A DNA stretch of 64,000 nucleotides, from positions 17,294-81,293 of the forward strand of contig CANLAQ010000004.1 of the NCBI GenBank assembly GCA_947488235.1, written 5' to 3'. This document shows positions 1 to 64,000 of the stretch, piece after piece (the stretch's first letter is position 1; every line of letters starts with the position of its first letter). The DNA comes from Flavobacteriales bacterium. Lineage in GTDB: Bacteria; Bacteroidota; Bacteroidia; Flavobacteriales_D; Crocinitomicaceae. Position numbers and translations under genes: made by a program. The notes beneath the pieces were generated by a model, which was not told the DNA's origin, did no database searches, and was given only the letters and a program-made list of their open reading frames with translations.

Positions 1-166
1 CTTCAGGAGCATTGTCAATCGAAGAGAAGTCTCTTACTTGAGCTAATCCCTTAGATGCTAATACACTTGAAATTGCAGCAGTCAACGTAGTCTTGCCGTG
101 GTCAACGTGTCCAATGGTACCAATGTTCACGTGCGGTTTGGAACGATCAAAATTTTCCTTAGCCAT
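1..166 (-). CDS. tuf: Elongation factor Tu, N-terminal fragment (gene continues past the left edge)
   Basis: Reverse-strand translation from the ATG at 166..164 gives [33 protein letters not shown]..., the EF-Tu P-loop N-terminus. It is absent from the ORF track because the window edge truncates it. Confidence 0.95.
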
Positions 167-250
167 TTTTCTATTTGTTACTTGTTAATAAATACAACCT
201 ATAAAAGGATTACCTCGTGTAATCCATATCTTTTTTTTTCTTTTTATTCG

Positions 251-322
251 AGCCAATGACGAGAATTGAACTCGTGACCTCTTCCTTACCAAGGAAGCGC
301 TCTACCCCTGAGCTACACCGGC
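251..322 (-). tRNA. tRNA-Thr (anticodon GGT)
   Basis: The 72-nt reverse strand reads GCCGGTGTAGCTCAGGGGTAGAGCGCTTCCTTGGTAAGGAAGAGGTCACGAGTTCAATTCTCGTCATTGGCT. It folds as a cloverleaf with a 7-bp acceptor stem, a GCTC/GAGC D stem, a CTTCC/GGAAG anticodon stem with loop TTGGTAA, and a GTTCAATT T loop. No CCA is encoded. Confidence 0.93.
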
Positions 323-338
323 GCAGAAAGTAAAAGTG

Positions 339-411
339 AGCGGGAGACGAGACTCGAACTCGCGACGTTCAGCTTGGAAGGCTGAAGCTCTACCAACTGA
401 GCTACTCCCGC
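339..411 (-). tRNA. tRNA-Gly (anticodon TCC)
   Basis: The reverse strand reads GCGGGAGTAGCTCAGTTGGTAGAGC..TCAGC CTTCCAA GCTGA..GCGAGTTCGAGTCTCGTCTCCCGCT. It has a canonical acceptor stem, D stem and T loop, with anticodon loop CTTCCAA. Confidence 0.93.
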
Positions 412-426
412 TTATATACTTTTCTG

Positions 427-509
427 TGGGGAGAGCAGGATTCGAACCTGCGAAGGTATAAACCAACAGATTTACAGTCTGTCCTCGTTAGCCACTTGAG
501 TATCTCCCC
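427..509 (-). tRNA. tRNA-Tyr (anticodon GTA), long variable arm
   Basis: The 83-nt reverse strand reads GGGGAGATACTCAAGTGGCTAACGAGGACAGACTGTAAATCTGTTGGTTTATACCTTCGCAGGTTCGAATCCTGCTCTCCCCA. The anticodon loop is CTGTAAA, and the class II variable arm is typical of bacterial tRNA-Tyr. Confidence 0.92.
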
Positions 510-518
510 AATATCATG

Positions 519-592
519 AGCCGATGGAGGGATTCGAACCCCCGACATGCTGATTACAAATCAGCTGCTCTGGCCAACTGAGCTACATCGGC
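519..592 (-). tRNA. tRNA-Thr (anticodon TGT)
   Basis: The reverse strand reads GCCGATGTAGCTCAGTTGGCCAGAGCAGCTGATTTGTAATCAGCATGTCGGGGGTTCGAATCCCTCCATCGGCT. The anticodon stem is GCTGA/TCAGC with loop TTTGTAA. Confidence 0.93.
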
Positions 593-651
593 GAATGTTG
601 GTGCAATAAATTAAAGAACGAAAAAACGTTTTTTCCCCTATTTTTGGACTG

Positions 652-659
652 CAAATGTA
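652..659 (-). promoter_or_regulatory. Candidate Bacteroidota -7 promoter box (TAcaTTTG on the minus strand) for the tRNA-tuf transcription unit
   Basis: Plus-strand caaatgta is the reverse complement of TACATTTG. It matches the TAnnTTTG -7 consensus described for Bacteroides and Flavobacterium sigma-A promoters, and lies about 60 nt upstream of the first tRNA 5' end. Confidence 0.35.
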
Positions 660-740
660 CGAAAGTTTTTTTTATCTCAAAGTTTTTTAGAGATTTTTTT
701 AAAATTCTTTACGATATATTTTTCTTCAAGGACAATTAGC

Positions 741-748
741 TACTTTTG
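741..748 (+). promoter_or_regulatory. Candidate -7 promoter box TACTTTTG
   Basis: Matches TAnnTTTG and ends 11 nt before the ATG at 759. I saw no clear -33 TTG. Confidence 0.35.
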
Positions 749-758
749 ACCTATACAG

Positions 759-1874
759 ATGAAGCAAATAACGATAAGTGTAAGTAATGATTTGGCCACA
801 GACAATAGGGTGAATAGAACCTGTTCTGTTTTTATTTCTCAAGGCTACCGCGTCTTATTATTGGGTAGAAAACTTAAGGACAGTCTCCCGCTGCACGAAC
901 TTGATCATCAAACACATCGGATGAACTTGCTCTTTAATAAAGGTGTGTGTTTTTACTTAGAATTGAATTGTAGACTTTTTATAAAATTACTCTTCACAAA
1001 ATCTTCTCTATTATATGCAAATGACTTAGATACGCTTTTGCCTAACTATTTGATTTCGAAATTAAAGAGGATTCCTTTGATCTATGATACGCATGAATTA
1101 TTTACTGAAGTGCCTGAATTGCAAAATCACTCCATTAAAAAAGGTATTTGGTTAACATTAGAAAAATTTATATTTCCTAAACTTAAGCATGTGATAACTG
1201 TCAATGCATCTATCGCGTCAATTTATGAGCAAAAATATAAGGTGCCCATTCATATAGTTCGCAATGTGCCTTTCCAATTAGAACCTCAGATAAATGCAAC
1301 TCCATTATCAGTCAACATTAAACAAAATGTATTTACTGTTATTATTCAAGGTTCAGGATTAAATGTTGATCGTGGTATTGAAGAGGCAATTCTTGCAATG
1401 AAGGAACTTGAAAATATACAACTGCTTTTAGTTGGAAACGGGGACTTAATTCCTTCAGCAAAAATATTGGTGCAAGAAGCTGGTTTAACAGACAAAGTGT
1501 TATTTTTTGATAAGCGTCCCTATAAAGAACTGATGCAGTTTACTCTTTTGGCAGACTGTGGTCTTGCATTGGATAAGCCGACAAATCTCAATTATGAATA
1601 TGCATTACCCAATAAGGTTTTTGATTACATTCAAGCGAATACCCCCATCATTTGTGGTAACTTGAAGGAAATAAAATCAATTGTTGCTAAATACAATATT
1701 GGGATTTCACTTGAAGAGACCACGCCTAAATTAATTGCAGACGCCATTAGAACCTTACAAAATGATCCAACTCAATTGAATCTATATAAGGAAAACTGCA
1801 AGGAAGCTGCGCAAATTGAGCATTGGGAAAATGAGAAGGTGGTACTTGAAACATTAATTAAATCCTTAAACTAA
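759..1874 (+). CDS. Glycosyltransferase, GT4-like (GT-B fold)
   Basis: 371-aa ORF. The C-terminal half (GSGLNVDRGIEEAI..LLLVGNGD..ADCGLAL..E..LPNKVFDYIQANTPII) resembles the retaining GT4 nucleotide-sugar binding domain. Confidence 0.7.
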   Translation: MKQITISVSNDLATDNRVNRTCSVFISQGYRVLLLGRKLKDSLPLHELDHQTHRMNLLFNKGVCFYLELNCRLFIKLLFTKSSLLYANDLDTLLPNYLISKLKRIPLIYDTHELFTEVPELQNHSIKKGIWLTLEKFIFPKLKHVITVNASIASIYEQKYKVPIHIVRNVPFQLEPQINATPLSVNIKQNVFTVIIQGSGLNVDRGIEEAILAMKELENIQLLLVGNGDLIPSAKILVQEAGLTDKVLFFDKRPYKELMQFTLLADCGLALDKPTNLNYEYALPNKVFDYIQANTPIICGNLKEIKSIVAKYNIGISLEETTPKLIADAIRTLQNDPTQLNLYKENCKEAAQIEHWENEKVVLETLIKSLN

Positions 1875-2774
1875 AGCTTTAGCCTTAAAAGATTTTGAGA
1901 TTCGTTGCAATTTATAGGCGTCGAACATCAACAGGAAAAAATACCCTTTTTTTAAAAGGAAATTATTCATTCCAGAAACTAAAAAATAGCAAGCATTAAA
2001 TAAAGGAAGTAGCTTTTTTTTCTTTAAGGTATGATAGGCGGATAATAGTCTAACATGAGCCACAAACTCGGGTGATTTTTCTATATCTAGATTGATCGTC
2101 ACCAAATTATCTATTGCATTATTAGTTTTTACTAAGAATTCAAGATTTTCATCTAAGACCTCATTCAGAACTGGATTGTCAATCTGTAATGGTAAGAAGC
2201 CTTTTTGAAATAATTGAAAACCAAATAAAGTATCTTCATGACCATAACCTTTAATATTTTCATTAAAGGGGTATTGATTAAAAACCTCGATATCAATCAA
2301 AAAATTATTTGTTTTAAATCCAAAGGAATTTTTCAATCTAAAATCAATTGACTTACTTTCACGAGAAATGGAATACTTCCACCTCAGCATAAAATTTCGA
2401 GAGGGCCGCATTTCTTGATAGCAAGATCCTCCGAATGCTAAAGAAGGATTCTTCTGCTCTATTAAATCAATATAAGTTGAAATAAAATTGGGGCGACAAA
2501 TGATTGAATCTCCATCTAAGAATAAGAAATGTCCCTTTGTTTTTAAACTAAGGAAATAATTCCTAATGGCAGATCTTCCTTTATTATTAGGTAAAGAAAT
2601 ATAAGTAATTTGATCTTTATCCTTGCAGAATTCACTGTTAATTTGCTTGAAATGATTGCTGGAGCAATCGTCTACAATCAATAATTCTACAGGAAAATTC
2701 TTTGACTGTATTAAAAGTTCATTTGCCAAGCGAGTGACATCCGTATTGTAAACGGGAAGACAGATGTACAGCAT
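1866..2774 (-). CDS. Glycosyltransferase family 2
   Basis: 302-aa ORF with N-terminal ICLPVYN..LLIVDDCSS and the DxD-type motif FLFLDGDS, typical of GT2 (GT-A fold). Its 3' end overlaps the convergent GT4 gene by 9 bp. Confidence 0.75.
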   Translation of the reverse strand: MLYICLPVYNTDVTRLANELLIQSKNFPVELLIVDDCSSNHFKQINSEFCKDKDQITYISLPNNKGRSAIRNYFLSLKTKGHFLFLDGDSIICRPNFISTYIDLIEQKNPSLAFGGSCYQEMRPSRNFMLRWKYSISRESKSIDFRLKNSFGFKTNNFLIDIEVFNQYPFNENIKGYGHEDTLFGFQLFQKGFLPLQIDNPVLNEVLDENLEFLVKTNNAIDNLVTINLDIEKSPEFVAHVRLLSAYHTLKKKKLLPLFNACYFLVSGMNNFLLKKGYFFLLMFDAYKLQRISKSFKAKALV

Positions 2775-2794
2775 ATTAATTTGAGAAGGACAAA

Positions 2795-3100
2795 TTAAGC
2801 CATCGTATTTGGTGTCCCAAAATTCATTGGAGGCATCCCGGTTACGGGCTCATCTAAAGCACCAAATTGTTGCTCATATTTTGCAATGTTATCAGACAAT
2901 GCCTGCATAAATCTTTTGGCATTTTGCGGTGTCATTAATACCCTTGACCTTACTTTTCCTTTGGGCATTCCAGGCATTAGTTGAATGAAATCACAAACCA
3001 CCTCAGCAGGCGAATGTGTAATTACCGCTAAATTTGAATAAACCCCTAAAGCAATATCTTCAGAGAGTTCAATATTCATTTGATTTTCTTCGTTTTCCAT
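2795..3100 (-). CDS. DUF3467 family protein
   Basis: 101-aa ORF. The segment IELSEDIALGVYSNLAVITHSPAEVVCDFIQLMPGMPKGKVRSRVLMTPQNAKRF matches my recollection of the DUF3467 core. Confidence 0.6.
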   Translation of the reverse strand: MENEENQMNIELSEDIALGVYSNLAVITHSPAEVVCDFIQLMPGMPKGKVRSRVLMTPQNAKRFMQALSDNIAKYEQQFGALDEPVTGMPPMNFGTPNTMA

Positions 3101-3121
3101 AATTTCCTTAATAATGCTAAT

Positions 3122-4459
3122 TTACAAATCATTTTCCACTTCGTGAAATAGAATTCCAAAGGATTTAAGTTCTTCCATTATAGGATTGTATACTTCTGGT
3201 TGAATAGGTATATGGACCCCTGGAGTATTGAATTTTTCTTGTAAGATTAATTTTGCCATTATTGCCACAGGCAAACCAACCGTATTAGCCATAGAAGTGT
3301 ACATAGGGTCCTCCCCTATATTTACCATAGAGGCAATCACCTTTTTCTTTTTGTTCTCGATTGAATATTCAAATTCATGATACATCACGATCATATCCTT
3401 ATCATTGGGAGATAAGACTAATTTTTTTATTAAAAACTCTTCCAATAATTTTGCAGGTGAGGCATTTTCTAATCCTATAAATTCCTCATTATTAAATATC
3501 CCTAACCAATTGAATTGATCGAATAATTGAGTTCTTTCAGGACCTAAAAATTCTTTAAATTTCTCTTCCACTGATTTACTTGGATAATAAGGAAGAAATG
3601 AATTAATAAATCGTCGAGGTGTCATTAAATTGGAATCGCTTAATTTGTAGGAATCATCAGTCATTCCTAGTTCAATAAAAACATTCCAACCTTGGCAAAA
3701 ATCTGGGCGTCTAAGTGTTCCTCTATATAAAGTTGGGATGTCTAATAAACCATAGGTTTTTCTATAGGCAAATGAATCTCTATTGGCATAACCATCAAAT
3801 TCACCATAGGTAGAAATCTCAAAGCGCTCTGTTCGTTTAAAGAGCTGAGAATAGGGGATGTATTTATTCTCATTATTTTGAATGAATGCAGCCGCACCGC
3901 CTTGTCCAGCCAACACAACATTGCGTGGGTTCCAAGTAAATTTAAAATGCCATGGATTATCATCACTTCCTGGAGCCATAAGACCACCACAAAAAGATTT
4001 AAAGCTATCCATTCTTCCACCTTTCGCCTGAATATCATGGATAATTTGCATAGCACTCATGTGATCAATTCCAGGATCGACTCCAATCTCATTCATGATG
4101 ACAATACCTGCTTTAACTGCTTGATCTGCTAACTCCTTCATTTCAGGCGAGACATAAGAAGGCGTAATCAAATGCGTTTTAAGTTCAATACAATCAACTG
4201 CCACTTCAGCATGAAATCTAGCGGGAAGCATAGAAATAACGAGATCTGCGTGACCTATCATTGGCTTGCGCTCAGCAGGATCGAGCGCATTAAAACTAAG
4301 CGCTGCAGCTCTGGGGTTATCGCCTATTTTTCTCTGAACTAAGGATAAATCTTGATCTACTACATTTATAAACCAATCTTCTTGTTCAGCATGGTCCAAT
4401 AGATAGCGAATCAATGAGGAAGAAGACAAACCTGCACCTAAAATTAAAATAATTTTCAT
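3122..4459 (-). CDS. Saccharopine dehydrogenase family protein (LYS9-like, NADP-dependent)
   Basis: 445-aa ORF with an N-terminal Rossmann motif ILILGAGLSS. The length and the segments EIGVDPGIDHM and NPWHFKFTWNPRNV are typical of saccharopine reductase/dehydrogenase. Confidence 0.8.
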   Translation of the reverse strand: MKIILILGAGLSSSSLIRYLLDHAEQEDWFINVVDQDLSLVQRKIGDNPRAAALSFNALDPAERKPMIGHADLVISMLPARFHAEVAVDCIELKTHLITPSYVSPEMKELADQAVKAGIVIMNEIGVDPGIDHMSAMQIIHDIQAKGGRMDSFKSFCGGLMAPGSDDNPWHFKFTWNPRNVVLAGQGGAAAFIQNNENKYIPYSQLFKRTERFEISTYGEFDGYANRDSFAYRKTYGLLDIPTLYRGTLRRPDFCQGWNVFIELGMTDDSYKLSDSNLMTPRRFINSFLPYYPSKSVEEKFKEFLGPERTQLFDQFNWLGIFNNEEFIGLENASPAKLLEEFLIKKLVLSPNDKDMIVMYHEFEYSIENKKKKVIASMVNIGEDPMYTSMANTVGLPVAIMAKLILQEKFNTPGVHIPIQPEVYNPIMEELKSFGILFHEVENDL

Positions 4460-4471
4460 CTTGTAATAATT

Positions 4472-4882
4472 TTAAGCTTCTAAAGATTCTATTATGGGTT
4501 GTATGGCTTGAAACAGGACTTCTTCATTCCAAGGCTTTGCAATAAAACTATCTAACATTTCTTCCTGCAATAATTCTTCTACAGAAATTGGATTCGCTTG
4601 TCCTGAAAGCATTATGCATTTAAGTTTTGGATGTTTCGACTTTATGGCACGGATTAATTGAGCTCCAGTCATTTCCGGCATTTGATAATCTACTATAATA
4701 AATATGATATCAATCTTTTCTTCTACAAGTGCATCTATGTTGAGAAAGGCTTCAGAAGGATCCGTGAAATATTCAATAAGGGTATGCTTTTGATTAACAA
4801 CTTTAGTCAGTTGAAAGGCAAGCATTTGTAGAATAAACGGGTCGTCATCGACACAAACAACAGCATATTTTATAGAATCCAT
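4472..4882 (-). CDS. Stand-alone response regulator receiver protein (no output domain)
   Basis: 136-aa ORF with acidic pocket VCVDDD, phospho-acceptor context IIVDYQMPEMTG and a conserved K (IAKPW). Confidence 0.85.
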   Translation of the reverse strand: MDSIKYAVVCVDDDPFILQMLAFQLTKVVNQKHTLIEYFTDPSEAFLNIDALVEEKIDIIFIIVDYQMPEMTGAQLIRAIKSKHPKLKCIMLSGQANPISVEELLQEEMLDSFIAKPWNEEVLFQAIQPIIESLEA

Positions 4883-4942
4883 GGCGCAAATTTAATTAAT
4901 TAAATAAGGGAAGAATCACGCATTTAATTTTGTTTTAACTAC

Positions 4943-6769
4943 CTATCGTGTAAAAGTCAATTGAAAAACAGTTTTTTCTTTATCAGAGCTAAGTGAAATG
5001 GAGGCATTATGTTCTTTAAGAACACTTTTTACAATGCTCAAGCCCAATCCAGAACCGTTCTTTTTTGCTTTAGTGGTGTAAAATTTATCAAAAATATGCT
5101 TCTGAGTCTCTTCTGGAATATGTGGGCCATTGTTCTCAAAATAAATGCAGATTGCACCTTGCCGCTCTTCACTATATATTTTCAAGACTCCTTTAGTTTC
5201 TGTTTCTTCGATAGACTCTATTGCATTCTTTAATAAATTAGACCACAATTGAAATAATTTAATTTCTAAGCCAATAATTTCTAAAGATGGATCCACATCA
5301 AAATAAACTTCCACATTTTTCCTTAAGGCGAAATTAAATATGTTGAGGACCGAAGCAATGTTATTATGTAAAACAACAACAGACTTTTCATCATTTCGAT
5401 GATCCTTACTGAATGCACTTAGATCACTAACTACTTTTGCTGCTCTTTCGCTTGCGCTAAGAATAGTGGTTAAAAAACTTTTAATCGTATGTAAATTAAA
5501 AATCAAGGAGAGAAACGCAATGGGATTACTTGAGCTAATAATCGATTGAATTAAATCAGTATCCGAAATGTTTATGTTTGACTTAACCAACATACTGGCG
5601 ATTTGATTTCGATCAGAAGATACAATGCCTGGAAAATAATCCAGTAAATATTTTTCGAATTCTTTAATTTCTCTTCTTTGTTGAAGACCGCCAACATACA
5701 ATACTCGATTTGTGGTCTCTGCTAATTCGCAAGCTTTTATGATTTGATCTTGACTGCATTCTGAAATTGTGCTCTTTAATAAATTTTCAAACGAATACTT
5801 TACACTTTCAGCGCCTATTTTAATGGCTCCAATTGGGGTATTTAAATCATGTGCGACACCTGAAGACAATTCACCAATGGTAACCAATTTTTCTTGATCA
5901 GATATGGACTTAGCTAAGTCTAAGTTTCGTTGTGTTTTTTCAATTACAATTTCTTCCAAATCTAAATTGATCATTTCAATTTCTTTTTTAGCGATGGATA
6001 ATTTTTCCTCTATTAATTTTCGAGAGCTGATATCCATTCCATAACCAATGACAAAATTTACCTTTCCATTCTCATCAAAAACAGGACCCATTTTCCGAAG
6101 AATTACTTTTCGATTTCCTTCAGCATCTTTAATTTCTTCCTCCCATTCAATTTCCTCTTTTGATTGCATAACCTTATCAAATAGTGCTCTTCTTTTTTCC
6201 GCGACGGTTGTTGGCAAGCCTTTAAATTCGCAATAATCAAAGTCATCTTTGCCAATAATGAACTTGCGGATTTTATCGTCTTTTATGCCTTGCGGATTAA
6301 CGAAAAGATATCGATGATCTGCACTAAAAACTGCAATATCAGATGGTATGCTATTTAATATATATTCAAAAAAAGCACTTTGACTTTCCAATTTTTTATT
6401 CAGTGCATTTAAATCGTCAATAGAATCTTTTTTTTCTGTAGGGTGCGCCTCTGGGTAGGCTAACAAAGTAAATCCAAAGTCAGTGACTTTGAGACTAAGT
6501 TTAAAGTTTTGATTTAAATAGCTGCACCCAAAAAACTTCAGCTCCTTATTATTTGAATCCAAACAGTTGGGAAGATCCTTTTTGATGTCAAAATCAAAAA
6601 CTAAAGAAATCGATTTTCCTATTAAGGAAATGGGTTGCTCCGCTAATACATCACTGACATGAATAATGGTGCCGTCTGATTTAAGTAAGGCACAATATGC
6701 ATGCGAAAATCTGAGAGATTCGAAGACTAAATCTAAGGATAAAGCGGAAATGTTATTTTGCATATTCAA
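4943..6769 (-). CDS. PAS-domain sensor histidine kinase
   Basis: 608-aa ORF with H-box SSGVAHDLNTPIG and an HATPase region with N-box and G-boxes (NLLKNAIES..ENNGPHIP..GSGLGLSIV). A PAS-like segment lies upstream. No obvious TM helices, so it is probably cytoplasmic. Confidence 0.85.
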   Translation of the reverse strand: MNMQNNISALSLDLVFESLRFSHAYCALLKSDGTIIHVSDVLAEQPISLIGKSISLVFDFDIKKDLPNCLDSNNKELKFFGCSYLNQNFKLSLKVTDFGFTLLAYPEAHPTEKKDSIDDLNALNKKLESQSAFFEYILNSIPSDIAVFSADHRYLFVNPQGIKDDKIRKFIIGKDDFDYCEFKGLPTTVAEKRRALFDKVMQSKEEIEWEEEIKDAEGNRKVILRKMGPVFDENGKVNFVIGYGMDISSRKLIEEKLSIAKKEIEMINLDLEEIVIEKTQRNLDLAKSISDQEKLVTIGELSSGVAHDLNTPIGAIKIGAESVKYSFENLLKSTISECSQDQIIKACELAETTNRVLYVGGLQQRREIKEFEKYLLDYFPGIVSSDRNQIASMLVKSNINISDTDLIQSIISSSNPIAFLSLIFNLHTIKSFLTTILSASERAAKVVSDLSAFSKDHRNDEKSVVVLHNNIASVLNIFNFALRKNVEVYFDVDPSLEIIGLEIKLFQLWSNLLKNAIESIEETETKGVLKIYSEERQGAICIYFENNGPHIPEETQKHIFDKFYTTKAKKNGSGLGLSIVKSVLKEHNASISLSSDKEKTVFQLTFTR

Positions 6770-6824
6770 TAATTAATAATATTCCCTTAAATTCAATTGA
6801 TGTTTTTAAACGAAATAACCATAA

Positions 6825-6832
6825 CAAATTTA
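6825..6832 (-). promoter_or_regulatory. Candidate -7 box (TAAATTTG on the minus strand) upstream of the histidine kinase operon
   Basis: Plus-strand caaattta is the reverse complement of TAAATTTG and matches TAnnTTTG. It lies about 56 nt upstream of the ATG at 6769. Confidence 0.3.
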
Positions 6833-6889
6833 ATAAAAAATTGTACCCTCAAACTTTCTTATTATTTAATTAATTTAAAGAAGATTAAC

Positions 6890-6897
6890 TACTTTTG
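6890..6897 (+). promoter_or_regulatory. Candidate -7 box TACTTTTG
   Basis: Matches TAnnTTTG and lies 21 nt upstream of the ATG at 6918. Confidence 0.4.
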
Positions 6898-6917
6898 CAC
6901 AAATAATTTTATACAAA

Positions 6918-7901
6918 ATGGAATATAATAATCTAGGTAAAACAGGGCTTCAAATTAGTCGTTTGTCACTCGGGTCATGGTTGACTTTTGGAAAACAAAT
7001 CGAATCTTCCACGGCAGAAGATTTAATGGTCTTAGCCTACGAAAATGGAATCAACTTTTTTGACAACGCAGAGATTTATTCTAGAGGAATGAGTGAAATT
7101 GTCATGGGAGAAATATTAAAGAAACAAGCATGGTCTCGCGATAGTTTTATTGTTAGCAGCAAAGTTTTCTTTGGTAATGGTGGACAATTACCAACACAAA
7201 AAGGATTGAATAGAAAGCATGTTTTCGAAGCGTGCGACCAAGCATTAAAAAGATTACAAGTAGATTATTTAGATTTATATCTTTGTCACAGACCAGACAA
7301 AAACACTCCAATCGAGGAAACGGTTTGGGCAATGCACCATTTAATTGCTCAAGGAAAAATATTATACTGGGGAACCAGTGAATGGAGTGCTCAAGAGATT
7401 ATGGAGGCTCACCTTTTTGCCAAACAAAATCATTTGATTGGTCCTGTTGTCGAACAACCAGAATACAATATGTTTACGCGAGCCAAGGTAGAAGTTGAGT
7501 TTGATCAATTGTACAAAACTGTTGGTTTAGGAACAACTGTTTGGTCTCCATTAGCAAGTGGTATTTTGACAGGAAAATACAATAACGGATTCCCAAAAGA
7601 AACTAGATTAGGACTTGATGGTTTAGAATGGTTAAAGGATAAAAATCTTACGGAGGATAGGATAGAGAAAGTTAAAGAGCTTTCTGTTTTAGCGGGAGAT
7701 TTAGGGATTTCATTACCTGTATTAGGATTATCATGGTGTCTCTCTAATAAGAATGTCAGCACAGTTATTCTTGGCGCAAGTAAAGTAGAACAGCTTAAAG
7801 AAAATCTTAAAGCAATTGATGCGCAACATTTACTAACTCCAGAAATATTGCTGAATGTTGATGCTATATTAGAAAATGTTCCTCCAAGAGCAGATTATTA
7901 A
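6918..7901 (+). CDS. Aldo/keto reductase (Kv-beta-subunit-like subgroup)
   Basis: 327-aa ORF with NFFDNAEIY, LDYLDLYLCHRPD and YWGTSEW, hallmarks of the AKR6/Kv-beta-like family. Confidence 0.85.
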   Translation: MEYNNLGKTGLQISRLSLGSWLTFGKQIESSTAEDLMVLAYENGINFFDNAEIYSRGMSEIVMGEILKKQAWSRDSFIVSSKVFFGNGGQLPTQKGLNRKHVFEACDQALKRLQVDYLDLYLCHRPDKNTPIEETVWAMHHLIAQGKILYWGTSEWSAQEIMEAHLFAKQNHLIGPVVEQPEYNMFTRAKVEVEFDQLYKTVGLGTTVWSPLASGILTGKYNNGFPKETRLGLDGLEWLKDKNLTEDRIEKVKELSVLAGDLGISLPVLGLSWCLSNKNVSTVILGASKVEQLKENLKAIDAQHLLTPEILLNVDAILENVPPRADY

Positions 7902-7957
7902 ATTAAAAATTGAACATCAATTCAATTGAAGTGTTCCAATAAGTTAAAAATAGAAAA

Positions 7958-8965
7958 ATGATTGAAACAGATATAATAATTATAGGCGCTGGTCCAGTAG
8001 GTTTATTTACTGTATTTGAAGCAGGACTTTTAAAATTAAAATGTCATTTAATTGATTCTTTACCGGAACCAGGAGGGCAATGTTCAGAGATATATCCAAA
8101 AAAACCAATTTATGATATCCCCGGATTTCCGACAATATTAGCGGGTGAATTGATAGATAATTTAATGAAACAAGCGGAACCCTTTAAACCTGGATTTACA
8201 CTAGGCGAAGCAGCAATGAAAATTGATAAAGAGGGTAATGATTTTATTGTGACTACTGTAAAAGGAACCCAACACAAAGCTCCAATTGTTATGATTGCTG
8301 GTGGACTAGGCGTTTTTGAACCACGCAAACCACCTATTGATACCCTTACATCTTTTGAAGATAAGGGAGTTGAATATATCATAAAAGACCCGAATTTTTA
8401 CAAAGGAAAAAGATGTGTAATAGCAGGTGGAGGAGATTCGGCATTAGATTGGTCTATCTTTTTAGTAGAGCAAAAAATCGCATCGAAAGTAACTTTAGTA
8501 CATCGAAATAGTTCTTTCAGAGGACATCTTGATTCTGTACAAAAAGTAATTGATCTGGCTGAAAAAGGTGAGATTGAATTAATAACTGAAGCAGAAGTTA
8601 CAGGATTACAAGGTGGTGATCACTTGGAAAATGTAATTGTAAGCCATCAAAAAGACGGCGAAATTACGATCAAGGCAGATCATTTTATCCCTCTATTTGG
8701 ATTGAAACCAAGTTTGGGTCCCATTGCAGATTGGGGTTTAGAAATTGAAAAGAATGCCATTAAGGTAACAACTTTAGATTATTCTACAAATATCCCAGGT
8801 ATCTATGCCATTGGAGATGTTAATACTTACGAGAATAAATTAAAACTAATTTTATGTGGGTTCCATGAAGGAACATTAGCGGTACAATCAGCATTTGCAA
8901 GAATTTTCCCAGATAAAAAAAATATACTCAAGTATACAACGGTAAATGGTGTACAAGGATTTTAG
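7958..8965 (+). CDS. Ferredoxin-NADP(+) reductase, thioredoxin-reductase-like type
   Basis: 335-aa ORF with FAD motif IIIGAGPVGLF, an NADP-site GGGDSALDW, and no CxxC redox pair, consistent with TrxR-like FNR. Confidence 0.75.
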   Translation: MIETDIIIIGAGPVGLFTVFEAGLLKLKCHLIDSLPEPGGQCSEIYPKKPIYDIPGFPTILAGELIDNLMKQAEPFKPGFTLGEAAMKIDKEGNDFIVTTVKGTQHKAPIVMIAGGLGVFEPRKPPIDTLTSFEDKGVEYIIKDPNFYKGKRCVIAGGGDSALDWSIFLVEQKIASKVTLVHRNSSFRGHLDSVQKVIDLAEKGEIELITEAEVTGLQGGDHLENVIVSHQKDGEITIKADHFIPLFGLKPSLGPIADWGLEIEKNAIKVTTLDYSTNIPGIYAIGDVNTYENKLKLILCGFHEGTLAVQSAFARIFPDKKNILKYTTVNGVQGF

Positions 8966-9006
8966 CATTCGCTAACTTTTCAGCTTATATTTGGTAGCTT
9001 AGCCAT

Positions 9007-10341
9007 ATGAAGAATAGAACTATAAATGCTGTTGTAATACTTGGGATATTATCCTTAGTAACCATTCTAATGGTTCAGTTGCTTTGGATGAAAAAAACTA
9101 TTGATATCCAAGAAACAAGCATCGCTATTCAAGCAAAAGAAGATAGCTTAAATATCAAAGAGTTTGGACAACAAGTACATGTAGCACTCCGTAATGTATT
9201 AGAAGAAATTAATGAAAATACAGATAGTAATCTAGACTTATACGGAGCTGTTAAACAAATAAGGAGTAATCATTTTACAGTTGATATTAATGAAGAACTA
9301 CAGCCTTATTATCTAGAAACCTTATTAAAAAAAGCACTTTACAACCAAAATATTCATCAAGATTTCGTTTATGGAATCTATGACTGCTTTACTGATTCGA
9401 TTGTTTTTGGGAACTTAATAAAATTTAGTAAAGATTCCCTTTATGCACCAGTATCAGATTCGCTCATTGGTATTACACCAGAAACTTTAAACCTAAAAAA
9501 AGACGGGCATTACTTCACCGTCTTTTTTCCAAATGTAAAAGCAAGTTCCATCGAAGCACAAGTATTTATCTCTCCTTGGATTTATATTATTGTTATCGTT
9601 GTTTTAGTTCTTGTATTTTTTGGTTTTAGTCTAGCGATAATATTAAGGCAAAATCGGCTGTCTGAAATCAAAACAGACTTTATTAATAACATGACGCACG
9701 AATTAAAAACGCCCATTTCAACGATTAGTTTGTCGAGCGAACTTCTGATGAGATTGGATAAAGATTCTGATTTTGATAAAGTAAATAAATATGCTGGTAT
9801 TATTTTTAAAGAAAATAAACGCCTAGAAAATCAAGTGGAGCGTGTTTTAAATGTCGCAAAGTTAGATAAAGATCAAGTGGTGCTGAATAAAGAATTGTTT
9901 GATGTGCATGAATTATTGGAAGAAGTTAAAGAGAATTTTGAATTACATCATCTTGAAAAAGGAGGCAATATAACGCTAGTTTTGGCGGCTACCCAATTTG
10001 AAATTCAAGCTGACCCTGTTCATATTACTAATGTGATCTATAATTTATTAGACAATGCTTGTAAATATTGTGAAACAAGTCCTCAAATCGAAATTAGAAC
10101 AAAGAATGAAAGAGGTGGCATTAGCATTGAAATAGTGGATAATGGCATTGGAATCAAAAGAGAAAATTTAAAATCAATTTTTGAGAAATTCTATCGTGTA
10201 CCCACCGGAAATTTACATGATGTCAAAGGATTTGGATTGGGACTTTACTATGTAAAACTAATTGTTGACGCACATCATGGTAAGATTGAAGTCAAAAGCA
10301 ATTTTGGAAAAGGGACTCAATTTACACTGTTTATTCCTTAA
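9007..10341 (+). CDS. Membrane sensor histidine kinase (no adjacent response regulator)
   Basis: 444-aa ORF with two TM segments, H-box NMTHELKTPIS and HATPase motifs NLLDNACKY, DNGIGI, GFGLGLYYV. Confidence 0.85.
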   Translation: MKNRTINAVVILGILSLVTILMVQLLWMKKTIDIQETSIAIQAKEDSLNIKEFGQQVHVALRNVLEEINENTDSNLDLYGAVKQIRSNHFTVDINEELQPYYLETLLKKALYNQNIHQDFVYGIYDCFTDSIVFGNLIKFSKDSLYAPVSDSLIGITPETLNLKKDGHYFTVFFPNVKASSIEAQVFISPWIYIIVIVVLVLVFFGFSLAIILRQNRLSEIKTDFINNMTHELKTPISTISLSSELLMRLDKDSDFDKVNKYAGIIFKENKRLENQVERVLNVAKLDKDQVVLNKELFDVHELLEEVKENFELHHLEKGGNITLVLAATQFEIQADPVHITNVIYNLLDNACKYCETSPQIEIRTKNERGGISIEIVDNGIGIKRENLKSIFEKFYRVPTGNLHDVKGFGLGLYYVKLIVDAHHGKIEVKSNFGKGTQFTLFIP

Positions 10342-10720
10342 TTTTTCTCAGTTGAATGATGGGTTGAGGTCGAATACCATCTCTAAGTAAAATCTTTCTT
10401 TTAGCATCCACTTGAACCTTTTCCTCTAAGGCATACTCTGGAATCTTAATGGTGAAATAAGCTTGTTTTTTTTGAACACTAAGTGCTGTGATTTCTCCTT
10501 CGTAATTCAAGTCGCCAATAGTTAATAAGTATTCTGTTTTGCTAATGGTAATTGAAATAGGAGCCGAAGACACCCTAAAGAGTTCCTCCCCTGAATTGAA
10601 TTCATAAGGAGGAATGATTCCCGTGTAAGTCCCTCTAAATTTTCTTTTTACTTTAATGTCCTGAGCTGAAGAAATGAAACAGGAAATCAATAAAATAATT
10701 AAAACACCTATGTTTTTCAT
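10331..10720 (-). CDS. Hypothetical secreted protein
   Basis: 129-aa ORF with signal peptide MKNIGVLIILLISCFISSAQ. I recognise no family. It overlaps the convergent kinase gene by 11 bp. Confidence 0.5.
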   Translation of the reverse strand: MKNIGVLIILLISCFISSAQDIKVKRKFRGTYTGIIPPYEFNSGEELFRVSSAPISITISKTEYLLTIGDLNYEGEITALSVQKKQAYFTIKIPEYALEEKVQVDAKRKILLRDGIRPQPIIQLRKIKE

Positions 10721-10888
10721 AAAACGAAGTTACACTTTTCAATAAATTATAAGGAAAATCAGGGGCTTTCTTTGAAAAAAAATTTGACCTTTCATATTGG
10801 TTATTAACTTGTTCAAAAAACAAAAATAAATTCGAGCACTTAATTGCTGATTTCAATTAAATTCGCAGAAGGAATTTTCTTAAAGAAC

Positions 10889-11683
10889 ATGAAACAATAT
10901 CACGATTTATTACAGCATATTTTAAAGGAAGGCGTACGCAAGGAAGACAGAACGGGAACCGGTACGCTATCTGTTTTTGGATATCAAATGCGCTACGATT
11001 TAAATGAAGGTTTCCCTTGCTTAACCACCAAAAAATTGCACTTGCGTTCCATTATTCATGAATTACTTTGGTTTTTGAAAGGTGATACGAATATTGGTTA
11101 TCTTAAAGAACATAATGTTCGTATTTGGGATGAATGGGCCGATGAAAATGGAGAACTTGGACCTGTTTATGGACATCAGTGGAGAAGTTGGCCAGCAAAA
11201 GATGGTGGAACTATTGATCAGATATCGCAGGTAATTGATCAAATTAAAAACAATCCCAATTCAAGACGCCTCATTGTTTCTGCATGGAATGTTGCTGATG
11301 TAAATGAAATGGCACTTCCTCCTTGTCATTGTTTTTTTCAATTTTATGTAGCAGACGGAAAGTTAAGTTGTCAATTGTACCAGAGAAGCGCTGACACATT
11401 CTTAGGTGTGCCTTTTAATATTGCTTCCTACGCTTTATTAACGATGATGATTGCCCAAGTTTGTGATTTAAAATTAGGAGAATTTATACATACTTTAGGT
11501 GATACACATTTGTATACCAATCATCTAGATCAAGCGCAATTGCAATTGACTAGAGATCTTCGTGACTTACCAACTATGAAACTTAATGCTGATGTTAAGG
11601 ATATTTTTGGCTTCACGATAGATGATTTTGAATTGATCAATTATGATCCACATCCACATATAAAAGGAGCAGTAGCCGTTTGA
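10889..11683 (+). CDS. thyA: Thymidylate synthase
   Basis: [51 protein letters not shown] is collinear with the 264-aa E. coli ThyA. I chose the ATG at 10889 over the TTG-extended ORF-track start at 10844. Confidence 0.95.
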
Positions 11684-12192
11684 AAAAGACAAGTATTATT
11701 GTAGCAATGGATGCCAAAAATGGCATTGGAAAAGACAATGATTTGATGTGGCACTTGCCGATCGATATGAAGTTTTTTAAAACCCAAACAGAAAATGAAA
11801 TCGTTGTGATGGGAAGGAAAAACTTTGAATCAATTCCAGAACGCTTTCGTCCACTTTCCAATAGATTGAATGTTATCTTGACCCGAAACAAGGATTTTGA
11901 AGCCGCTGGTTGTCTTGTCTTTAACGACATGAAAGATTGTATCTCAACTTTGAGTAATAGAGAAGAGAAAATATATATTATTGGCGGTGGTGAAATCTAT
12001 AAGCAAGCGCTTGAATTGGATCTTGTTGAAGAAATGTATATCAGTCATGTGGATTGTGAACTTGATGCTGATACTTTTTTTCCAATAATCGACGAACAGC
12101 AGTGGGAGATCAAGACCCTTCAAGATCATCCTAAAAATGAAAAACATGCTTATTCTTTTGCAATTAAATATTACAAGCAGATTAAACGGTAA
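11680..12192 (+). CDS. folA: Dihydrofolate reductase
   Basis: 170-aa ORF with [29 protein letters not shown] and [12 protein letters not shown]. The TTG start overlaps the thyA stop (gtTTGA), indicating translational coupling. Confidence 0.9.
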
Positions 12193-12224
12193 TATATTAT
12201 ATTTACTAAATAAAATACAAGCAT

Positions 12225-12749
12225 ATGTTAGCTCCTTTCAACCTAAAAAAATGGATTTCAGACAACAGAGATTTATTAAAGCCACCTATTTCAAATAAAA
12301 ATTTATACATCGAAGCAGGTGACTTCATCGTAATGGTGGTAGGCGGACCGAATGCGCGAAAAGATTATCATTACAATGAAAGTGAAGAACTTTTTTATCA
12401 AATTGAAGGAGATATTACGGTAAGAATTCAGCATGAAGGCAAGCCTATGGACATCGAGGTGAAGGAAGGTGATATATTTTTATTGCCTGGAAATACACCC
12501 CACTCTCCTATCCGTGGAGCAAATACCGTTGGATTAGTTATTGAACGCGTAAGAATAGGAAGCGATTTAGAAGATGGTTTGTTTTGGTTTTGCGAGAACT
12601 GCAATAACGAATTGAAATCTTACCGATTCAAATTAAATAATATCGAAGTAGATTTCTTGTCTCGATTTAAAGAATTCTATGCTTCTTTAGAGATGAGGAC
12701 TTGTAATAAATGCGGTACAATAATGGAAACAGACCCTAAGTTCTCTTAG
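12225..12749 (+). CDS. 3-hydroxyanthranilate 3,4-dioxygenase (cupin)
   Basis: 174-aa ORF with the Fe ligand pattern DYHYNESEELFYQ..GNTPHSP and a C-terminal rubredoxin-like 4-Cys site (CENC...CNKC), as in bacterial HAO/NbaC. Confidence 0.85.
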   Translation: MLAPFNLKKWISDNRDLLKPPISNKNLYIEAGDFIVMVVGGPNARKDYHYNESEELFYQIEGDITVRIQHEGKPMDIEVKEGDIFLLPGNTPHSPIRGANTVGLVIERVRIGSDLEDGLFWFCENCNNELKSYRFKLNNIEVDFLSRFKEFYASLEMRTCNKCGTIMETDPKFS

Positions 12750-13183
12750 TTATTCTGTGGTTCAAAGGTCATTAAATACACTCCTTGAGAAGTGTATTGC
12801 TCTAATACCAATGTTTTATTTTTCAACTCTTTAATGGTATAAGTTACCGGAATATCTAATCCTACTTGCAATAATGACAAGGTAGTTTTCTCTGTCTCTA
12901 GCGTCCAATCACCATGAATGTAGCTTGTAGTGATTTGACCCAATGCAGTTTGAGAGTCAGCCATAGAAAAGGTTCCGTCTTTATCAATAGAAAGCGTTTT
13001 TGAAGGAACTTTAGAAATTACTTCATTCCCATCTTTTAAGATACTTACCAACTCCCAATTGTTACACAATCGAGCAGTTTTAGTCAAAATTGAAAATTTT
13101 GGACCGTTAGGATATTTATCACAAGAATTTAATACAACCATTGTTGTAACAATAAGCGCCAAAGAAAAGATGAATTTTTTCAT
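12746..13183 (-). CDS. Lipocalin-like lipoprotein, paralog 1
   Basis: 145-aa ORF with lipobox LNSC. The pattern KFSILTK..R..NNWELVS..DG...DKDGTF...G.W is shared with the neighbouring ORF. Confidence 0.55.
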   Translation of the reverse strand: MKKFIFSLALIVTTMVVLNSCDKYPNGPKFSILTKTARLCNNWELVSILKDGNEVISKVPSKTLSIDKDGTFSMADSQTALGQITTSYIHGDWTLETEKTTLSLLQVGLDIPVTYTIKELKNKTLVLEQYTSQGVYLMTFEPQNN

Positions 13184-13225
13184 AAACTATTTTTATCAAA
13201 TGTACTACTTTCTAATTTGAAAGCA

Positions 13226-13258
13226 AAAAAAAAGCCATCCGAAGATGGCTTTTAAAAA
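13226..13258 (-). terminator. Rho-independent terminator after the lipocalin-like paralog 2 gene
   Basis: A 7-bp stem agccatc/gatggct (13233-13239 / 13244-13250) with loop cgaa is flanked by A and T runs. On the minus strand the hairpin is followed by TTTTTTTTT. Confidence 0.7.
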
Positions 13259-13267
13259 ATTTCTAAC

Positions 13268-13708
13268 TTATTTAGTTGCCCAAACAGTAATCATAGTTGA
13301 ATTGTTTGATGAATCGAACTGTGATAATTTCATATCGTCCTTAGCCAATTGAATTATAGTCCATTCCCCAGTTACAGTTGTGCCTGTCTCAATAGTAAGT
13401 AATTTCGTTTTGTCATCACTAAATGACCATGTTCCTGTAACAGTATCTGTATAAGTTTGACCTAACAAAGTATATGCAGTTGTATTGGAATAAGTACCAT
13501 CTTTTAGAAATTTAATAGTAACAACCAAGCCAGTCATGTTTAAAGATGTACCATCTTGAGTCATGGATACCAAGTTCCACTCATTGATCACGCGTGATTT
13601 TTTAGTTAACAAAGTGAATTTTGATCCTTCGTCATACTTACTACACGATGTCATCATTGTACTAGTAGCCAAAGCTGCTACAAATCCAATTAAAAATAAT
13701 TTTTTCAT
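13268..13708 (-). CDS. Lipocalin-like lipoprotein, paralog 2
   Basis: 146-aa ORF with lipobox MTSC. It is collinear with the 12746..13183 product (KFTLLTKKSRVINEWNLVS..DG..LKDGTY..GTW). Confidence 0.55.
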   Translation of the reverse strand: MKKLFLIGFVAALATSTMMTSCSKYDEGSKFTLLTKKSRVINEWNLVSMTQDGTSLNMTGLVVTIKFLKDGTYSNTTAYTLLGQTYTDTVTGTWSFSDDKTKLLTIETGTTVTGEWTIIQLAKDDMKLSQFDSSNNSTMITVWATK

Positions 13709-13806
13709 AAATGTTTTTTAGAAATTAATTAAAAATTTATCCAAAGAAAAGCTTTTTACCCGTCAAAAAGACTTTACCTTTGTTGCAGTCTAAATACGGA
13801 ACGAAT

Positions 13807-14190
13807 ATGAAAAAGTTGCTTATTATAATAACATCATTAAATTTTTTACTTTTATCATGTAGTGAAAGCGCTAAAAATGAAGTGAATACGCCTAAAAAAA
13901 TTAGTGTTGCCAATCAAAAAATTACACTTGAAGTAGAAGGAATGGTTTGTAAAATGGGTTGTGGGGGTTCCATTAGAAAAGCACTTTTAGAGACTAAATC
14001 TGTCAGTCAAGTTGATGTTGATTACCAAGACGATCGTACTAAGCAAATAGTGAGTGTCTTTTATAATAAAAGTCAAATAAATAAAAGTACCATCGTGAAC
14101 CTCTTGGAGACAATCAACGACAAGCAATTTAAAATTGCAGTATTAGACGAGCAAGCAATAGCAGCAAAAACTCCATCTAAAGGGAAGTAA
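13807..14190 (+). CDS. Heavy-metal-associated (HMA) domain lipoprotein with an atypical CxxxC motif
   Basis: The ATG at 13807 gives MKKLLIIITSLNFLLLSC (lipobox). The HMA-like core LEVEGMVCKMGCGGSIRKAL has Cys spacing C-K-M-G-C instead of the canonical GMxCxxC. Confidence 0.65.
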   Translation: MKKLLIIITSLNFLLLSCSESAKNEVNTPKKISVANQKITLEVEGMVCKMGCGGSIRKALLETKSVSQVDVDYQDDRTKQIVSVFYNKSQINKSTIVNLLETINDKQFKIAVLDEQAIAAKTPSKGK

Positions 14191-14196
14191 AATAGC

Positions 14197-14958
14197 ATGC
14201 AGCTAAATTTCAGAACATTAGGGAGTGGTAAACCACTTATAATTTTACATGGTCTATTTGGATCAGCAGACAATTGGCAGAGTCAAGCCAAAATATTCGC
14301 TACTTACTTTCAAGTTTATCTCATTGATTTACGGAATCACGGACATTCACCTTGGAGTGAGGAGCACAATTATACCTTACTTGCAGAAGATGTACAGAAG
14401 CTACTTGAGGAACAGAAAGTAGAAAACGCAATTGTCCTGGGACATTCTATGGGAGGAAAAGTGGCCATGACGCTTGCTCAAAATACGATTGGTTTGGTAG
14501 AGAAATTAATCGTTGTAGATATGGGCATGAAACAATATCCCTTGCATCATCAACATATATTGGGAGGATTGAATGCTGTTGATCTAAATTCAATTTCATC
14601 TAGGTCTGAAGTAGAATTGATTCTAAGAGAATACATAAACTCTGAGGGAGTTTTACAATTTTTGCTCAAAAATTTATATTGGAAGCAAAAAGGATCTCTG
14701 GCCTGGCGGATGAATTTTAAAGCATTGGAAATTCACATGGATGAAATTCTTGAGGTCATTCCTGAAAAAGAAGTGATGATACAGACCTTATTTATTCGAG
14801 GAGGTTTATCTAATTATATTTTAGATGATGATATTCCTGATCTGGAAAATAATTTTCCTGACAGTCAATTTGAAACCATCGAAACGGCAGGACATTGGGT
14901 ACATGCCGAGGCGCCAGATGAATTTATTTCGATCGTTTTAGGGTTTTGTTTGCGATAG
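14197..14958 (+). CDS. Alpha/beta hydrolase (YbfF-like esterase)
   Basis: 253-aa ORF with HGLFGS oxyanion region, nucleophile elbow GHSMGG and a C-terminal GHWVH catalytic His. Confidence 0.8.
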   Translation: MQLNFRTLGSGKPLIILHGLFGSADNWQSQAKIFATYFQVYLIDLRNHGHSPWSEEHNYTLLAEDVQKLLEEQKVENAIVLGHSMGGKVAMTLAQNTIGLVEKLIVVDMGMKQYPLHHQHILGGLNAVDLNSISSRSEVELILREYINSEGVLQFLLKNLYWKQKGSLAWRMNFKALEIHMDEILEVIPEKEVMIQTLFIRGGLSNYILDDDIPDLENNFPDSQFETIETAGHWVHAEAPDEFISIVLGFCLR

Positions 14959-15137
14959 ATATGGGCAATTGCCCATATCCACGCAAACAGGCAATTGCCC
15001 ATATCCACGCAAACAGGTAATTGCCCATATCCACGCAAACGAGTTGTTGATACGGGCAATTGCCCGTATCAACGAATAACCGAATACCCGAATCAACAAA
15101 TAACCGAATACCCGAATCAACGATTACCCGAATCAAC
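14958..15137. repeat. Composite REP-like repeat array of two perfect palindromes, two tandem repeat families and a shared 11-nt motif
   Basis: Read directly from the sequence. There is a 22-bp perfect palindrome gatatgggcaattgcccatatc at 14958-14979. A 26-bp tandem unit gcaattgcccatatccacgcaaacag occurs 3 times (14965-14990, 14991-15016, and 15017-15042 with 2 mismatches). A 28-bp perfect palindrome gttgatacgggcaattgcccgtatcaac sits at 15046-15073. A 24-bp unit caacgaataaccgaatacccgaat occurs about 2.7 times (15070-15093, 15094-15117, and a partial copy at 15118-15133). The motif CCC[AG][TA]ATC[CA]AC occurs 7 times in direct orientation. Confidence 0.9.
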
Positions 15138-15657
15138 GATCATTCTCATTGAATGAATCATTAATCCATTTCAATGGATTATTAATAATATATCGCCGAA
15201 TAGCATTTAAGGCCTTTTCGTTTCGAATAATACGATCATGATAAAGCGATTGCCATTCAAATTCAATATTATTTTGGTTGGCATATCGTTTTAACGATGA
15301 TTTGAATGCTCGTATCACTGCCCCTAAATTTTGTGATTGCACACCAAATTTATTTGGAGTCCAATCTTTTTTATCTGGTCTATTGAAAAATAAAATTCCA
15401 TGAATATGATTGGGCATTACTACAAATTGATCTATTTCGACAAAGGGATAATGCGCAGGAATTTCTTTCCAAAATTCATTAGCAATTTTACCAATTTCAG
15501 AAAAATCCGAGATTTCACCAAAATAATTTATACGGTTTTTGGTGCAAATGGTAACGAAATAATATCCATGAGATCCATAATCATATCCTTGAAGTCGAGT
15601 AGATTCGGAACGATATTTGTTTTGAAATTTTGTGATTGTTATTTTTTTCGTCAGTAA
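15133..15657 (-). CDS. IS200/IS605-type Y1 transposase homolog (REP-associated tyrosine transposase-like); stop-to-stop frame with no canonical start
   Basis: The ORF track reports only 15133..15417 (MPNHIHGILFF...). My translation shows the same frame stays open up to 15657 and reads ..KFQNKYRSESTRLQGYDYGSHGYYFVTICTKNRINYFGEI..EFWKEIPAHYPFVEIDQFVVMPNHIHGIL... This contains the N-terminal beta-strands, the HUH motif (HIH), and a C-terminal WQSLYHDRIIR..YIINNPLKW segment carrying the putative catalytic Tyr. There is no ATG, GTG or TTG upstream of the HUH motif. Confidence 0.75.
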   Translation of the reverse strand, partial: LLTKKITITKFQNKYRSESTRLQGYDYGSHGYYFVTICTKNRINYFGEISDFSEIGKIANEFWKEIPAHYPFVEIDQFVVMPNHIHGILFFNRPDKKDWTPNKFGVQSQNLGAVIRAFKSSLKRYANQNNIEFEWQSLYHDRIIRNEKALNAIRRYIINNPLKWINDSFNENDR

Positions 15658-15697
15658 TTAGAAGTTGCTTCTTTGAACGAAATAAATCAACTTATAT

Positions 15698-16201
15698 TCA
15701 TCGTTTTTTATAAATCGGAACGGTAGAACAAGGTTCTCCATACATCAAGGATTTAACAACAGGTCTAATGTGAGCAACAAGGGCAGTACTTGCGAAATCA
15801 GGATTAGGAATGTCTGAACATCCTTTTACAATGACTCTTTGATCTTTAAACTTGGATAGGTCTAAATTTTGAATCTCCCTTTCGATGAGTCTTTTCTCTA
15901 AATCAATTTTTGAACCTACTAAAAAATAAACGGAAAACTTAGAAAGTTCACTTCCAATAAGCATGTATGCCCATGTTGGAATAATGGCATCAGAGGAGCA
16001 GAATATATAAACCGCTGTATTTTCATAAGCCGACCAATCATGAGTCGAAATCCAAGCGCGAAAATCTTTTTCACGCAGCACCATCCCTTGCCATAATTGT
16101 TCGGTTAAATCAATTCCTAATATGGGAATAGTTGGCTTAAATTCTGCCATGTCCAATTGAATTAGACCGCTATCTTTTATTTTATTGACAATTTCAGCCA
16201 T
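15698..16201 (-). CDS. DUF2480 family protein
   Basis: 167-aa ORF. DFRAWISTHDWSAY..IIPTWAYML..VKGCSDIP..MYGEPCSTVPIYKK matches my recollection of Bacteroidota DUF2480 proteins. Confidence 0.55.
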   Translation of the reverse strand: MAEIVNKIKDSGLIQLDMAEFKPTIPILGIDLTEQLWQGMVLREKDFRAWISTHDWSAYENTAVYIFCSSDAIIPTWAYMLIGSELSKFSVYFLVGSKIDLEKRLIEREIQNLDLSKFKDQRVIVKGCSDIPNPDFASTALVAHIRPVVKSLMYGEPCSTVPIYKKR

Positions 16202-16212
16202 AATATTTAAAA

Positions 16213-17091
16213 TTAATAGGTGCTGGTACTTCCACCAATATTTTCAATGGGATGCCAAGTAGTTTTGATTTCCTGTAAATCCGCTATAAAAGTTAATCCT
16301 TGAGATTCCGGCTGATTGAAGTCTTCTGTATAGGTGAATTTTCTTTTTAAATTATCAATACAAGCCTCAGCAATAGCATTTTCAATTGCTCCTAAATCAC
16401 TTGAAATAAGAGCGTTAATGTCCATGTGTGAAGCCATAATTGGAGCAATCTCGTCTTGTTTACCTGTTAGAATGTTAACTACACCTGCTGGCACATCCGA
16501 ATCATTTAATACTTCTGCAAATGAAATAGCACTTATTGGTAGATTTTCTGAAGCAAGCGCAACAAGGGTGTTTCCTCCTGCTAATGCTGGTAAGATTAAA
16601 GAAACGAGTCCTATTAATGCAGTATTTTGAGGGGCAATAAGCGCCACAATTCCCATAGGTTCGCAGGTAGAAAAATTAAAATGGGAGGAATTTACTGGGT
16701 TCACTGAACTCAACACTTGATTATACTTGTCGCACCAACCTGCGTAATACACGATGCGATCCAGCGTTGTTGAAAATTCTAGCACTGCTTCTTCCAGAGA
16801 ACTTCCCTGTTTTTGAAATTCCTTTAAAAATATTTCTTTTCTATCTGAAAATAGCTCTGCAATACGGTATAAAATTTGCGAACGATTCAATGCGCTTCGT
16901 TCCTCCCAAGGTCCTTGTGCTTTCCTTGCAGCAACAACAGCATTTCTCAAATCCTTTCGAGATGACAGGCAAATATTTCCTAAAACTTCTCCTTGTTTTG
17001 AAACTGGAGCATAGAACCTTCCAGATTCAGTTCTAGGAAATGCTCCTCCAATATATAGCTTGTAGGTTTTTAAAACTTCCAAATTACTCAT
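16213..17091 (-). CDS. Truncated aldehyde-dehydrogenase-like protein (cofactor-binding half only, lacks catalytic domain)
   Basis: The 292-aa ORF aligns by eye with residues about 30-290 of the upstream 489-aa ALDH (YKLYIGG.., YYAGWCDK, ALAGGNTLV, PAGVVNILTG) and ends before the ELGG Glu and the catalytic Cys motif. The conserved Lys of the VLKPAE segment is replaced (LVALASE). Confidence 0.7.
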   Translation of the reverse strand: MSNLEVLKTYKLYIGGAFPRTESGRFYAPVSKQGEVLGNICLSSRKDLRNAVVAARKAQGPWEERSALNRSQILYRIAELFSDRKEIFLKEFQKQGSSLEEAVLEFSTTLDRIVYYAGWCDKYNQVLSSVNPVNSSHFNFSTCEPMGIVALIAPQNTALIGLVSLILPALAGGNTLVALASENLPISAISFAEVLNDSDVPAGVVNILTGKQDEIAPIMASHMDINALISSDLGAIENAIAEACIDNLKRKFTYTEDFNQPESQGLTFIADLQEIKTTWHPIENIGGSTSTY

Positions 17092-17097
17092 AACTCA

Positions 17098-18567
17098 TTA
17101 TTTAATTATTTTCAAATAAGCTCCCAAACCATGCATTCCTCCTTCACGACCAAAGCCACTTTCTTTATAACCACCAAAGGGAGATGCTGGATCGAACTTA
17201 TTATAGGTATTCGCCCAAACAACACCCGCCTTTAACTTACTGGTCAAATTGAATATTTTGGAACCTTTATCCGTCCATACACCAGCCGCTAATCCGTAAG
17301 GTGAATTGTTTGCTTTTTGAATTACCTCATCAATAGTTCGAAAAGTTTGAATGGTCAATACGGGTCCAAAAATTTCCTCTTGTGAAAGAACACTAGATTG
17401 AGAAACATTCGTAAAAATGGTAGGTTTGCAATAAAATCCATTCGCAGGAAGCGCACCTTCACATTGAAATATTTCAGACCCTTCTTGAATGCCTATTTGA
17501 ATATATTTTTCAATGGTCTGCAGTTGTTCCCTAGAATTAATGGCTCCGATGTCTGTATTCTTATCCAAAGGATTACCTAAGATCAAGCTTTTCATTCGAT
17601 GCTTAAGTTTCTCAACTAGTTTTTCTGCAATATTTTCTTGAACATATAGTCGAGAGCCAGCACAGCAAACATGTCCTTGATTAAAGAAGATGCCATTTAC
17701 AATTCCTTCTACTGCTTGATCTATTGGAGCATCATCAAAAATAATATTTGCAGACTTCCCTCCCAACTCCAGCGTTGATCGTTTGCCTGTTCCAACCAAT
17801 GCTTTCTGAATGGCTTTTCCAACTTGAGTAGAACCAGTAAATGCAATTTTATTAATGTCTGGATGCTTAACAAGTGCCTCGCCCGTGTCGCCATGTCCAG
17901 TGATTATATTGATTACTCCTGGAGGAATTCCTGCTTCCTTAATGATTTCTGCCAATTTGAGCGCCGTTAAAGAAGTAGTTTCAGCGGGCTTAAGAACAAC
18001 CGTATTTCCTGCGGCTAAAGCTGGGGCGATCTTCCAAGCCGCCATCATTAAAGGGAAGTTCCAAGGGATTATTTGACCAACAACACCAAGTGACTCAGTC
18101 TTTTGATTGGGAAATGCATAGTCTAGTTTATCTGCCCAACCTGCGTAATAAAAAAAATGATTGCATGCTAAGGGCACATCAATATCTCGCGACTCACGAA
18201 TTGGCTTTCCTGCATCCAAAGTTTCGATAACCGCTAATTCCCTTGCCTTTTCTTGCATCATCCGGGCCAATCGAAAAATATATTTTGAACGATCACCCGC
18301 ACTAATTTTCGACCAAACCTCATCATATGCTTTTCGTGCAGCTTTCACTGCTTTGTCAACATCTTGAGCATTTGCCCATGCGATTTTTGAAAGTACTTTT
18401 TCATCCGCTGGATTTATGGTATCGAAATATTTATTAGAAGTAGGAGCTATCCATTCATTATTAATGAAAAGTTCATATTTATCTTTTATCTCAATATGAG
18501 AGGTGCTTTCCAAAGAAGGTGAATACAACCACTGATGATCTTCGGAAGCGTTTTTTTTGTTTTCCAT
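17098..18567 (-). CDS. NAD(P)-dependent aldehyde dehydrogenase
   Basis: 489-aa ORF with IIPWNFP, VVLKPAE, GFTGST, the catalytic Glu in LELGGKSA and the catalytic Cys in FFNQGHVCCAGSR. Confidence 0.9.
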   Translation of the reverse strand: MENKKNASEDHQWLYSPSLESTSHIEIKDKYELFINNEWIAPTSNKYFDTINPADEKVLSKIAWANAQDVDKAVKAARKAYDEVWSKISAGDRSKYIFRLARMMQEKARELAVIETLDAGKPIRESRDIDVPLACNHFFYYAGWADKLDYAFPNQKTESLGVVGQIIPWNFPLMMAAWKIAPALAAGNTVVLKPAETTSLTALKLAEIIKEAGIPPGVINIITGHGDTGEALVKHPDINKIAFTGSTQVGKAIQKALVGTGKRSTLELGGKSANIIFDDAPIDQAVEGIVNGIFFNQGHVCCAGSRLYVQENIAEKLVEKLKHRMKSLILGNPLDKNTDIGAINSREQLQTIEKYIQIGIQEGSEIFQCEGALPANGFYCKPTIFTNVSQSSVLSQEEIFGPVLTIQTFRTIDEVIQKANNSPYGLAAGVWTDKGSKIFNLTSKLKAGVVWANTYNKFDPASPFGGYKESGFGREGGMHGLGAYLKIIK

Positions 18568-18568
18568 C

Positions 18569-19489
18569 TTAATCTAAAGTAAAATAATTAGGAGATTGAT
18601 AGGACCCTGATTCTAATTTTAATATTTGCATCAAAACATCATTCGCTAAACTACTTGCGCCAAATCGGAACCATTCATTATGCAACCAATTTGGTCCTAG
18701 AATTTCATTGACCATCACTAAATTATGCAGTGCCAACTTGGAGGTAGAAATTCCACCTGCAGGTTTCATTCCAATCATTTTTCCAGTTGCTTCGAAGTAA
18801 TCTTTTATGGCGAGTAGCATCGTGTAAGTGACTTGCATGGTAGCGGCAGGTTGAATTTTTCCTGTTGATGTTTTGATGAAATCTGCACCTGCATACATAG
18901 CGATATCGCTTGCCTTTCTTACATTATCTAAGGTGCAAAGCTCCCCCGTTTCCAGAATTACTTTTAAACGAGCAACTCCACAAGCTTCTTTAATCATCGC
19001 AATTTCATCAAAAACAAAGTTATATTCCCCTGACAAAAATTTTCCTCTTGAAATCACCATGTCAATTTCGTCTGCCCCTGAGTCAACAGCTAATTTTACA
19101 TCTGCTAATTTAATTTCCAAATTAGATTGACCTGAAGGAAAGGCAGTTGCAACAGAAGCGATTTTAACAGAAGTGCCTTCAAGAGCTTGTTTTGCAATAG
19201 CAACCATGGAAGGATAAACACATACTGCGGCTACTTGAGGTAAATTGGGGTGAAGGTCGTGCAGATGATGTGCTTTAAAACACATTTGCTTTACTTTCCC
19301 GGGGGTATCCTTTCCTTCAAGTGTCGTTAAATCAATCATGCTTAATACCATCTTCAAACCTTGAGCCTTCGCATCATCTTTAATGCTGCGCGTTTGAAAA
19401 CGGGCGACGCGTTCTTCTACTCCAACTTTATCAATAGGAGAGGCTGCATTTATAGTTTGAAAAATGGAATGTTTGTTACTTTCAAGCAT
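18569..19489 (-). CDS. deoC: Deoxyribose-phosphate aldolase (long, DERA-like form)
   Basis: 306-aa ORF with MIDLTTLEG, ADEIDMVI and the Schiff-base Lys context ADFIKTSTGK. Its stop is 1 nt from the ALDH start. Confidence 0.85.
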   Translation of the reverse strand: MLESNKHSIFQTINAASPIDKVGVEERVARFQTRSIKDDAKAQGLKMVLSMIDLTTLEGKDTPGKVKQMCFKAHHLHDLHPNLPQVAAVCVYPSMVAIAKQALEGTSVKIASVATAFPSGQSNLEIKLADVKLAVDSGADEIDMVISRGKFLSGEYNFVFDEIAMIKEACGVARLKVILETGELCTLDNVRKASDIAMYAGADFIKTSTGKIQPAATMQVTYTMLLAIKDYFEATGKMIGMKPAGGISTSKLALHNLVMVNEILGPNWLHNEWFRFGASSLANDVLMQILKLESGSYQSPNYFTLD

Positions 19490-19546
19490 ATCTCTAAGTT
19501 CTAGCCCAAAGATAATTAAAGAAAGTTATAGAAAACCGATAATTAA

Positions 19547-19888
19547 TTAATCTTCAGTATCGTCTTCGTCATCTTTGTCCGGTTTGTCATAATCATCAGA
19601 CTCTTCATCATCTGAATCACTTTCCAATTCATCGTCTTTCAAAGCTGGATCTTCTTCAAAATCCTCTTCTTCATCCGCAATTGCTTTGGCTTTAACCTTT
19701 GGCTTTGTGATTTTAACCAAATAAACAACTTCTTCAGTATCCCAAATCAAGGCGTCAAGCACCTCACCTTTAGGTGTTTTAATTGTTGTCAAATGATTAA
19801 TGTAACCGTCAGGGAATTCCCTTAGGATTTGTTTCTTTTGTTCAAGGGTGAGTTTATCGTAACTAATTATTGACCTTCTCTTTGACAT
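19547..19888 (-). CDS. Hypothetical protein with a poly-acidic C-terminal tail
   Basis: 113-aa ORF. The last 45 or so residues are mostly D/E (EEEDFEEDPALKDDELESDSDDEESDDYDKPDKDDEDDTED). I recognise no family. Confidence 0.5.
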   Translation of the reverse strand: MSKRRSIISYDKLTLEQKKQILREFPDGYINHLTTIKTPKGEVLDALIWDTEEVVYLVKITKPKVKAKAIADEEEDFEEDPALKDDELESDSDDEESDDYDKPDKDDEDDTED

Positions 19889-19916
19889 ACTTTATAATTG
19901 TTGATTCTAATTGTCG

Positions 19917-19924
19917 CAAATTTA
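19917..19924 (-). promoter_or_regulatory. Candidate -7 box (TAAATTTG on the minus strand)
   Basis: Plus-strand caaattta matches TAnnTTTG on the minus strand, about 29 nt upstream of the ATG at 19888. Confidence 0.35.
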
Positions 19925-20052
19925 TATTTTTTGTTTTTCAATGTCACTATATTGTATGAGAATCTTTAAAAAATTATTAACCATTAATAGTGCGTTACTT
20001 TTTTATCGTCATTTGACTTGCATTTAATCTATCATTATTAAGGCAATAATCT

Positions 20053-20060
20053 TATCTTTG
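20053..20060 (+). promoter_or_regulatory. Candidate -7 box TATCTTTG upstream of radA
   Basis: Matches TAnnTTTG and ends 11 nt before the ATG at 20071. Confidence 0.4.
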
Positions 20061-20070
20061 AATTTATATT

Positions 20071-21426
20071 ATGTCAAAACAGAAAAGCGCTTTTTTTTGC
20101 CAAGAATGTGGATACGAGGCCCCAAAATGGTTGGGTAAATGTCCCTCTTGTTCCTCATGGAATACCTTTGTGGAAGAAATTGTAGCTTCAGGCAAACAAT
20201 CTATTTCTTTTTCAACGGATACTAGAAATGCGAAGCCTACTTTAATTAACGAAATAGAAAATCTTGTAGAAAACAGGATGCAATTGGTTGATGTAGAATT
20301 AAATCGTGTTTTGGGAGGTGGATTAGTTAAAGGGGCACTTGTATTAATTGGCGGAGAACCAGGAATTGGTAAATCAACCCTAATGTTACAAATGGCCATT
20401 CAAGAACCCTTAAATATCTTATATGTTTCGGGTGAAGAAAGTGAGCAACAAATAAGAATGAGAGCGGAGCGTATTGGTATAAAAAATAATCACTGTCAAT
20501 TACTCACAGAAACCAACTTGGTTAATATTTTGAATCATGCTAAAGCATTGATGCCCGAAATGTTAATTATAGATTCTATTCAAACCTTGTTTTATTCTGC
20601 AATTGATAGTTCCCCCGGTAGTGTATCTCAAGTGCGAGAATGCACAGCACAGCTATTGCGTTTTGCAAAAGAAACTAATGTTCCAGTATTATTAATTGGT
20701 CATATTACAAAAGATGGTTCCATTGCTGGACCTAAAGTACTAGAACATATGGTTGACGCTGTTCTTCAATTTGAAGGAGACCGCAATCATGTTTATAGGT
20801 TATTAAGAACTGTGAAAAATAGATTTGGTTCCACCAATGAACTTGGCATTTATGAAATGCAAGGTACAGGACTGCGTATGGTAGAAAATCCATCAGAAAT
20901 TCTAATCAGTCATACCGAAGGGAATTTAAGCGGTATTGCCATTGCAACAACAATAGAAGGATTAAGGCCTTTACAGGTTGAGGTTCAAGCTTTGGTAAGT
21001 TCAGCTGCTTATGGAACCCCGCAAAGATCCTCAACTGGATTCGACGCCAAAAGATTGAACATGCTTCTTGCGGTGATGGAAAAAAGATGTGGTTTTAAAT
21101 TGGCCTCAAAAGATGTCTTTTTAAATATTGCAGGTGGAATAAAAGTTGATGACCCAGCAGTAGATTTGGCAGTAACCATGGCCGTTCTTTCATCGAATGC
21201 TGATATTGCTATTCCAAGAGGAATAACTTTTGCTGCAGAGGTTGGATTGTCCGGTGAAGTTAGACCTGTAAATCGCGCAGAAATAAGGATCTTAGAAGCT
21301 CAAAAACTCGGTTATGAAGCCATATATATTTCAAAATTTAATAAGGGAATAAAAATTTCTGATTTTAAAATAAAAGTAATGCTTTGTGAAAAAATAGAAG
21401 ATGTAGTTCGTAAAGTTTTTTCATAA
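20071..21426 (+). CDS. radA: DNA repair protein RadA/Sms
   Basis: 451-aa ORF with an N-terminal zinc finger CQECGYEAPKWLGKCPSC, Walker A GEPGIGKST, the KNRFG motif and a Lon-like C-terminal domain. Confidence 0.95.
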   Translation: MSKQKSAFFCQECGYEAPKWLGKCPSCSSWNTFVEEIVASGKQSISFSTDTRNAKPTLINEIENLVENRMQLVDVELNRVLGGGLVKGALVLIGGEPGIGKSTLMLQMAIQEPLNILYVSGEESEQQIRMRAERIGIKNNHCQLLTETNLVNILNHAKALMPEMLIIDSIQTLFYSAIDSSPGSVSQVRECTAQLLRFAKETNVPVLLIGHITKDGSIAGPKVLEHMVDAVLQFEGDRNHVYRLLRTVKNRFGSTNELGIYEMQGTGLRMVENPSEILISHTEGNLSGIAIATTIEGLRPLQVEVQALVSSAAYGTPQRSSTGFDAKRLNMLLAVMEKRCGFKLASKDVFLNIAGGIKVDDPAVDLAVTMAVLSSNADIAIPRGITFAAEVGLSGEVRPVNRAEIRILEAQKLGYEAIYISKFNKGIKISDFKIKVMLCEKIEDVVRKVFS

Positions 21427-21453
21427 TTGAAGTAGAATAATATAATTTAATCC

Positions 21454-22188
21454 ATGGCAAAATTAATTCTTGTTCCTACGCCAATCGGCAATTTAGATGA
21501 TATCACCTTGCGTTCCATTAAAATTTTGGAAAAAGCAGAAGTGATTTTTGCTGAAGATACACGGGTGACCAGAAGATTATTGGATCATTTAGGTTTGAAA
21601 AATACCGTGATTTCATTTCACAGCCAAAACGAGCACCGACAATTAGATCAAGTGGTTAGAAAAATTCAAGAAGTAACTTATGCAGTGCTGGTTTCAGATG
21701 CAGGAACACCTGGAATTTCTGATCCAGGATTTTTATTGGTCAGGGCTTGCATACAAGAAGGTATCTCAATAGAATGTTTACCTGGTCCTACGGCCTTTGT
21801 TCCAGCTTTGGTAGCCAGCGGATTGCCTTGTGATAAATTTGTATTTGAAGGGTTTTTACCCCATAAAAAAGGCAGACAAACGAGATTGAAATTGTTGAGT
21901 GAAGAGTCTCGAACAATTGTTTTATATGAATCTCCTCATCGCTTATTGAAATGTCTTGCAGAATTAATTAGCTTCTTTGGAGCTGATAGGAAGGTTTGCG
22001 TTTGTCGAGAAATAACTAAATTTTATGAGGAATTTGCTCGAGGAACAGCTGAGGAAGTATTGTTGCATTTTCAAAGTAAAGAAGTGAAAGGTGAAATAGT
22101 AATTATCGTTGATGGTAAAGAAGAAATTATCGTTAAAAGTAAATCTTATAAAGATAAAAAGCCGAAAGAAAAAAAGGAAATAACTTAA
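21454..22188 (+). CDS. rsmI: 16S rRNA (cytidine1402-2'-O)-methyltransferase
   Basis: 244-aa ORF with LILVPTPIGNLDDITLR, AEDTR, SDAGTPGISDPG and YESPHR, typical of RsmI. Confidence 0.9.
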   Translation: MAKLILVPTPIGNLDDITLRSIKILEKAEVIFAEDTRVTRRLLDHLGLKNTVISFHSQNEHRQLDQVVRKIQEVTYAVLVSDAGTPGISDPGFLLVRACIQEGISIECLPGPTAFVPALVASGLPCDKFVFEGFLPHKKGRQTRLKLLSEESRTIVLYESPHRLLKCLAELISFFGADRKVCVCREITKFYEEFARGTAEEVLLHFQSKEVKGEIVIIVDGKEEIIVKSKSYKDKKPKEKKEIT

Positions 22189-22210
22189 ATAATAGCATTA
22201 ATTTTACAAC

Positions 22211-23329
22211 ATGCAATTCAAGGATATTGTAGGTCAGATAGACACCAAACACGACCTAATTCAATCATTTAAGTCCGATAAAATAAGTCACGCGCAATTA
22301 TTTTTAGGGAAACCTGGATATGGGACGCTTGCCTTAGCACTTGCCTATTCTCAATATATATTTTGTGAAAACAAAAGTGATGAGGACAGTTGCGGAGTTT
22401 GTATCTCCTGCAAGCAAATTTCTGAGTCTCAACATCCAGATTTACATTTTGTTTTTCCCGTAGTGCAAGCTATAAGTAAAATTTCAAGTGCCTTACTTCC
22501 TGAATGGCGGACCCAATTAAAAGAATCAAGTTATTTTGATCTATTTCATTGGGTAAATATCATGGACAGTAAAGAAAGGTCTCCGATTATTAGCACAGAA
22601 GAAAGTAAAGAGATTATTAAAAAAATTAGCTTAAAATCATTTCAGGGCTCCTATAAAATTATGATTATTTGGAATGCTGAAGAAATGAATATGGATTGTT
22701 CTAATAAAATACTTAAAATATTAGAGGAACCACCTCCCAAAACTTTGTTCTTGCTCATTTGTGAAGATCAACAAAAGCTTTTACCTACGATTCAATCGCG
22801 CACCCAAGTGATGCAAGTGCCTCGAATTGGAATAAATGAATTGTCCCAACATTTGGTGCATAATCATAATATTAATGCCACATCAGCGGGAACAATTGCT
22901 GCTTTTTCTGAAGGAGATTATATTATTGCGCAGGATTTAATTAAAGAGGAAGCGGGTGATAGTTCTTATCGAGAACAATTTGTAGCCCTTATGCGGGTGT
23001 CTTATAAAAAAGATGTTATTGGCATGTTAGATTGGGCTGAAGGTATTTCTAGTACTACCAAAGAACGCCAAAAACTATTTATTCTATATGCTTTGCATAT
23101 GCTGCGTCAGAGTTTGGTGAATAATTACATTGGGAGTGAATCGCTGCACATTTCAACAGAAGAAGCTGCGTTTATCACTAATTTTTCTCCTTTTATTTCC
23201 GGAAATAATATTCAATCGTTCTTGAACACCTTTGATGATGCCCATTATCATATTGAACGCAATGCAAATGCGAAAATTCTTTTCACTCAAATGAGTTTTC
23301 AGACCATGAGATACATTCACCAAGCATAA
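22211..23329 (+). CDS. holB: DNA polymerase III delta-prime subunit
   Basis: 372-aa ORF with HAQLFLGKPGYG, the zinc module CGVCISCKQ, HPDLHF, NKILKILEEPP and TIQSR. Confidence 0.8.
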   Translation: MQFKDIVGQIDTKHDLIQSFKSDKISHAQLFLGKPGYGTLALALAYSQYIFCENKSDEDSCGVCISCKQISESQHPDLHFVFPVVQAISKISSALLPEWRTQLKESSYFDLFHWVNIMDSKERSPIISTEESKEIIKKISLKSFQGSYKIMIIWNAEEMNMDCSNKILKILEEPPPKTLFLLICEDQQKLLPTIQSRTQVMQVPRIGINELSQHLVHNHNINATSAGTIAAFSEGDYIIAQDLIKEEAGDSSYREQFVALMRVSYKKDVIGMLDWAEGISSTTKERQKLFILYALHMLRQSLVNNYIGSESLHISTEEAAFITNFSPFISGNNIQSFLNTFDDAHYHIERNANAKILFTQMSFQTMRYIHQA

Positions 23330-23356
23330 TTTTGTAACTTTACCTAAAAAAAGAAT

Positions 23357-24514
23357 ATGGGATGTGCTTCATGTGGAACGGATGGCGGAACGCCGAGAGG
23401 GTGTAAAAACAATGGTACATGCAGTTCTGGTGGGTGTAATAAACTAGAAGTTTACGATTGGTTGGCTAATGTTGCCTTGCCTTCTGGTCAAAAACCCTAT
23501 GATATTGTCGAAGTAAGATTCAAAAATTCACGCAAAAGTTTTTATAGAAATGCTTCCAATCTGCCCTTAAGTGTGGGAGATGTGGTGGTAGTTGAAACGG
23601 CTCCAGGATATGATATTGGTGTAGTTTCTGTTGTTGGTGAATTGGCGAGAATACAAGTAAAGAAAAAATCTCCAGGATTAAAACCTATGGAGACAAGAAA
23701 AATACAGCATATTGCGAAGCAAAATGAAATAGACAATTGGATCAAAGGGCGCTCTCTTGAAAAAGAAGCAATGTACGCTTCAAGAACTATGGCTATTGAA
23801 TTGGGTTTAGCGATGAAGATTTCAGATGTGGAATATCAAGCAGATTTAACGAAAGTTACTTTCTACTACACCGCTGAAGGAAGAATTGATTTTAGACAAT
23901 TAATTAAAGATTTAGCCGATAAGTTTAAAGTTAGAATTGAAATGAGACAAATTGGTTCTAGACAAGAATCTTCTCGTTTAGGCGGCATTGGTTCTTGCGG
24001 ACGAGAGTTGTGCTGTACCACTTGGTTGACTGACTTCAGGTCTGTTTCAACTTCCGCTGCTAGATATCAGCAGTTATCCTTAAATCCACAAAAATTAGCG
24101 GGACAATGTGGTAAATTGAAGTGTTGTTTGAATTATGAGTTAGATATGTATCTAGATGCCATAAAATCATTTCCAAAAACAGACGCTCGATTAAAAACAG
24201 AGAAAGGAGATGCAACGCATATCAAAACAGATGTTTTTAAAAGACTTATGTGGTATGCTTTGCAAGGAGAAAATGGTCTGATTGCTTTAAGTCCAGAACA
24301 AGTAAAGAAAATAGTGGATTTAAATAAAGAAGGAACAATTCCAAAAGATTTAAAAGCTTACACTTATGTGGTCGAAAAAGAAATTGAAATTGGATATGAG
24401 AATGTTGTAGGTCAAGATAGTATATCTCGATTTGCAAATACCAATAAAAACAAGAATAAAAATAGGAATAAGAACCGAAATAAAAATAAAACAGCCCCAC
24501 AACAGCCATCCTAG
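23357..24514 (+). CDS. PSP1 domain protein (RicT/YaaT-like) with Cys-rich N-terminus and N/K-repeat tail
   Basis: 385-aa ORF with a PSP1 core (VEVRFKNSRKSFY..GDVVVVE..GYDIG) and Cys clusters GSCGRELCC and CGKLKCCLNYE. The C-terminal tail is NTNKNKNKNRNKNRNKNK. Confidence 0.8.
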   Translation: MGCASCGTDGGTPRGCKNNGTCSSGGCNKLEVYDWLANVALPSGQKPYDIVEVRFKNSRKSFYRNASNLPLSVGDVVVVETAPGYDIGVVSVVGELARIQVKKKSPGLKPMETRKIQHIAKQNEIDNWIKGRSLEKEAMYASRTMAIELGLAMKISDVEYQADLTKVTFYYTAEGRIDFRQLIKDLADKFKVRIEMRQIGSRQESSRLGGIGSCGRELCCTTWLTDFRSVSTSAARYQQLSLNPQKLAGQCGKLKCCLNYELDMYLDAIKSFPKTDARLKTEKGDATHIKTDVFKRLMWYALQGENGLIALSPEQVKKIVDLNKEGTIPKDLKAYTYVVEKEIEIGYENVVGQDSISRFANTNKNKNKNRNKNRNKNKTAPQQPS

Positions 24515-24516
24515 TT

Positions 24517-24978
24517 ATGAAGCTAATTCTCTTATTAATACCCCTCAGTCTATTCATTTTTTCTTGCGGAAAAACATCTCTTTATAATAAATCCATTCAA
24601 TTTGAAAATAATGAATGGAAACAGAAAACAAGACCCACCTTCGTAGTTTATATTCCTGATACTGTCAATACCTATGACTTTACCTTGACCATTCGAACGA
24701 CTACCGATTATAAATTCAATAATATTTGGTTGTTTTTGAATACCAAAACTCCATCTAATCAAGAAGTTCGGGAGCCTTATGAAATTAAAACTACCTTTCC
24801 TAATGGAGCATGGGTAGGGAAGAAGACAGGGACTATTGTAGAACATCAACTTATCTTTAAAAGAAGGAAATTACCGTCAAAAGGGAAATATACTTTCATG
24901 ATTGAACAAGGAGTTACCCAAAAAGTCCTTGAAGACATACTTGACATTAGTTTTAATGTAACAATAGCAGAAGACTAA
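24517..24978 (+). CDS. gldH: Gliding motility lipoprotein GldH (probable)
   Basis: 153-aa ORF with lipobox IFSC. Its size, its position directly after holB and PSP1 (the synteny I recall for Flavobacteriia), and the W..YDF.L.IR....Y.F.N.WL and GAWVGKK.G segments all fit the GldH family. Confidence 0.6.
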   Translation: MKLILLLIPLSLFIFSCGKTSLYNKSIQFENNEWKQKTRPTFVVYIPDTVNTYDFTLTIRTTTDYKFNNIWLFLNTKTPSNQEVREPYEIKTTFPNGAWVGKKTGTIVEHQLIFKRRKLPSKGKYTFMIEQGVTQKVLEDILDISFNVTIAED

Positions 24979-25448
24979 TGCGTTTTAGGATCTTAAGCAA
25001 TGATGAATTAAAAGCGCTAGAGGAAGATTTAATTCAATTCTTAGTGGTTAATCATGTTTATGGTGATGATTGGGCAAAAATGAATGCTGAAAATCCAAGT
25101 CAAGCACAACACTTGATTGCATTATTTAGTGATCTTGTTTTAGAAAAAGTTTATAATAAAGTGGATTTCCTAGAACGAAAACTGCCAAAGCAAATTTCAA
25201 TTTGTAAGCTCGATGCATTGAGAGGAGATATGTTGACTATAGAATCCAAAGATCCTACCCTAGATTTAAGTTTGCCCGCAGATTATGCAGCACTTGCGGC
25301 TATGAACCCGTCTCCAATCGAAATATATAAAGGAGAAAAACAATGGAAACAGGATAAAGCTGATGAAGTATTCTTGTTACTGAACCATGGTTTTTCACCA
25401 ACAACATCAAATGAATGGGATGAAATCCTAAATTTTTTAATTAACTAA
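24978..25448 (+). CDS. Conserved hypothetical protein (possibly DUF6495)
   Basis: 156-aa ORF whose start overlaps the gldH stop (TAATG). The family assignment rests on weak recollection of the N-terminal pattern LSNDELKALEEDL..FLVVN. Confidence 0.4.
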   Translation: MRFRILSNDELKALEEDLIQFLVVNHVYGDDWAKMNAENPSQAQHLIALFSDLVLEKVYNKVDFLERKLPKQISICKLDALRGDMLTIESKDPTLDLSLPADYAALAAMNPSPIEIYKGEKQWKQDKADEVFLLLNHGFSPTTSNEWDEILNFLIN

Positions 25449-25459
25449 AATATAAAAAC

Positions 25460-26308
25460 ATGAAAAAATTAATTTTTTCCTTATTAATGGGCGCTTGTAT
25501 CACCACTGCTGCTGGTCAAATCCAAACCCCAAAAGCGAGCCCTTTGGCAAAAGTTGAGCAGAAAGTAGGTCTTGCAGATATCAGTATTAGTTATTCAAGA
25601 CCAAGCGTTAGAGGTCGTGTTATTTTTGGAGATGTTCTTCCTTTTGGTGAAATCTGGCGTTTAGGTGCCAATGAGAATACAAAAATAACGAGTTCCGATG
25701 CTATGATTTTTGGAAAAGATACTCTAGCTGCTGGAACTTATGGGCTCTATGCAAAACCTGAAAAAAAACAATGGGAAATTTATTTCTACACAGAAACGAA
25801 TAATTGGGGTATGCCTGAAGTTTGGAGTGATTCCAAAGTTGCTTATAAAACCATTATCCCCCTTGAAGAAAAAAAGGATATACAAGAAAATTTAAGTATT
25901 ACCCTGGAAAACATCACCAATGATGGAGCAAATATCCAAATTGAATGGGCCAATGCTAAAATTGTACTTCCTTTTAAATTAGCAACAAAAGAAAAAGTAT
26001 TAGCGGGTATTCAAAAAACAATGAGTGGACCTCAAGCAAACGATTATCATCAAGCTGCTAATTATTATTTCACTGAAAATATGGACTTAAAACAAGCCTT
26101 GATTTGGTCGGCAAAAGCAGTGGAATTGAGAGGGGAATCAGCGTATTGGATGACAAGATTAAAAGCACAATTACAAGCTGCAAATGGTGATTTTAAAGGT
26201 GCTATTGAAACTGCAAGATTATCTATCAAAGCGGCGACTGCTGATGGCGACATGAATTATGTTAAAATGAATGAAGCGTCAATTGAAACATGGAGTAAAA
26301 ACAAATAA
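25460..26308 (+). CDS. DUF2911 domain protein with a helical (TPR-like) C-terminal region
   Basis: 282-aa ORF with a signal peptide. ISYSRPSVRGR..GEIWRLGANENTKI..LAAGTYGLYAKP is typical of DUF2911. Confidence 0.65.
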   Translation: MKKLIFSLLMGACITTAAGQIQTPKASPLAKVEQKVGLADISISYSRPSVRGRVIFGDVLPFGEIWRLGANENTKITSSDAMIFGKDTLAAGTYGLYAKPEKKQWEIYFYTETNNWGMPEVWSDSKVAYKTIIPLEEKKDIQENLSITLENITNDGANIQIEWANAKIVLPFKLATKEKVLAGIQKTMSGPQANDYHQAANYYFTENMDLKQALIWSAKAVELRGESAYWMTRLKAQLQAANGDFKGAIETARLSIKAATADGDMNYVKMNEASIETWSKNK

Positions 26309-26310
26309 GG

Positions 26311-27216
26311 ATGTGGCAACGGTATAAGTACCATGTGCTTATGCATGTGATCATATTTTTATGGGGATTTACTGGAATTTTAGGTAAATTAATTCATAAA
26401 GATTTTCTGCATATTGTTTGGTATAGAGTTCTTATTGCCTGTATTGCACTTGGTCTTTTTTTACTACTTTCCTCCAAGAGTTTATCAGTATCAAGAAAAG
26501 ATCTTCCCAAAATTATTGGCGTTGGAATTATAGTAGCACTTCATTGGATGAGCTTTTACTGGGCGATTCAATTATCAACCGCATCTTTAGCAATTTTATG
26601 TCTTTCTACCACTACCCTTCATGTCACATGGTTAGAACCACTGGTGATGAAACGCAAGTTTTCGTGGCGTGAATTTATAATGGGACTTCTTGTAATTGTT
26701 GGAATTGCCTTTGTTGCTAAAGATTTCACCATGAAAGAAAATTATGCGCTGTTTATTGGATTGTTCTCAGCACTCTGCGCCGCTTTTTTCTCTGTTTTTA
26801 ATGGTAAACTATCTCAAAAAATTGCAGCTGAACACCTAACCTTTTATGAGCTTTTGACTGGATTTATTTTCACCTCTGTGGTATTATTATCTATCGGAAA
26901 ATTAAATTTAGAAGCGCTTAAACTAAGCGGAACTGATTTTGCATGGCTCTTATTCTTAGGTATTATTTGTACTTCCTTTGCCTTTTTAGCAACAATTGTA
27001 ATCGTGAGAAAATTAGGAGCGTTTACAGTTTCACTTAATATTAACCTAGAACCTATTTACACGATTGTTTTGGCCATTGTATTGCTGCATGAACATGAAA
27101 TACTCTCCCCAAGTTTTTATTGGGGGGCTGCAACAATTCTTTTTGTTTTATTAGGAAATGGAATCCTAAAACATTTTGAAACTTCAAAAAAAGAAAAGTA
27201 TTCAGGAATTGATTAA
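26311..27216 (+). CDS. EamA/DMT family transporter
   Basis: 301-aa ORF with about 10 hydrophobic segments arranged as two EamA-like halves. Confidence 0.7.
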   Translation: MWQRYKYHVLMHVIIFLWGFTGILGKLIHKDFLHIVWYRVLIACIALGLFLLLSSKSLSVSRKDLPKIIGVGIIVALHWMSFYWAIQLSTASLAILCLSTTTLHVTWLEPLVMKRKFSWREFIMGLLVIVGIAFVAKDFTMKENYALFIGLFSALCAAFFSVFNGKLSQKIAAEHLTFYELLTGFIFTSVVLLSIGKLNLEALKLSGTDFAWLLFLGIICTSFAFLATIVIVRKLGAFTVSLNINLEPIYTIVLAIVLLHEHEILSPSFYWGAATILFVLLGNGILKHFETSKKEKYSGID

Positions 27217-27236
27217 ATTTGAACAATATTCTTTTT

Positions 27237-27659
27237 ATGTACAAGAAAATATTACTCTTTCTTTCTATCACCTTATTACTCCTCGGTAATATCGGACTCA
27301 CTATTTTTAGTCATACCTGTAAGAAAGAAGGCGTTTTTATTTCTTTTTATTTTAAAGGTCAACATGATTGTAAACAAGAGACTTCTAAAAAAACACCCCC
27401 TTGCTGTCGTGAAATTCAAACAGCCAAAAAAGATTGCTGTAAAGATGAAATAAACTTCTATAAATTAGATTTAGATTATCTTAAGAATAATGTAGGTTTA
27501 AGTACCCTAGATTTAGTTTGGAATGCAGTTTCTTTATGTACTTCCCGCGAAAATCGCAGCCAACTTTTAGCTAAAAAAATTGTATGTCACCCAGAGGAAC
27601 CACCTCCCAAATGTTTTGGAAGAACATTACTAATTCAACAACAAATCATGCGCATTTAA
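27237..27659 (+). CDS. Small membrane-anchored Cys-rich protein (possibly the family NCBI names HYC_CC_PP)
   Basis: The ATG at 27237 gives MYKKILLFLSITLLLLGNIGL (one TM helix), followed by SHTC, HDC, PPCC, DCC and CHPEEPPPKC. The ORF-track start at 27219 is a TTG. The family name is from memory and is unverified. Confidence 0.55.
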   Translation: MYKKILLFLSITLLLLGNIGLTIFSHTCKKEGVFISFYFKGQHDCKQETSKKTPPCCREIQTAKKDCCKDEINFYKLDLDYLKNNVGLSTLDLVWNAVSLCTSRENRSQLLAKKIVCHPEEPPPKCFGRTLLIQQQIMRI

Positions 27660-27699
27660 TAATTTAAAAATTAATTTTTTTAACCCTAATAACAATGCT

Positions 27700-29898
27700 A
27701 TGTATCAAAAAATCATTCTATTACTAATTTGCTGCTTGCCTATTTTTGCATCAGCTCAAATAAAAGGATTGGTTCAAGGAACCAATTCAATTTCATTAAA
27801 ACCTATATCCAATGCCAAGGTTAAATTACTAGTGGCAGAGCGCGTAGTATTTACCGCTGAAGATGGAACTTTTGAGATTTTTCTTTCAAGAGCATTTCCT
27901 GACACCCTTGTAATTTTGGCTGAAGGATATTATGCTGATTCTATAATATTAATGGAAAAAGATAAATACTTAGCCTTAAGTGTGATTCTACAAAACAATC
28001 AATCCTTTCAAGAAATTGTTGTGAATCATGATCGCATTGGTCATGGCATATCAAAAATGAAAACACTACATGTGGAAGAACTCACCTCGAGTGAATTAAG
28101 AAAAGCGGCCTGCTGTAATTTATCAGAATCTTTTGAAACCAATGCCTCTGTAGATGTTTCCATTAGTGATGCTGTATCGGGTGCTAAAAAAATTCAAATG
28201 ATGGGGATTGACGGCGTATATACTCAAATACAATTGGAGAATATTCCTTATTTAAGAGGGCTCGAAAGTTCTTTTGGATTACAATCCATTCCTGGCACTT
28301 GGATAGAATCAATTCAAATCACAAAAGGTACCGGGAGTGTTGTGAACGGTTATGAATCTATGGCTGGTTTAGTGAATTTAGAAATCAAGAAACCAAAGGA
28401 AATGGAGAAATTCTTTGTCAATGCTTATCAGAGTATACTTGGAAGATCCGAACTCAATCTTGATGCCAGTCACCAAATTAATACTAAATGGAGTACCGCT
28501 TGGTTTGCACATTCAGCAGGAATGTTCGGAAATATTGATCACAACAAAGACGGCTTCAGAGATGTTCCCATGAGTAAATTATTTGCGCTTCATAATCGCT
28601 GGTTTTACCAAGGGAAGAAAATGGAAGCCCAAATTGGGATTACGGCTAACCTAGATGATAAAATTGGTGGGCAAACAAGCTATTTTCAGAATAATCCAAT
28701 TGGATATGGAGTCGTCATTGCCAATAAACACCTTGACATATTTGGTAAAACTGGATTCTTCGGAAAAAAACCTATGCAATCACTTGGGGTCATCTATCAA
28801 TTCAAAATGCATCAACTGGATGGACAATTTGGTTCAAGGATTTTTGAAGGAGCTGAGAAACGAGCCTATATGAATATTATTTATGACGATATCATTGGAA
28901 CCAGTGACCATAAAATCAAAACGGGAATAACATGGGTAGGCGTATCCATTCAACAAAAAGTTGATTCCTTGATTCAAAATAGAGAAGAATTAGTAATGGG
29001 AAGTTTCGCGGAATACACCTATACAGGTTCGAGATCAAGCGTGGTAATGGGACTTAGAGCAGATTATCATTCCTTGTTTGCTTGGCAAATTTCTCCGAGA
29101 ATTCACGCCAAATACGCTTTAACACCTCATACTGATTTGCGTTTTACAGGCGGCAAAGGTTGGAGAACACCCAACTATATAATTGATAATATTTCACTTT
29201 TAGCGAGTAATAAATTTTGGATCGATCCAACAGAAATACGCCCCGAAATAGCTTGGAATGTGGGTGGGTCACTTGTACAAGATTTTAAAGTTTTTCAAAA
29301 TAAAGCAAGTATTAGTATTGACTACTACAGAACCAATTTCACCAATCAATTGGTTGTTGACAGAGAAGAAACGAGCAATGCCATCACCTTTAAAAACCTG
29401 AGTAACGCTTCCTTCTCCAATGCTTTTCAGACTGAACTCCAATTCTCACCTAAAAAATATTTAGACATCAGAGTAGCTTATAAATTACTTGATGTGAAAT
29501 CAGTTTTTGCAGGACAAACACAAGCGCAGGTGATGATTCCTAAACATCGCGGATTTTTAAATATCGCTTATAAAACAAGGAATCAAAGATGGTTGTTCGA
29601 CTTTACTTGCTCTGTTTTTGGGTCAGCTCGTTTACCCAATGATGGAATTGATCCAACTTTTAATCCCATCACAAAAAGTCCTGTATATGGATTATTCAAT
29701 GGTCAAATAACCCATGTTTACAAAAAATGGAACTTCTATATTGGAGGAGAAAACCTTGGAAATTTCACGCAAGCTAATCCAATATTATCAGCTCAAAATC
29801 CAAATAGTATTGATTTTGACGCTACAAAAATTTGGGGACCCATTATGGGACGAAATATATATCTTGGTTTGCGTTATGAAATTAAAAAAAACAAATAA
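27700..29898 (+). CDS. TonB-dependent receptor with an N-terminal carboxypeptidase-regulatory-like domain
   Basis: 732-aa ORF with a signal peptide, a CarbopepD_reg-like beta-sandwich, a plug region containing AACCNLSESFETNASVDV, a long beta-barrel and a C-terminal aromatic region (LGLRYEI). Confidence 0.85.
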   Translation: MYQKIILLLICCLPIFASAQIKGLVQGTNSISLKPISNAKVKLLVAERVVFTAEDGTFEIFLSRAFPDTLVILAEGYYADSIILMEKDKYLALSVILQNNQSFQEIVVNHDRIGHGISKMKTLHVEELTSSELRKAACCNLSESFETNASVDVSISDAVSGAKKIQMMGIDGVYTQIQLENIPYLRGLESSFGLQSIPGTWIESIQITKGTGSVVNGYESMAGLVNLEIKKPKEMEKFFVNAYQSILGRSELNLDASHQINTKWSTAWFAHSAGMFGNIDHNKDGFRDVPMSKLFALHNRWFYQGKKMEAQIGITANLDDKIGGQTSYFQNNPIGYGVVIANKHLDIFGKTGFFGKKPMQSLGVIYQFKMHQLDGQFGSRIFEGAEKRAYMNIIYDDIIGTSDHKIKTGITWVGVSIQQKVDSLIQNREELVMGSFAEYTYTGSRSSVVMGLRADYHSLFAWQISPRIHAKYALTPHTDLRFTGGKGWRTPNYIIDNISLLASNKFWIDPTEIRPEIAWNVGGSLVQDFKVFQNKASISIDYYRTNFTNQLVVDREETSNAITFKNLSNASFSNAFQTELQFSPKKYLDIRVAYKLLDVKSVFAGQTQAQVMIPKHRGFLNIAYKTRNQRWLFDFTCSVFGSARLPNDGIDPTFNPITKSPVYGLFNGQITHVYKKWNFYIGGENLGNFTQANPILSAQNPNSIDFDATKIWGPIMGRNIYLGLRYEIKKNK

Positions 29899-29963
29899 AT
29901 TAGTATTACATTAACCTCTATTGAATCCTTTAATTCCTACATTTGATTATTAAAACACAAGCT

Positions 29964-30296
29964 ATGAAAACTCTAATGATCTGCTTAACGCTCTTCTTAT
30001 CAAGCCAATTGTTTGCTCAAAAAAACAAAAGCCAAACCGTTCAAATTCAAACCTCAGCACAATGTGGGGATTGCAAAAATCGAATTGAAAACGCCTTGAA
30101 TTATACTAAAGGAATTAGTTATGCTGAATTGAATATGGAAACTAAAAAGGTTGAAATTAAATTCAACCCCAAGAAAACTGATTACATCAAAATCAAAGCG
30201 ATTCTTAATAAAATTGGTTATGATGCTGACGATCAAAAAGCAGATCAACAAGCAGTGCTAGCACTTCCTAAATGTTGTCAGCCGGGTGGTCATTGA
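29964..30296 (+). CDS. Secreted HMA-domain metal-binding protein
   Basis: The ATG at 29964 gives MKTLMICLTLFLSSQLFAQ (signal peptide). The HMA motif is SAQCGDCKNRIENAL (CxxC) and the C-terminus is KCCQPGGH. Confidence 0.75.
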   Translation: MKTLMICLTLFLSSQLFAQKNKSQTVQIQTSAQCGDCKNRIENALNYTKGISYAELNMETKKVEIKFNPKKTDYIKIKAILNKIGYDADDQKADQQAVLALPKCCQPGGH

Positions 30297-30354
30297 TGTT
30301 GAAAAAAAATGATTACTAGTCTTTTTATCGCTATTTCGTTCGAAGAACAATAAC

Positions 30355-30362
30355 TACCTTTG
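30355..30362 (+). promoter_or_regulatory. Candidate -7 box TACCTTTG upstream of purF
   Basis: Matches TAnnTTTG and lies 22 nt upstream of the ATG at 30384. Confidence 0.4.
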
Positions 30363-30383
30363 CGAGAAATATCTGGATAAATC

Positions 30384-32285
30384 ATGAGTGATGCCATTAA
30401 ACATGAATGTGGAATTGCGCTTTTAAGATTAAAAAAGCCGCTTCAATATTATCTCGATAAATACGGGACAGCATTTTACGGAATAAATAAGATGCAACTC
30501 CTTATGGAGAAACAACACAATCGTGGTCAAGATGGCGCGGGGATTGCCAATATAAAATTTGACATGGAACCAGGTCAACGGTATATCTCTAGAGTTAGAT
30601 CCATCCAAAAAAACCCAATTCAAGATGTTTTTGAGCAAGTAAGTGCTCGTTTTGAACAAATACAAGATGAAAATCCAGCCTTATTAAAGGATGTAGATTA
30701 CTTGAAGAAAAACGCTGGTTTTACAGGTGAATTATTTCTAGGTCACCTTCGATACGGGACTTTTGGAAGAAATTCTATTGAAAGTTGTCACCCTTTTTTA
30801 AGACAAAATAATTGGATTACCCGCAATCTTGTTGTTGCTGGAAATTTTAATTTAACCAATGTAGACGAGCAATTTGAAGCACTTATTAAATTAGGACAAC
30901 ACCCAAAAGAAAAATCAGATACAGTTACAGTTTTAGAAAAAATCGGTCATTATTTAGATCTAGAAAACGATGAATTATATCAAAATTATCGCCCTTTAGG
31001 TTATGATAAACCTACCATCTATAAAATGATTGCCGAACAATTAAGTATTGCTAAAATACTGCAAAAAGCTTCTGAAAATTGGGATGGTGGTTATGCAATG
31101 GCCGGATTGATTGGAAATGGGGACTCGTTTGTATTGCGCGATCCTGCGGGAATTAGACCCGCTTTTTGGTTTGAAAATGATGAAATTTGTGTTGTCGCTT
31201 CGGAAAGACCTGTTATTCAAACTGCCTTTAATTTGCAAATTGATGACATTAAAGAATTGCAGCCCGGACATGCTTTAATCATTAAAAGAAATGGAAAAGT
31301 AACGGAAGAGTTGATCAACACCCCAACTAAATTAAGTAAATGTTCTTTTGAAAGAATTTACTTTTCAAGAGGTTCAGATGCTGATATTTATAAGGAACGA
31401 CAAGAACTTGGTCGCCTGATAGTAGACAAAGTGATTAAAACCATCGATGGTGATTTAGATAATTCTGTCTTTTCATTTATTCCAAATACTGCTGAAGTTT
31501 CCTTTTATGGAATGATTAAAGGATTGGAAGATCACTTGAATGAGAGAAAAATAACTCAAATTAAAGAATTAGGTGAAAATCCATCGATTGAAGCCATTTC
31601 AAAAATAATTCATCAGCGCACTAGAATTGAGAAGATTGCCATTAAAGATGCTAAACTTAGAACTTTCATTACGCAAGATACTTCTCGAGATGATCTGGTA
31701 ACGCATGTTTATGATATCACATACGGAAGCGTTCGTGCAGGCAAAGACAACTTAGTTATTATAGATGATAGTATCGTTAGAGGCACCACATTAAAGCAAA
31801 GTATCCTCAGAATGATGGATCGTTTGCAACCTAAAAGAATCGTCGTTGTGTCCTCAGCGCCTCAAATTAGATATCCTGATTGTTATGGAATCGATATGGC
31901 TAAAATGGGCGACTTTATTGCTTTTGAAGCTGCGATTCAATTATTGAAAGATCGAGGCCTTCAACAAGTAATTGATGATGTTTATCAAAAATGTAAAAGT
32001 CAATTAGAGCTGCCGAAAGAACAAGTAAAGAATTATATCAAAGAAATTTACGCTCCTTTTACAGACGAAGATATTTCCAATAAAATCGCTGTTTTACTCA
32101 AGCCTGAATCGGTAAGAGCTGAAGTGAAAATTGTTTTTCAAACTGTAGAGAATTTACATCTTGCCTGCCCTGGACATACAGGAGATTGGTATTTTACAGG
32201 AGACTATCCAACGCCAGGAGGAAATAAAGTCGTAAATAAAGCTTTTGTGAATTGGATGGAAAATCGGAATGAAAGAGCTTATTAA
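30384..32285 (+). CDS. purF: Amidophosphoribosyltransferase (long Bacteroidota form)
   Basis: 633-aa ORF with an Ntn glutaminase Cys after a short propeptide (..KHECGIALL) and a PRTase motif LVIIDDSIVRGTT. Confidence 0.85.
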   Translation: MSDAIKHECGIALLRLKKPLQYYLDKYGTAFYGINKMQLLMEKQHNRGQDGAGIANIKFDMEPGQRYISRVRSIQKNPIQDVFEQVSARFEQIQDENPALLKDVDYLKKNAGFTGELFLGHLRYGTFGRNSIESCHPFLRQNNWITRNLVVAGNFNLTNVDEQFEALIKLGQHPKEKSDTVTVLEKIGHYLDLENDELYQNYRPLGYDKPTIYKMIAEQLSIAKILQKASENWDGGYAMAGLIGNGDSFVLRDPAGIRPAFWFENDEICVVASERPVIQTAFNLQIDDIKELQPGHALIIKRNGKVTEELINTPTKLSKCSFERIYFSRGSDADIYKERQELGRLIVDKVIKTIDGDLDNSVFSFIPNTAEVSFYGMIKGLEDHLNERKITQIKELGENPSIEAISKIIHQRTRIEKIAIKDAKLRTFITQDTSRDDLVTHVYDITYGSVRAGKDNLVIIDDSIVRGTTLKQSILRMMDRLQPKRIVVVSSAPQIRYPDCYGIDMAKMGDFIAFEAAIQLLKDRGLQQVIDDVYQKCKSQLELPKEQVKNYIKEIYAPFTDEDISNKIAVLLKPESVRAEVKIVFQTVENLHLACPGHTGDWYFTGDYPTPGGNKVVNKAFVNWMENRNERAY

Positions 32286-33505
32286 TTAAAAATCGAATGA
32301 GAAACAATTCTCTTCGCTGCTCCTTTTTGATCCTCTACAAATAATTTTATTTTTCCTTCTAATTCTTGATCCTCCCCTATCAATTTCTTGCATTCCGCAT
32401 GAAATTCTTGAGAATTGTGAATGCTTTTAGCAAAACCTCTAGATAAAAATGCCTCAGCTTCTGGAAAACGGCTGTACTTGGGTCCGAAAATTATTGGAAG
32501 ACCAAAAACAGCTGGCTCCAGGATATTGTGTAGTTTACCTGAAAAACCCCCTCCTATAAATGCCAATTTGCCATAATTATAGGCACTTGACAAATGACCA
32601 ATCGTGTCTAAAATTAAAATGGAACTCTCGGACTGATGCTTGTATTTTGTATAAAATTGAGCCTTTCCATCACACAGATGCAAAATACTTTCACAATTTT
32701 TAAGAGAAATTTCATGGGGTGCAATGATTATTTTTTGAGTAGGATCTTCCTTCGCATATTCTAAAATTATGCGCACTTCCTCTATCCATGCACTGCCTAC
32801 AATAATTGCTTTTTGACCTTTCAAGAAAGAGCTTAAAATACTATCTTCAGGCATGGTCTTCAAGGAATCTCGGAGCATTAAAACTTTGTCGAATCGAGGG
32901 TCTCCTATTTCTAAAGCATTGTTGATTCCAATATTATTTAATAGTAAAAGTGTTTCTTTATTCTGAACAAAATAATAATCAAATTGAAATAATATCGATT
33001 TGAAAAACCCTCCATACCAATTAAAATAAATTTGATTGGGACGCAAAAGTGTAGCAACAGAAATCATTTTGGTGCCTGATTTTTTTACCTCTCGAATTAT
33101 ATTTCTCCAGAACTCATACTTGACAAAAAGAGCATAATCTGCTTGTATCAATGCTGCGAATTGAACAGCATTATTTTGGGTATCCAATGGTAAATAAAGC
33201 GCATAATCTACACAATGAATTCGCTTTTGATAATGCTCCATACCTGAAGGAGAGAAAAAGGTAACTACTATTATGTGCTCTGGGAACTTTTCTTTTAGCG
33301 CGAAAAGCACGGGAAGACCTTGATCAAACTCTCCAAGGGAAGCACAATGCATCCAAATTCGAGGCGCTGTTTTAGGGATGTTTTGTAATTGTTCTTTCCA
33401 TTTGGACCTACCTGCAACACTTAATTTAGCTTTTTCTGAGAAAAGAGATCCCAAACGCAAAAAAATGCGCAAGAATAAAATCGCTAAAGAATAAAGAAAG
33501 CCCAT
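32282..33505 (-). CDS. waaA: 3-deoxy-D-manno-octulosonic acid (Kdo) transferase
   Basis: About 407-aa ORF with WMHCASLGEF and C-terminal GGSF-like/HN.LEPA motifs (GGGFSGKLHNILEPAVFGLPI). The ATG at 33505 overlaps the upstream gene's stop (TGATG). The ORF-track TTG start is at 33508. Confidence 0.85.
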   Translation of the reverse strand: MGFLYSLAILFLRIFLRLGSLFSEKAKLSVAGRSKWKEQLQNIPKTAPRIWMHCASLGEFDQGLPVLFALKEKFPEHIIVVTFFSPSGMEHYQKRIHCVDYALYLPLDTQNNAVQFAALIQADYALFVKYEFWRNIIREVKKSGTKMISVATLLRPNQIYFNWYGGFFKSILFQFDYYFVQNKETLLLLNNIGINNALEIGDPRFDKVLMLRDSLKTMPEDSILSSFLKGQKAIIVGSAWIEEVRIILEYAKEDPTQKIIIAPHEISLKNCESILHLCDGKAQFYTKYKHQSESSILILDTIGHLSSAYNYGKLAFIGGGFSGKLHNILEPAVFGLPIIFGPKYSRFPEAEAFLSRGFAKSIHNSQEFHAECKKLIGEDQELEGKIKLFVEDQKGAAKRIVSHSIFN

Positions 33506-34269
33506 CAATTAAAATAGTAATCCTTTGGTTTACGCTTGTAAATTGGAATAAACCAGCCCGCGCGCAAGCCAAACTGTAAGTCTAAACGCGTTGCAGTGGA
33601 GACAGGAACCGTTGGTTGGTCAAAATATATGGTGCGTTGATTTTTTGTAAATCCTTGCTGAGCATACAAACCTGCATAAAAATTATAAAATCCACCATCA
33701 GCTAAAAATGCATAACCAACAAATTGGTGGGTATTGATTCCAATCGATAAGCGATCATATCCTTTTTTATAATCTAATTCTAATTGAGGAATAACTTGAT
33801 CTTGCGTTTCTACTCGAAGATGATGCAATAGATATCCAAGGCCTCCGTGAATGAAGATACCAGAACTTTTATTGGAACCAAATACAGGAAATAATCTTCC
33901 CACAGACACATTGGCATTAAAACCCCTTGGCATTACAAAAACTTTTGCAATGTCTCCATTGACATCAGTGATGTTTCCTTTATCATCAACCAAATGATCA
34001 AAAAGTCCGGTCATATTAACGGTCCTGCCAAAAATAAAATTTGCATCAAGACCATAATACCATTGTTTTTTAGTTTTATATCCAGCCATAATTCCAATAT
34101 GATTCAAAAAACCATAGCGCGCTAATAAGTCAGCCCCTGGCAGATTAGCACCATAATGCACACCCACCCAAGGAGTTGAAATTGCTGAATCTTTGACATT
34201 TCTCTGCGCATTGGAGTACAAAGAAATAAAGAGCATAAAAATCAAAAAAGTAAATTTCCAATTGTTCAT
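33505..34269 (-). CDS. Hypothetical outer-membrane beta-barrel protein
   Basis: 254-aa ORF with a signal peptide ending SNAQ, alternating aromatic/Gly-rich strands, and a C-terminal YYFN. It is translationally coupled to waaA. Confidence 0.5.
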   Translation of the reverse strand: MNNWKFTFLIFMLFISLYSNAQRNVKDSAISTPWVGVHYGANLPGADLLARYGFLNHIGIMAGYKTKKQWYYGLDANFIFGRTVNMTGLFDHLVDDKGNITDVNGDIAKVFVMPRGFNANVSVGRLFPVFGSNKSSGIFIHGGLGYLLHHLRVETQDQVIPQLELDYKKGYDRLSIGINTHQFVGYAFLADGGFYNFYAGLYAQQGFTKNQRTIYFDQPTVPVSTATRLDLQFGLRAGWFIPIYKRKPKDYYFN

Positions 34270-34369
34270 ATGTCAAAAGTAATTGATTTTTTGTCTAATT
34301 ATCCGTAAAGTTCTAATTAGTAGCGTGTACTTTACATCAAAATATAGGAAAAAACTAAGTAAATATCCT

Positions 34370-34377
34370 TATTTTTG
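34370..34377 (+). promoter_or_regulatory. Candidate -7 box TATTTTTG upstream of the nucleotide-sugar operon
   Basis: Matches TAnnTTTG and lies 27 nt upstream of the ATG at 34404. Confidence 0.4.
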
Positions 34378-34403
34378 ACACTTAATTAAAGCAATTCTTT
34401 CGC

Positions 34404-35540
34404 ATGAAAAATATTCAAATGGTTGACTTGGTTACACAATATGAAAAAATCAAGCCTGCGATTGACGAAGCGATCCTTTCGGTGATTCAAAATGCTCAAT
34501 TTATTAATGGCCCTGAAGTACAAAATTTTCAAAAAGAATTAGAAGAATATATAGAAGTTAAACATGTAATTCCATGTGCCAACGGAACGGATGCCCTGCA
34601 AATTGCTCTGATGAGCTTGGGCTTAGTTCCCGGAGACGAAGTGATCACTCCCTCTTTTACCTATATCGCTACCACTGAAGTAATTGCTTTGCTGGGTCTG
34701 ATACCTATATTTGTTGATGTAGACCCTGCAACTTTTTGTATTGATGCATCTAAAATTGAAGCAGCGATAAGCAATAAAACAAAAGCAATTGTTCCGGTTC
34801 ATTTATACGGTCAAGCAGCAAATATGAATGCTATTCTTGCGATCGCAAAAAAACACAATCTTGCAGTCGTTGAAGACAATGCTCAAGCTTTAGGATCTAT
34901 CTACCACCTAGAAAATGGCAAAGTTCAAAAAACTGGAACTCTTGGGAATATCGGTTGCACTTCTTTTTTTCCAAGTAAAAATCTAGGGTGCTATGGTGAT
35001 GGCGGTGCGCTCTATACCAATGATGATGCGCTTGCGGAAAAAATAAGAATGATTGCCAATCACGGTCAAAAAGTGAAATATTATCATGAAGTCGTTGGTT
35101 GTAATTCACGCTTGGATAGTATTCAAGCAGCTGTATTGCGCATCAAGTTGCGCCAATTGGACAATTATATTGACGCAAGAAGAAATGTTGCAACATATTA
35201 TGACACGGTCTTTGGAGCAATTCCAGGGATTAAAATACCCTTTAGATCGGAAGATTCTAAGCATGTTTTTCATCAATATACTTTGCAATTAGAAGGAATC
35301 GATAGAGATGCTTTAAGTACTCATTTAGCTTCCAAAGAAATTCCTTCCATGATTTATTATCCTGTACCGGCGCACAGACAAAAAATGTTTAGCGCTTTTG
35401 GAAGTGCAACAACGGAACTTCCAGTAACGGATTACCTGACCTCTTGTGTTTTATCATTGCCCATACATACAGAAATGCAGGAAGAGCAATTGGCTTACAT
35501 TACTTCGACTATTGTTGAATATATTAATTCTATCAAATGA
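34404..35540 (+). CDS. DegT/DnrJ/EryC1/StrS-family PLP aminotransferase (WbpE-like)
   Basis: 378-aa ORF with the NGTDAL motif and the PLP-Lys context SFFPSKNLG. Confidence 0.85.
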   Translation: MKNIQMVDLVTQYEKIKPAIDEAILSVIQNAQFINGPEVQNFQKELEEYIEVKHVIPCANGTDALQIALMSLGLVPGDEVITPSFTYIATTEVIALLGLIPIFVDVDPATFCIDASKIEAAISNKTKAIVPVHLYGQAANMNAILAIAKKHNLAVVEDNAQALGSIYHLENGKVQKTGTLGNIGCTSFFPSKNLGCYGDGGALYTNDDALAEKIRMIANHGQKVKYYHEVVGCNSRLDSIQAAVLRIKLRQLDNYIDARRNVATYYDTVFGAIPGIKIPFRSEDSKHVFHQYTLQLEGIDRDALSTHLASKEIPSMIYYPVPAHRQKMFSAFGSATTELPVTDYLTSCVLSLPIHTEMQEEQLAYITSTIVEYINSIK

Positions 35541-36856
35541 AAATAGCAGTCATAGGTTCTGGATATGTTGGATTGGTCACAGGGACTTGCTTTGCTGAAA
35601 CAGGAAATCAAGTTTGGTGTGTAGACATTGATCAAGATAAAGTGAAATCAATGCAAGAGGGAAATGTTCCTATTTACGAGCCCAATTTAGACACACTTTT
35701 TGAAAGAAATATTGCAGCAAAGAGATTGAATTTTACAAGCGATTTGGAAGCAGGTATAAGAGATGCCGAAGTAATTTTTCTTGCCCTACCTACCCCACCA
35801 AATGAAGATGGATCAGCTGATTTATCCTATATTCTAGGGGTAGCCAATCAAATAGGTGCCTTGATTAAAAATTATGTGGTTATTGTGGACAAAAGTACGG
35901 TGCCTGTTGGGACCGCGGATTTGGTAGCGTCTTGTATTCGTGCCAAAACTAATATTCCTTTTAGTGTTGTTTCTAATCCTGAATTTTTACGAGAAGGATT
36001 CGCAATAAATGATTTCATGAAACCCGACAGAGTGGTTATTGGCACTTCTGATGATCGGGCTAAAAAAACAATGGAAAACTTGTACAAACCATTCGTTAGA
36101 CAAGGAAATCCAATTTATTTTATGGATTCTAAATCTGCTGAATTAACCAAATATGCGGCCAATGCATTTTTAGCAACCAAGATTACTTTCATGAATGAAA
36201 TTGCAAATTTCTGTGAAGTAGTAGGTGCTAATGTTGATGAAGTTCGAATGGGGATTGGTTCAGACGATAGAATTGGTAAAAGATTTTTATTTCCAGGAAT
36301 GGGATATGGTGGGTCTTGTTTTCCAAAAGATGTTCAAGCCTTAGCGCAAGCAGGAAAAGAAAATAATTTTTCTTTTCAAATCTTAAATGCGGTGATGAAA
36401 GTAAACCAAGAACAAAAGACGGTGCTTTTTCCAAAAATCAATAACTATTTCACAGGTGAATTGAGTGGAAAGAAAATTGGGGTTTGGGGTTTGGCTTTTA
36501 AACCTGATACTGATGATATTCGTGAAGCCCCGGCTTTATATTTGATAGAAAAACTGGTGGCGGCGGGTGCGCAAGTGATTGCTTTTGACCCAGAAGCAAT
36601 GCAAAATGTAAAAGCAAAAATTGGAAGCTCGATTGAATATGCTTCCAGTGAGTATGAAGCCATTGACCAAGTAGATGCTTTGGTTATTTGTACCGAATGG
36701 AGTGTTTTTAGAAATCCAAATTTCTCTTTAATGAAAACAACTATGAAAGGGAATGTGATTTTTGATGGTCGCAACCTGTTTGATACTGAAGATATTGAAA
36801 AGGAAGGATTTTGTTATATGAGTATCGGTCGAAATTCTAAAAATATAGGAGCATGA
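35537..36856 (+). CDS. ugd: UDP-glucose 6-dehydrogenase
   Basis: 439-aa ORF with [10 protein letters not shown] and the catalytic Cys context [10 protein letters not shown]. Its ATGA start overlaps the upstream stop. Confidence 0.85.
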
Positions 36857-37839
36857 AAAGTGTATTAATTACCGGAGCAGCTGGTTTTTTAGGATCTCAT
36901 TTATGCGATCGGTTTATCAAAGATGGTTACCGCGTTATTGGTATGGATAATCTAATTACCGGAAGTTTAAAAAACATTGAACATTTATTCAAATTGAGTC
37001 AATTTGAATTTTATCATCACGATGTGTCGAAGTTTATTCATATTCCAGGACCCTTAGATTATATTTTACATTTCGCTTCTCCCGCTAGTCCCATTGATTA
37101 TTTAAAAATTCCTATCCAAACCTTAAAAGTTGGATCTCTTGGAGTACATAATTGCCTTGGCTTAGCGAAAGCTAAAGGAGCTACAATTCTGATTGCATCT
37201 ACTTCAGAAGTATACGGAGACCCAGAAGTGCATCCTCAAACGGAAGATTATTGGGGACATGTAAATCCTGTTGGACCTCGAGGTGTATATGATGAAGCAA
37301 AAAGATTTCAAGAAGCCATTACCATGGCGTACCATAATTTTCATGGATTGTCTACCAGAATAGTAAGGATATTCAATACTTATGGTCCAAGAATGCGCTT
37401 AAATGATGGTCGTGTCCTACCCGCTTTTATTGGTCAAGCACTTAGAGGTGAGGATTTAACCATCTTTGGTGATGGATCGCAAACCCGTTCTTTTTGTTAT
37501 GTTGATGATTTAGTAGAAGGCATCGTTAGCTTGTTGCACAGCAATTGCAGCGACCCAGTAAATATCGGAAATCCTTCAGAAATTACCATCGCTCAATTTG
37601 CAGAAGAAATTATTGCGCTGACAAAAACTACGCAAAAAGTTGTCTTCAAGGACTTGCCTGTTGATGACCCGAAACAAAGAAGACCAGATATTAGTAAAGC
37701 TACGGCACTATTAAACTGGACTCCTAAAATTGACAGAAAAGAAGGCTTGGAAAGAACCTATGCCTATTTTAAAAGTTGTTCGAAAGAAGAACTTATGGCA
37801 ACAGAGCATAATAATTTTGATCACTATAATATGAAATGA
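36853..37839 (+). CDS. UDP-glucuronate decarboxylase (UDP-xylose synthase)
   Basis: 328-aa SDR ORF with [27 protein letters not shown] and [10 protein letters not shown], typical of UXS. Confidence 0.8.
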
Positions 37840-38414
37840 TGGAAGAATTTTTCGCCCATGAATCAGCAGTAATTGATGCAGGATGTCGCATCGGAAAAGG
37901 AACCAAAATTTGGCACTTTTCGCATATTATGGCGGATTGTGAACTAGGAGAAGCTTGTAATATTGGACAAAATGTTGTAATTTCTCCAGGGGTACGCTTA
38001 GGTAAAAATGTAAAAGTTCAGAATAATGTTTCCATTTATACAGGAGTAAATTGTGAAGATGATGTTTTTTTAGGTCCATCAATGGTTTTTACCAATGTTA
38101 TCAATCCTAGATCTCATATAAATCGCAAAAATGAGTACGCAACAACTACGGTAAGAAAAGGCGCAAGTATTGGCGCCAATGCTACCATAGTTTGCGGGAA
38201 TGAAATTGGTGCCTATGCATTTATTGGTGCAGGTGCTGTTGTTACTAAAGAAGTACTACCATACGCACTTGTTGTAGGGAATCCAGCCAGACAAATAGGA
38301 TGGATAAGTGAATTTGGACATCGTTTGACTTTTGATGAACATGGGAGAGCAAAGTGCCCGGAAAGTCAAGAAGAATATAAATTAGAAGGTAAAAAAATAG
38401 AAAAAATTAAATAA
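37836..38414 (+). CDS. Hexapeptide-repeat N-acetyltransferase (WbpD/WlbB-like)
   Basis: 192-aa ORF of left-handed beta-helix repeats. Its size and its context next to WbpB- and WbpE-like genes support the call. Confidence 0.75.
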
Positions 38415-39445
38415 TGCCAGAAAATCAAAAAATAAAATTTGTTGTCATTGGGGCCGGACATATTGGTAAAAGACATGCCGAAATGATACAAAGAAATGAA
38501 GAAGGGGAATTGGTCGCTATGGTTGATCCTAGATCTGCTGATGTTTGTGGAGTGGAACAATTTAACATCCCGCATTTCTCTAGTATTGAAGAACTTTTAG
38601 CAGCAAATTTAGATTTCGATGTAGCCAATATTTGTACGCCAAATGGTTTACATGCAGAACAAGCCATTGCAGCTTTAGAAGCAAATAAGCATGTGGTATG
38701 TGAGAAACCTATGGGATTGACTACAGAATCTTGCGAACGCGTGATCTTTAAATCCATGCAAATGTCAAAGCAAGTTTTTTGTGTTATGCAAAATAGATAT
38801 TCCCCCCCATCTGAGTGGATTAAATCCATAATTGATGAAAAAATATTAGGTGATATCTTTATGGTACAATTGAATTGTTACTGGAATAGAGATGAACGAT
38901 ATTATAAAGCAGATGGTTGGAAAGGCACTGCTGATCTTGATGGCGGAACCTTATTCACTCAATTCTCTCATTTTATTGATATCATGTATTGGCTCTTTGG
39001 AGATGTAGATACCATTCAAGGAAAATTTGCTGACTATACCCATAAAGATTATACTGCTTTTGAAGATTCTGGTTTTGTCAACTTTAATTTCCTGAATGGT
39101 GGAATGGGTTCTATAAATTATTCCACTTCCGTAGCCAATCAAAACTTGGAGTCTTCAATGACTATTATTGGAAAAAATGGCTCCGTGAAAATCGGCGGTC
39201 AATACATGAACGAAGTAGAGGTTTGTAATATTAAAGATTATGAAATGCCCGAATTAAAAGCTGCTAATCCAGCAAATGATTACGGTTTATACAAAGGGTC
39301 TGCTGCAAATCACAACTATGTAATTGCTAATGTAATCGATACTTTAAAAGGTAGAACTTCAGCAACTACGAATGCCTTAGAAGGAATGAAAGTAGTAGAT
39401 ATTATAGAGCGAATTTATAAAGTAAGAGACGAACAAAAATATTAG
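38414..39445 (+). CDS. Gfo/Idh/MocA-family oxidoreductase (WbpB-like)
   Basis: 343-aa ORF with N-terminal Rossmann motif VVIGAGHIGKRH and the EKP motif (VVCEKPMG). Confidence 0.75.
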   Translation: MPENQKIKFVVIGAGHIGKRHAEMIQRNEEGELVAMVDPRSADVCGVEQFNIPHFSSIEELLAANLDFDVANICTPNGLHAEQAIAALEANKHVVCEKPMGLTTESCERVIFKSMQMSKQVFCVMQNRYSPPSEWIKSIIDEKILGDIFMVQLNCYWNRDERYYKADGWKGTADLDGGTLFTQFSHFIDIMYWLFGDVDTIQGKFADYTHKDYTAFEDSGFVNFNFLNGGMGSINYSTSVANQNLESSMTIIGKNGSVKIGGQYMNEVEVCNIKDYEMPELKAANPANDYGLYKGSAANHNYVIANVIDTLKGRTSATTNALEGMKVVDIIERIYKVRDEQKY

Positions 39446-39459
39446 TAACGGAGTTTTAG

Positions 39460-40761
39460 ATGAAAAAGATATATCAAAAATTAGTAGACAAGGAAGCGAC
39501 ACTAGCCGTTATTGGATTAGGTTATGTTGGACTACCTATCGCATTGGAATTTGCCAAGAAAATAAAAGTAATTGGCTTCGATATTAATGAAGATCGCATT
39601 CAATTGATGAAGCAAAAGATTGATCCAAGTAAGGAACTTGATGGTAGTGTGTTTGATAACTCTCAAATAGAATTTACATCAAATATCCAGGACTTGAAGT
39701 CCGTGGAGTTTTTTATTATTGCCGTACCTACCCCAATTGATAATGCTAATTTACCAAATTTAAAACCACTTCTTGGAGCTTCAAAAACAGTCGCTCAAGT
39801 ATTGAAGAAAGGCGATTATGTAATCTATGAATCTACCGTTTATCCAGGTTGTACAGAAGAGGATTGTATTCCAATTTTAGAAAGTGAAACCGGACTTAAA
39901 TTTAAAAATGATTTCAAAGTTGGTTACTCTCCAGAAAGAATTAATCCAGGAGATAAAGAACATACGCTTCAAAATGTAATCAAAGTAGTTTCAGGTTGTT
40001 GTGATGAATCCCTTGAAGAAATTGCGAAAGTATATGAACTTGTTGTTCAAGCTGGAGTGCATTGTGCACCAAGTATTAAAGTAGCTGAAGCTGCGAAAAT
40101 AATTGAAAATACACAAAGAGATGTCAATATTGCCTTGGTGAATGAACTCTCCATTATCTTCAACAAACTAAATATCAATACCTACGATGTGTTGGCTGCT
40201 GCAGGAACCAAATGGAATTTTTTGAAATTTTATCCAGGTTTAGTGGGTGGACATTGCATTGGTGTTGATCCCTACTACCTTACCCATAAAGCTCAGCAAG
40301 CTGGATATCATTCTAAGGTTATTACAAGCGGACGCTATGTAAATGATTCTATGGGATTTTATATTGCCAAACAAACGGTAAAAAAAGTAATCGCACAAGG
40401 AAAACACATTCAAGAAGCTAGAGTTTTGATAATGGGTGCCACCTTCAAAGAAGATGTTAGCGATATTAGAAATACTAAAGTGGTGGATATCATCAATGAA
40501 TTGAAATCCTATCAAATGCAAGTGGACATTGTGGATGCTCACGCGAGTTCAGAGGAAATGAATCATGAATATGGCATTCCATTAACAGAAAAAATTAGAG
40601 CTGATTATGATGCTATTATTGTTGCAGTAAATCATAAGGAGTACCTCAACTTGGATGAACACTATTTTAAAAGTATCATGAAAAATGGACAAGGTGTTTT
40701 TATTGATGTGAAAGGAATTTACAGCAAAAAAATAACCGATTTAGTCTATTGGAGTTTGTAA
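39460..40761 (+). CDS. UDP-N-acetyl-D-hexosamine 6-dehydrogenase (WbpA/TviB/WecC-like)
   Basis: 433-aa ORF with VIGLGYVGLPIA and the catalytic Cys context GLVGGHCIGVDP. Confidence 0.8.
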   Translation: MKKIYQKLVDKEATLAVIGLGYVGLPIALEFAKKIKVIGFDINEDRIQLMKQKIDPSKELDGSVFDNSQIEFTSNIQDLKSVEFFIIAVPTPIDNANLPNLKPLLGASKTVAQVLKKGDYVIYESTVYPGCTEEDCIPILESETGLKFKNDFKVGYSPERINPGDKEHTLQNVIKVVSGCCDESLEEIAKVYELVVQAGVHCAPSIKVAEAAKIIENTQRDVNIALVNELSIIFNKLNINTYDVLAAAGTKWNFLKFYPGLVGGHCIGVDPYYLTHKAQQAGYHSKVITSGRYVNDSMGFYIAKQTVKKVIAQGKHIQEARVLIMGATFKEDVSDIRNTKVVDIINELKSYQMQVDIVDAHASSEEMNHEYGIPLTEKIRADYDAIIVAVNHKEYLNLDEHYFKSIMKNGQGVFIDVKGIYSKKITDLVYWSL

Positions 40762-40762
40762 T

Positions 40763-41827
40763 ATGGAAAATACATATAAAAAAAGAATTGTAATTACTGG
40801 TGGAGCTGGATTCATAGGCTCACACATGGTGCGGAAAATGGTGCAGTCTTATCCTGACTATCTCATTATCAATGTAGATAAGTTGACATATGCAGGTAAT
40901 CTAGCAAATCTTCAAGATATAGAACGAGCTCCCAATTATATTTTTGAGAAAATTGACATCTGTGATAAAGAGGGATTAGTTTCCGTTTTTGACCGTCATA
41001 AGGTAACAGATGTGATACACCTGGCAGCTGAATCTCATGTAGATCGATCCATTGAAGGACCTATGGAATTTGTGATGACGAATGTTGTCGGCACTGTTAA
41101 TTTACTTGAAGCCGCAAAACGAGCTTGGGGAATTGAGGCAGGACATGTCTTTCATCATGTATCTACCGATGAAGTTTATGGTAGCTTAGAAGCAGATGGG
41201 TTTTTTACAGAAAATACTCCCTATGATCCAAGAAGTCCCTATTCAGCTTCAAAAGCATCTTCAGATCATTTCGTAAATGCGTATTATCATACTTATGGTT
41301 TGCCGATTAAAATTTCGAATTGTTCGAATAATTATGGCAGTCACCACTTCCCAGAAAAATTAATCCCTTTGATGATTAATAATATTCTAAACGAATTGCC
41401 CTTGCCCGTATATGGTGCAGGATTAAACATTCGAGATTGGTTATGGGTAGAAGATCATGTGAGTGCCATCGATATTATTTTTCATTCTGGTCGCATCGGT
41501 GAATCCTACAATATTGGTGGCCTTAACGAATGGACAAATATTGACTTGGTGCATTATTTATGCGAATTAATGGATCAAAAACTAGGTCGCGCAAATGGAA
41601 GTTCCAAGCAATTAATTACTTATGTTAAGGACAGAGCAGGACACGATCAACGCTATGCCATTGATGCCAGCAAAATAGAAAATGAATTGAATTGGAAACC
41701 TTCGATTACCTTTGAAGAAGGTTTGTCCAAAACCATTGATTGGTATTTAGAAAATAAAAGCTGGGTAGAAAAAATTACCTCTGGTGCTTACCAAGACTAT
41801 TACAAACAACAATACGAAAAAAGATAA
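40763..41827 (+). CDS. rfbB: dTDP-glucose 4,6-dehydratase
   Basis: 354-aa ORF with ITGGAGFIGSH, VSTDEVYG, YSASKA and RDWLWVEDH. Confidence 0.9.
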   Translation: MENTYKKRIVITGGAGFIGSHMVRKMVQSYPDYLIINVDKLTYAGNLANLQDIERAPNYIFEKIDICDKEGLVSVFDRHKVTDVIHLAAESHVDRSIEGPMEFVMTNVVGTVNLLEAAKRAWGIEAGHVFHHVSTDEVYGSLEADGFFTENTPYDPRSPYSASKASSDHFVNAYYHTYGLPIKISNCSNNYGSHHFPEKLIPLMINNILNELPLPVYGAGLNIRDWLWVEDHVSAIDIIFHSGRIGESYNIGGLNEWTNIDLVHYLCELMDQKLGRANGSSKQLITYVKDRAGHDQRYAIDASKIENELNWKPSITFEEGLSKTIDWYLENKSWVEKITSGAYQDYYKQQYEKR

Positions 41828-42579
41828 TGGGATTTTTGGGGCAACTTTTTAAGAGCAAGGCAAAGAAATCATTGAATCTGCCCCTAGATTTAAATCAAGT
41901 CAAAATAGACATGCACAGTCATTTGATCCCAGGAATTGACGACGGATCTCCCAGTATGGAACACAGTCTTGCGATGTTGATGAAGTTTGAAAATTTGGGT
42001 TTTAAAAAGGTAATTACAACGCCACATGTGAAACCTGGTTCCTATCCCAATACTTCGGAAATTATTTTGGACGGATATAAGCAATTAAAAGCTGCTGCAA
42101 TAGAAGCCGGAATTACCCTTGAAATAGAGGTGGCAGCAGAATATTTTTTCGATGAAACCTTAATTGACAAAATTAAAGCTAAAGACATTTTAAGTTTTGG
42201 AGACCAATATGTCCTGGTTGAATTCGCTTTTAATCATCCCCCTATTTTTGAAAATTTACTTTTTGATACCTTAATTGAAAATGGATACAAGCCTGTTCTC
42301 GCACATTTTGAACGCTATTCCTATTATTTTGGTTCAATGGAAAAAGCACATGAATGGCAAAGAAAAGGCGTCGCAATTCAAATGAATTTAAGTTCACTTT
42401 GTGGGGCTTATGGTCAAGAAGTGAAAAGACAAGCCGAGGCGATGCTCGATCAATTTGCTTTTGATTTTGTGGGTACCGATTGTCATCGCATAGAACATTT
42501 GATTCAATTAGAAGAGAATTTGACCTTGCCCTATCTGTCTAGATTAAATGATTTTATGCTTAAAAATTCGTCGCTTTGA
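41827..42579 (+). CDS. PHP-family protein-tyrosine phosphatase (CpsB/YwqE-like)
   Basis: 250-aa ORF with the IDMHSHLIPGIDDGS metal-binding signature and downstream TPH, AHFERY and GTDCH motifs. Confidence 0.8.
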   Translation: MGFLGQLFKSKAKKSLNLPLDLNQVKIDMHSHLIPGIDDGSPSMEHSLAMLMKFENLGFKKVITTPHVKPGSYPNTSEIILDGYKQLKAAAIEAGITLEIEVAAEYFFDETLIDKIKAKDILSFGDQYVLVEFAFNHPPIFENLLFDTLIENGYKPVLAHFERYSYYFGSMEKAHEWQRKGVAIQMNLSSLCGAYGQEVKRQAEAMLDQFAFDFVGTDCHRIEHLIQLEENLTLPYLSRLNDFMLKNSSL

Positions 42580-43046
42580 TACTGTATTTATTAAGGCATT
42601 CTAAAACAAATCAGATTTCAAGTTCAGGAAAAGATTTTGATCGCGAATTACTTGAAAGAGGAAGGGAACAAGCACGAATGATGGCAGAACATTTTAAAGA
42701 GATGCCTCTTACTCCAACCAGTATTTTTTGTTCAAGCGCTATGAGAACGAGAGAAACATTGGCCATCATTCAAGAAGAAATCAATTTTTCTGACATTACC
42801 TATTTAGATGAGCTTTACCTGGCCTCAGAAATGGCTTTGCTTCAATTTCTTTGGGAGAAAGATGCGGAAGATATAATGATTATTGGACATAATGAAGGAC
42901 TGTCCGATTTAGCTTCCTATTGCATGGGAGCAGAAATTCATTTGAAGACTTGTTCTTATATAAAAATTAATATTTCTGCTTCAAATTGGCAAGAATCTTT
43001 TGCGGCTAAAGGTCAGATGCTTGATTTTTATCGTCCTCTGATTTAG
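42576..43046 (+). CDS. Histidine phosphatase family protein (SixA-like)
   Basis: 156-aa ORF with LYLLRHSK (RH catalytic core) and a downstream GHNEG motif. The TTG start overlaps the upstream stop (TTGA). Confidence 0.65.
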   Translation: MILYLLRHSKTNQISSSGKDFDRELLERGREQARMMAEHFKEMPLTPTSIFCSSAMRTRETLAIIQEEINFSDITYLDELYLASEMALLQFLWEKDAEDIMIIGHNEGLSDLASYCMGAEIHLKTCSYIKINISASNWQESFAAKGQMLDFYRPLI

Positions 43047-43815
43047 CATTGGGAATATAATGGTAGGTGACTTGCTGTGCTTTTTGATCCTCCTTGGCCT
43101 CCATCGCAGCCTTTTCTTGTGCCAATTTTTCTAAATACATGCCCTCCAAATCAGGAGGTTCAATACCTAGCTCTTTTTCGATTTCATATTGCATTTTTGG
43201 TGGTTGTGGTCCCTTTTTTCTATAAATAAATGCTAGAAATATACCTGAAATAGATCCCATTAAATGTCCTTCCCATGAAATTCTTGGATGACTAGGGAAA
43301 ATTCCCCAAACCATACTTCCATACAAAAACACGACCAATAAAGACAATGCTTGAAGCGGAAAATATTTTCTTAAAAATCCTGAAATAAATAAAAAGGAAG
43401 CTAAGGCATAAATGACTGCGCTCATTCCAATATGGTAAGTTCCTTTGTCGTCAGCATAAATCCAAAGTAGCAAACCACTCAATAACCAAGAACCTATAAA
43501 TATTCGAAAAGCAATAGAACGATAGGAATAAAAAAGGAGCGTCGTCAACATAAAGATGGCAGGAGAATTGTTGATGATGTGTTTGATATCATCATGAGCA
43601 TGAATCCACGGCATAAAAAAGATTCCTTTTAAACCTTCAATTCGTTTTGGTAAGACTCCCAAGCGATGGAAATCAAAAACAAAAATATAATCTGCCCAAT
43701 ACACCAACCACATCAAAACCAATACCAGGAAGCCAAAAAGTGCTGCTTCTTTCAATGGTTTATCTCGAACGCGTGTATTCTTCATTTTAAACCCTATGTC
43801 AAAACCCATACCCAA
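43006..43815 (-). CDS. Rhomboid-family intramembrane serine protease
   Basis: 269-aa ORF with multiple TM helices, a GMSAVIY serine motif and a GHLMGSISG histidine motif. Its 3' end overlaps the convergent SixA-like gene by 41 bp. Confidence 0.75.
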   Translation of the reverse strand: MGMGFDIGFKMKNTRVRDKPLKEAALFGFLVLVLMWLVYWADYIFVFDFHRLGVLPKRIEGLKGIFFMPWIHAHDDIKHIINNSPAIFMLTTLLFYSYRSIAFRIFIGSWLLSGLLLWIYADDKGTYHIGMSAVIYALASFLFISGFLRKYFPLQALSLLVVFLYGSMVWGIFPSHPRISWEGHLMGSISGIFLAFIYRKKGPQPPKMQYEIEKELGIEPPDLEGMYLEKLAQEKAAMEAKEDQKAQQVTYHYIPNAKSEDDKNQASDL

Positions 43816-43867
43816 AATGAATTGCTGACAAAGTGACGGAACTTACTTGATTTTGAATGTATATAAT

Positions 43868-43875
43868 TAAATTTG
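43868..43875 (+). promoter_or_regulatory. Candidate -7 box TAAATTTG upstream of menA
   Basis: Matches TAnnTTTG and ends only 5 nt before the ATG at 43880. This would imply a very short or absent leader. Confidence 0.3.
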
Positions 43876-43879
43876 CACT

Positions 43880-44794
43880 ATGACAAAAAGAACTGCTTGG
43901 TTCAATGCCTTGCGCTTAAGAACACTTCCCTTATCCATTTCAGGAATTTTAGTAGGCGCCGCACTTGCAAAATCTGATGGTGCCTGGAATAGCTATATAT
44001 TTTGGGGCTGTTTATCCACCACCCTATTGTTCCAAATCATTTCCAATTTAGCCAATGATTTAGGGGACACACAAAAAGGAACAGATAATGAACATCGTGT
44101 TGGTCCGGTGCGCAGCGTGCAATCTGGTTTAATTTCTACAAGAGAAATGGGAGTTGCCATTCTATTGTGTTCTGTTTTAGCTCTTATTTCTGCTGGTATT
44201 TTGATCTATATCAGTGCTCAAACATTGACATTTTATACGATAATGGTATACATAGGCTTAACCATTTTGAGTATTCTTGCCGCTTTGACTTACACCATCG
44301 GAAAAAATGCTTACGGATATCGCGGTTTAGGAGATTTGATGGTTTTTATATTTTTTGGTGGAGTTGCAGTTATTGGAAGCAATGGCTTGTTCGGAACAGG
44401 ATTTAATCCACTAACTATTTTGGGAGCGTTGACGATTGGAACCTGGAGTATTGGGGTTTTGAATTTGAATAATATGCGCGATCAAGTTAATGATAAGGCA
44501 AGTAATAAAATTACAATGGCAGTGAAATTAGGCTTTCAAGGTGCCCGTATATATCACTTTACAATAGTCATCGTTGGTCTACTAGCTTGGTGTATGCTCC
44601 TGTATTTACTCTATATGAAAGACAATTCCAGTATCTATCTCTATGCTTTTATTCCATGTTTGTTGGTGATTAAACACCTGATTAGAGTAAATAAAACGAA
44701 GGAACCAAAAGATTTTGATCCCGAATTAAAAAAACTTGCCTTGAGTACTTTCTTCACGGCTTTATTGTTGCTTATTTTGAGTCAACTGACTTAA
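43880..44794 (+). CDS. menA: 1,4-dihydroxy-2-naphthoate polyprenyltransferase
   Basis: 304-aa UbiA-family membrane ORF with the Asp-rich motif NLANDLGDTQKGTD and a second NNMRD motif. Confidence 0.8.
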   Translation: MTKRTAWFNALRLRTLPLSISGILVGAALAKSDGAWNSYIFWGCLSTTLLFQIISNLANDLGDTQKGTDNEHRVGPVRSVQSGLISTREMGVAILLCSVLALISAGILIYISAQTLTFYTIMVYIGLTILSILAALTYTIGKNAYGYRGLGDLMVFIFFGGVAVIGSNGLFGTGFNPLTILGALTIGTWSIGVLNLNNMRDQVNDKASNKITMAVKLGFQGARIYHFTIVIVGLLAWCMLLYLLYMKDNSSIYLYAFIPCLLVIKHLIRVNKTKEPKDFDPELKKLALSTFFTALLLLILSQLT

Positions 44795-44925
44795 GATAAA
44801 ATAGTTATCCTTTAATAAAAGGCCTTTTCAACTTTCTATTTTTAAGGAATTGATTTGAATTTAAATAATAAAGAAAAAATATAATTTGTGCAGATATTAA
44901 GGGCGATCAACTAAAGATTATTCAG

Positions 44926-44933
44926 TAAATTTG
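44926..44933 (+). promoter_or_regulatory. Candidate -7 box TAAATTTG upstream of etfBA
   Basis: Matches TAnnTTTG and lies 22 nt upstream of the ATG at 44955. Confidence 0.4.
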
Positions 44934-44954
44934 TTCACTTTTAAATGAAGCGCT

Positions 44955-45695
44955 ATGAATATTTTAGTTTGTATAAGTAAATCCCCTGACACCACTTCAA
45001 AAATTGCATTTTCAAATGACAATACACAGTTTGATGATAATGGTGTCCAATATATTGTCAATCCTTATGATGAATGGTATGCCTTAGTTCGGGCCTTAGA
45101 GTTGAAAGAGACTGTAGGTGGACAAGTTACCATAATCACCGTTGGGACAACTACTGATGAAGCCATTATGCGCAAAGCTTTGGCTATTGGTGCTGATGAA
45201 GCAGTTCGAATCGATGCAGATCCTAAAGATGCTTACTATACAGCAATGCAAATTGCTCATTATGCCCAATCCAATGGATTTGACTTGGTTTTGACTGGTA
45301 AAGAAACCATTAATTACAATGGATCTCAAGTGGGTGGAATGATTGCAGAAGCTTTAGACGCTCCATTTGTTTCCTTAGCTACAAAATTAGAGGTGAATGG
45401 AACTACAATTCAGCTTGAAAGAGAAATTGTTGGTGGACTAGAACTTATTGAAGTAGCCCTTCCAGTAGTAGTTTCTTGTGCCAAAGGAATGGCGGAACAA
45501 CGCATACCTAATATGAGAGGGATTATGGCCGCAAGGACTAAACCATTACAAATTATTGCTCCTCAAGCTATAGAGGAACTTACCAATTTTATTCAATTTT
45601 CCGCAGCATCTTCAAAAGCTTCTGTCAAAATGATTGACGCAGATAATATGGATGAGTTAGTGGCATTATTGCACAGCGAAGCAAAAGTTATTTAA
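44955..45695 (+). CDS. etfB: Electron transfer flavoprotein, beta subunit
   Basis: 246-aa ORF. MNILVCISKSPDT..NPYDEWYALVRALEL..DLVLTGKE is typical of EtfB. Confidence 0.9.
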   Translation: MNILVCISKSPDTTSKIAFSNDNTQFDDNGVQYIVNPYDEWYALVRALELKETVGGQVTIITVGTTTDEAIMRKALAIGADEAVRIDADPKDAYYTAMQIAHYAQSNGFDLVLTGKETINYNGSQVGGMIAEALDAPFVSLATKLEVNGTTIQLEREIVGGLELIEVALPVVVSCAKGMAEQRIPNMRGIMAARTKPLQIIAPQAIEELTNFIQFSAASSKASVKMIDADNMDELVALLHSEAKVI

Positions 45696-45712
45696 TTTTT
45701 AAAAGCAAGAAA

Positions 45713-46654
45713 ATGATTTTAGTATATATTTCAAGTCAAAACGGTATTTCAAAATCTGCATTTGAAGCAGTAACTTATGCACGCAAATTAGATTCAGAAG
45801 TTTGTGTCTTAACCTGTGGTTCGGCAAGCGAAGCACAGCTTTCAGCTTTCGGTCAATATGGTGCTCAAAAAGTATTGGTTGATAGAAAAATTGATGGTTC
45901 TGATGCGCAGCAATTAACAAAATTAATCAGCCAATATGCTCAAGAATTAAACGCAAGCACTTTAGTTTTTACCCATGATTTTGTTGGAAAAGCAATCGCT
46001 CCTAGAGTTTCTGTGAAATTAAAAGCAGGAATGGTAGCGGGTGCCATTGCATTGCCAGAGGCTAATGGCTCCATTAAAGTAAATGTTTTCTCTGGTAAGG
46101 CTAGTGGTTTTGTAAAAGTAAATTCAAGTGTTCGTATCATCTCTTTATTGGCTAATAGTATTCCATTAGAAATAAACGAAACTTCGTGTAAGGTAGAAGA
46201 AATCACAGCTAATACAGGTGACTCAAAAATTAAAGTAATTTCTGTAAAGAAACCTGATGGAGCCATTCCACTTCCGGAAGCAGAGATTGTCGTTTCAGCA
46301 GGTAGAGGATTGAAAGGTCCTGAAAATTGGGGAATGGTAGAAACATTAGCACAAACATTAGGTGCTGCAACGGCTTGTTCGCGACCTGTTGCGGATATCG
46401 GATGGAGACCTCACCACGAACATGTTGGTCAAACGGGTGTAGCCATTAGACCCAACCTTTATATCGCAATTGGAATTTCAGGAGCCATTCAACACCTAGC
46501 AGGAGTCAATGGTTCTAAAGTAATTGTTGTTGTGAATACAGATAAAGAAGCACCATTTTTTAAAGCTGCAGATTATGGCGTTATTGGCGATGCCTTTGAT
46601 GTAATCCCAAAACTAAATGCTGCGCTCGTAAAATTCAAAGCGGCTAATAACTAA
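45713..46654 (+). CDS. etfA: Electron transfer flavoprotein, alpha subunit
   Basis: 313-aa ORF with the C-terminal FAD-binding signature VVSAGRG..CSRPV.D.GW..HEHVGQTG..PNLYIAIGISGAIQH. Confidence 0.9.
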   Translation: MILVYISSQNGISKSAFEAVTYARKLDSEVCVLTCGSASEAQLSAFGQYGAQKVLVDRKIDGSDAQQLTKLISQYAQELNASTLVFTHDFVGKAIAPRVSVKLKAGMVAGAIALPEANGSIKVNVFSGKASGFVKVNSSVRIISLLANSIPLEINETSCKVEEITANTGDSKIKVISVKKPDGAIPLPEAEIVVSAGRGLKGPENWGMVETLAQTLGAATACSRPVADIGWRPHHEHVGQTGVAIRPNLYIAIGISGAIQHLAGVNGSKVIVVVNTDKEAPFFKAADYGVIGDAFDVIPKLNAALVKFKAANN

Positions 46655-46688
46655 ATATTCTTATCTTTAATTATCAGTCTAGGTTCAC

Positions 46689-47282
46689 ATGAAGAAGGTT
46701 AAATTAGAAATTTCAGGTATCACCTATAGCCAAACGCAATCAGGTTCCTATGTATTGACATTGGCTGAGGTAGCCGGTAAAAGAAAACTTCCAATTGTTA
46801 TTGGAGGATTTGAAGCGCAAGCGATTGCAGTTGAGTTAGAAAAAATGATTCCTAATCGACCGCTAACCCATGATTTATTCAAGTCTTTTTGTGAAGCATA
46901 TGCTGTTAATGTGGAAGAAGTGATCATTTATAAATTTGAAGAAGGTGTTTTTTATGCTAAAATCATTTGTAGAAATGAAGAATTTGTAACAGAAATCGAT
47001 TCCAGAACATCAGATGCCATCGCCATTGGAGTTCGTTTTTCCTGTCCAATTTATTCAGTAGATAAAGTGCTAGATGAAGTGGGAAGCACTAAAGACCTAG
47101 AAGATTTAGAAGAAGATTTTGACTTAGATACAGAATTAGATGACATTGAAATGGATGAGGATGAAAATGAATTTTCCTCCCAAAGTTTAGATGAACTACA
47201 AACCCAACTCAATGATGCATTGTCGAATGAATTATATGAATTGGCCTCAAAAATAAGAGACGAAATAAAGAAACGCACCTAA
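46689..47282 (+). CDS. Bifunctional nuclease (DUF151) protein with acidic linker and C-terminal UVR-like helix
   Basis: 197-aa ORF. LPIVIGGFEAQAIA..RPLTHDL is typical of the DNase/RNase DUF151 domain. The tail LYELASKIRDEIKKR resembles a UVR motif. Confidence 0.7.
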   Translation: MKKVKLEISGITYSQTQSGSYVLTLAEVAGKRKLPIVIGGFEAQAIAVELEKMIPNRPLTHDLFKSFCEAYAVNVEEVIIYKFEEGVFYAKIICRNEEFVTEIDSRTSDAIAIGVRFSCPIYSVDKVLDEVGSTKDLEDLEEDFDLDTELDDIEMDEDENEFSSQSLDELQTQLNDALSNELYELASKIRDEIKKRT

Positions 47283-47295
47283 TAAACCACCTTTA

Positions 47296-48699
47296 ATGGA
47301 TATTGAAACTGAAGATTTCGCAACAAAAGGATACATAAAAACCAGGTTAACGGTAATGAGTTTTATGCAGTTTTTTGTCTGGGGATCTTGGTTGATTACC
47401 ATTGGTAATTATTGGTTTGGGAACAAACATTGGAATGCAACAGAATTTGGCGCTATTTTCACCACCATGGGAATATCCTCTGTTTTCATGCCCAGCTTGA
47501 TGGGAATGCTTGCCGACAAATGGATCAATACAGAACGCCTTTACGCCATTTTACATGTATTGAGTGGTATTAGCTTATTGTTTCTTCCTTGGGCTGGAAA
47601 TCCCACTGAATTCTTTTGGGTGATTTTACTCGCTATGATTTTTTATATGCCCACCATTTCATTGTCGAATGCAGTAAGTTATAGTATTTTAAGTTCCTCC
47701 AATTTAAATGTAGTAAAGAGCTTTCCTCCGATTCGTGTTTGGGGAACTATTGGATTTATTGCAGCAATGTGGTTCACGAATTTAACTGGAAATAAAGCAT
47801 CTGTGAATCAATTTTATTTTGCTGGAATAGCTTCCTTTATTTTAGCGGTTTATGCATTGAGTTTGCCTAAATGTCCTCCAAGCAAACAAACAGGAGAAAG
47901 TAAAAGTCTGGTTCAAACTTTTGGTCTCGATGCATTTAAACTTCTTGCGAATTATAAAATGTTACTCTTCTTTTTATCCTCATTATTATTGGGTGGCGCC
48001 TTGCAATTAACCAATATGTATGGTGATACCTATTTGGATTTCTTTAAATATTTTCCAAAATATGCAGATTCTTTTTCTGTGAAATACTCCACCATTATCA
48101 TGTCAATTTCGCAAGTTTCTGAAACCTTATTCATTCTTGCTATTCCATTTTTCTTGTCCAAATTTGGAATCAAAAAGGTAATGTTAATCAGTATGATTGC
48201 ATGGGTTTTGCGCTTTGGATTACTGTCCTTTGGAAATCCAACCGATGGACTTTGGATGATTATTGTATCTTGTATTGTATACGGTATGGCCTTTGATTTC
48301 TTTAATATTTCAGGCTCCTTATTTGTAAATTCAAATGTACCGAAAGAAAATAGAGCCAGTGCACAAGGATTGTTTATGATGATGACCAACGGATTTGGTG
48401 CTATTCTTGGCAGTTCTCTTAGTGGGATTTTAATTGACAAATACTTCACTTTGAAATTTACAAGCATTCAAACCTTGAGTACTTATTTTGAAGCTAAAGC
48501 AACAGACAAAACCATTCAAGAATTATTAACTGGAAACGAAGTATTGTTAAATGGCACCTTAAAAAATCCAGTATTGATAAAAGATTGGTCACCTATTTGG
48601 TTGACTTTCGCTATTTATGCCTTAATCGTAACGGTTCTTTTTGCTTTGCTGTTCAAACACAAGCATGATCCAAAAGCATTGATGGAGGTTTCGCATTAA
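47296..48699 (+). CDS. Nucleoside permease (NupG/XapB-like MFS transporter)
   Basis: 467-aa ORF. The N-terminal RLTVMSFMQFFVWGSWLITIGNYW parallels E. coli NupG, and there are about 12 TM segments. Confidence 0.75.
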   Translation: MDIETEDFATKGYIKTRLTVMSFMQFFVWGSWLITIGNYWFGNKHWNATEFGAIFTTMGISSVFMPSLMGMLADKWINTERLYAILHVLSGISLLFLPWAGNPTEFFWVILLAMIFYMPTISLSNAVSYSILSSSNLNVVKSFPPIRVWGTIGFIAAMWFTNLTGNKASVNQFYFAGIASFILAVYALSLPKCPPSKQTGESKSLVQTFGLDAFKLLANYKMLLFFLSSLLLGGALQLTNMYGDTYLDFFKYFPKYADSFSVKYSTIIMSISQVSETLFILAIPFFLSKFGIKKVMLISMIAWVLRFGLLSFGNPTDGLWMIIVSCIVYGMAFDFFNISGSLFVNSNVPKENRASAQGLFMMMTNGFGAILGSSLSGILIDKYFTLKFTSIQTLSTYFEAKATDKTIQELLTGNEVLLNGTLKNPVLIKDWSPIWLTFAIYALIVTVLFALLFKHKHDPKALMEVSH

Positions 48700-48713
48700 T
48701 TAAAAAAGGGACC

Positions 48714-48802
48714 TAGACATAGAGGTTAGAGTTGGAGTCTAGAGTTGGAGGTTGGAGAATATCATTCTAAAACCTGACTCAAAGTCTATGTCTAACCTCT
48801 AT
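48714..48802. repeat. Intergenic inverted repeat with an internal short tandem repeat, between convergent genes
   Basis: atagaggttaga (48719-48730) is the exact reverse complement of tctaacctctat (48791-48802). An alternative pairing joins tagacatag (48714-48722) with ctatgtcta (48786-48794). The interior carries agagttggag twice plus gttggag. Confidence 0.6.
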
Positions 48803-48808
48803 TTTCCC

Positions 48809-49444
48809 TTACAAATCTAATTGATAAACCGCTCCGAGACTCTCATTGTTTTTAATGGTTATATCTAAATCATTAACCAAACCATCTTTGATGTCATAAA
48901 CCCAACCATGAACATGAACTGATTGACCTGCTTTCCATGCTTCTTGAATAATAGAAGTTTTTGCGAGATCCATAACTTGTTCAATTACATTGAGTTCAAC
49001 GAAGCGATCAAAGCGCAATTTTTCTTCCGTGATGGCATTCAGCTCGTCTTGATGAAAGCGGTACACATCTTTAATATGACGAATCCAATTGTCGATTAAA
49101 CCAATATGTGAGTTGGTCATGGCTGCTTGAACCCCACCACATCCATAATGTCCACAGACAATAATGTGTTTGACTTTTAATACATTGACTGCATAATCCA
49201 AAACAGATAACATACTCATATCCGTATGAATTACCATGTTGGCAATATTTCTATGGACAAATACCTCACCTGGATTTGCACCTATAATTTCATTCGCAGG
49301 TACACGACTATCAGAACAACCAATCCACAGTAAGGGTGGTTGCTGACCATTTTTTAAGCGATTGAAGAAATCAGGGTCTTTCTCCAAATTTTCAGCAACC
49401 CATTTTTTGTTGTTCTCTAGTAAATTTCTATAAAATGTTTCCAT
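48809..49444 (-). CDS. Beta-class carbonic anhydrase
   Basis: 211-aa ORF with Zn ligand motifs GCSDSRVP and GHYGCGG. Confidence 0.9.
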   Translation of the reverse strand: METFYRNLLENNKKWVAENLEKDPDFFNRLKNGQQPPLLWIGCSDSRVPANEIIGANPGEVFVHRNIANMVIHTDMSMLSVLDYAVNVLKVKHIIVCGHYGCGGVQAAMTNSHIGLIDNWIRHIKDVYRFHQDELNAITEEKLRFDRFVELNVIEQVMDLAKTSIIQEAWKAGQSVHVHGWVYDIKDGLVNDLDITIKNNESLGAVYQLDL

Positions 49445-49453
49445 ACTAAATGT

Positions 49454-50992
49454 TTAATTTTTTAGTGTTACTTGAATGTTTTTATTGGAGGCTTTGAAAG
49501 TCACAAAATCATGCAGTAATTCAGACACATCATGATCCATATTTTTACAATTACTACAATCTATTATTACTTTACTATCATTAGGTAAATTATTGAGTTG
49601 TTCAATCAAACCTGGTTTATTGATAAAGTTTACATCTTCAGATAAAGTTAAAACAATACCGTCATCAGAATCACTCTTTTCAATATTCTTCTGAAAATTC
49701 TTTCTCAAGATAAAAAACACAGATAATACAATACCAATTCCGATTCCTTTCAATAAATCAGTCAGAAGAACACCTATTATAGTTCCTAAAAAAGGGATGA
49801 ACTGATCCATTCCTAATTTATATATTTGTTTATACATAGAAACTTTGGAGAGCTTATAACCAATTAAAATCAAAATTGCTGCTAATACTGATAAAGGAAT
49901 TAGATTAAGTAATGGAGCGAGAAATAGTAAAGATAAAGCCAGTAATAAACCATGAATAATAGTAGATAATTTAGATTTACCTCCAGCATTGATATTGGCT
50001 GAACTTCGAACAATAACCTGTGTAACTGGAAGTCCCCCAATTAATCCACTTAACATATTTCCCAAACCCTGAGCCTTAAGCTCCCTATTGGTTGGGGTGG
50101 TGAATTTCATAGGGTCCAATTTATCAGTAGCTTCAATACTCAATAGAGTCTCTAAACTTCCAACAATTGCTAAAGTAAATGCAATGATATAAACATTTAC
50201 ATTATTCAAAAACGACCAATCGGGTGATTTAAGAAAATTGAACAGATCAACAGGAGCATTCAATTTTGGAATTTGAACCCTATGAATGGGCATTACATAT
50301 CCTGAAGGCCACCAATGATAGAATCCAATATTTATTGCAATTGCAAGAAGCACAACAAATAAAGCCCCAGGGACAAATTTAAAAATCAACAACTTTTTAA
50401 GCGCAGGCAGATCGAGTAGCAACAAACATATAACCGAGAACAAGCCAATAAGCAGCGAACCCTTATTTAAGGAAAGGAATGCAAAATACAACTCACTCAG
50501 CGTATTGTGTCCATCTTTTTGAAAGAAAGATTCATCACCGAAAAAATCCTTATCAAAACCGATCAGGTGAGGGATTTCCTTTAAAATGAGCATAATTCCA
50601 ATGGCAGCCAACATTCCTTTGATTACAGCTGAAGGAAAATAATTGCCAATAGTTCCTGCCTTGCAAAAACCAGCAATTATTTGAAGAGCTCCTGCCAAGA
50701 AAACAGCGAGAAGAAATCCTTCAAAAGACCCTAATAATTGAATGCCACTGATAACAATAGTAATCAAACCAGCTGCAGGACCAGAAACACCGACGCGTGA
50801 ACCACTAAATAGGCCTACTACTATTCCGCCAACAATACCTGCTACTAAACCTGCAACAGGATTTGGCATTCCTTCCATGCCAGGAATGGAGGTGGAGGCT
50901 AATCCTACACCAAGGCAAAGCGGTAATGCAACAATAAATACAACCAAACTTGAAGGCAAATCACTTCGCCAGCTTTGAAAAATTTTTAACAT
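49454..50992 (-). CDS. SulP-family anion transporter with C-terminal STAS domain (bicarbonate-transporter-like)
   Basis: 512-aa ORF with multiple TM segments, typical SulP N-terminal motifs and a soluble C-terminal domain of about 90 aa. It lies immediately upstream of the carbonic anhydrase gene. Confidence 0.85.
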   Translation of the reverse strand: MLKIFQSWRSDLPSSLVVFIVALPLCLGVGLASTSIPGMEGMPNPVAGLVAGIVGGIVVGLFSGSRVGVSGPAAGLITIVISGIQLLGSFEGFLLAVFLAGALQIIAGFCKAGTIGNYFPSAVIKGMLAAIGIMLILKEIPHLIGFDKDFFGDESFFQKDGHNTLSELYFAFLSLNKGSLLIGLFSVICLLLLDLPALKKLLIFKFVPGALFVVLLAIAINIGFYHWWPSGYVMPIHRVQIPKLNAPVDLFNFLKSPDWSFLNNVNVYIIAFTLAIVGSLETLLSIEATDKLDPMKFTTPTNRELKAQGLGNMLSGLIGGLPVTQVIVRSSANINAGGKSKLSTIIHGLLLALSLLFLAPLLNLIPLSVLAAILILIGYKLSKVSMYKQIYKLGMDQFIPFLGTIIGVLLTDLLKGIGIGIVLSVFFILRKNFQKNIEKSDSDDGIVLTLSEDVNFINKPGLIEQLNNLPNDSKVIIDCSNCKNMDHDVSELLHDFVTFKASNKNIQVTLKN

Positions 50993-51024
50993 ATAAAAGA
51001 ATTTAAATTAATATTTGTGCTAAT

Positions 51025-51354
51025 TCAAATTCTATTGTCTGGAGGGGAATATGAAGTTTGAGAATATCCTTCATGAGGATTTTGATGGAGCTTAAAATAA
51101 GCTGTTTCACTTTTTTGTGCTTCCGAAACATGTGCTTTATGATCTGAAGGATTTATATTATTAACCAATAAATCATTTATACCAAAAATATCATCGAATG
51201 ATTCGGAATCATCAGCATCAGATTCTTCTTGCAAAACAATATATTCTTTTGAGTTTTTATCCAATTGCTGATTCGCAATATAAATTGCCATAGCAGATTG
51301 AGTAACAAACATCAATAAAAAAAAATATCTTGAAAAAAGAATTTTCATTTTCAT
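51025..51354 (-). CDS. Hypothetical small secreted protein
   Basis: 109-aa ORF with signal peptide ..FVTQSAMA, an acidic stretch and a His-containing tail. I recognise no family. Confidence 0.4.
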   Translation of the reverse strand: MKMKILFSRYFFLLMFVTQSAMAIYIANQQLDKNSKEYIVLQEESDADDSESFDDIFGINDLLVNNINPSDHKAHVSEAQKSETAYFKLHQNPHEGYSQTSYSPPDNRI

Positions 51355-51392
51355 GCGTCAAAAATACAAAAAATTGATGCCTAGATTACCAA

Positions 51393-52583
51393 TTATGAAA
51401 TAACCTTAAGATTTCTTCCAACTTTAATAAATGCAGCAATTGCTTTATCCAAATCTTCTTTTGAATGCGCTGCAGAAATTTGTGTACGAATACGCGCTTG
51501 ACCTTTAGCAACTACTGGAAAGAAAAACCCAATGGCATAAACACCTTCTTCTAATAATTCATTCGCAAATTGTTGTGATAAAGCAGCATCGTATAACATA
51601 ATAGGAACTATTGGAGAATTTCCAGCTTTAATATCAAAACCGGCTGCAATAATTTGCTGCTTAAAATATGTAGTGTTTTCTTCCAGTTTGTCTCTTAGAG
51701 TAGTATTAGAAGATAAGATTTCAAACACTTTTATAGAAGCCCCTACAATGGCAGGAGAAAGAGAGTTAGAAAATAAATAAGGTCTAGAGCGTTGACGCAG
51801 CATCTCAATAATTTCTTTTTTACCGGTCGTATAACCTCCCATTGCTCCGCCTAGTGCTTTACCTAGAGTTCCAGTAACTATATCAACTCTATCCATAACA
51901 CCACATAATTCAGGAATGCCTCTACCTGTTTTTCCCATGAAACCTGCAGAATGACATTCATCCGTCATGACAAGCGCATCATATTTATCTGCTAAATCAC
52001 AAATTTGATCCATTTTAGCACTATCACCATCCATAGAAAATACACCATCAGTAACAATGATGCGATGTCTTTGATTTTGTGCTTTGATCAACTGTTCTTC
52101 TAGATCAGCCATATCAGAGTGCTTGTAACGATAGCGTTGTGCTTTGCACAATCTTATTCCATCGATAATAGAAGCATGATTTAATTCGTCCGAAATGATG
52201 GCATCTTCTTCAGAGAAAAGCGGTTCAAACACACCACCATTTGCATCAAATGCAGCGGCATATAAAATAGTGTCTTCTGTTCCGTAAAATTCTGCGATTT
52301 TCTTTTCTAATGTCTTGTGGATATCTTGCGTACCGCAAATAAAACGAACGGACGACATTCCAAATCCATGAGAATCTAAAGTGTCCTTAGCAGCCTGAAC
52401 TACCTCAGGATGCGATGACAAACCCAAATAATTATTGGCACACATTACCACCACATCTTCACCAGTACTTACAGTTACTTGTGCCCCTTGTGGACCTGTG
52501 ATAATCCGTTCTTTTTTCATTAAGCCATTTTCTTGAATCGACTTGAGTTCTTGGGATAAAAAAGATTTTAATTTACCGTACAT
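51393..52583 (-). CDS. kbl: Glycine C-acetyltransferase (2-amino-3-ketobutyrate CoA ligase)
   Basis: 396-aa PLP-dependent ORF with [18 protein letters not shown] and the PLP Lys in GTLGKALGG. Confidence 0.85.
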
Positions 52584-52585
52584 AA

Positions 52586-53143
52586 TTATTTTTTTAAAAA
52601 TTGTTGACTGCGTTTAACTAAAAAATTCAATAATACTTTGGCATCATTTTCAAGAAGTTTTCTGCCAAAACGAACAGGTTTATCGAAGTATATAAAAGAG
52701 AACCTTTCACCGCCATTGATCCATGGTGAAGATTCCCAAACTTCTTGTATTGAATTTTTATCTGGAAACTGTAAAGTAATAGATTGAATATTCTCATGAT
52801 AATAGACATTAGACTTTCCATATTTCCCGAGGGCCTTTTTGATATGGATTCCAACTTCATCGATTTTAATTTTTTCTTTACCGAAGAGCAGCCAAAGAAA
52901 AGAACGAGAAACGCGCCAAGCATAATAGGCCCAAAAAACAAGCATCACAAAAAGGATAATTTTTTCTTGGTTGCTCAATTTCAAAACATTGAAAGCCCAG
53001 GTAAGCGTAGCGCCAATAACCCACCACATAGCCAACCAAGCACCCATTAAGGTATTGACCCAAACCTTTTTTTCAGGATCTATGATTATTGTTGTTTTAT
53101 GGGTGTGATCTACAAAACTAATCCGCCTTCCAATCCATTTCAT
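52586..53143 (-). CDS. Hypothetical membrane protein (2 TM helices plus a soluble C-terminal domain)
   Basis: I chose the ATG at 53143 (MKWIGRR...) over the TTG ORF-track start at 53161, which would lie inside the gldN terminator T-run. The stop is 2 nt from the kbl start. Confidence 0.5.
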
Positions 53144-53161
53144 GGTACAAAAATAAAACAA

Positions 53162-53187
53162 AAAACCCCGGCTACTGCCAGGGTTTT
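53162..53187 (-). terminator. Rho-independent terminator after gldN
   Basis: The stem aaaccccgg / ccagggttt has 9 positions with one C-A mismatch and a 6-nt loop. On the minus strand it is followed by TTTTTTGTTTTATTTTT, and it lies 18 nt downstream of the gldN stop. Confidence 0.7.
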
Positions 53188-53204
53188 AATAAAGTTTTTA
53201 AGAA

Positions 53205-54545
53205 TTAGAAATTCCATACATCGTGTTCCCACTTGCGAATTTCTTCTTTAACCTTTTCTGCCTCATACAAAGCATCAACTCCATATCTGTAATCTTCTAT
53301 ATCTCTATCGAATTTATCAGATGTTTTGTAAATCATTGCACTAAACTTTCTTTTCCAAAAAAGATCATCGAAAGACATCCATTGCGCATCAGACTTATCA
53401 TTGTATATATAATAGTTTACAATAACATTACGAAGCTCAGGAAAATACAACCAAAACATTTCCTTTTGAACAGTAGCTACTTTAGCACCACCATTGCTAT
53501 ATATTGAGGTATAACCTGGAGTAGATTGTTTTGTATTAAAATAAACTGGTATACCATCTCTATAAACAATCAACTGACCTCTACCAATTGAATCATTTCG
53601 TGCTACTGAAGTATCTGTATACTCAGCAACTGGAGCAATTGCTATAATTCTTCTATCTAAAATAGATCTTTCTTTATCAAAGAACCAATCTTCTTTAATA
53701 TTATAAGCTACAATTCCCTTGGATGACTGAAAAGTTATAGGACCATCCTCTGCTAAAAATCCATCTTCTCCTGCTTTATCAAACTTATCCATTAAATCAA
53801 TCTTGTTAAATAGCAACATTTCAGCTTGTGTTGGATTGTTAGTTTCTAATTTTATTAAAGAATCATACCAAAAATCAAAAGTTAATACTTTATTATTCTT
53901 TTTATATTCAGCATCCAACCTAGATAATATTTCTACATTACCATTAATAGTAACAGTAATTTTCGGACCTGGTCCAGAAGATGAAACAAGTTGATTCAAT
54001 TCACTTTTATAAGGTGAACTATTGAAATAAGAATCTCGTGACTTTTTAACAACAGGATATTTAAATGAATAACCATCCTCTAGATAATCTGCATTATATT
54101 TAAGAATATAACTTGCGTTAAACTTATCGGATACTCTATAGACGGTCAAGTCACCGGCAAAAACATGAGTTAAAATTATTGACCACAAAGACAATCTTGT
54201 ATTGTTTTTTACCCAATAAGGACTGTTAATGTCAGCTCTTTTAACGGGAGGCTTAAATTGTTCAGGATCAAAATAATCGAAAGGGTTAAATAATTCAAAA
54301 TTCATTTTTTCTCTTGAATCAATCCTAGAGAATACTCGTTTTGACCAAACATAATCAGCAGATCTAACATGCTCATAAGGAACAGCCGTTTTCATCGGTA
54401 ATTCCTCTGAAATAACAACTCCATCAATAACACCTGGAGAAGTAATATTTAACGGACCTCTGTTAACATCATTTTGATTTGGTGCTGGCTGAGCAAACAG
54501 CGTAGAGCCAATAACAAGAAGGAAAATAAAATTTAAATATTTCAT
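53205..54545 (-). CDS. gldN: Gliding motility / T9SS protein GldN (PorN)
   Basis: 446-aa ORF with a signal peptide, last gene of the gldKLMN-order cluster. The WFFDKERS.L..RI..I.P and MFWLYFPELR-type segments are typical of GldN. Confidence 0.8.
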   Translation of the reverse strand: MKYLNFIFLLVIGSTLFAQPAPNQNDVNRGPLNITSPGVIDGVVISEELPMKTAVPYEHVRSADYVWSKRVFSRIDSREKMNFELFNPFDYFDPEQFKPPVKRADINSPYWVKNNTRLSLWSIILTHVFAGDLTVYRVSDKFNASYILKYNADYLEDGYSFKYPVVKKSRDSYFNSSPYKSELNQLVSSSGPGPKITVTINGNVEILSRLDAEYKKNNKVLTFDFWYDSLIKLETNNPTQAEMLLFNKIDLMDKFDKAGEDGFLAEDGPITFQSSKGIVAYNIKEDWFFDKERSILDRRIIAIAPVAEYTDTSVARNDSIGRGQLIVYRDGIPVYFNTKQSTPGYTSIYSNGGAKVATVQKEMFWLYFPELRNVIVNYYIYNDKSDAQWMSFDDLFWKRKFSAMIYKTSDKFDRDIEDYRYGVDALYEAEKVKEEIRKWEHDVWNF

Positions 54546-54551
54546 AATAAA

Positions 54552-56306
54552 TTATTTAATTTGAACAGCACCCATAATTTGAGTAGTTAAACCATCAGCG
54601 CGACGAACATTTGCATAAATACCTACTGTTTCACCTGATCTATATTTAGAAGCTAAACCAGCTGGTATTTGACTTCCAGTAAATTTTTGACCACCAAATT
54701 CACCACTAATAACTGAATAACTTATACCCTTGAAATTATATTCATCTCCAAAACCAGCAGCAATAAACCCGCCACGCGCTTTGGAAATTGAAGCCGTTGT
54801 GATTTTAGGTTTTGGGAATGGTTTAACTGGAAAAGAATAACTCCCGAATGAAACAGATTTTCCTTTACTATCCTTACCAGATAATGCAATGGTTACTGTT
54901 TTTCCAGAACTTACTCTTACGATGTAACAATCCCGAGAATCAAAATTTGTTTTACCTGCTAGTCTCGCATTACCAGATGGAGAAATTGATGTAGAAACCA
55001 CACCAGATGCAGCAACAGAAACTTTATTATCCCAGTTCATGTACATCACAGAAACTTCAGGTAAGGCAACTGAACCCGCTTTGGTAGCCACTTGAACTTT
55101 GGTTTCATAGGGCATCCACTTAATAGTACCCATTTTATCCGCAATACCTACTTGACCTGAAATTTTCATTTCACCTCCACCTGCAGCACGCATTTTAAGA
55201 ATAGCCATACCATCTTTAGTTTCAGAAATAGTTCCCTGACCTGGTTTCACAACAGGTTGTTTATCAGAATCAAAGGCAGCCATAAAAACACTCACTTGAA
55301 ATTCTTCACCCGGACTTAAGACAGCCGTTTCAGGATATGCCATTCCTAAAATTTTATTGAAAGAATATTGACCTGTACTTATCTTTCCTTTCAACATAAG
55401 AACTGCTTTCGCTCTTGCACTCATGATTTCATTTTGTAGAGAAGACAAAGATGCCAAAGCACCCACAAGAGGAGCATGTGCAAAAGTACGGCCCATCCAA
55501 TGAACTTTACCGTCATGGCCTTCATGTTCAGCCATTTCTTCTTTGGTAAGTTCTTGGTAAATTCCGATCAAAGGCTCAATATCTTCCTTGTTGACTTTGT
55601 TTGATTTAAGCATTTTTGAAATTTTCTTTTCCAAATCAGCAAAATCCTTAAATTCTACAATATCTTTAGATTTTATTCTGAATTGTGAGTTACCTTCTTT
55701 ATAGGTACCTGTTAAATCAACAAGCGTATTTCTATAGTTCTTGAAATGCTTCCAAAACTCCATTCCTTTTGAATTCGCAGGAATATTTTCAGCTTCAGAA
55801 CCTATTAATTGAAATTGAGGCACATCAAAATTATCTTTAGATTGCACTGCCATTAAATTTAATTTGGCAGGACGCAATGGCTCGTTCTTACTCCATTCTT
55901 TCCAAACAATTGCATCTTTTGCTTCTTCTGACTGAAGATCCCCTTTAAATGGAGTTATGTCTTCACCTACTTTATCCAAAATTAACAACTTAAGGTCATC
56001 TATTTCATGAATGATTTTACCTGTTTCATTATCAACTTTATTAATTATTTCCAAAAAGCGTTTTATTTTGGCACCTTTAGCCAATCCTGATTCGTCTTTT
56101 GTACATTCTGTTAATGCTTGATTCAAATCAGATACCGCTGTATTTCCTCTATCTAATTGAGTAATGGTACCTTTTTGAATGTTTGATTCTATCGCAACAA
56201 AAGCATCTAAGATTTGCTTTGATACATTCAGTGCTAAAAGCGCTGTCAATACCAAATACATCATCCCGATCATCTTTTGTCTTGGGGTTTCTTTACCACC
56301 AGCCAT
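54552..56306 (-). CDS. gldM: Gliding motility / T9SS protein GldM (PorM)
   Basis: The N-terminus MAGGKETPRQKMIGMMYLVLTALLALNVSKQILDAF is nearly the same as the F. johnsoniae GldM N-terminus as I recall it. The ORF is 584 aa. Confidence 0.9.
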   Translation of the reverse strand: MAGGKETPRQKMIGMMYLVLTALLALNVSKQILDAFVAIESNIQKGTITQLDRGNTAVSDLNQALTECTKDESGLAKGAKIKRFLEIINKVDNETGKIIHEIDDLKLLILDKVGEDITPFKGDLQSEEAKDAIVWKEWSKNEPLRPAKLNLMAVQSKDNFDVPQFQLIGSEAENIPANSKGMEFWKHFKNYRNTLVDLTGTYKEGNSQFRIKSKDIVEFKDFADLEKKISKMLKSNKVNKEDIEPLIGIYQELTKEEMAEHEGHDGKVHWMGRTFAHAPLVGALASLSSLQNEIMSARAKAVLMLKGKISTGQYSFNKILGMAYPETAVLSPGEEFQVSVFMAAFDSDKQPVVKPGQGTISETKDGMAILKMRAAGGGEMKISGQVGIADKMGTIKWMPYETKVQVATKAGSVALPEVSVMYMNWDNKVSVAASGVVSTSISPSGNARLAGKTNFDSRDCYIVRVSSGKTVTIALSGKDSKGKSVSFGSYSFPVKPFPKPKITTASISKARGGFIAAGFGDEYNFKGISYSVISGEFGGQKFTGSQIPAGLASKYRSGETVGIYANVRRADGLTTQIMGAVQIK

Positions 56307-56359
56307 AATCTATTGTTTTAATTTTGTTAAATAATAATTTACTTAGTCTGTGGCTTTTC

Positions 56360-57205
56360 TTAGCTACGCATTGCTTTCAACATGTTTCCATAAACATTGT
56401 TCAAGTCTGTAAGGTTTTGAGCCAATACAGCCATGTTTTCACGGTATAAACGCGTATCTTCAACTGAAGCTGAAAGATTACTCATCATGTCTACCACTTG
56501 TTTTTGGAATTGTTGCGTTGCTTCTAAATGAGAAGAAGAACCTTGCAATTGTAATTCGTAAACATTATTTAATGCCGTTAAGTTTTTAGAAACATTTTGC
56601 ATTGCAGCACCCATATTTTCTCCTTCACCTTGAGAATCTGTGATTCCAGATAAAGCAACGGAAGCTTTTTCATAATCTCCAGCAAGAGCAGAAACTCTAT
56701 TGGAAGCAGCTTCTAAACTAGATACATAAGAATCTGTTGCTGCTGCAGCATTACTAACACTTTTTAATTGTTCAGCGTTGTGACTTAAATCACGCATAGA
56801 AGAACCTAAACGATCCAATAAAGCTTGATCAATTTTAGCTTTTGCTAATAAATCATCAAATTGCTCTGTAATTCCAGTTCCTGCAGATCCAGAACCTCCA
56901 CCAATTTCCATTGGCTTAGGGAATGCTTCTAATTCTTCAGCAGATTGTGGACGCTCGTCTTCTGGCAATAAGTAAGGGTAATAAACAGCCCAATTGGGTT
57001 CAGTATGTAATGGCTCCATCGCACTTAAAGCAAAAATCACAGCTTCTGTAGATAAACCAATAATTAACATGACATCACACAAAGGCCAGTGCATGATTTT
57101 AAACAATGCTCCTAAAATTACGACTGATGCGCCATAACCATAAACTACCTTCATTAAATTTTTGTACCCTTTTGATGCGAAAAAACCGCCTGACTTACCA
57201 CTCAT
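56360..57205 (-). CDS. gldL: Gliding motility / T9SS protein GldL (PorL)
   Basis: 281-aa ORF with two N-terminal TM helices (YGYGASVVILGALFKIMHW, LIIGLSTEAVIFALSAMEP) that match the GldL pattern, followed by a coiled C-terminal region. Confidence 0.9.
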   Translation of the reverse strand: MSGKSGGFFASKGYKNLMKVVYGYGASVVILGALFKIMHWPLCDVMLIIGLSTEAVIFALSAMEPLHTEPNWAVYYPYLLPEDERPQSAEELEAFPKPMEIGGGSGSAGTGITEQFDDLLAKAKIDQALLDRLGSSMRDLSHNAEQLKSVSNAAAATDSYVSSLEAASNRVSALAGDYEKASVALSGITDSQGEGENMGAAMQNVSKNLTALNNVYELQLQGSSSHLEATQQFQKQVVDMMSNLSASVEDTRLYRENMAVLAQNLTDLNNVYGNMLKAMRS

Positions 57206-57260
57206 AACTTTTGTTTTTTTTAGATTAAACTTTGATTTATTGTTTTTGTTACAGATTTAC

Positions 57261-59285
57261 TTATTTCAGTTGAATATCACTTTGAATTTCTTCTCCGTTT
57301 TCAGCTTCCAAATCTTTACCACCACGACCTAAATGTGTCATGACATTACGGAAACCGATGTAAGATTTAGCAGTATCTTGATATTCGAATGTTCGTGTAG
57401 AGTTCATTAGGTAATACCCTATATCTTTCCAAGAACCTCCTCTAATTACTTTTCTTTTCTTTACTGGATGATCACCATCTTTGGCATCATATTGATATTC
57501 AGGATTGATGTCATGAGAAAACTCATAGGCAGATTCATCAAATGCAGTGGAACACCATTCAGCAACATTTCCTGCCATACAATACAAACCGAAAGTATTT
57601 GGCTGATAAGAATATACTTTAACAGTATGGAAACCTCCATCCTCAAAATATCTTCCACGCATTGGTTTGAAGTTGGCTAAGAAACAACCGTTGGCATTTC
57701 TGATGTAAGGTCCACCCCAAGGATATTGAGATAAATCCAAATCTCCTCTAGCACCTCTTTCCCACTCAGCTTCTGATGGCAAACGGAAATCATTAACAAA
57801 TAAATCACCGTTAGACAACAACCAACTATGGAATAATTGCGTTCTCCAAACTGAAAATGCTTTTGCTTGAGACCAAGTTACCCCAACTACAGGATAATTA
57901 TCATAAGCAGTATGCCAAAAATAATTTTGAGTCATTGGATCGTGGAAGGAGTAAGTAAAATCACGCACCCAACACATTGTGTCTGGATATACATGAATTT
58001 TTTCCTTTACAATAAATCTACTGCGATCAGAATGTCCACGAATGGCATTGTGTTGACCCTTTGTATTGGTAAATCCTAAATCCAAATCTTGTCCTGGATT
58101 AATAAGAATATCACCTTCAACTAAAGCATTGTTATTAATATCTCTAGGAATATATGTAGCGGAGGAATCCTTTTCATCAACGAATGCATTTAAAGTTTCG
58201 TCATACATTACTTGACTTCCATCAGCATTTAAAGTAGAACGATGTAAACCATTGTTTTTATAATCCTTAGATAAAGGATCTCTATGGTGTGCACCCGTTA
58301 ACTTATCGTCTGAATAATTGTAAGATTTACGAGAATCCACATCTGCTGTTTGAATTTTACCTCTTTTGGCAGCTTCTTTAAAGTCTATCCAATAATAATC
58401 ATAAAACAACAAACGGGTATCTAATTGCTTGTTCTTGAAATATTGTTCGTCTTCGCTCAAGAACATATCAGACAATAATAGAGCAGTTTCTGCATCAGAA
58501 TAATCGATTGGAACTGCCCAATTAAGGGTAAAGAACTTTCGATTTTCAATTCTACCGCCATTATCTTTTTGAAAATTCTTTGGTAAATCTTTAACGACAT
58601 CTGTTGATTTATCTGACTTACCTTCTTTAGAATAAGCTAAAAATAATGCTGAAACTTCATCTGTATTAAAAGTTAATTCTACACCTTTTTTCATTTCATC
58701 AGCAGTAAGCTTTTTTGGAGCTTTATCTAAACCTGCTTTTTTCCAATCAAAATTTGTTTTTTTTATTCCGTCATGTCCTGTTAACATTAAATAAGCCTTA
58801 TCTAAATCTTGACTGCTTTCAGGATTTAAAAACGGATCAAATGGCGTATTCGCACCTTGCAAATCTGATCCCATTGACATTAATGATCTATATGGCTCTC
58901 TAAAGAAATCATCAGGTACATTTACCCATTGTTCTGCATCTTCACCAGATTGTCTTCTGTACAATTTTTCTCTTGCGATGGAATCTCTCACCCAATCCAC
59001 AAATTGACGGTATTCATTGTTAGAAATTTCTGAAGCATCCATGTAGAAAGCTTGAACAGAAACCGTTTTTGTTCTTGCAGTATGCAAGCCCATGATGTCT
59101 TCGTCATCTTCACCAGATTGATATGCCCCAGAAGGAACATATATCATTCCGTAAGGAACTTTTCCAGGACCTAAGATATCTGGATAAAAGGTATCACGAC
59201 CTTTAACACCAACTAAGTTGCCTTCTACGTCTTCACAAGAGAATAACAAAGTAACAACAACTACTAAAGCAAAAATTCTTTTCAT
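57261..59285 (-). CDS. gldK: Gliding motility / T9SS lipoprotein GldK (PorK), FGE-sulfatase fold with a large internal insertion
   Basis: The ATG at 59285 gives MKRIFALVVVVTLLFSC (lipobox). The ORF-track start at 59363 adds 26 unlikely residues. The FGE-like segments are YGMIYVPSGAY..FYMDASEISNNEYRQFVDWV and YPVVGVTWSQAKAF..RGGSW, separated by roughly 330 residues. Confidence 0.88.
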   Translation of the reverse strand: MKRIFALVVVVTLLFSCEDVEGNLVGVKGRDTFYPDILGPGKVPYGMIYVPSGAYQSGEDDEDIMGLHTARTKTVSVQAFYMDASEISNNEYRQFVDWVRDSIAREKLYRRQSGEDAEQWVNVPDDFFREPYRSLMSMGSDLQGANTPFDPFLNPESSQDLDKAYLMLTGHDGIKKTNFDWKKAGLDKAPKKLTADEMKKGVELTFNTDEVSALFLAYSKEGKSDKSTDVVKDLPKNFQKDNGGRIENRKFFTLNWAVPIDYSDAETALLLSDMFLSEDEQYFKNKQLDTRLLFYDYYWIDFKEAAKRGKIQTADVDSRKSYNYSDDKLTGAHHRDPLSKDYKNNGLHRSTLNADGSQVMYDETLNAFVDEKDSSATYIPRDINNNALVEGDILINPGQDLDLGFTNTKGQHNAIRGHSDRSRFIVKEKIHVYPDTMCWVRDFTYSFHDPMTQNYFWHTAYDNYPVVGVTWSQAKAFSVWRTQLFHSWLLSNGDLFVNDFRLPSEAEWERGARGDLDLSQYPWGGPYIRNANGCFLANFKPMRGRYFEDGGFHTVKVYSYQPNTFGLYCMAGNVAEWCSTAFDESAYEFSHDINPEYQYDAKDGDHPVKKRKVIRGGSWKDIGYYLMNSTRTFEYQDTAKSYIGFRNVMTHLGRGGKDLEAENGEEIQSDIQLK

Positions 59286-59394
59286 TTTATCCTTTTTTGG
59301 TTCATTCGTTTTCCAAACTAACTTGCTACAGGTTGAATAAGTTTTGGTATAACGGCGGAACAATAAAAATGGTTACACAATTAATTAATCTGTC

Positions 59395-60342
59395 TTACAA
59401 CCAACGAGGGTGACGCGCTTTCGTCACTGGTGGTGGTGGTAAGTAATAACAGTATTTAACCAATAGTTCATGAGAACCACGGGAAATACTTGCCAATTTA
59501 TTTATAGTAATATCATAAGAATAACCAACAGTCATATTTGCCATTGGGCTATAACCCAAGACCACTGCAACTGCATCCGAAGTTCTAAAGGTCAAACCAC
59601 CATAGGCGATTTCCTTGTTGTTCTTCACATAAAAATATCGTGTATTGATGTCCGCTGAAAATTTCACTAAATCAGTTCTAACCAAAACATTCGCATCAAT
59701 ATTACCACCAGCGATATTCATCATTTTATATCCACCCATTAAATAATAATGGCGCGCTGACTGATAGCTTTGCGTTCCAGCAATAGTTGTGCTTTGTAAT
59801 AGCGATTCGCTTAAATGAGTAGAAGAAACTCCTGCGTAGTAGTTTTTACCTTTAAAATAAGCCCCGAAATTTAAATCTAAACTTGTAGCACCAAAACCAG
59901 CCACTGGAAGTGTTGGATCGATTAAAGTTTGAGGTGGTACCCATAAAGGATTCATACCATAATTCATCATTCCTACTCCAACACCCAAGCCTAAACGACC
60001 AGCATTACCAATTTGAATTGGATATGAATAATTTAAAAGTAAATTGTTTTGTCTTGAAAATCCAATGGCATCATGATAAAAAGAGATCCCTAATCCACCA
60101 GGAAAAAAACGATTCATGTTCGCTTCTACATTAAGTACAGCAGAATTTGGTGCGCCATTTACTTTATCCCATTGATTGCGATATATAGAGGTAGCACAAA
60201 TACCATCATCTAAACCTGTTTCACCAGGATTTAAACTCATCTTATCATAGAAGAAATGAGTCAGCAACTTGTCTTGTTGTGCAAATGCACTACTTGCAAC
60301 AATAAGCAAGGCAAGAGGTAGTAGTCTTAATTTCAATAGCAT
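59395..60342 (-). CDS. PorP/SprF-family type IX secretion membrane protein
   Basis: 315-aa ORF with a signal peptide ending AFAQQD. FFYDKMSLNPGETG.. and YRNQW are typical of the PorP/SprF N-terminus, the body is beta-barrel-like, and the gene sits directly upstream of gldK. Confidence 0.8.
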   Translation of the reverse strand: MLLKLRLLPLALLIVASSAFAQQDKLLTHFFYDKMSLNPGETGLDDGICATSIYRNQWDKVNGAPNSAVLNVEANMNRFFPGGLGISFYHDAIGFSRQNNLLLNYSYPIQIGNAGRLGLGVGVGMMNYGMNPLWVPPQTLIDPTLPVAGFGATSLDLNFGAYFKGKNYYAGVSSTHLSESLLQSTTIAGTQSYQSARHYYLMGGYKMMNIAGGNIDANVLVRTDLVKFSADINTRYFYVKNNKEIAYGGLTFRTSDAVAVVLGYSPMANMTVGYSYDITINKLASISRGSHELLVKYCYYLPPPPVTKARHPRWL

Positions 60343-60559
60343 ATGGTTTATTTAACAAGCATTTCTATTATAAACTTAACAAATTAAGCCTAAAAACAGG
60401 ATGCTAAAATAAAGAAAAAAATCAAATTGAAAAAAAAAGAACGCAATTAAATTAATTTTATGTTAATGTCAAGTTATAAATGACCAACAAAACAAAGGGT
60501 TTTAGCTTGATTTTTTTTCTAAAAATTTTATTAAAAAATTAATTTATTATTTAATCAAA

Positions 60560-61711
60560 TTAACCTAGTTTTTGGTATGTTTTCCACCATAAATCAGGCA
60601 TTTCATTTTTCATAGCATCATCGTAATCAGATTTATTGCAGGGTACCATATGATGGCGGTCAAATTTAGAGAATTCGCTTGGCGGATAGGGCACTTCCAT
60701 CCACCATCTTGCCGACTTATTGCTCTTGTAGAAAATAATCTCATGATTCCCCTCCTCCAAAAACACGGTAAAGCGTGTATAGTCTGATTTATCTCCCTTT
60801 GGGAAATCGCCTTTTCGAGAAACCACCCCATCGATAAAGTACCAAATCGTTTGTGCTACTAAATCAGCGGAAACCTCATTTAAATCTAAACAATTAAAAA
60901 TACCCAAACTGGTTACTTTGTCACTAATTCCAGCATACTTGGCCAGTTGACATATTTGATCAGCTCTGAAACCATTAGGATTAGCATTCGCATGATTTAA
61001 ATCAGCAGCCTTAACCGATTGAAAGTCGATACTAATGATGTCAGCATTTCTAAGTAAGGGCTCTGCTTTGGTGAAATCAGCATTGAATTCTCCCAAGCGA
61101 CAAATATCAAAAAACAACTTTTCAAATAAATCTACTTCTTTTGGTTTAGCGAAAGGGATTTGCAAACCAATATTGGAATGATTGAAAAGATAGCAAGGTC
61201 TGCGCAAAAGCAAGCTACCCACAAATCCATCGGCAGTTGGAGCTTCTTCTGCTTCTCCGAGGTCTAAATTAGAATCAATACAGCAACTATTTATTAATTG
61301 TTCTAATTGCTCATAGCCTATAAACATAGCAGTTGTCAAGTCTTGAGAGCCGCCGATTACCAATGGAATAATGTCATTTTTTACTAATTCAGCAACAATT
61401 TGAGCGAGCGCAAAATAAGTATCCTTCAATTCTTTTCCCGGAAGTAAATCCCCTAGGTCATAAATAGGAAGATCCCAATCCCTTGCTTTAAACAAGCGAT
61501 ATAATTTTTCTCGAAAAATATTGTTTTTGAGTTGACTTGAATTAATACCTTCTAGCATTCCGCGATATTCTGGAACGAAAAATAAAGCGCAAGACTTCTT
61601 TTCCATTTCAGGAAAACTTTCTTGATGTATTTGAATTACAGAACCTAATTGTTCTTCATCAAAAAATTGATTGGGTGAAATTGGCTGAAAATAAATTGAT
61701 AAGTCTACCAT
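60560..61711 (-). CDS. Arginase/formiminoglutamase-fold protein with substituted metal ligands and a C-terminal extension
   Basis: The 383-aa ORF is collinear with ureohydrolase motifs but carries substitutions. GGSQD replaces GG(D/G)H(S/E), IDSNLD replaces DAHxD, and SIDFQ replaces SxDxD. Confidence 0.6.
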   Translation of the reverse strand: MVDLSIYFQPISPNQFFDEEQLGSVIQIHQESFPEMEKKSCALFFVPEYRGMLEGINSSQLKNNIFREKLYRLFKARDWDLPIYDLGDLLPGKELKDTYFALAQIVAELVKNDIIPLVIGGSQDLTTAMFIGYEQLEQLINSCCIDSNLDLGEAEEAPTADGFVGSLLLRRPCYLFNHSNIGLQIPFAKPKEVDLFEKLFFDICRLGEFNADFTKAEPLLRNADIISIDFQSVKAADLNHANANPNGFRADQICQLAKYAGISDKVTSLGIFNCLDLNEVSADLVAQTIWYFIDGVVSRKGDFPKGDKSDYTRFTVFLEEGNHEIIFYKSNKSARWWMEVPYPPSEFSKFDRHHMVPCNKSDYDDAMKNEMPDLWWKTYQKLG

Positions 61712-61807
61712 GGATAATTTGTCATTTAGACAAAACTATCTATTCGAAGTGCAGTAATACTTCAGGTGGTGAAAAGAAATGAAACAAGTAAAGTGAATAA
61801 CTTGAAA

Positions 61808-62200
61808 TTATTGTTCTAGAATTGCTTTAATATTGGGGCGGAAATACAAATTAGACTTGAGTACTTTTCCGTCCTCCCGATAAATAGGATTTCCATTTTC
61901 ATCCAATTTACTCATGTTGGATCGTTGGATTTCTTCAAAGACTTCAATGATTTTATCTTGCAATCCATGTCTTAAAATAGTTCCGCAAAGAATGTACAAT
62001 TGATCCCCTAGAGCATCTGCTATTTCAACAATATCATTGTTTTTCGCAGCTTCTAAGTACTCTTCATTTTCTTCCTTCATCAAATTGAATCGCAGTTCAA
62101 TATCAGCTTCAGAAAGATTGGCGGTTGGAGCATAGTTGTTTTCGATACCAAAAGCATCGTGAAATGTTGCTACTGCAGCGATAGTTTCTTTTAATTTCAT
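61808..62200 (-). CDS. MazG-like nucleotide pyrophosphohydrolase family protein
   Basis: 130-aa all-helical ORF with the EExxE motif (KEENEEYLEA) and the downstream EIADALGD motif, typical of the small MazG/PRA-PH-like fold. Confidence 0.6.
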   Translation of the reverse strand: MKLKETIAAVATFHDAFGIENNYAPTANLSEADIELRFNLMKEENEEYLEAAKNNDIVEIADALGDQLYILCGTILRHGLQDKIIEVFEEIQRSNMSKLDENGNPIYREDGKVLKSNLYFRPNIKAILEQ

Positions 62201-62218
62201 AATAAAAAATTTAATTTC

Positions 62219-64000
62219 TTATTCTTCTAGAAGTGCTTTTAGTGCTACTTCAACTTTACTTGCATTCGGAAGCAAAGCAGCTTCTAAAATAGTGTTTAAT
62301 GGGATGGCAGGTGTGTCTACCGATCCTACAATTTTGATTGCTGCGTCGAGGTGTTTAAAATTATCTCTTTGCAATCTTCCTGCTAAACCAAGAGAGAAAG
62401 AACACTCGATAGATTCTTCGGTAACAATCATTATTTTACCATGACGACGACAAAGGGCATTCATAGCTTCATGATCCAGCGGATTCAAACTTCTTAAATC
62501 AAGAATCTCAACTTTTCCCGCGAAATTCTGAGCTGCTTCAAGTGACCAATATACTCCACGACCATAGGTAATAATACCGCAAGAACTTCCATCGTTAATA
62601 CTTGATTGTGCTGCTTCTATTACAATTCTAGCTTTCCCAATGGGAATGATGTAATCTTCGTCTGGTTCAGGAGACATTGCGCCTTCTGTGCCAGGGATTT
62701 TGGACCAATACAAACCTTTATGTTCAAGAATCACTACAGGATTTGGATCATAGAAAGCTGCCTTAATCAATCCTTTTAAATCAGCTCCTGTAGATGGATA
62801 AACCACTTTAATTCCTCTAATATTGGTCAGTACTGACTCTACACTTGACGAATGATAAGGTCCACCAGAACCATAAGCACCGATGGGAACACGAATTACG
62901 CAACTCACAGGCCACTTGCCATTTGACAAATAATAGGATCTAGAAACCTCCGTAAACAATTGATTTAATCCAGGCCAGATATAATCCGCGAATTGAACTT
63001 CAACGAAAGGTTTTAAACCAACGGCAGACATTCCAACGGTAGAACCGATGATAAATGCTTCTTGTATGGGTGTATTAAAAACACGATCATCTCCAAAAGT
63101 TTGTGCAAGTGTTGCTGCTTCTCTAAACACACCACCCAAGCGTCCGCCAACATCTTGTCCGTATAACAAAGCCTCAGGGTGTTTTTGCATCAATTCACGC
63201 ACAGCGAATAAAGCAGAATCAACCATCACTGTTTTCTTCTTTCCTACAGGTTCACGCGTGCCTTTTTCTTCCGTTATTTCCGTTGGAGCGAAAATAAAAT
63301 TAGTCACCTCTTCAGGCAAGGGTTCATCGGCATTAAGTGCTTGATCGTAGGCGGTATCAACCGACTTTTTGATGTCGGCTTCAATATTAATTATATCTGC
63401 TAATGAAACTCCTTTTTCTTGAATTAACTTGCGTAATTTAGGATACGGATCGCTCTTAGCTGCTTCGACGAGATCGTCTCTATACCATTCTTTTCGAACA
63501 CCAGAAGTATGATGGCCTAAAAGTGGAACTTTGGCATGCAGAATAAAGGGTCTTCTTTCCTTTCTTACCATTTCGAAAATTTCTTGAACTGTTTGGTAAG
63601 AAGTTTCAAAGTCACTACCATCGATTGACCTTACTTCAATACCATTAAAACCTTTTGCATAAGTTGCAATATCTTGTGCTCTTGTTTCTGAAGCGTTGGC
63701 TGAAATATCCCAACCATTATCTTGAACCAGATAAACAATCGGGAATTGCTTCAATGCTGCCATCTGAAAAGCTTCTGATACTTCACCTTCAGTACAAGAA
63801 GCATCTCCAAGCGAACAAACTACAATTGGTGCATTCGTTGCATCTACAGAAGATAATCCGGTTTTCTCTTTATACTGAATCCCCATAGCAATACCAGTAG
63901 TTGGAATTGCCTGCATCCCAGTTGCAGAAGATTGATGGATTATTTTGGGTTGGTGCTCATTATTTAGAGATGGATGCGCATAATAAGTTCTGCCTCCAGA
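62219..64000 (-). CDS. Fused alpha/beta E1 component of a 2-oxoacid dehydrogenase (TPP-dependent), 5' end beyond the right edge
   Basis: The ORF track lists 62219..63916, but the frame stays open to position 64000 (..GGRTYYAHPSLNNEHQPKIIHQSSATGMQAIP..). The N-terminal part resembles E1-alpha TPP binding (GDASCTEGE) and the C-terminal part resembles E1-beta (transketolase-like Pyr and C domains). Confidence 0.8.
   Translation of the reverse strand, partial: SGGRTYYAHPSLNNEHQPKIIHQSSATGMQAIPTTGIAMGIQYKEKTGLSSVDATNAPIVVCSLGDASCTEGEVSEAFQMAALKQFPIVYLVQDNGWDISANASETRAQDIATYAKGFNGIEVRSIDGSDFETSYQTVQEIFEMVRKERRPFILHAKVPLLGHHTSGVRKEWYRDDLVEAAKSDPYPKLRKLIQEKGVSLADIINIEADIKKSVDTAYDQALNADEPLPEEVTNFIFAPTEITEEKGTREPVGKKKTVMVDSALFAVRELMQKHPEALLYGQDVGGRLGGVFREAATLAQTFGDDRVFNTPIQEAFIIGSTVGMSAVGLKPFVEVQFADYIWPGLNQLFTEVSRSYYLSNGKWPVSCVIRVPIGAYGSGGPYHSSSVESVLTNIRGIKVVYPSTGADLKGLIKAAFYDPNPVVILEHKGLYWSKIPGTEGAMSPEPDEDYIIPIGKARIVIEAAQSSINDGSSCGIITYGRGVYWSLEAAQNFAGKVEILDLRSLNPLDHEAMNALCRRHGKIMIVTEESIECSFSLGLAGRLQRDNFKHLDAAIKIVGSVDTPAIPLNTILEAALLPNASKVEVALKALLEE

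Follow-up and report, generated by a model that had tools for sequence, protein, structure and literature searches.

The closest described system is TnpAREP subclass 2.4, which has been reported from Bacteroidetes and Cyanobacteria with 28-nt double-foot REPs, REPs inside tnpA, and short repeats (Quentin et al. 2018, PMC6006769), and which is the same as group 4 in the RAYT grouping of Bertels, Gallie & Rainey 2017 (PMC5581495). The double-foot REPs of this subclass bear GT[AG]G at the 5' end and C[TC]AC at the 3' end, and in-frame REP insertions in tnpAREP are predominant in the subclass without being universal (PMC6006769). The E. coli TnpAREP (PDB 4ER8; Ton-Hoang 2012; Messing 2012; Corneloup 2021, PMC8266576) acts on a hairpin that carries a guide tetranucleotide at its 5' side. 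In the TnpAREP work on E. coli, S. maltophilia, and Marinomonas, a GTAG foot specifies a CT cleavage dinucleotide and a GTGG foot specifies CC (PMC8266576). The REPs of E. coli, imperfect palindromes that contain a bulge, are dispersed in hundreds of copies and form BIMEs of alternating orientation on both sides of the gene. IS200/IS605 elements (IS608, ISDra2) have hairpins at both ends, occur in several identical copies, often carry tnpB, and encode a TnpA with DH[VI]H and Y[IV]ENQ motifs. In REPIN-RAYT systems (RAYT groups 2 and 3; Bertels & Rainey), the RAYT is single-copy, vertically inherited, and housekeeping-like, and the REPINs are inverted REP doublets dispersed in tens to hundreds. 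What RAYTs do in vivo, and what makes hosts retain them, are still open questions; published work draws on in vitro assays and comparative counts of dispersed REPs.

Here we describe a RAYT locus in a 64-kb stretch of Crocinitomicaceae DNA (the window, meaning the whole 64,000 nucleotides analysed). The locus is, in our judgement, probably a REPtron, in which a chromosomal RAYT of TnpAREP subclass 2.4 (RAYT group 4), single-copy and maintained by vertical descent, stands beside its cognate REP hairpins. Since this kind of RAYT has already been described in Bacteroidota (PMC6006769), the locus would be a new example of a known system, and not a type uncharacterised in that phylum, as a sequence-only reading of the same DNA had proposed as one possibility. 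The surroundings are chromosomal housekeeping genes, and the genes at the locus are as follows:

14197..14958, plus strand: alpha/beta hydrolase gene (Pfam Abhydrolase_1, E = 4e-26), convergent with the RAYT gene
15133..15654, minus strand: RAYT/TnpAREP gene, 173 aa, with a CTG start at 15652-15654 and a TGA stop at 15133-15135 (TCA on the plus strand)
15655..15697, minus strand: 43-nt spacer from the DUF2480 stop to the RAYT start, presumed promoter/leader
15698..16201, minus strand: DUF2480 gene, kept as the upstream neighbour of the RAYT gene in four of four lineages

The RAYT gene and its product

The assignment of the product to the Y1/RAYT proteins, first made from the sequence, was borne out by profile and structure searches. 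The protein matches NCBIfam NF047646 (REP_Tyr_transpos) with E = 4.2e-17 and 62.4 bits, under the curated cut-off of 80. The match to Pfam PF01797 (Y1_Tnp) covers profile positions 6-121 of 121 with E = 0.002, and its 18.7 bits lie under the gathering cut-off of 23; a precomputed PF01797 match exists in only a minority of the homologs listed. The PF01797 check suggested earlier thus gives a sub-threshold score for a protein that has the fold and the HUH and Tyr motifs of the superfamily. A direct phmmer search of PDB sequences retrieved no match, and a search of the PDB with a family profile retrieved a single one, the E. coli TnpAREP 4ER8, to which protein identity is about 21%. An AlphaFold model (pLDDT 80.5, pTM 0.74) was searched against the PDB using Foldseek, and the best 30 matches were all Y1 transposases with probability 1.00, IS608 and ISDra2 TnpA among them; the best of these was again 4ER8 (TM 0.58/0.61, rmsd 3.2 Å). 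In a family alignment of 22 sequences, the HUH motif H84-I-H86 and the catalytic tyrosine Y156 (residues counted in the 174-codon frame) do not vary, and they align with the HMH and YIYINP motifs of 4ER8.

The motifs PNHIHG, EWQS, and YIINNP correspond to the subclass 2.4 row of Table 1 of PMC6006769 (NH[IFV]H, WQ, YIxNNP). Subclass 2.6 was considered and rejected, as its Y motif, YIH[QN]NP, does not fit YIINNP. The protein also resembles subclass 2.4 in having a length within the class range, a low gene copy number (one RAYT copy in the 64-kb window), and a host in one of the subclass's two main phyla. It differs in that the window clade has no REP in the coding sequence, and none was found in the window gene, whereas most homologs have one after 'YFG': REP-coded segments of the VETGNCPSL type follow 'YFGEI' in 17 of the 21 aligned homologs and are absent from the window protein.

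The frame of 174 residues reported earlier is indeed open, and only its start required correction, to the CTG at 15652-15654. This likely provides a weak start for a protein of 173 aa, judging by the sequence of the frame and by the TTG that relatives carry at the same codon. It could be argued that the gene is a pseudogene that has lost its start codon, since no ATG, GTG, or TTG occurs before residue 81 of the 174-codon frame and public gene calls for this clade consist of fragments of 94-126 aa (including P0028-P0031 and a set of 95-aa calls). These calls are short because the start codon is CTG, however, and all relatives examined keep the frame open, with CTG and TTG alternating at one codon. 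Additionally, dN/dS is 0.09-0.17 for the gene as a whole; in the 71 codons that precede the first ATG it is 0.04-0.20, equal to the C-terminal half. The pattern of substitution indicates a gene that is under purifying selection, intact, and not decaying, and we regard a pseudogene as very improbable.

Palindromes and half-REP units

The repeat block at 14958-15137 consists of a 22-bp and a 28-bp perfect palindrome with 26-nt and 24-nt tandem units, and every palindrome, unit, and block edge described in the sequence-only reading was recovered where it had been placed. Its elements are listed below.

14948..14988: extended imperfect palindrome, P1 with outer stem, GTTTGCG-ATA-GATATGGGCAATTGCCCATATC-CA-CGCAAAC (from sequence and folding)
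14958-14979: P1, 22-bp perfect palindrome GATATGGGCAATTGCCCATATC, with 5' foot GTGG on the RAYT sense strand and AATT centre
14964..15041, minus strand: three 26-nt tandem units (3.0 copies at 14964-15040, 98% matches)
15046-15073: P2, 28-bp perfect palindrome GTTGATACGGGCAATTGCCCGTATCAAC, a double-foot REP
15063..15137, minus strand: array of half-REP units with 8/16/24-nt periodicity (from repeat and motif scans)

P2 is made up of 12-bp stems, including the feet GTTG/CAAC, and a 4-nt AATT centre, and it is conserved in relatives (L001, L010, L014, L015, L017, and L023-L032). As far as sequence can tell, this architecture is the double-foot REP design published for subclass 2.4, matching Table S1 of PMC6006769 in its 28-nt length, 12-bp stems, and 4-nt centre. 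P1 has feet GTGG at its 5' end, which falls inside the published GT[AG]G, and CTAT at its 3' end. Its dyad symmetry reaches 10 nt into the hydrolase gene, where GTTTGCG (14948-14954) pairs with CGCAAAC (14982-14988). Each 26-nt unit, read on the RAYT sense strand, is GTTTGCG-GTGG-ATATGGGCAATTGCC-T, that is, outer arm, foot, 5' arm, and centre. The 24-nt unit is present in 3.0 copies at 15063-15133 (89% matches, 8-nt sub-period), and on the RAYT sense strand the half-REP array holds four copies of GTTGAT[AT]CGGG (foot and 5' arm).

The array exactly fills the gap between the two convergent stop codons (hydrolase TAG at 14956-14958, RAYT at 15133-15135), and both stop codons lie inside REP feet. 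On the hydrolase side, the first REP draws its outer arm and its degenerate foot from the last 11 nt of the gene, GTTTGCGATAG, and the ATAG foot contains the stop codon TAG; on the RAYT side, the stop codon is supplied by the gene-proximal GTTGAT[AT]CGGG copy (GT-TGA-T).

The 11-nt motif CCCRWATCMAC occurs on the plus strand at 14972, 14998, 15024, 15063, 15087, 15111, and 15127, confirming the seven same-orientation copies first noticed, and an eighth copy lies on the minus strand at 15046-15056. The count of eight compares with 0.23 expected in the 64-kb window, and none of 100 shuffles reached it. On the RAYT sense strand the motif reads GT[GT]GAT[AT][CT]GGG, so that the seven direct copies are the guide tetranucleotide (GTGG in three, within GT[AG]G, and GTTG in four, a one-base variant) followed by the 5' stem arm. 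The guide that the sequence-only reading had reported as lacking was thus missed, not absent.

As single-stranded DNA, the repeat block folds far more stably than shuffled sequences on both strands (z = -6.8 and -7.2), and the arm differences between REP variants are symmetric, GTTGATACGGG, GTAGAGACGTG, GATTCGGG, and GATATGGG each lying in a perfect palindrome. These results and the architecture of P2 agree with the initial view of the palindromes as REP-type hairpins. As first described, too, the repeats are confined to one side of the gene, the 3' side: folding of the 5' flank of the RAYT gene is not above chance (z = -1.1), and no hairpin was found in the 43-nt spacer. An Rfam search of the array gave only sub-threshold, miRNA-like hairpin matches, so the array belongs to no known RNA family, and a scan for terminators detected no stem with a T-run after it, so intrinsic terminators are not supported.

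The regular spacing of the seven direct repeats had also suggested an iteron array, and we considered a replication or partition site, or another protein-binding array, unrelated to HUH chemistry. No replication or partition gene was found near the array, which stands among chromosomal housekeeping genes; the unit is a REP foot with a 5' arm; and copy number is not conserved, the number of units varying between strains. Iterons are accordingly the explanation to which we give the least credence.

The core GGGCAATTGCCC (at most one mismatch) has no copy beyond this locus in the 64 kb, as had been observed before, nor in any other part of the fetched loci. The window holds no other palindromes resembling P1 or P2, only five unrelated short ones. 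The exact 22-nt pattern GATWYGGGCAATTGCCCRWATC was found at the syntenic locus only in three related GTDB MAGs scanned whole (completeness unknown), and in two syntenic contigs only in the JGI metagenome set. In these MAGs and contigs, the search of relatives proposed earlier showed the palindrome nowhere else, and the tens to hundreds of copies typical of REP families were not seen. This REP type appears, from the sequences searched, not to have spread through the genome.

The array shares with subclass 2.4 (RAYT group 4) its REPs abutting the gene and the associated short repeats; the modest genomic abundance of flanking 16-mers in that group also agrees. It differs in its feet, which are GTTG/CAAC or GTGG/CTAT and not GT[AG]G/C[TC]AC, in its REPs being 3' only with no further genomic palindrome copy detected, and in its strain-variable tandem array of half-REPs. 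Unlike the E. coli REPs, the palindromes here are perfect and confined to one locus, with half-units all in the same orientation; a hairpin substrate (predicted here), the aligned motifs, and the best structural match are what the two systems have in common. The likeness to REPIN-RAYT systems extends to the RAYT and its mode of inheritance, but no dispersed population was detected here.

The locus in relatives

The order DUF2480-RAYT-array-hydrolase was found in the window clade and in a sister lineage (L006), and the DUF2480-RAYT adjacency was also found in L016/L017 and in L018, the contigs of both ending before the hydrolase gene. The RAYT gene is therefore at the same chromosomal site in four lineages. 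In the sister lineage L006, the REP feet are canonical (GTAG...CTAC). In L019/L020, which represent a more distant DUF2480 lineage, the genes are ordered differently and UbiA lies downstream, so there is no clean 'empty site' there; the comparison of orthologous junctions advised earlier shows the RAYT gene and array in L006 as well, and yields no such site. Elsewhere in the family, the REP-type palindromes (AATT centre) of L021 and L022 are confined, over 20 kb, to the RAYT gene itself or the sequence immediately 3' of it, and family members in unrelated genomic surroundings repeatedly pair a RAYT with a 3' REP.

These comparisons bear on two further possibilities, a mobile IS200/IS605 copy of the ordinary sort and the decaying end of such a copy, the latter having been put forward in the sequence-only reading. 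The shared Y1/HUH fold, the HUH/Tyr chemistry, and the logic of hairpin plus guide would agree with such an origin, as would the presence of IS608 and ISDra2 TnpA among the structural matches, a hairpin adjoining the gene, and the apparent absence of the palindrome from the rest of the genome. Nevertheless, there is a single copy in the window, no tnpB, and no hairpin on the 5' side; the motifs are NHIH and YIINNP and not those of the insertion sequences; and a gene with dN/dS of about 0.1, syntenic in four lineages, is not a decaying end. An IS200/IS605 origin is largely refuted, and we put its chances as very slight.

The synonymous divergence of the RAYT cassette is three- to four-fold lower than that of its neighbours. 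The 15655-15697 spacer is conserved with the distant L006 lineage, and the last six codons of the hydrolase gene are nucleotide-identical to those of L006, despite saturated dS across the whole hydrolase gene. One reading is that diverged Crocinitomicaceae lineages have exchanged a cassette (leader, gene, array, and the final ~20 nt of the hydrolase gene), always into the DUF2480/hydrolase junction, as a self-contained, locus-restricted unit without a genomic REP population, whose enzyme continuously remodels its own array. We consider this unlikely, while giving it some weight. If it were true, the array would naturally report on RAYT activity in vivo, and RAYT function would be independent of spreading REPs.

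Array variation and a possible mechanism

The 27 syntenic loci carry 15 distinct array sequences, and complete arrays in the window clade range from 107 to 266 nt. Loci with an identical DUF2480 protein have at least six array alleles, and strains of a single species have between 1 and 3 copies of the 26-nt unit. The array is VNTR-like, gaining and losing units between strains.

Under the preferred interpretation as a REPtron, the enzyme would bind a hairpin extruded on single-stranded DNA, read the foot as a guide to choose the cleavage dinucleotide, and perform cleavage and strand transfer, by analogy with the TnpAREP of E. coli, S. maltophilia, and Marinomonas (PMC8266576). As GTAG selects CT and GTGG selects CC, GTTG would select CA. 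Half-REP units may be made and removed by local cleavage and rejoining plus hairpin-assisted replication slippage between repeated 5' arms, where one 3' arm could pair with any of several 5' arms. We compared unit junctions with the guide rule. The allele of L025/L028 is that of L032 minus 23 nt bounded by CA dinucleotides, which fits the rule, and the 26-nt units break after GCC, a loose fit. The 16-nt unit junctions have no CA dinucleotide, so the prediction does not explain the 16-nt units, and the guide rule was set aside as an account of unit junctions in general.

Ordinary slippage in a tandem array would yield the same polymorphism as enzyme-driven unit change. The array could thus be a plain minisatellite (VNTR) kept by replication slippage alone, with a host-side role between the two convergent genes, for instance in stabilising mRNA 3' ends or as a barrier formed by hairpins, next to a RAYT that is a historical neighbour no longer acting. 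Unit number does vary between strains like that of any 16-26-nt tandem array, the junctions of the 16-nt units depart from the predicted cleavage dinucleotide, the array occupies precisely the space from one convergent stop codon to the other, and REPs downstream of genes have been reported as RNA elements (PMC3733652). Such a passive role agrees poorly with a RAYT that is under purifying selection with intact catalytic residues, with the family-wide recurrence of RAYT and 3' REP in unrelated contexts, with the lack of T-run terminators, and with the retention in seven of seven units of the foot and 5' arm, the part that the enzyme would read. We find this explanation distinctly unlikely.

The freshwater Crocinitomicaceae locus offers a compact natural case in which the enzyme is conserved, the hairpins are apparently confined to one array (110-270 bp), and co-occurring strains differ in that array. 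A lake metagenome time series is the source of L001-L005 and L023-L032. If the enzyme drives the array changes, following the alleles through such series would record RAYT activity directly.

Some matches of the collection scan were discarded as chance, namely L012 and L013, which are isolated palindromes in unrelated sequence, and L007 and L011, which have no similarity to the window. The use of GC skew to assign the lagging-strand template was abandoned, the signal being too weak and too local. Assemblies often break at the palindromes of this locus. In one relative (L015), the counterpart of the extended P1 is a perfect 42-nt palindrome.

RAYT protein and its class

The locus is a REPtron (a RAYT gene with its cognate REP hairpins) of a published subclass; new in detail are its GTTG foot, REPs that are one-sided and locus-restricted, a half-REP array that varies among strains, and a cassette with low synonymous divergence. 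Its parts, in window coordinates, are:

14197-14958, + strand: alpha/beta hydrolase gene
14958-14979: P1, 22-bp perfect palindrome with core GGGCAATTGCCC
14964-15040: three 26-nt tandem units (98% matches)
15046-15073: P2, 28-bp perfect palindrome, core GGGCAATTGCCC in common with P1
15063-15133: three 24-nt tandem units (89% matches; 8-nt sub-period)
15133-15654, - strand: RAYT gene
15698-16201, - strand: DUF2480 gene

The sequence-only reading had called the RAYT frame a Y1 transposase homolog. The stop-to-stop frame (15136-15657, - strand) does match Pfam Y1_Tnp (PF01797), at 18.7 bits and so below the curated cut-off of 23, and it matches NCBIfam REP_Tyr_transpos at 62.4 bits (E = 4e-17), below the cut-off of 80. 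More than 4000 homologs were retrieved, and all those with a source name are from Bacteroidota. The HUH residues H84 and H86 and the tyrosine Y156 are invariant in a 22-sequence alignment, the profile of which has a single PDB match, E. coli TnpAREP (4ER8), spanning the HUH and Tyr motifs. The AlphaFold model (pLDDT 80.5) retrieved only Y1 transposases among the top 30 Foldseek matches, with the best TM-score for 4ER8 (0.58/0.61, rmsd 3.2 Å). Homologs, invariant residues, profile match and structural model together place the protein firmly in the Y1/HUH fold.

In its motifs (NHIH, WQ and YIINNP) the protein agrees with TnpAY1 subclass 2.4 as tabulated by Quentin et al. 2018 (PMC6006769), a subclass equal to group 4 in the RAYT classification of Bertels et al. 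2017 (PMC5581495). The earlier RAYT call is correct. The suggestion of a type not characterised in Bacteroidota is not supported, since subclass 2.4 was already described as abundant in Cyanobacteria and Bacteroidetes, with low copy number, with "long" or "double foot" REPs, with REPs that also occur in-frame within the tnpAREP gene, and with short repeats (PMC6006769). Most homologs carry the same palindromes translated within the ORF as VETGNCPSL, VETDNYPSL or VETHNCASL; this insert, typical of most homologs, is absent from the window clade.

No ATG, GTG or TTG precedes residue 81 of the frame in the window, and for this reason public gene calls in the window clade are only 94-126-aa fragments (P0028-P0031; 95-aa calls in L023-L032, a population of related loci). 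The start codon at 15652-15654 is CTG in the window and in relatives L001, L008, L010 and L024, and TTG in L006 and L014. The locus had also been read as possibly decaying, which is not supported: the frame is open in all relatives examined and the whole-gene dN/dS is 0.09-0.17. The 71 codons before the first ATG have a dN/dS of 0.04-0.20, equal to that of the C-terminal half. From the open frame, the CTG/TTG alternation and this low N-terminal dN/dS, we conclude that a full-length 173-aa protein is probably made from a weak CTG start.

Repeat block and REP design

The palindromes, the tandem units and seven + strand 11-mers of the block (14958-15137) had been described correctly. The + strand carries seven copies of the 11-mer CCCRWATCMAC and the - strand one, a total of 8 where 0.23 would be expected across the window. 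Outside the block, the 64-kb window has no further copy of GGGCAATTGCCC, as also reported before, and no similar palindrome. Folded as single-stranded DNA, the block has z-scores of -6.8 and -7.2 for its two strands. The dyad symmetry of P1 extends 10 nt into the hydrolase gene, where GTTTGCG (14948-14954) pairs with CGCAAAC (14982-14988).

A guide of the GTAG type had been thought missing, a claim that is not supported. RAYT lies on the - strand, and on its sense strand the 11-mer becomes GT[GT]GAT[AT][CT]GGG, in which a foot tetranucleotide, GTGG in three copies and GTTG in four, precedes the 5' stem arm. The GTGG foot lies within the GT[AG]G published for subclass 2.4, whereas GTTG is one base off (PMC6006769). 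P2, GTTGATACGGGC-AATT-GCCCGTATCAAC, has the same design as Table S1 entries of that subclass such as GTAGAGACGCAC-GGCC-GTGCGTCTCTAC (PMC6006769), both being 28 nt long with 12-bp stems including feet and a 4-nt palindromic centre. At the same place, the sister lineage L006 carries a canonical GTAGAGACGTGCAATTGCACGTCTCTAC. Among relatives and family members the arms differ (stems include GATTCGGG, GATATGGG, GAGCCACAT and GTAGAGACGGAT), yet every variant stays perfectly palindromic around an AATT centre, so that a change in one arm has its mirror in the other.

Homolog proteins P0007, P0036, P0059 and P0011 contain in-frame tandem arrays of REP-derived units, equivalent to the half-REP iteration of the window but translated. 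One such array reads VETRNCG.. seven times in an 8-codon (24-nt) unit and ends with a full VETRNCASL palindrome. These proteins keep a conserved C-terminal tail, ETENLLKE, after the REP-coded linkers.

Synteny, array variation and dispersed REPs

The gene order DeoC, aldehyde dehydrogenase (two genes), DUF2480, RAYT, array and convergent hydrolase recurs in JGI metagenome contigs L001-L005, L014 and L015 (~91% nucleotide identity), in GTDB MAGs L008 (Flavobacteriales, 95.5%), L009 (95.6%) and L010 (Crocinitomicaceae, 90.7%), in population L023-L032 (DUF2480 protein 99% identical to that of the window), and in two more distant lineages, L016/L017 and L006/L018; L016, L017 and L018 stop short of the hydrolase and give the DUF2480-RAYT adjacency only. 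We rejected an insertion sequence, given this shared site, the single RAYT copy in the window, and a RAYT 5' flank in which no hairpin was found (folding z = -1.1).

The 27 syntenic loci hold 15 distinct array sequences, four of them cut by contig ends; in the window clade, complete arrays are 107-266 nt long. The array is VNTR-like: at least six alleles occur among loci with identical DUF2480 protein, which differ in how many 26-nt units (1 to 3) and 16/24-nt half-REP units they carry. The RAYT stop codon is always supplied by a GT-TGA-T foot, and the hydrolase stop TAG lies within an ATAG foot (GTAG in L006). In L015 (~4760-4870, reverse strand) the array is fused to RAYT at ...KWKNG*, removing the C-terminal tail (the last ~10 codons), with the stop again supplied by a GT-TGA-T foot; in this relative P1 forms a perfect 42-nt palindrome including the hydrolase 3' end.

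With one 3' arm opposite several 5' arms, alternative hairpins are possible, and such pairing would be an obvious route to slippage. Under a guide rule deduced from Corneloup et al. 2021 (PMC8266576), GTAG selects CT and GTGG selects CC, so GTTG would select CA. Removing 23 nt bounded by CA dinucleotides from the L032 allele gives the L025/L028 allele, a difference that agrees with this rule and with microhomology alike; the 16-nt units are at odds with the rule. Enzyme-driven remodelling of the array is something we infer and do not present as a result.

The exact pattern GATWYGGGCAATTGCCCRWATC, which takes in every palindrome variant that the window clade shows at this locus, retrieved six stretches in GTDB species representatives (three syntenic loci in related MAGs and three unrelated single palindromes) and three contigs of the JGI metagenome set, two of them syntenic and one unrelated. 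No dispersed REP population was detected by this pattern in these two sets, the MAGs being of unknown completeness, and the 12-nt core is confined to the array in each fetched relative. Two other family members, one in Pedobacter helvus (L021) and one in a Bacteroidia MAG (L022), likewise have REP-type palindromes, within 20 kb, only inside or immediately 3' of RAYT. REP counts are limited by contig breaks at palindromes (L009, L016, L017, L030 and L031 end in the array) and by an N-gap in the L006 array (6518-6616). In L009, L017 and L030 the break falls in or directly after a perfect palindrome. Because short-read assemblies repeatedly break or gap inside the array, such loci are likely under-represented in MAGs.

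Synonymous divergence and other window features

Between the window clade and the L006 lineage, flanking genes have a dS of at least 2 or saturated (amino-acid identity 64-80%), and RAYT has a dS of 0.5-0.7 (85-88%) with a dN/dS similar to theirs. At synonymous sites, the syntenic neighbours have diverged three- to four-fold more than the cassette (window, L006, L001 and L016 compared; figure from the window clade and L006 lineage). Similarity to L006 by blastn runs from ~45 nt upstream of the RAYT start to its stop, and the last six hydrolase codons are identical to those of L006 at the nucleotide level. The low dS suggests either exchange between lineages into the same junction or synonymous-site constraint on the cassette DNA.

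Elsewhere in the window, most 8-kb bins from 8 to 48 kb have a positive + strand GC skew (+0.05 to +0.09), which falls to -0.12 to -0.13 from 48 kb on; the switch at ~48000 could be replication-related or a mere change in gene orientation. Two adjacent - strand ORFs (12746-13183 and 13268-13708; 145 and 146 aa) both start with MKK, have hydrophobic N-termini and look paralogous by eye, and between them lies a hairpin of terminator-like appearance, AAAAGCCATCCGAAGATGGCTTTT (13230-13253).
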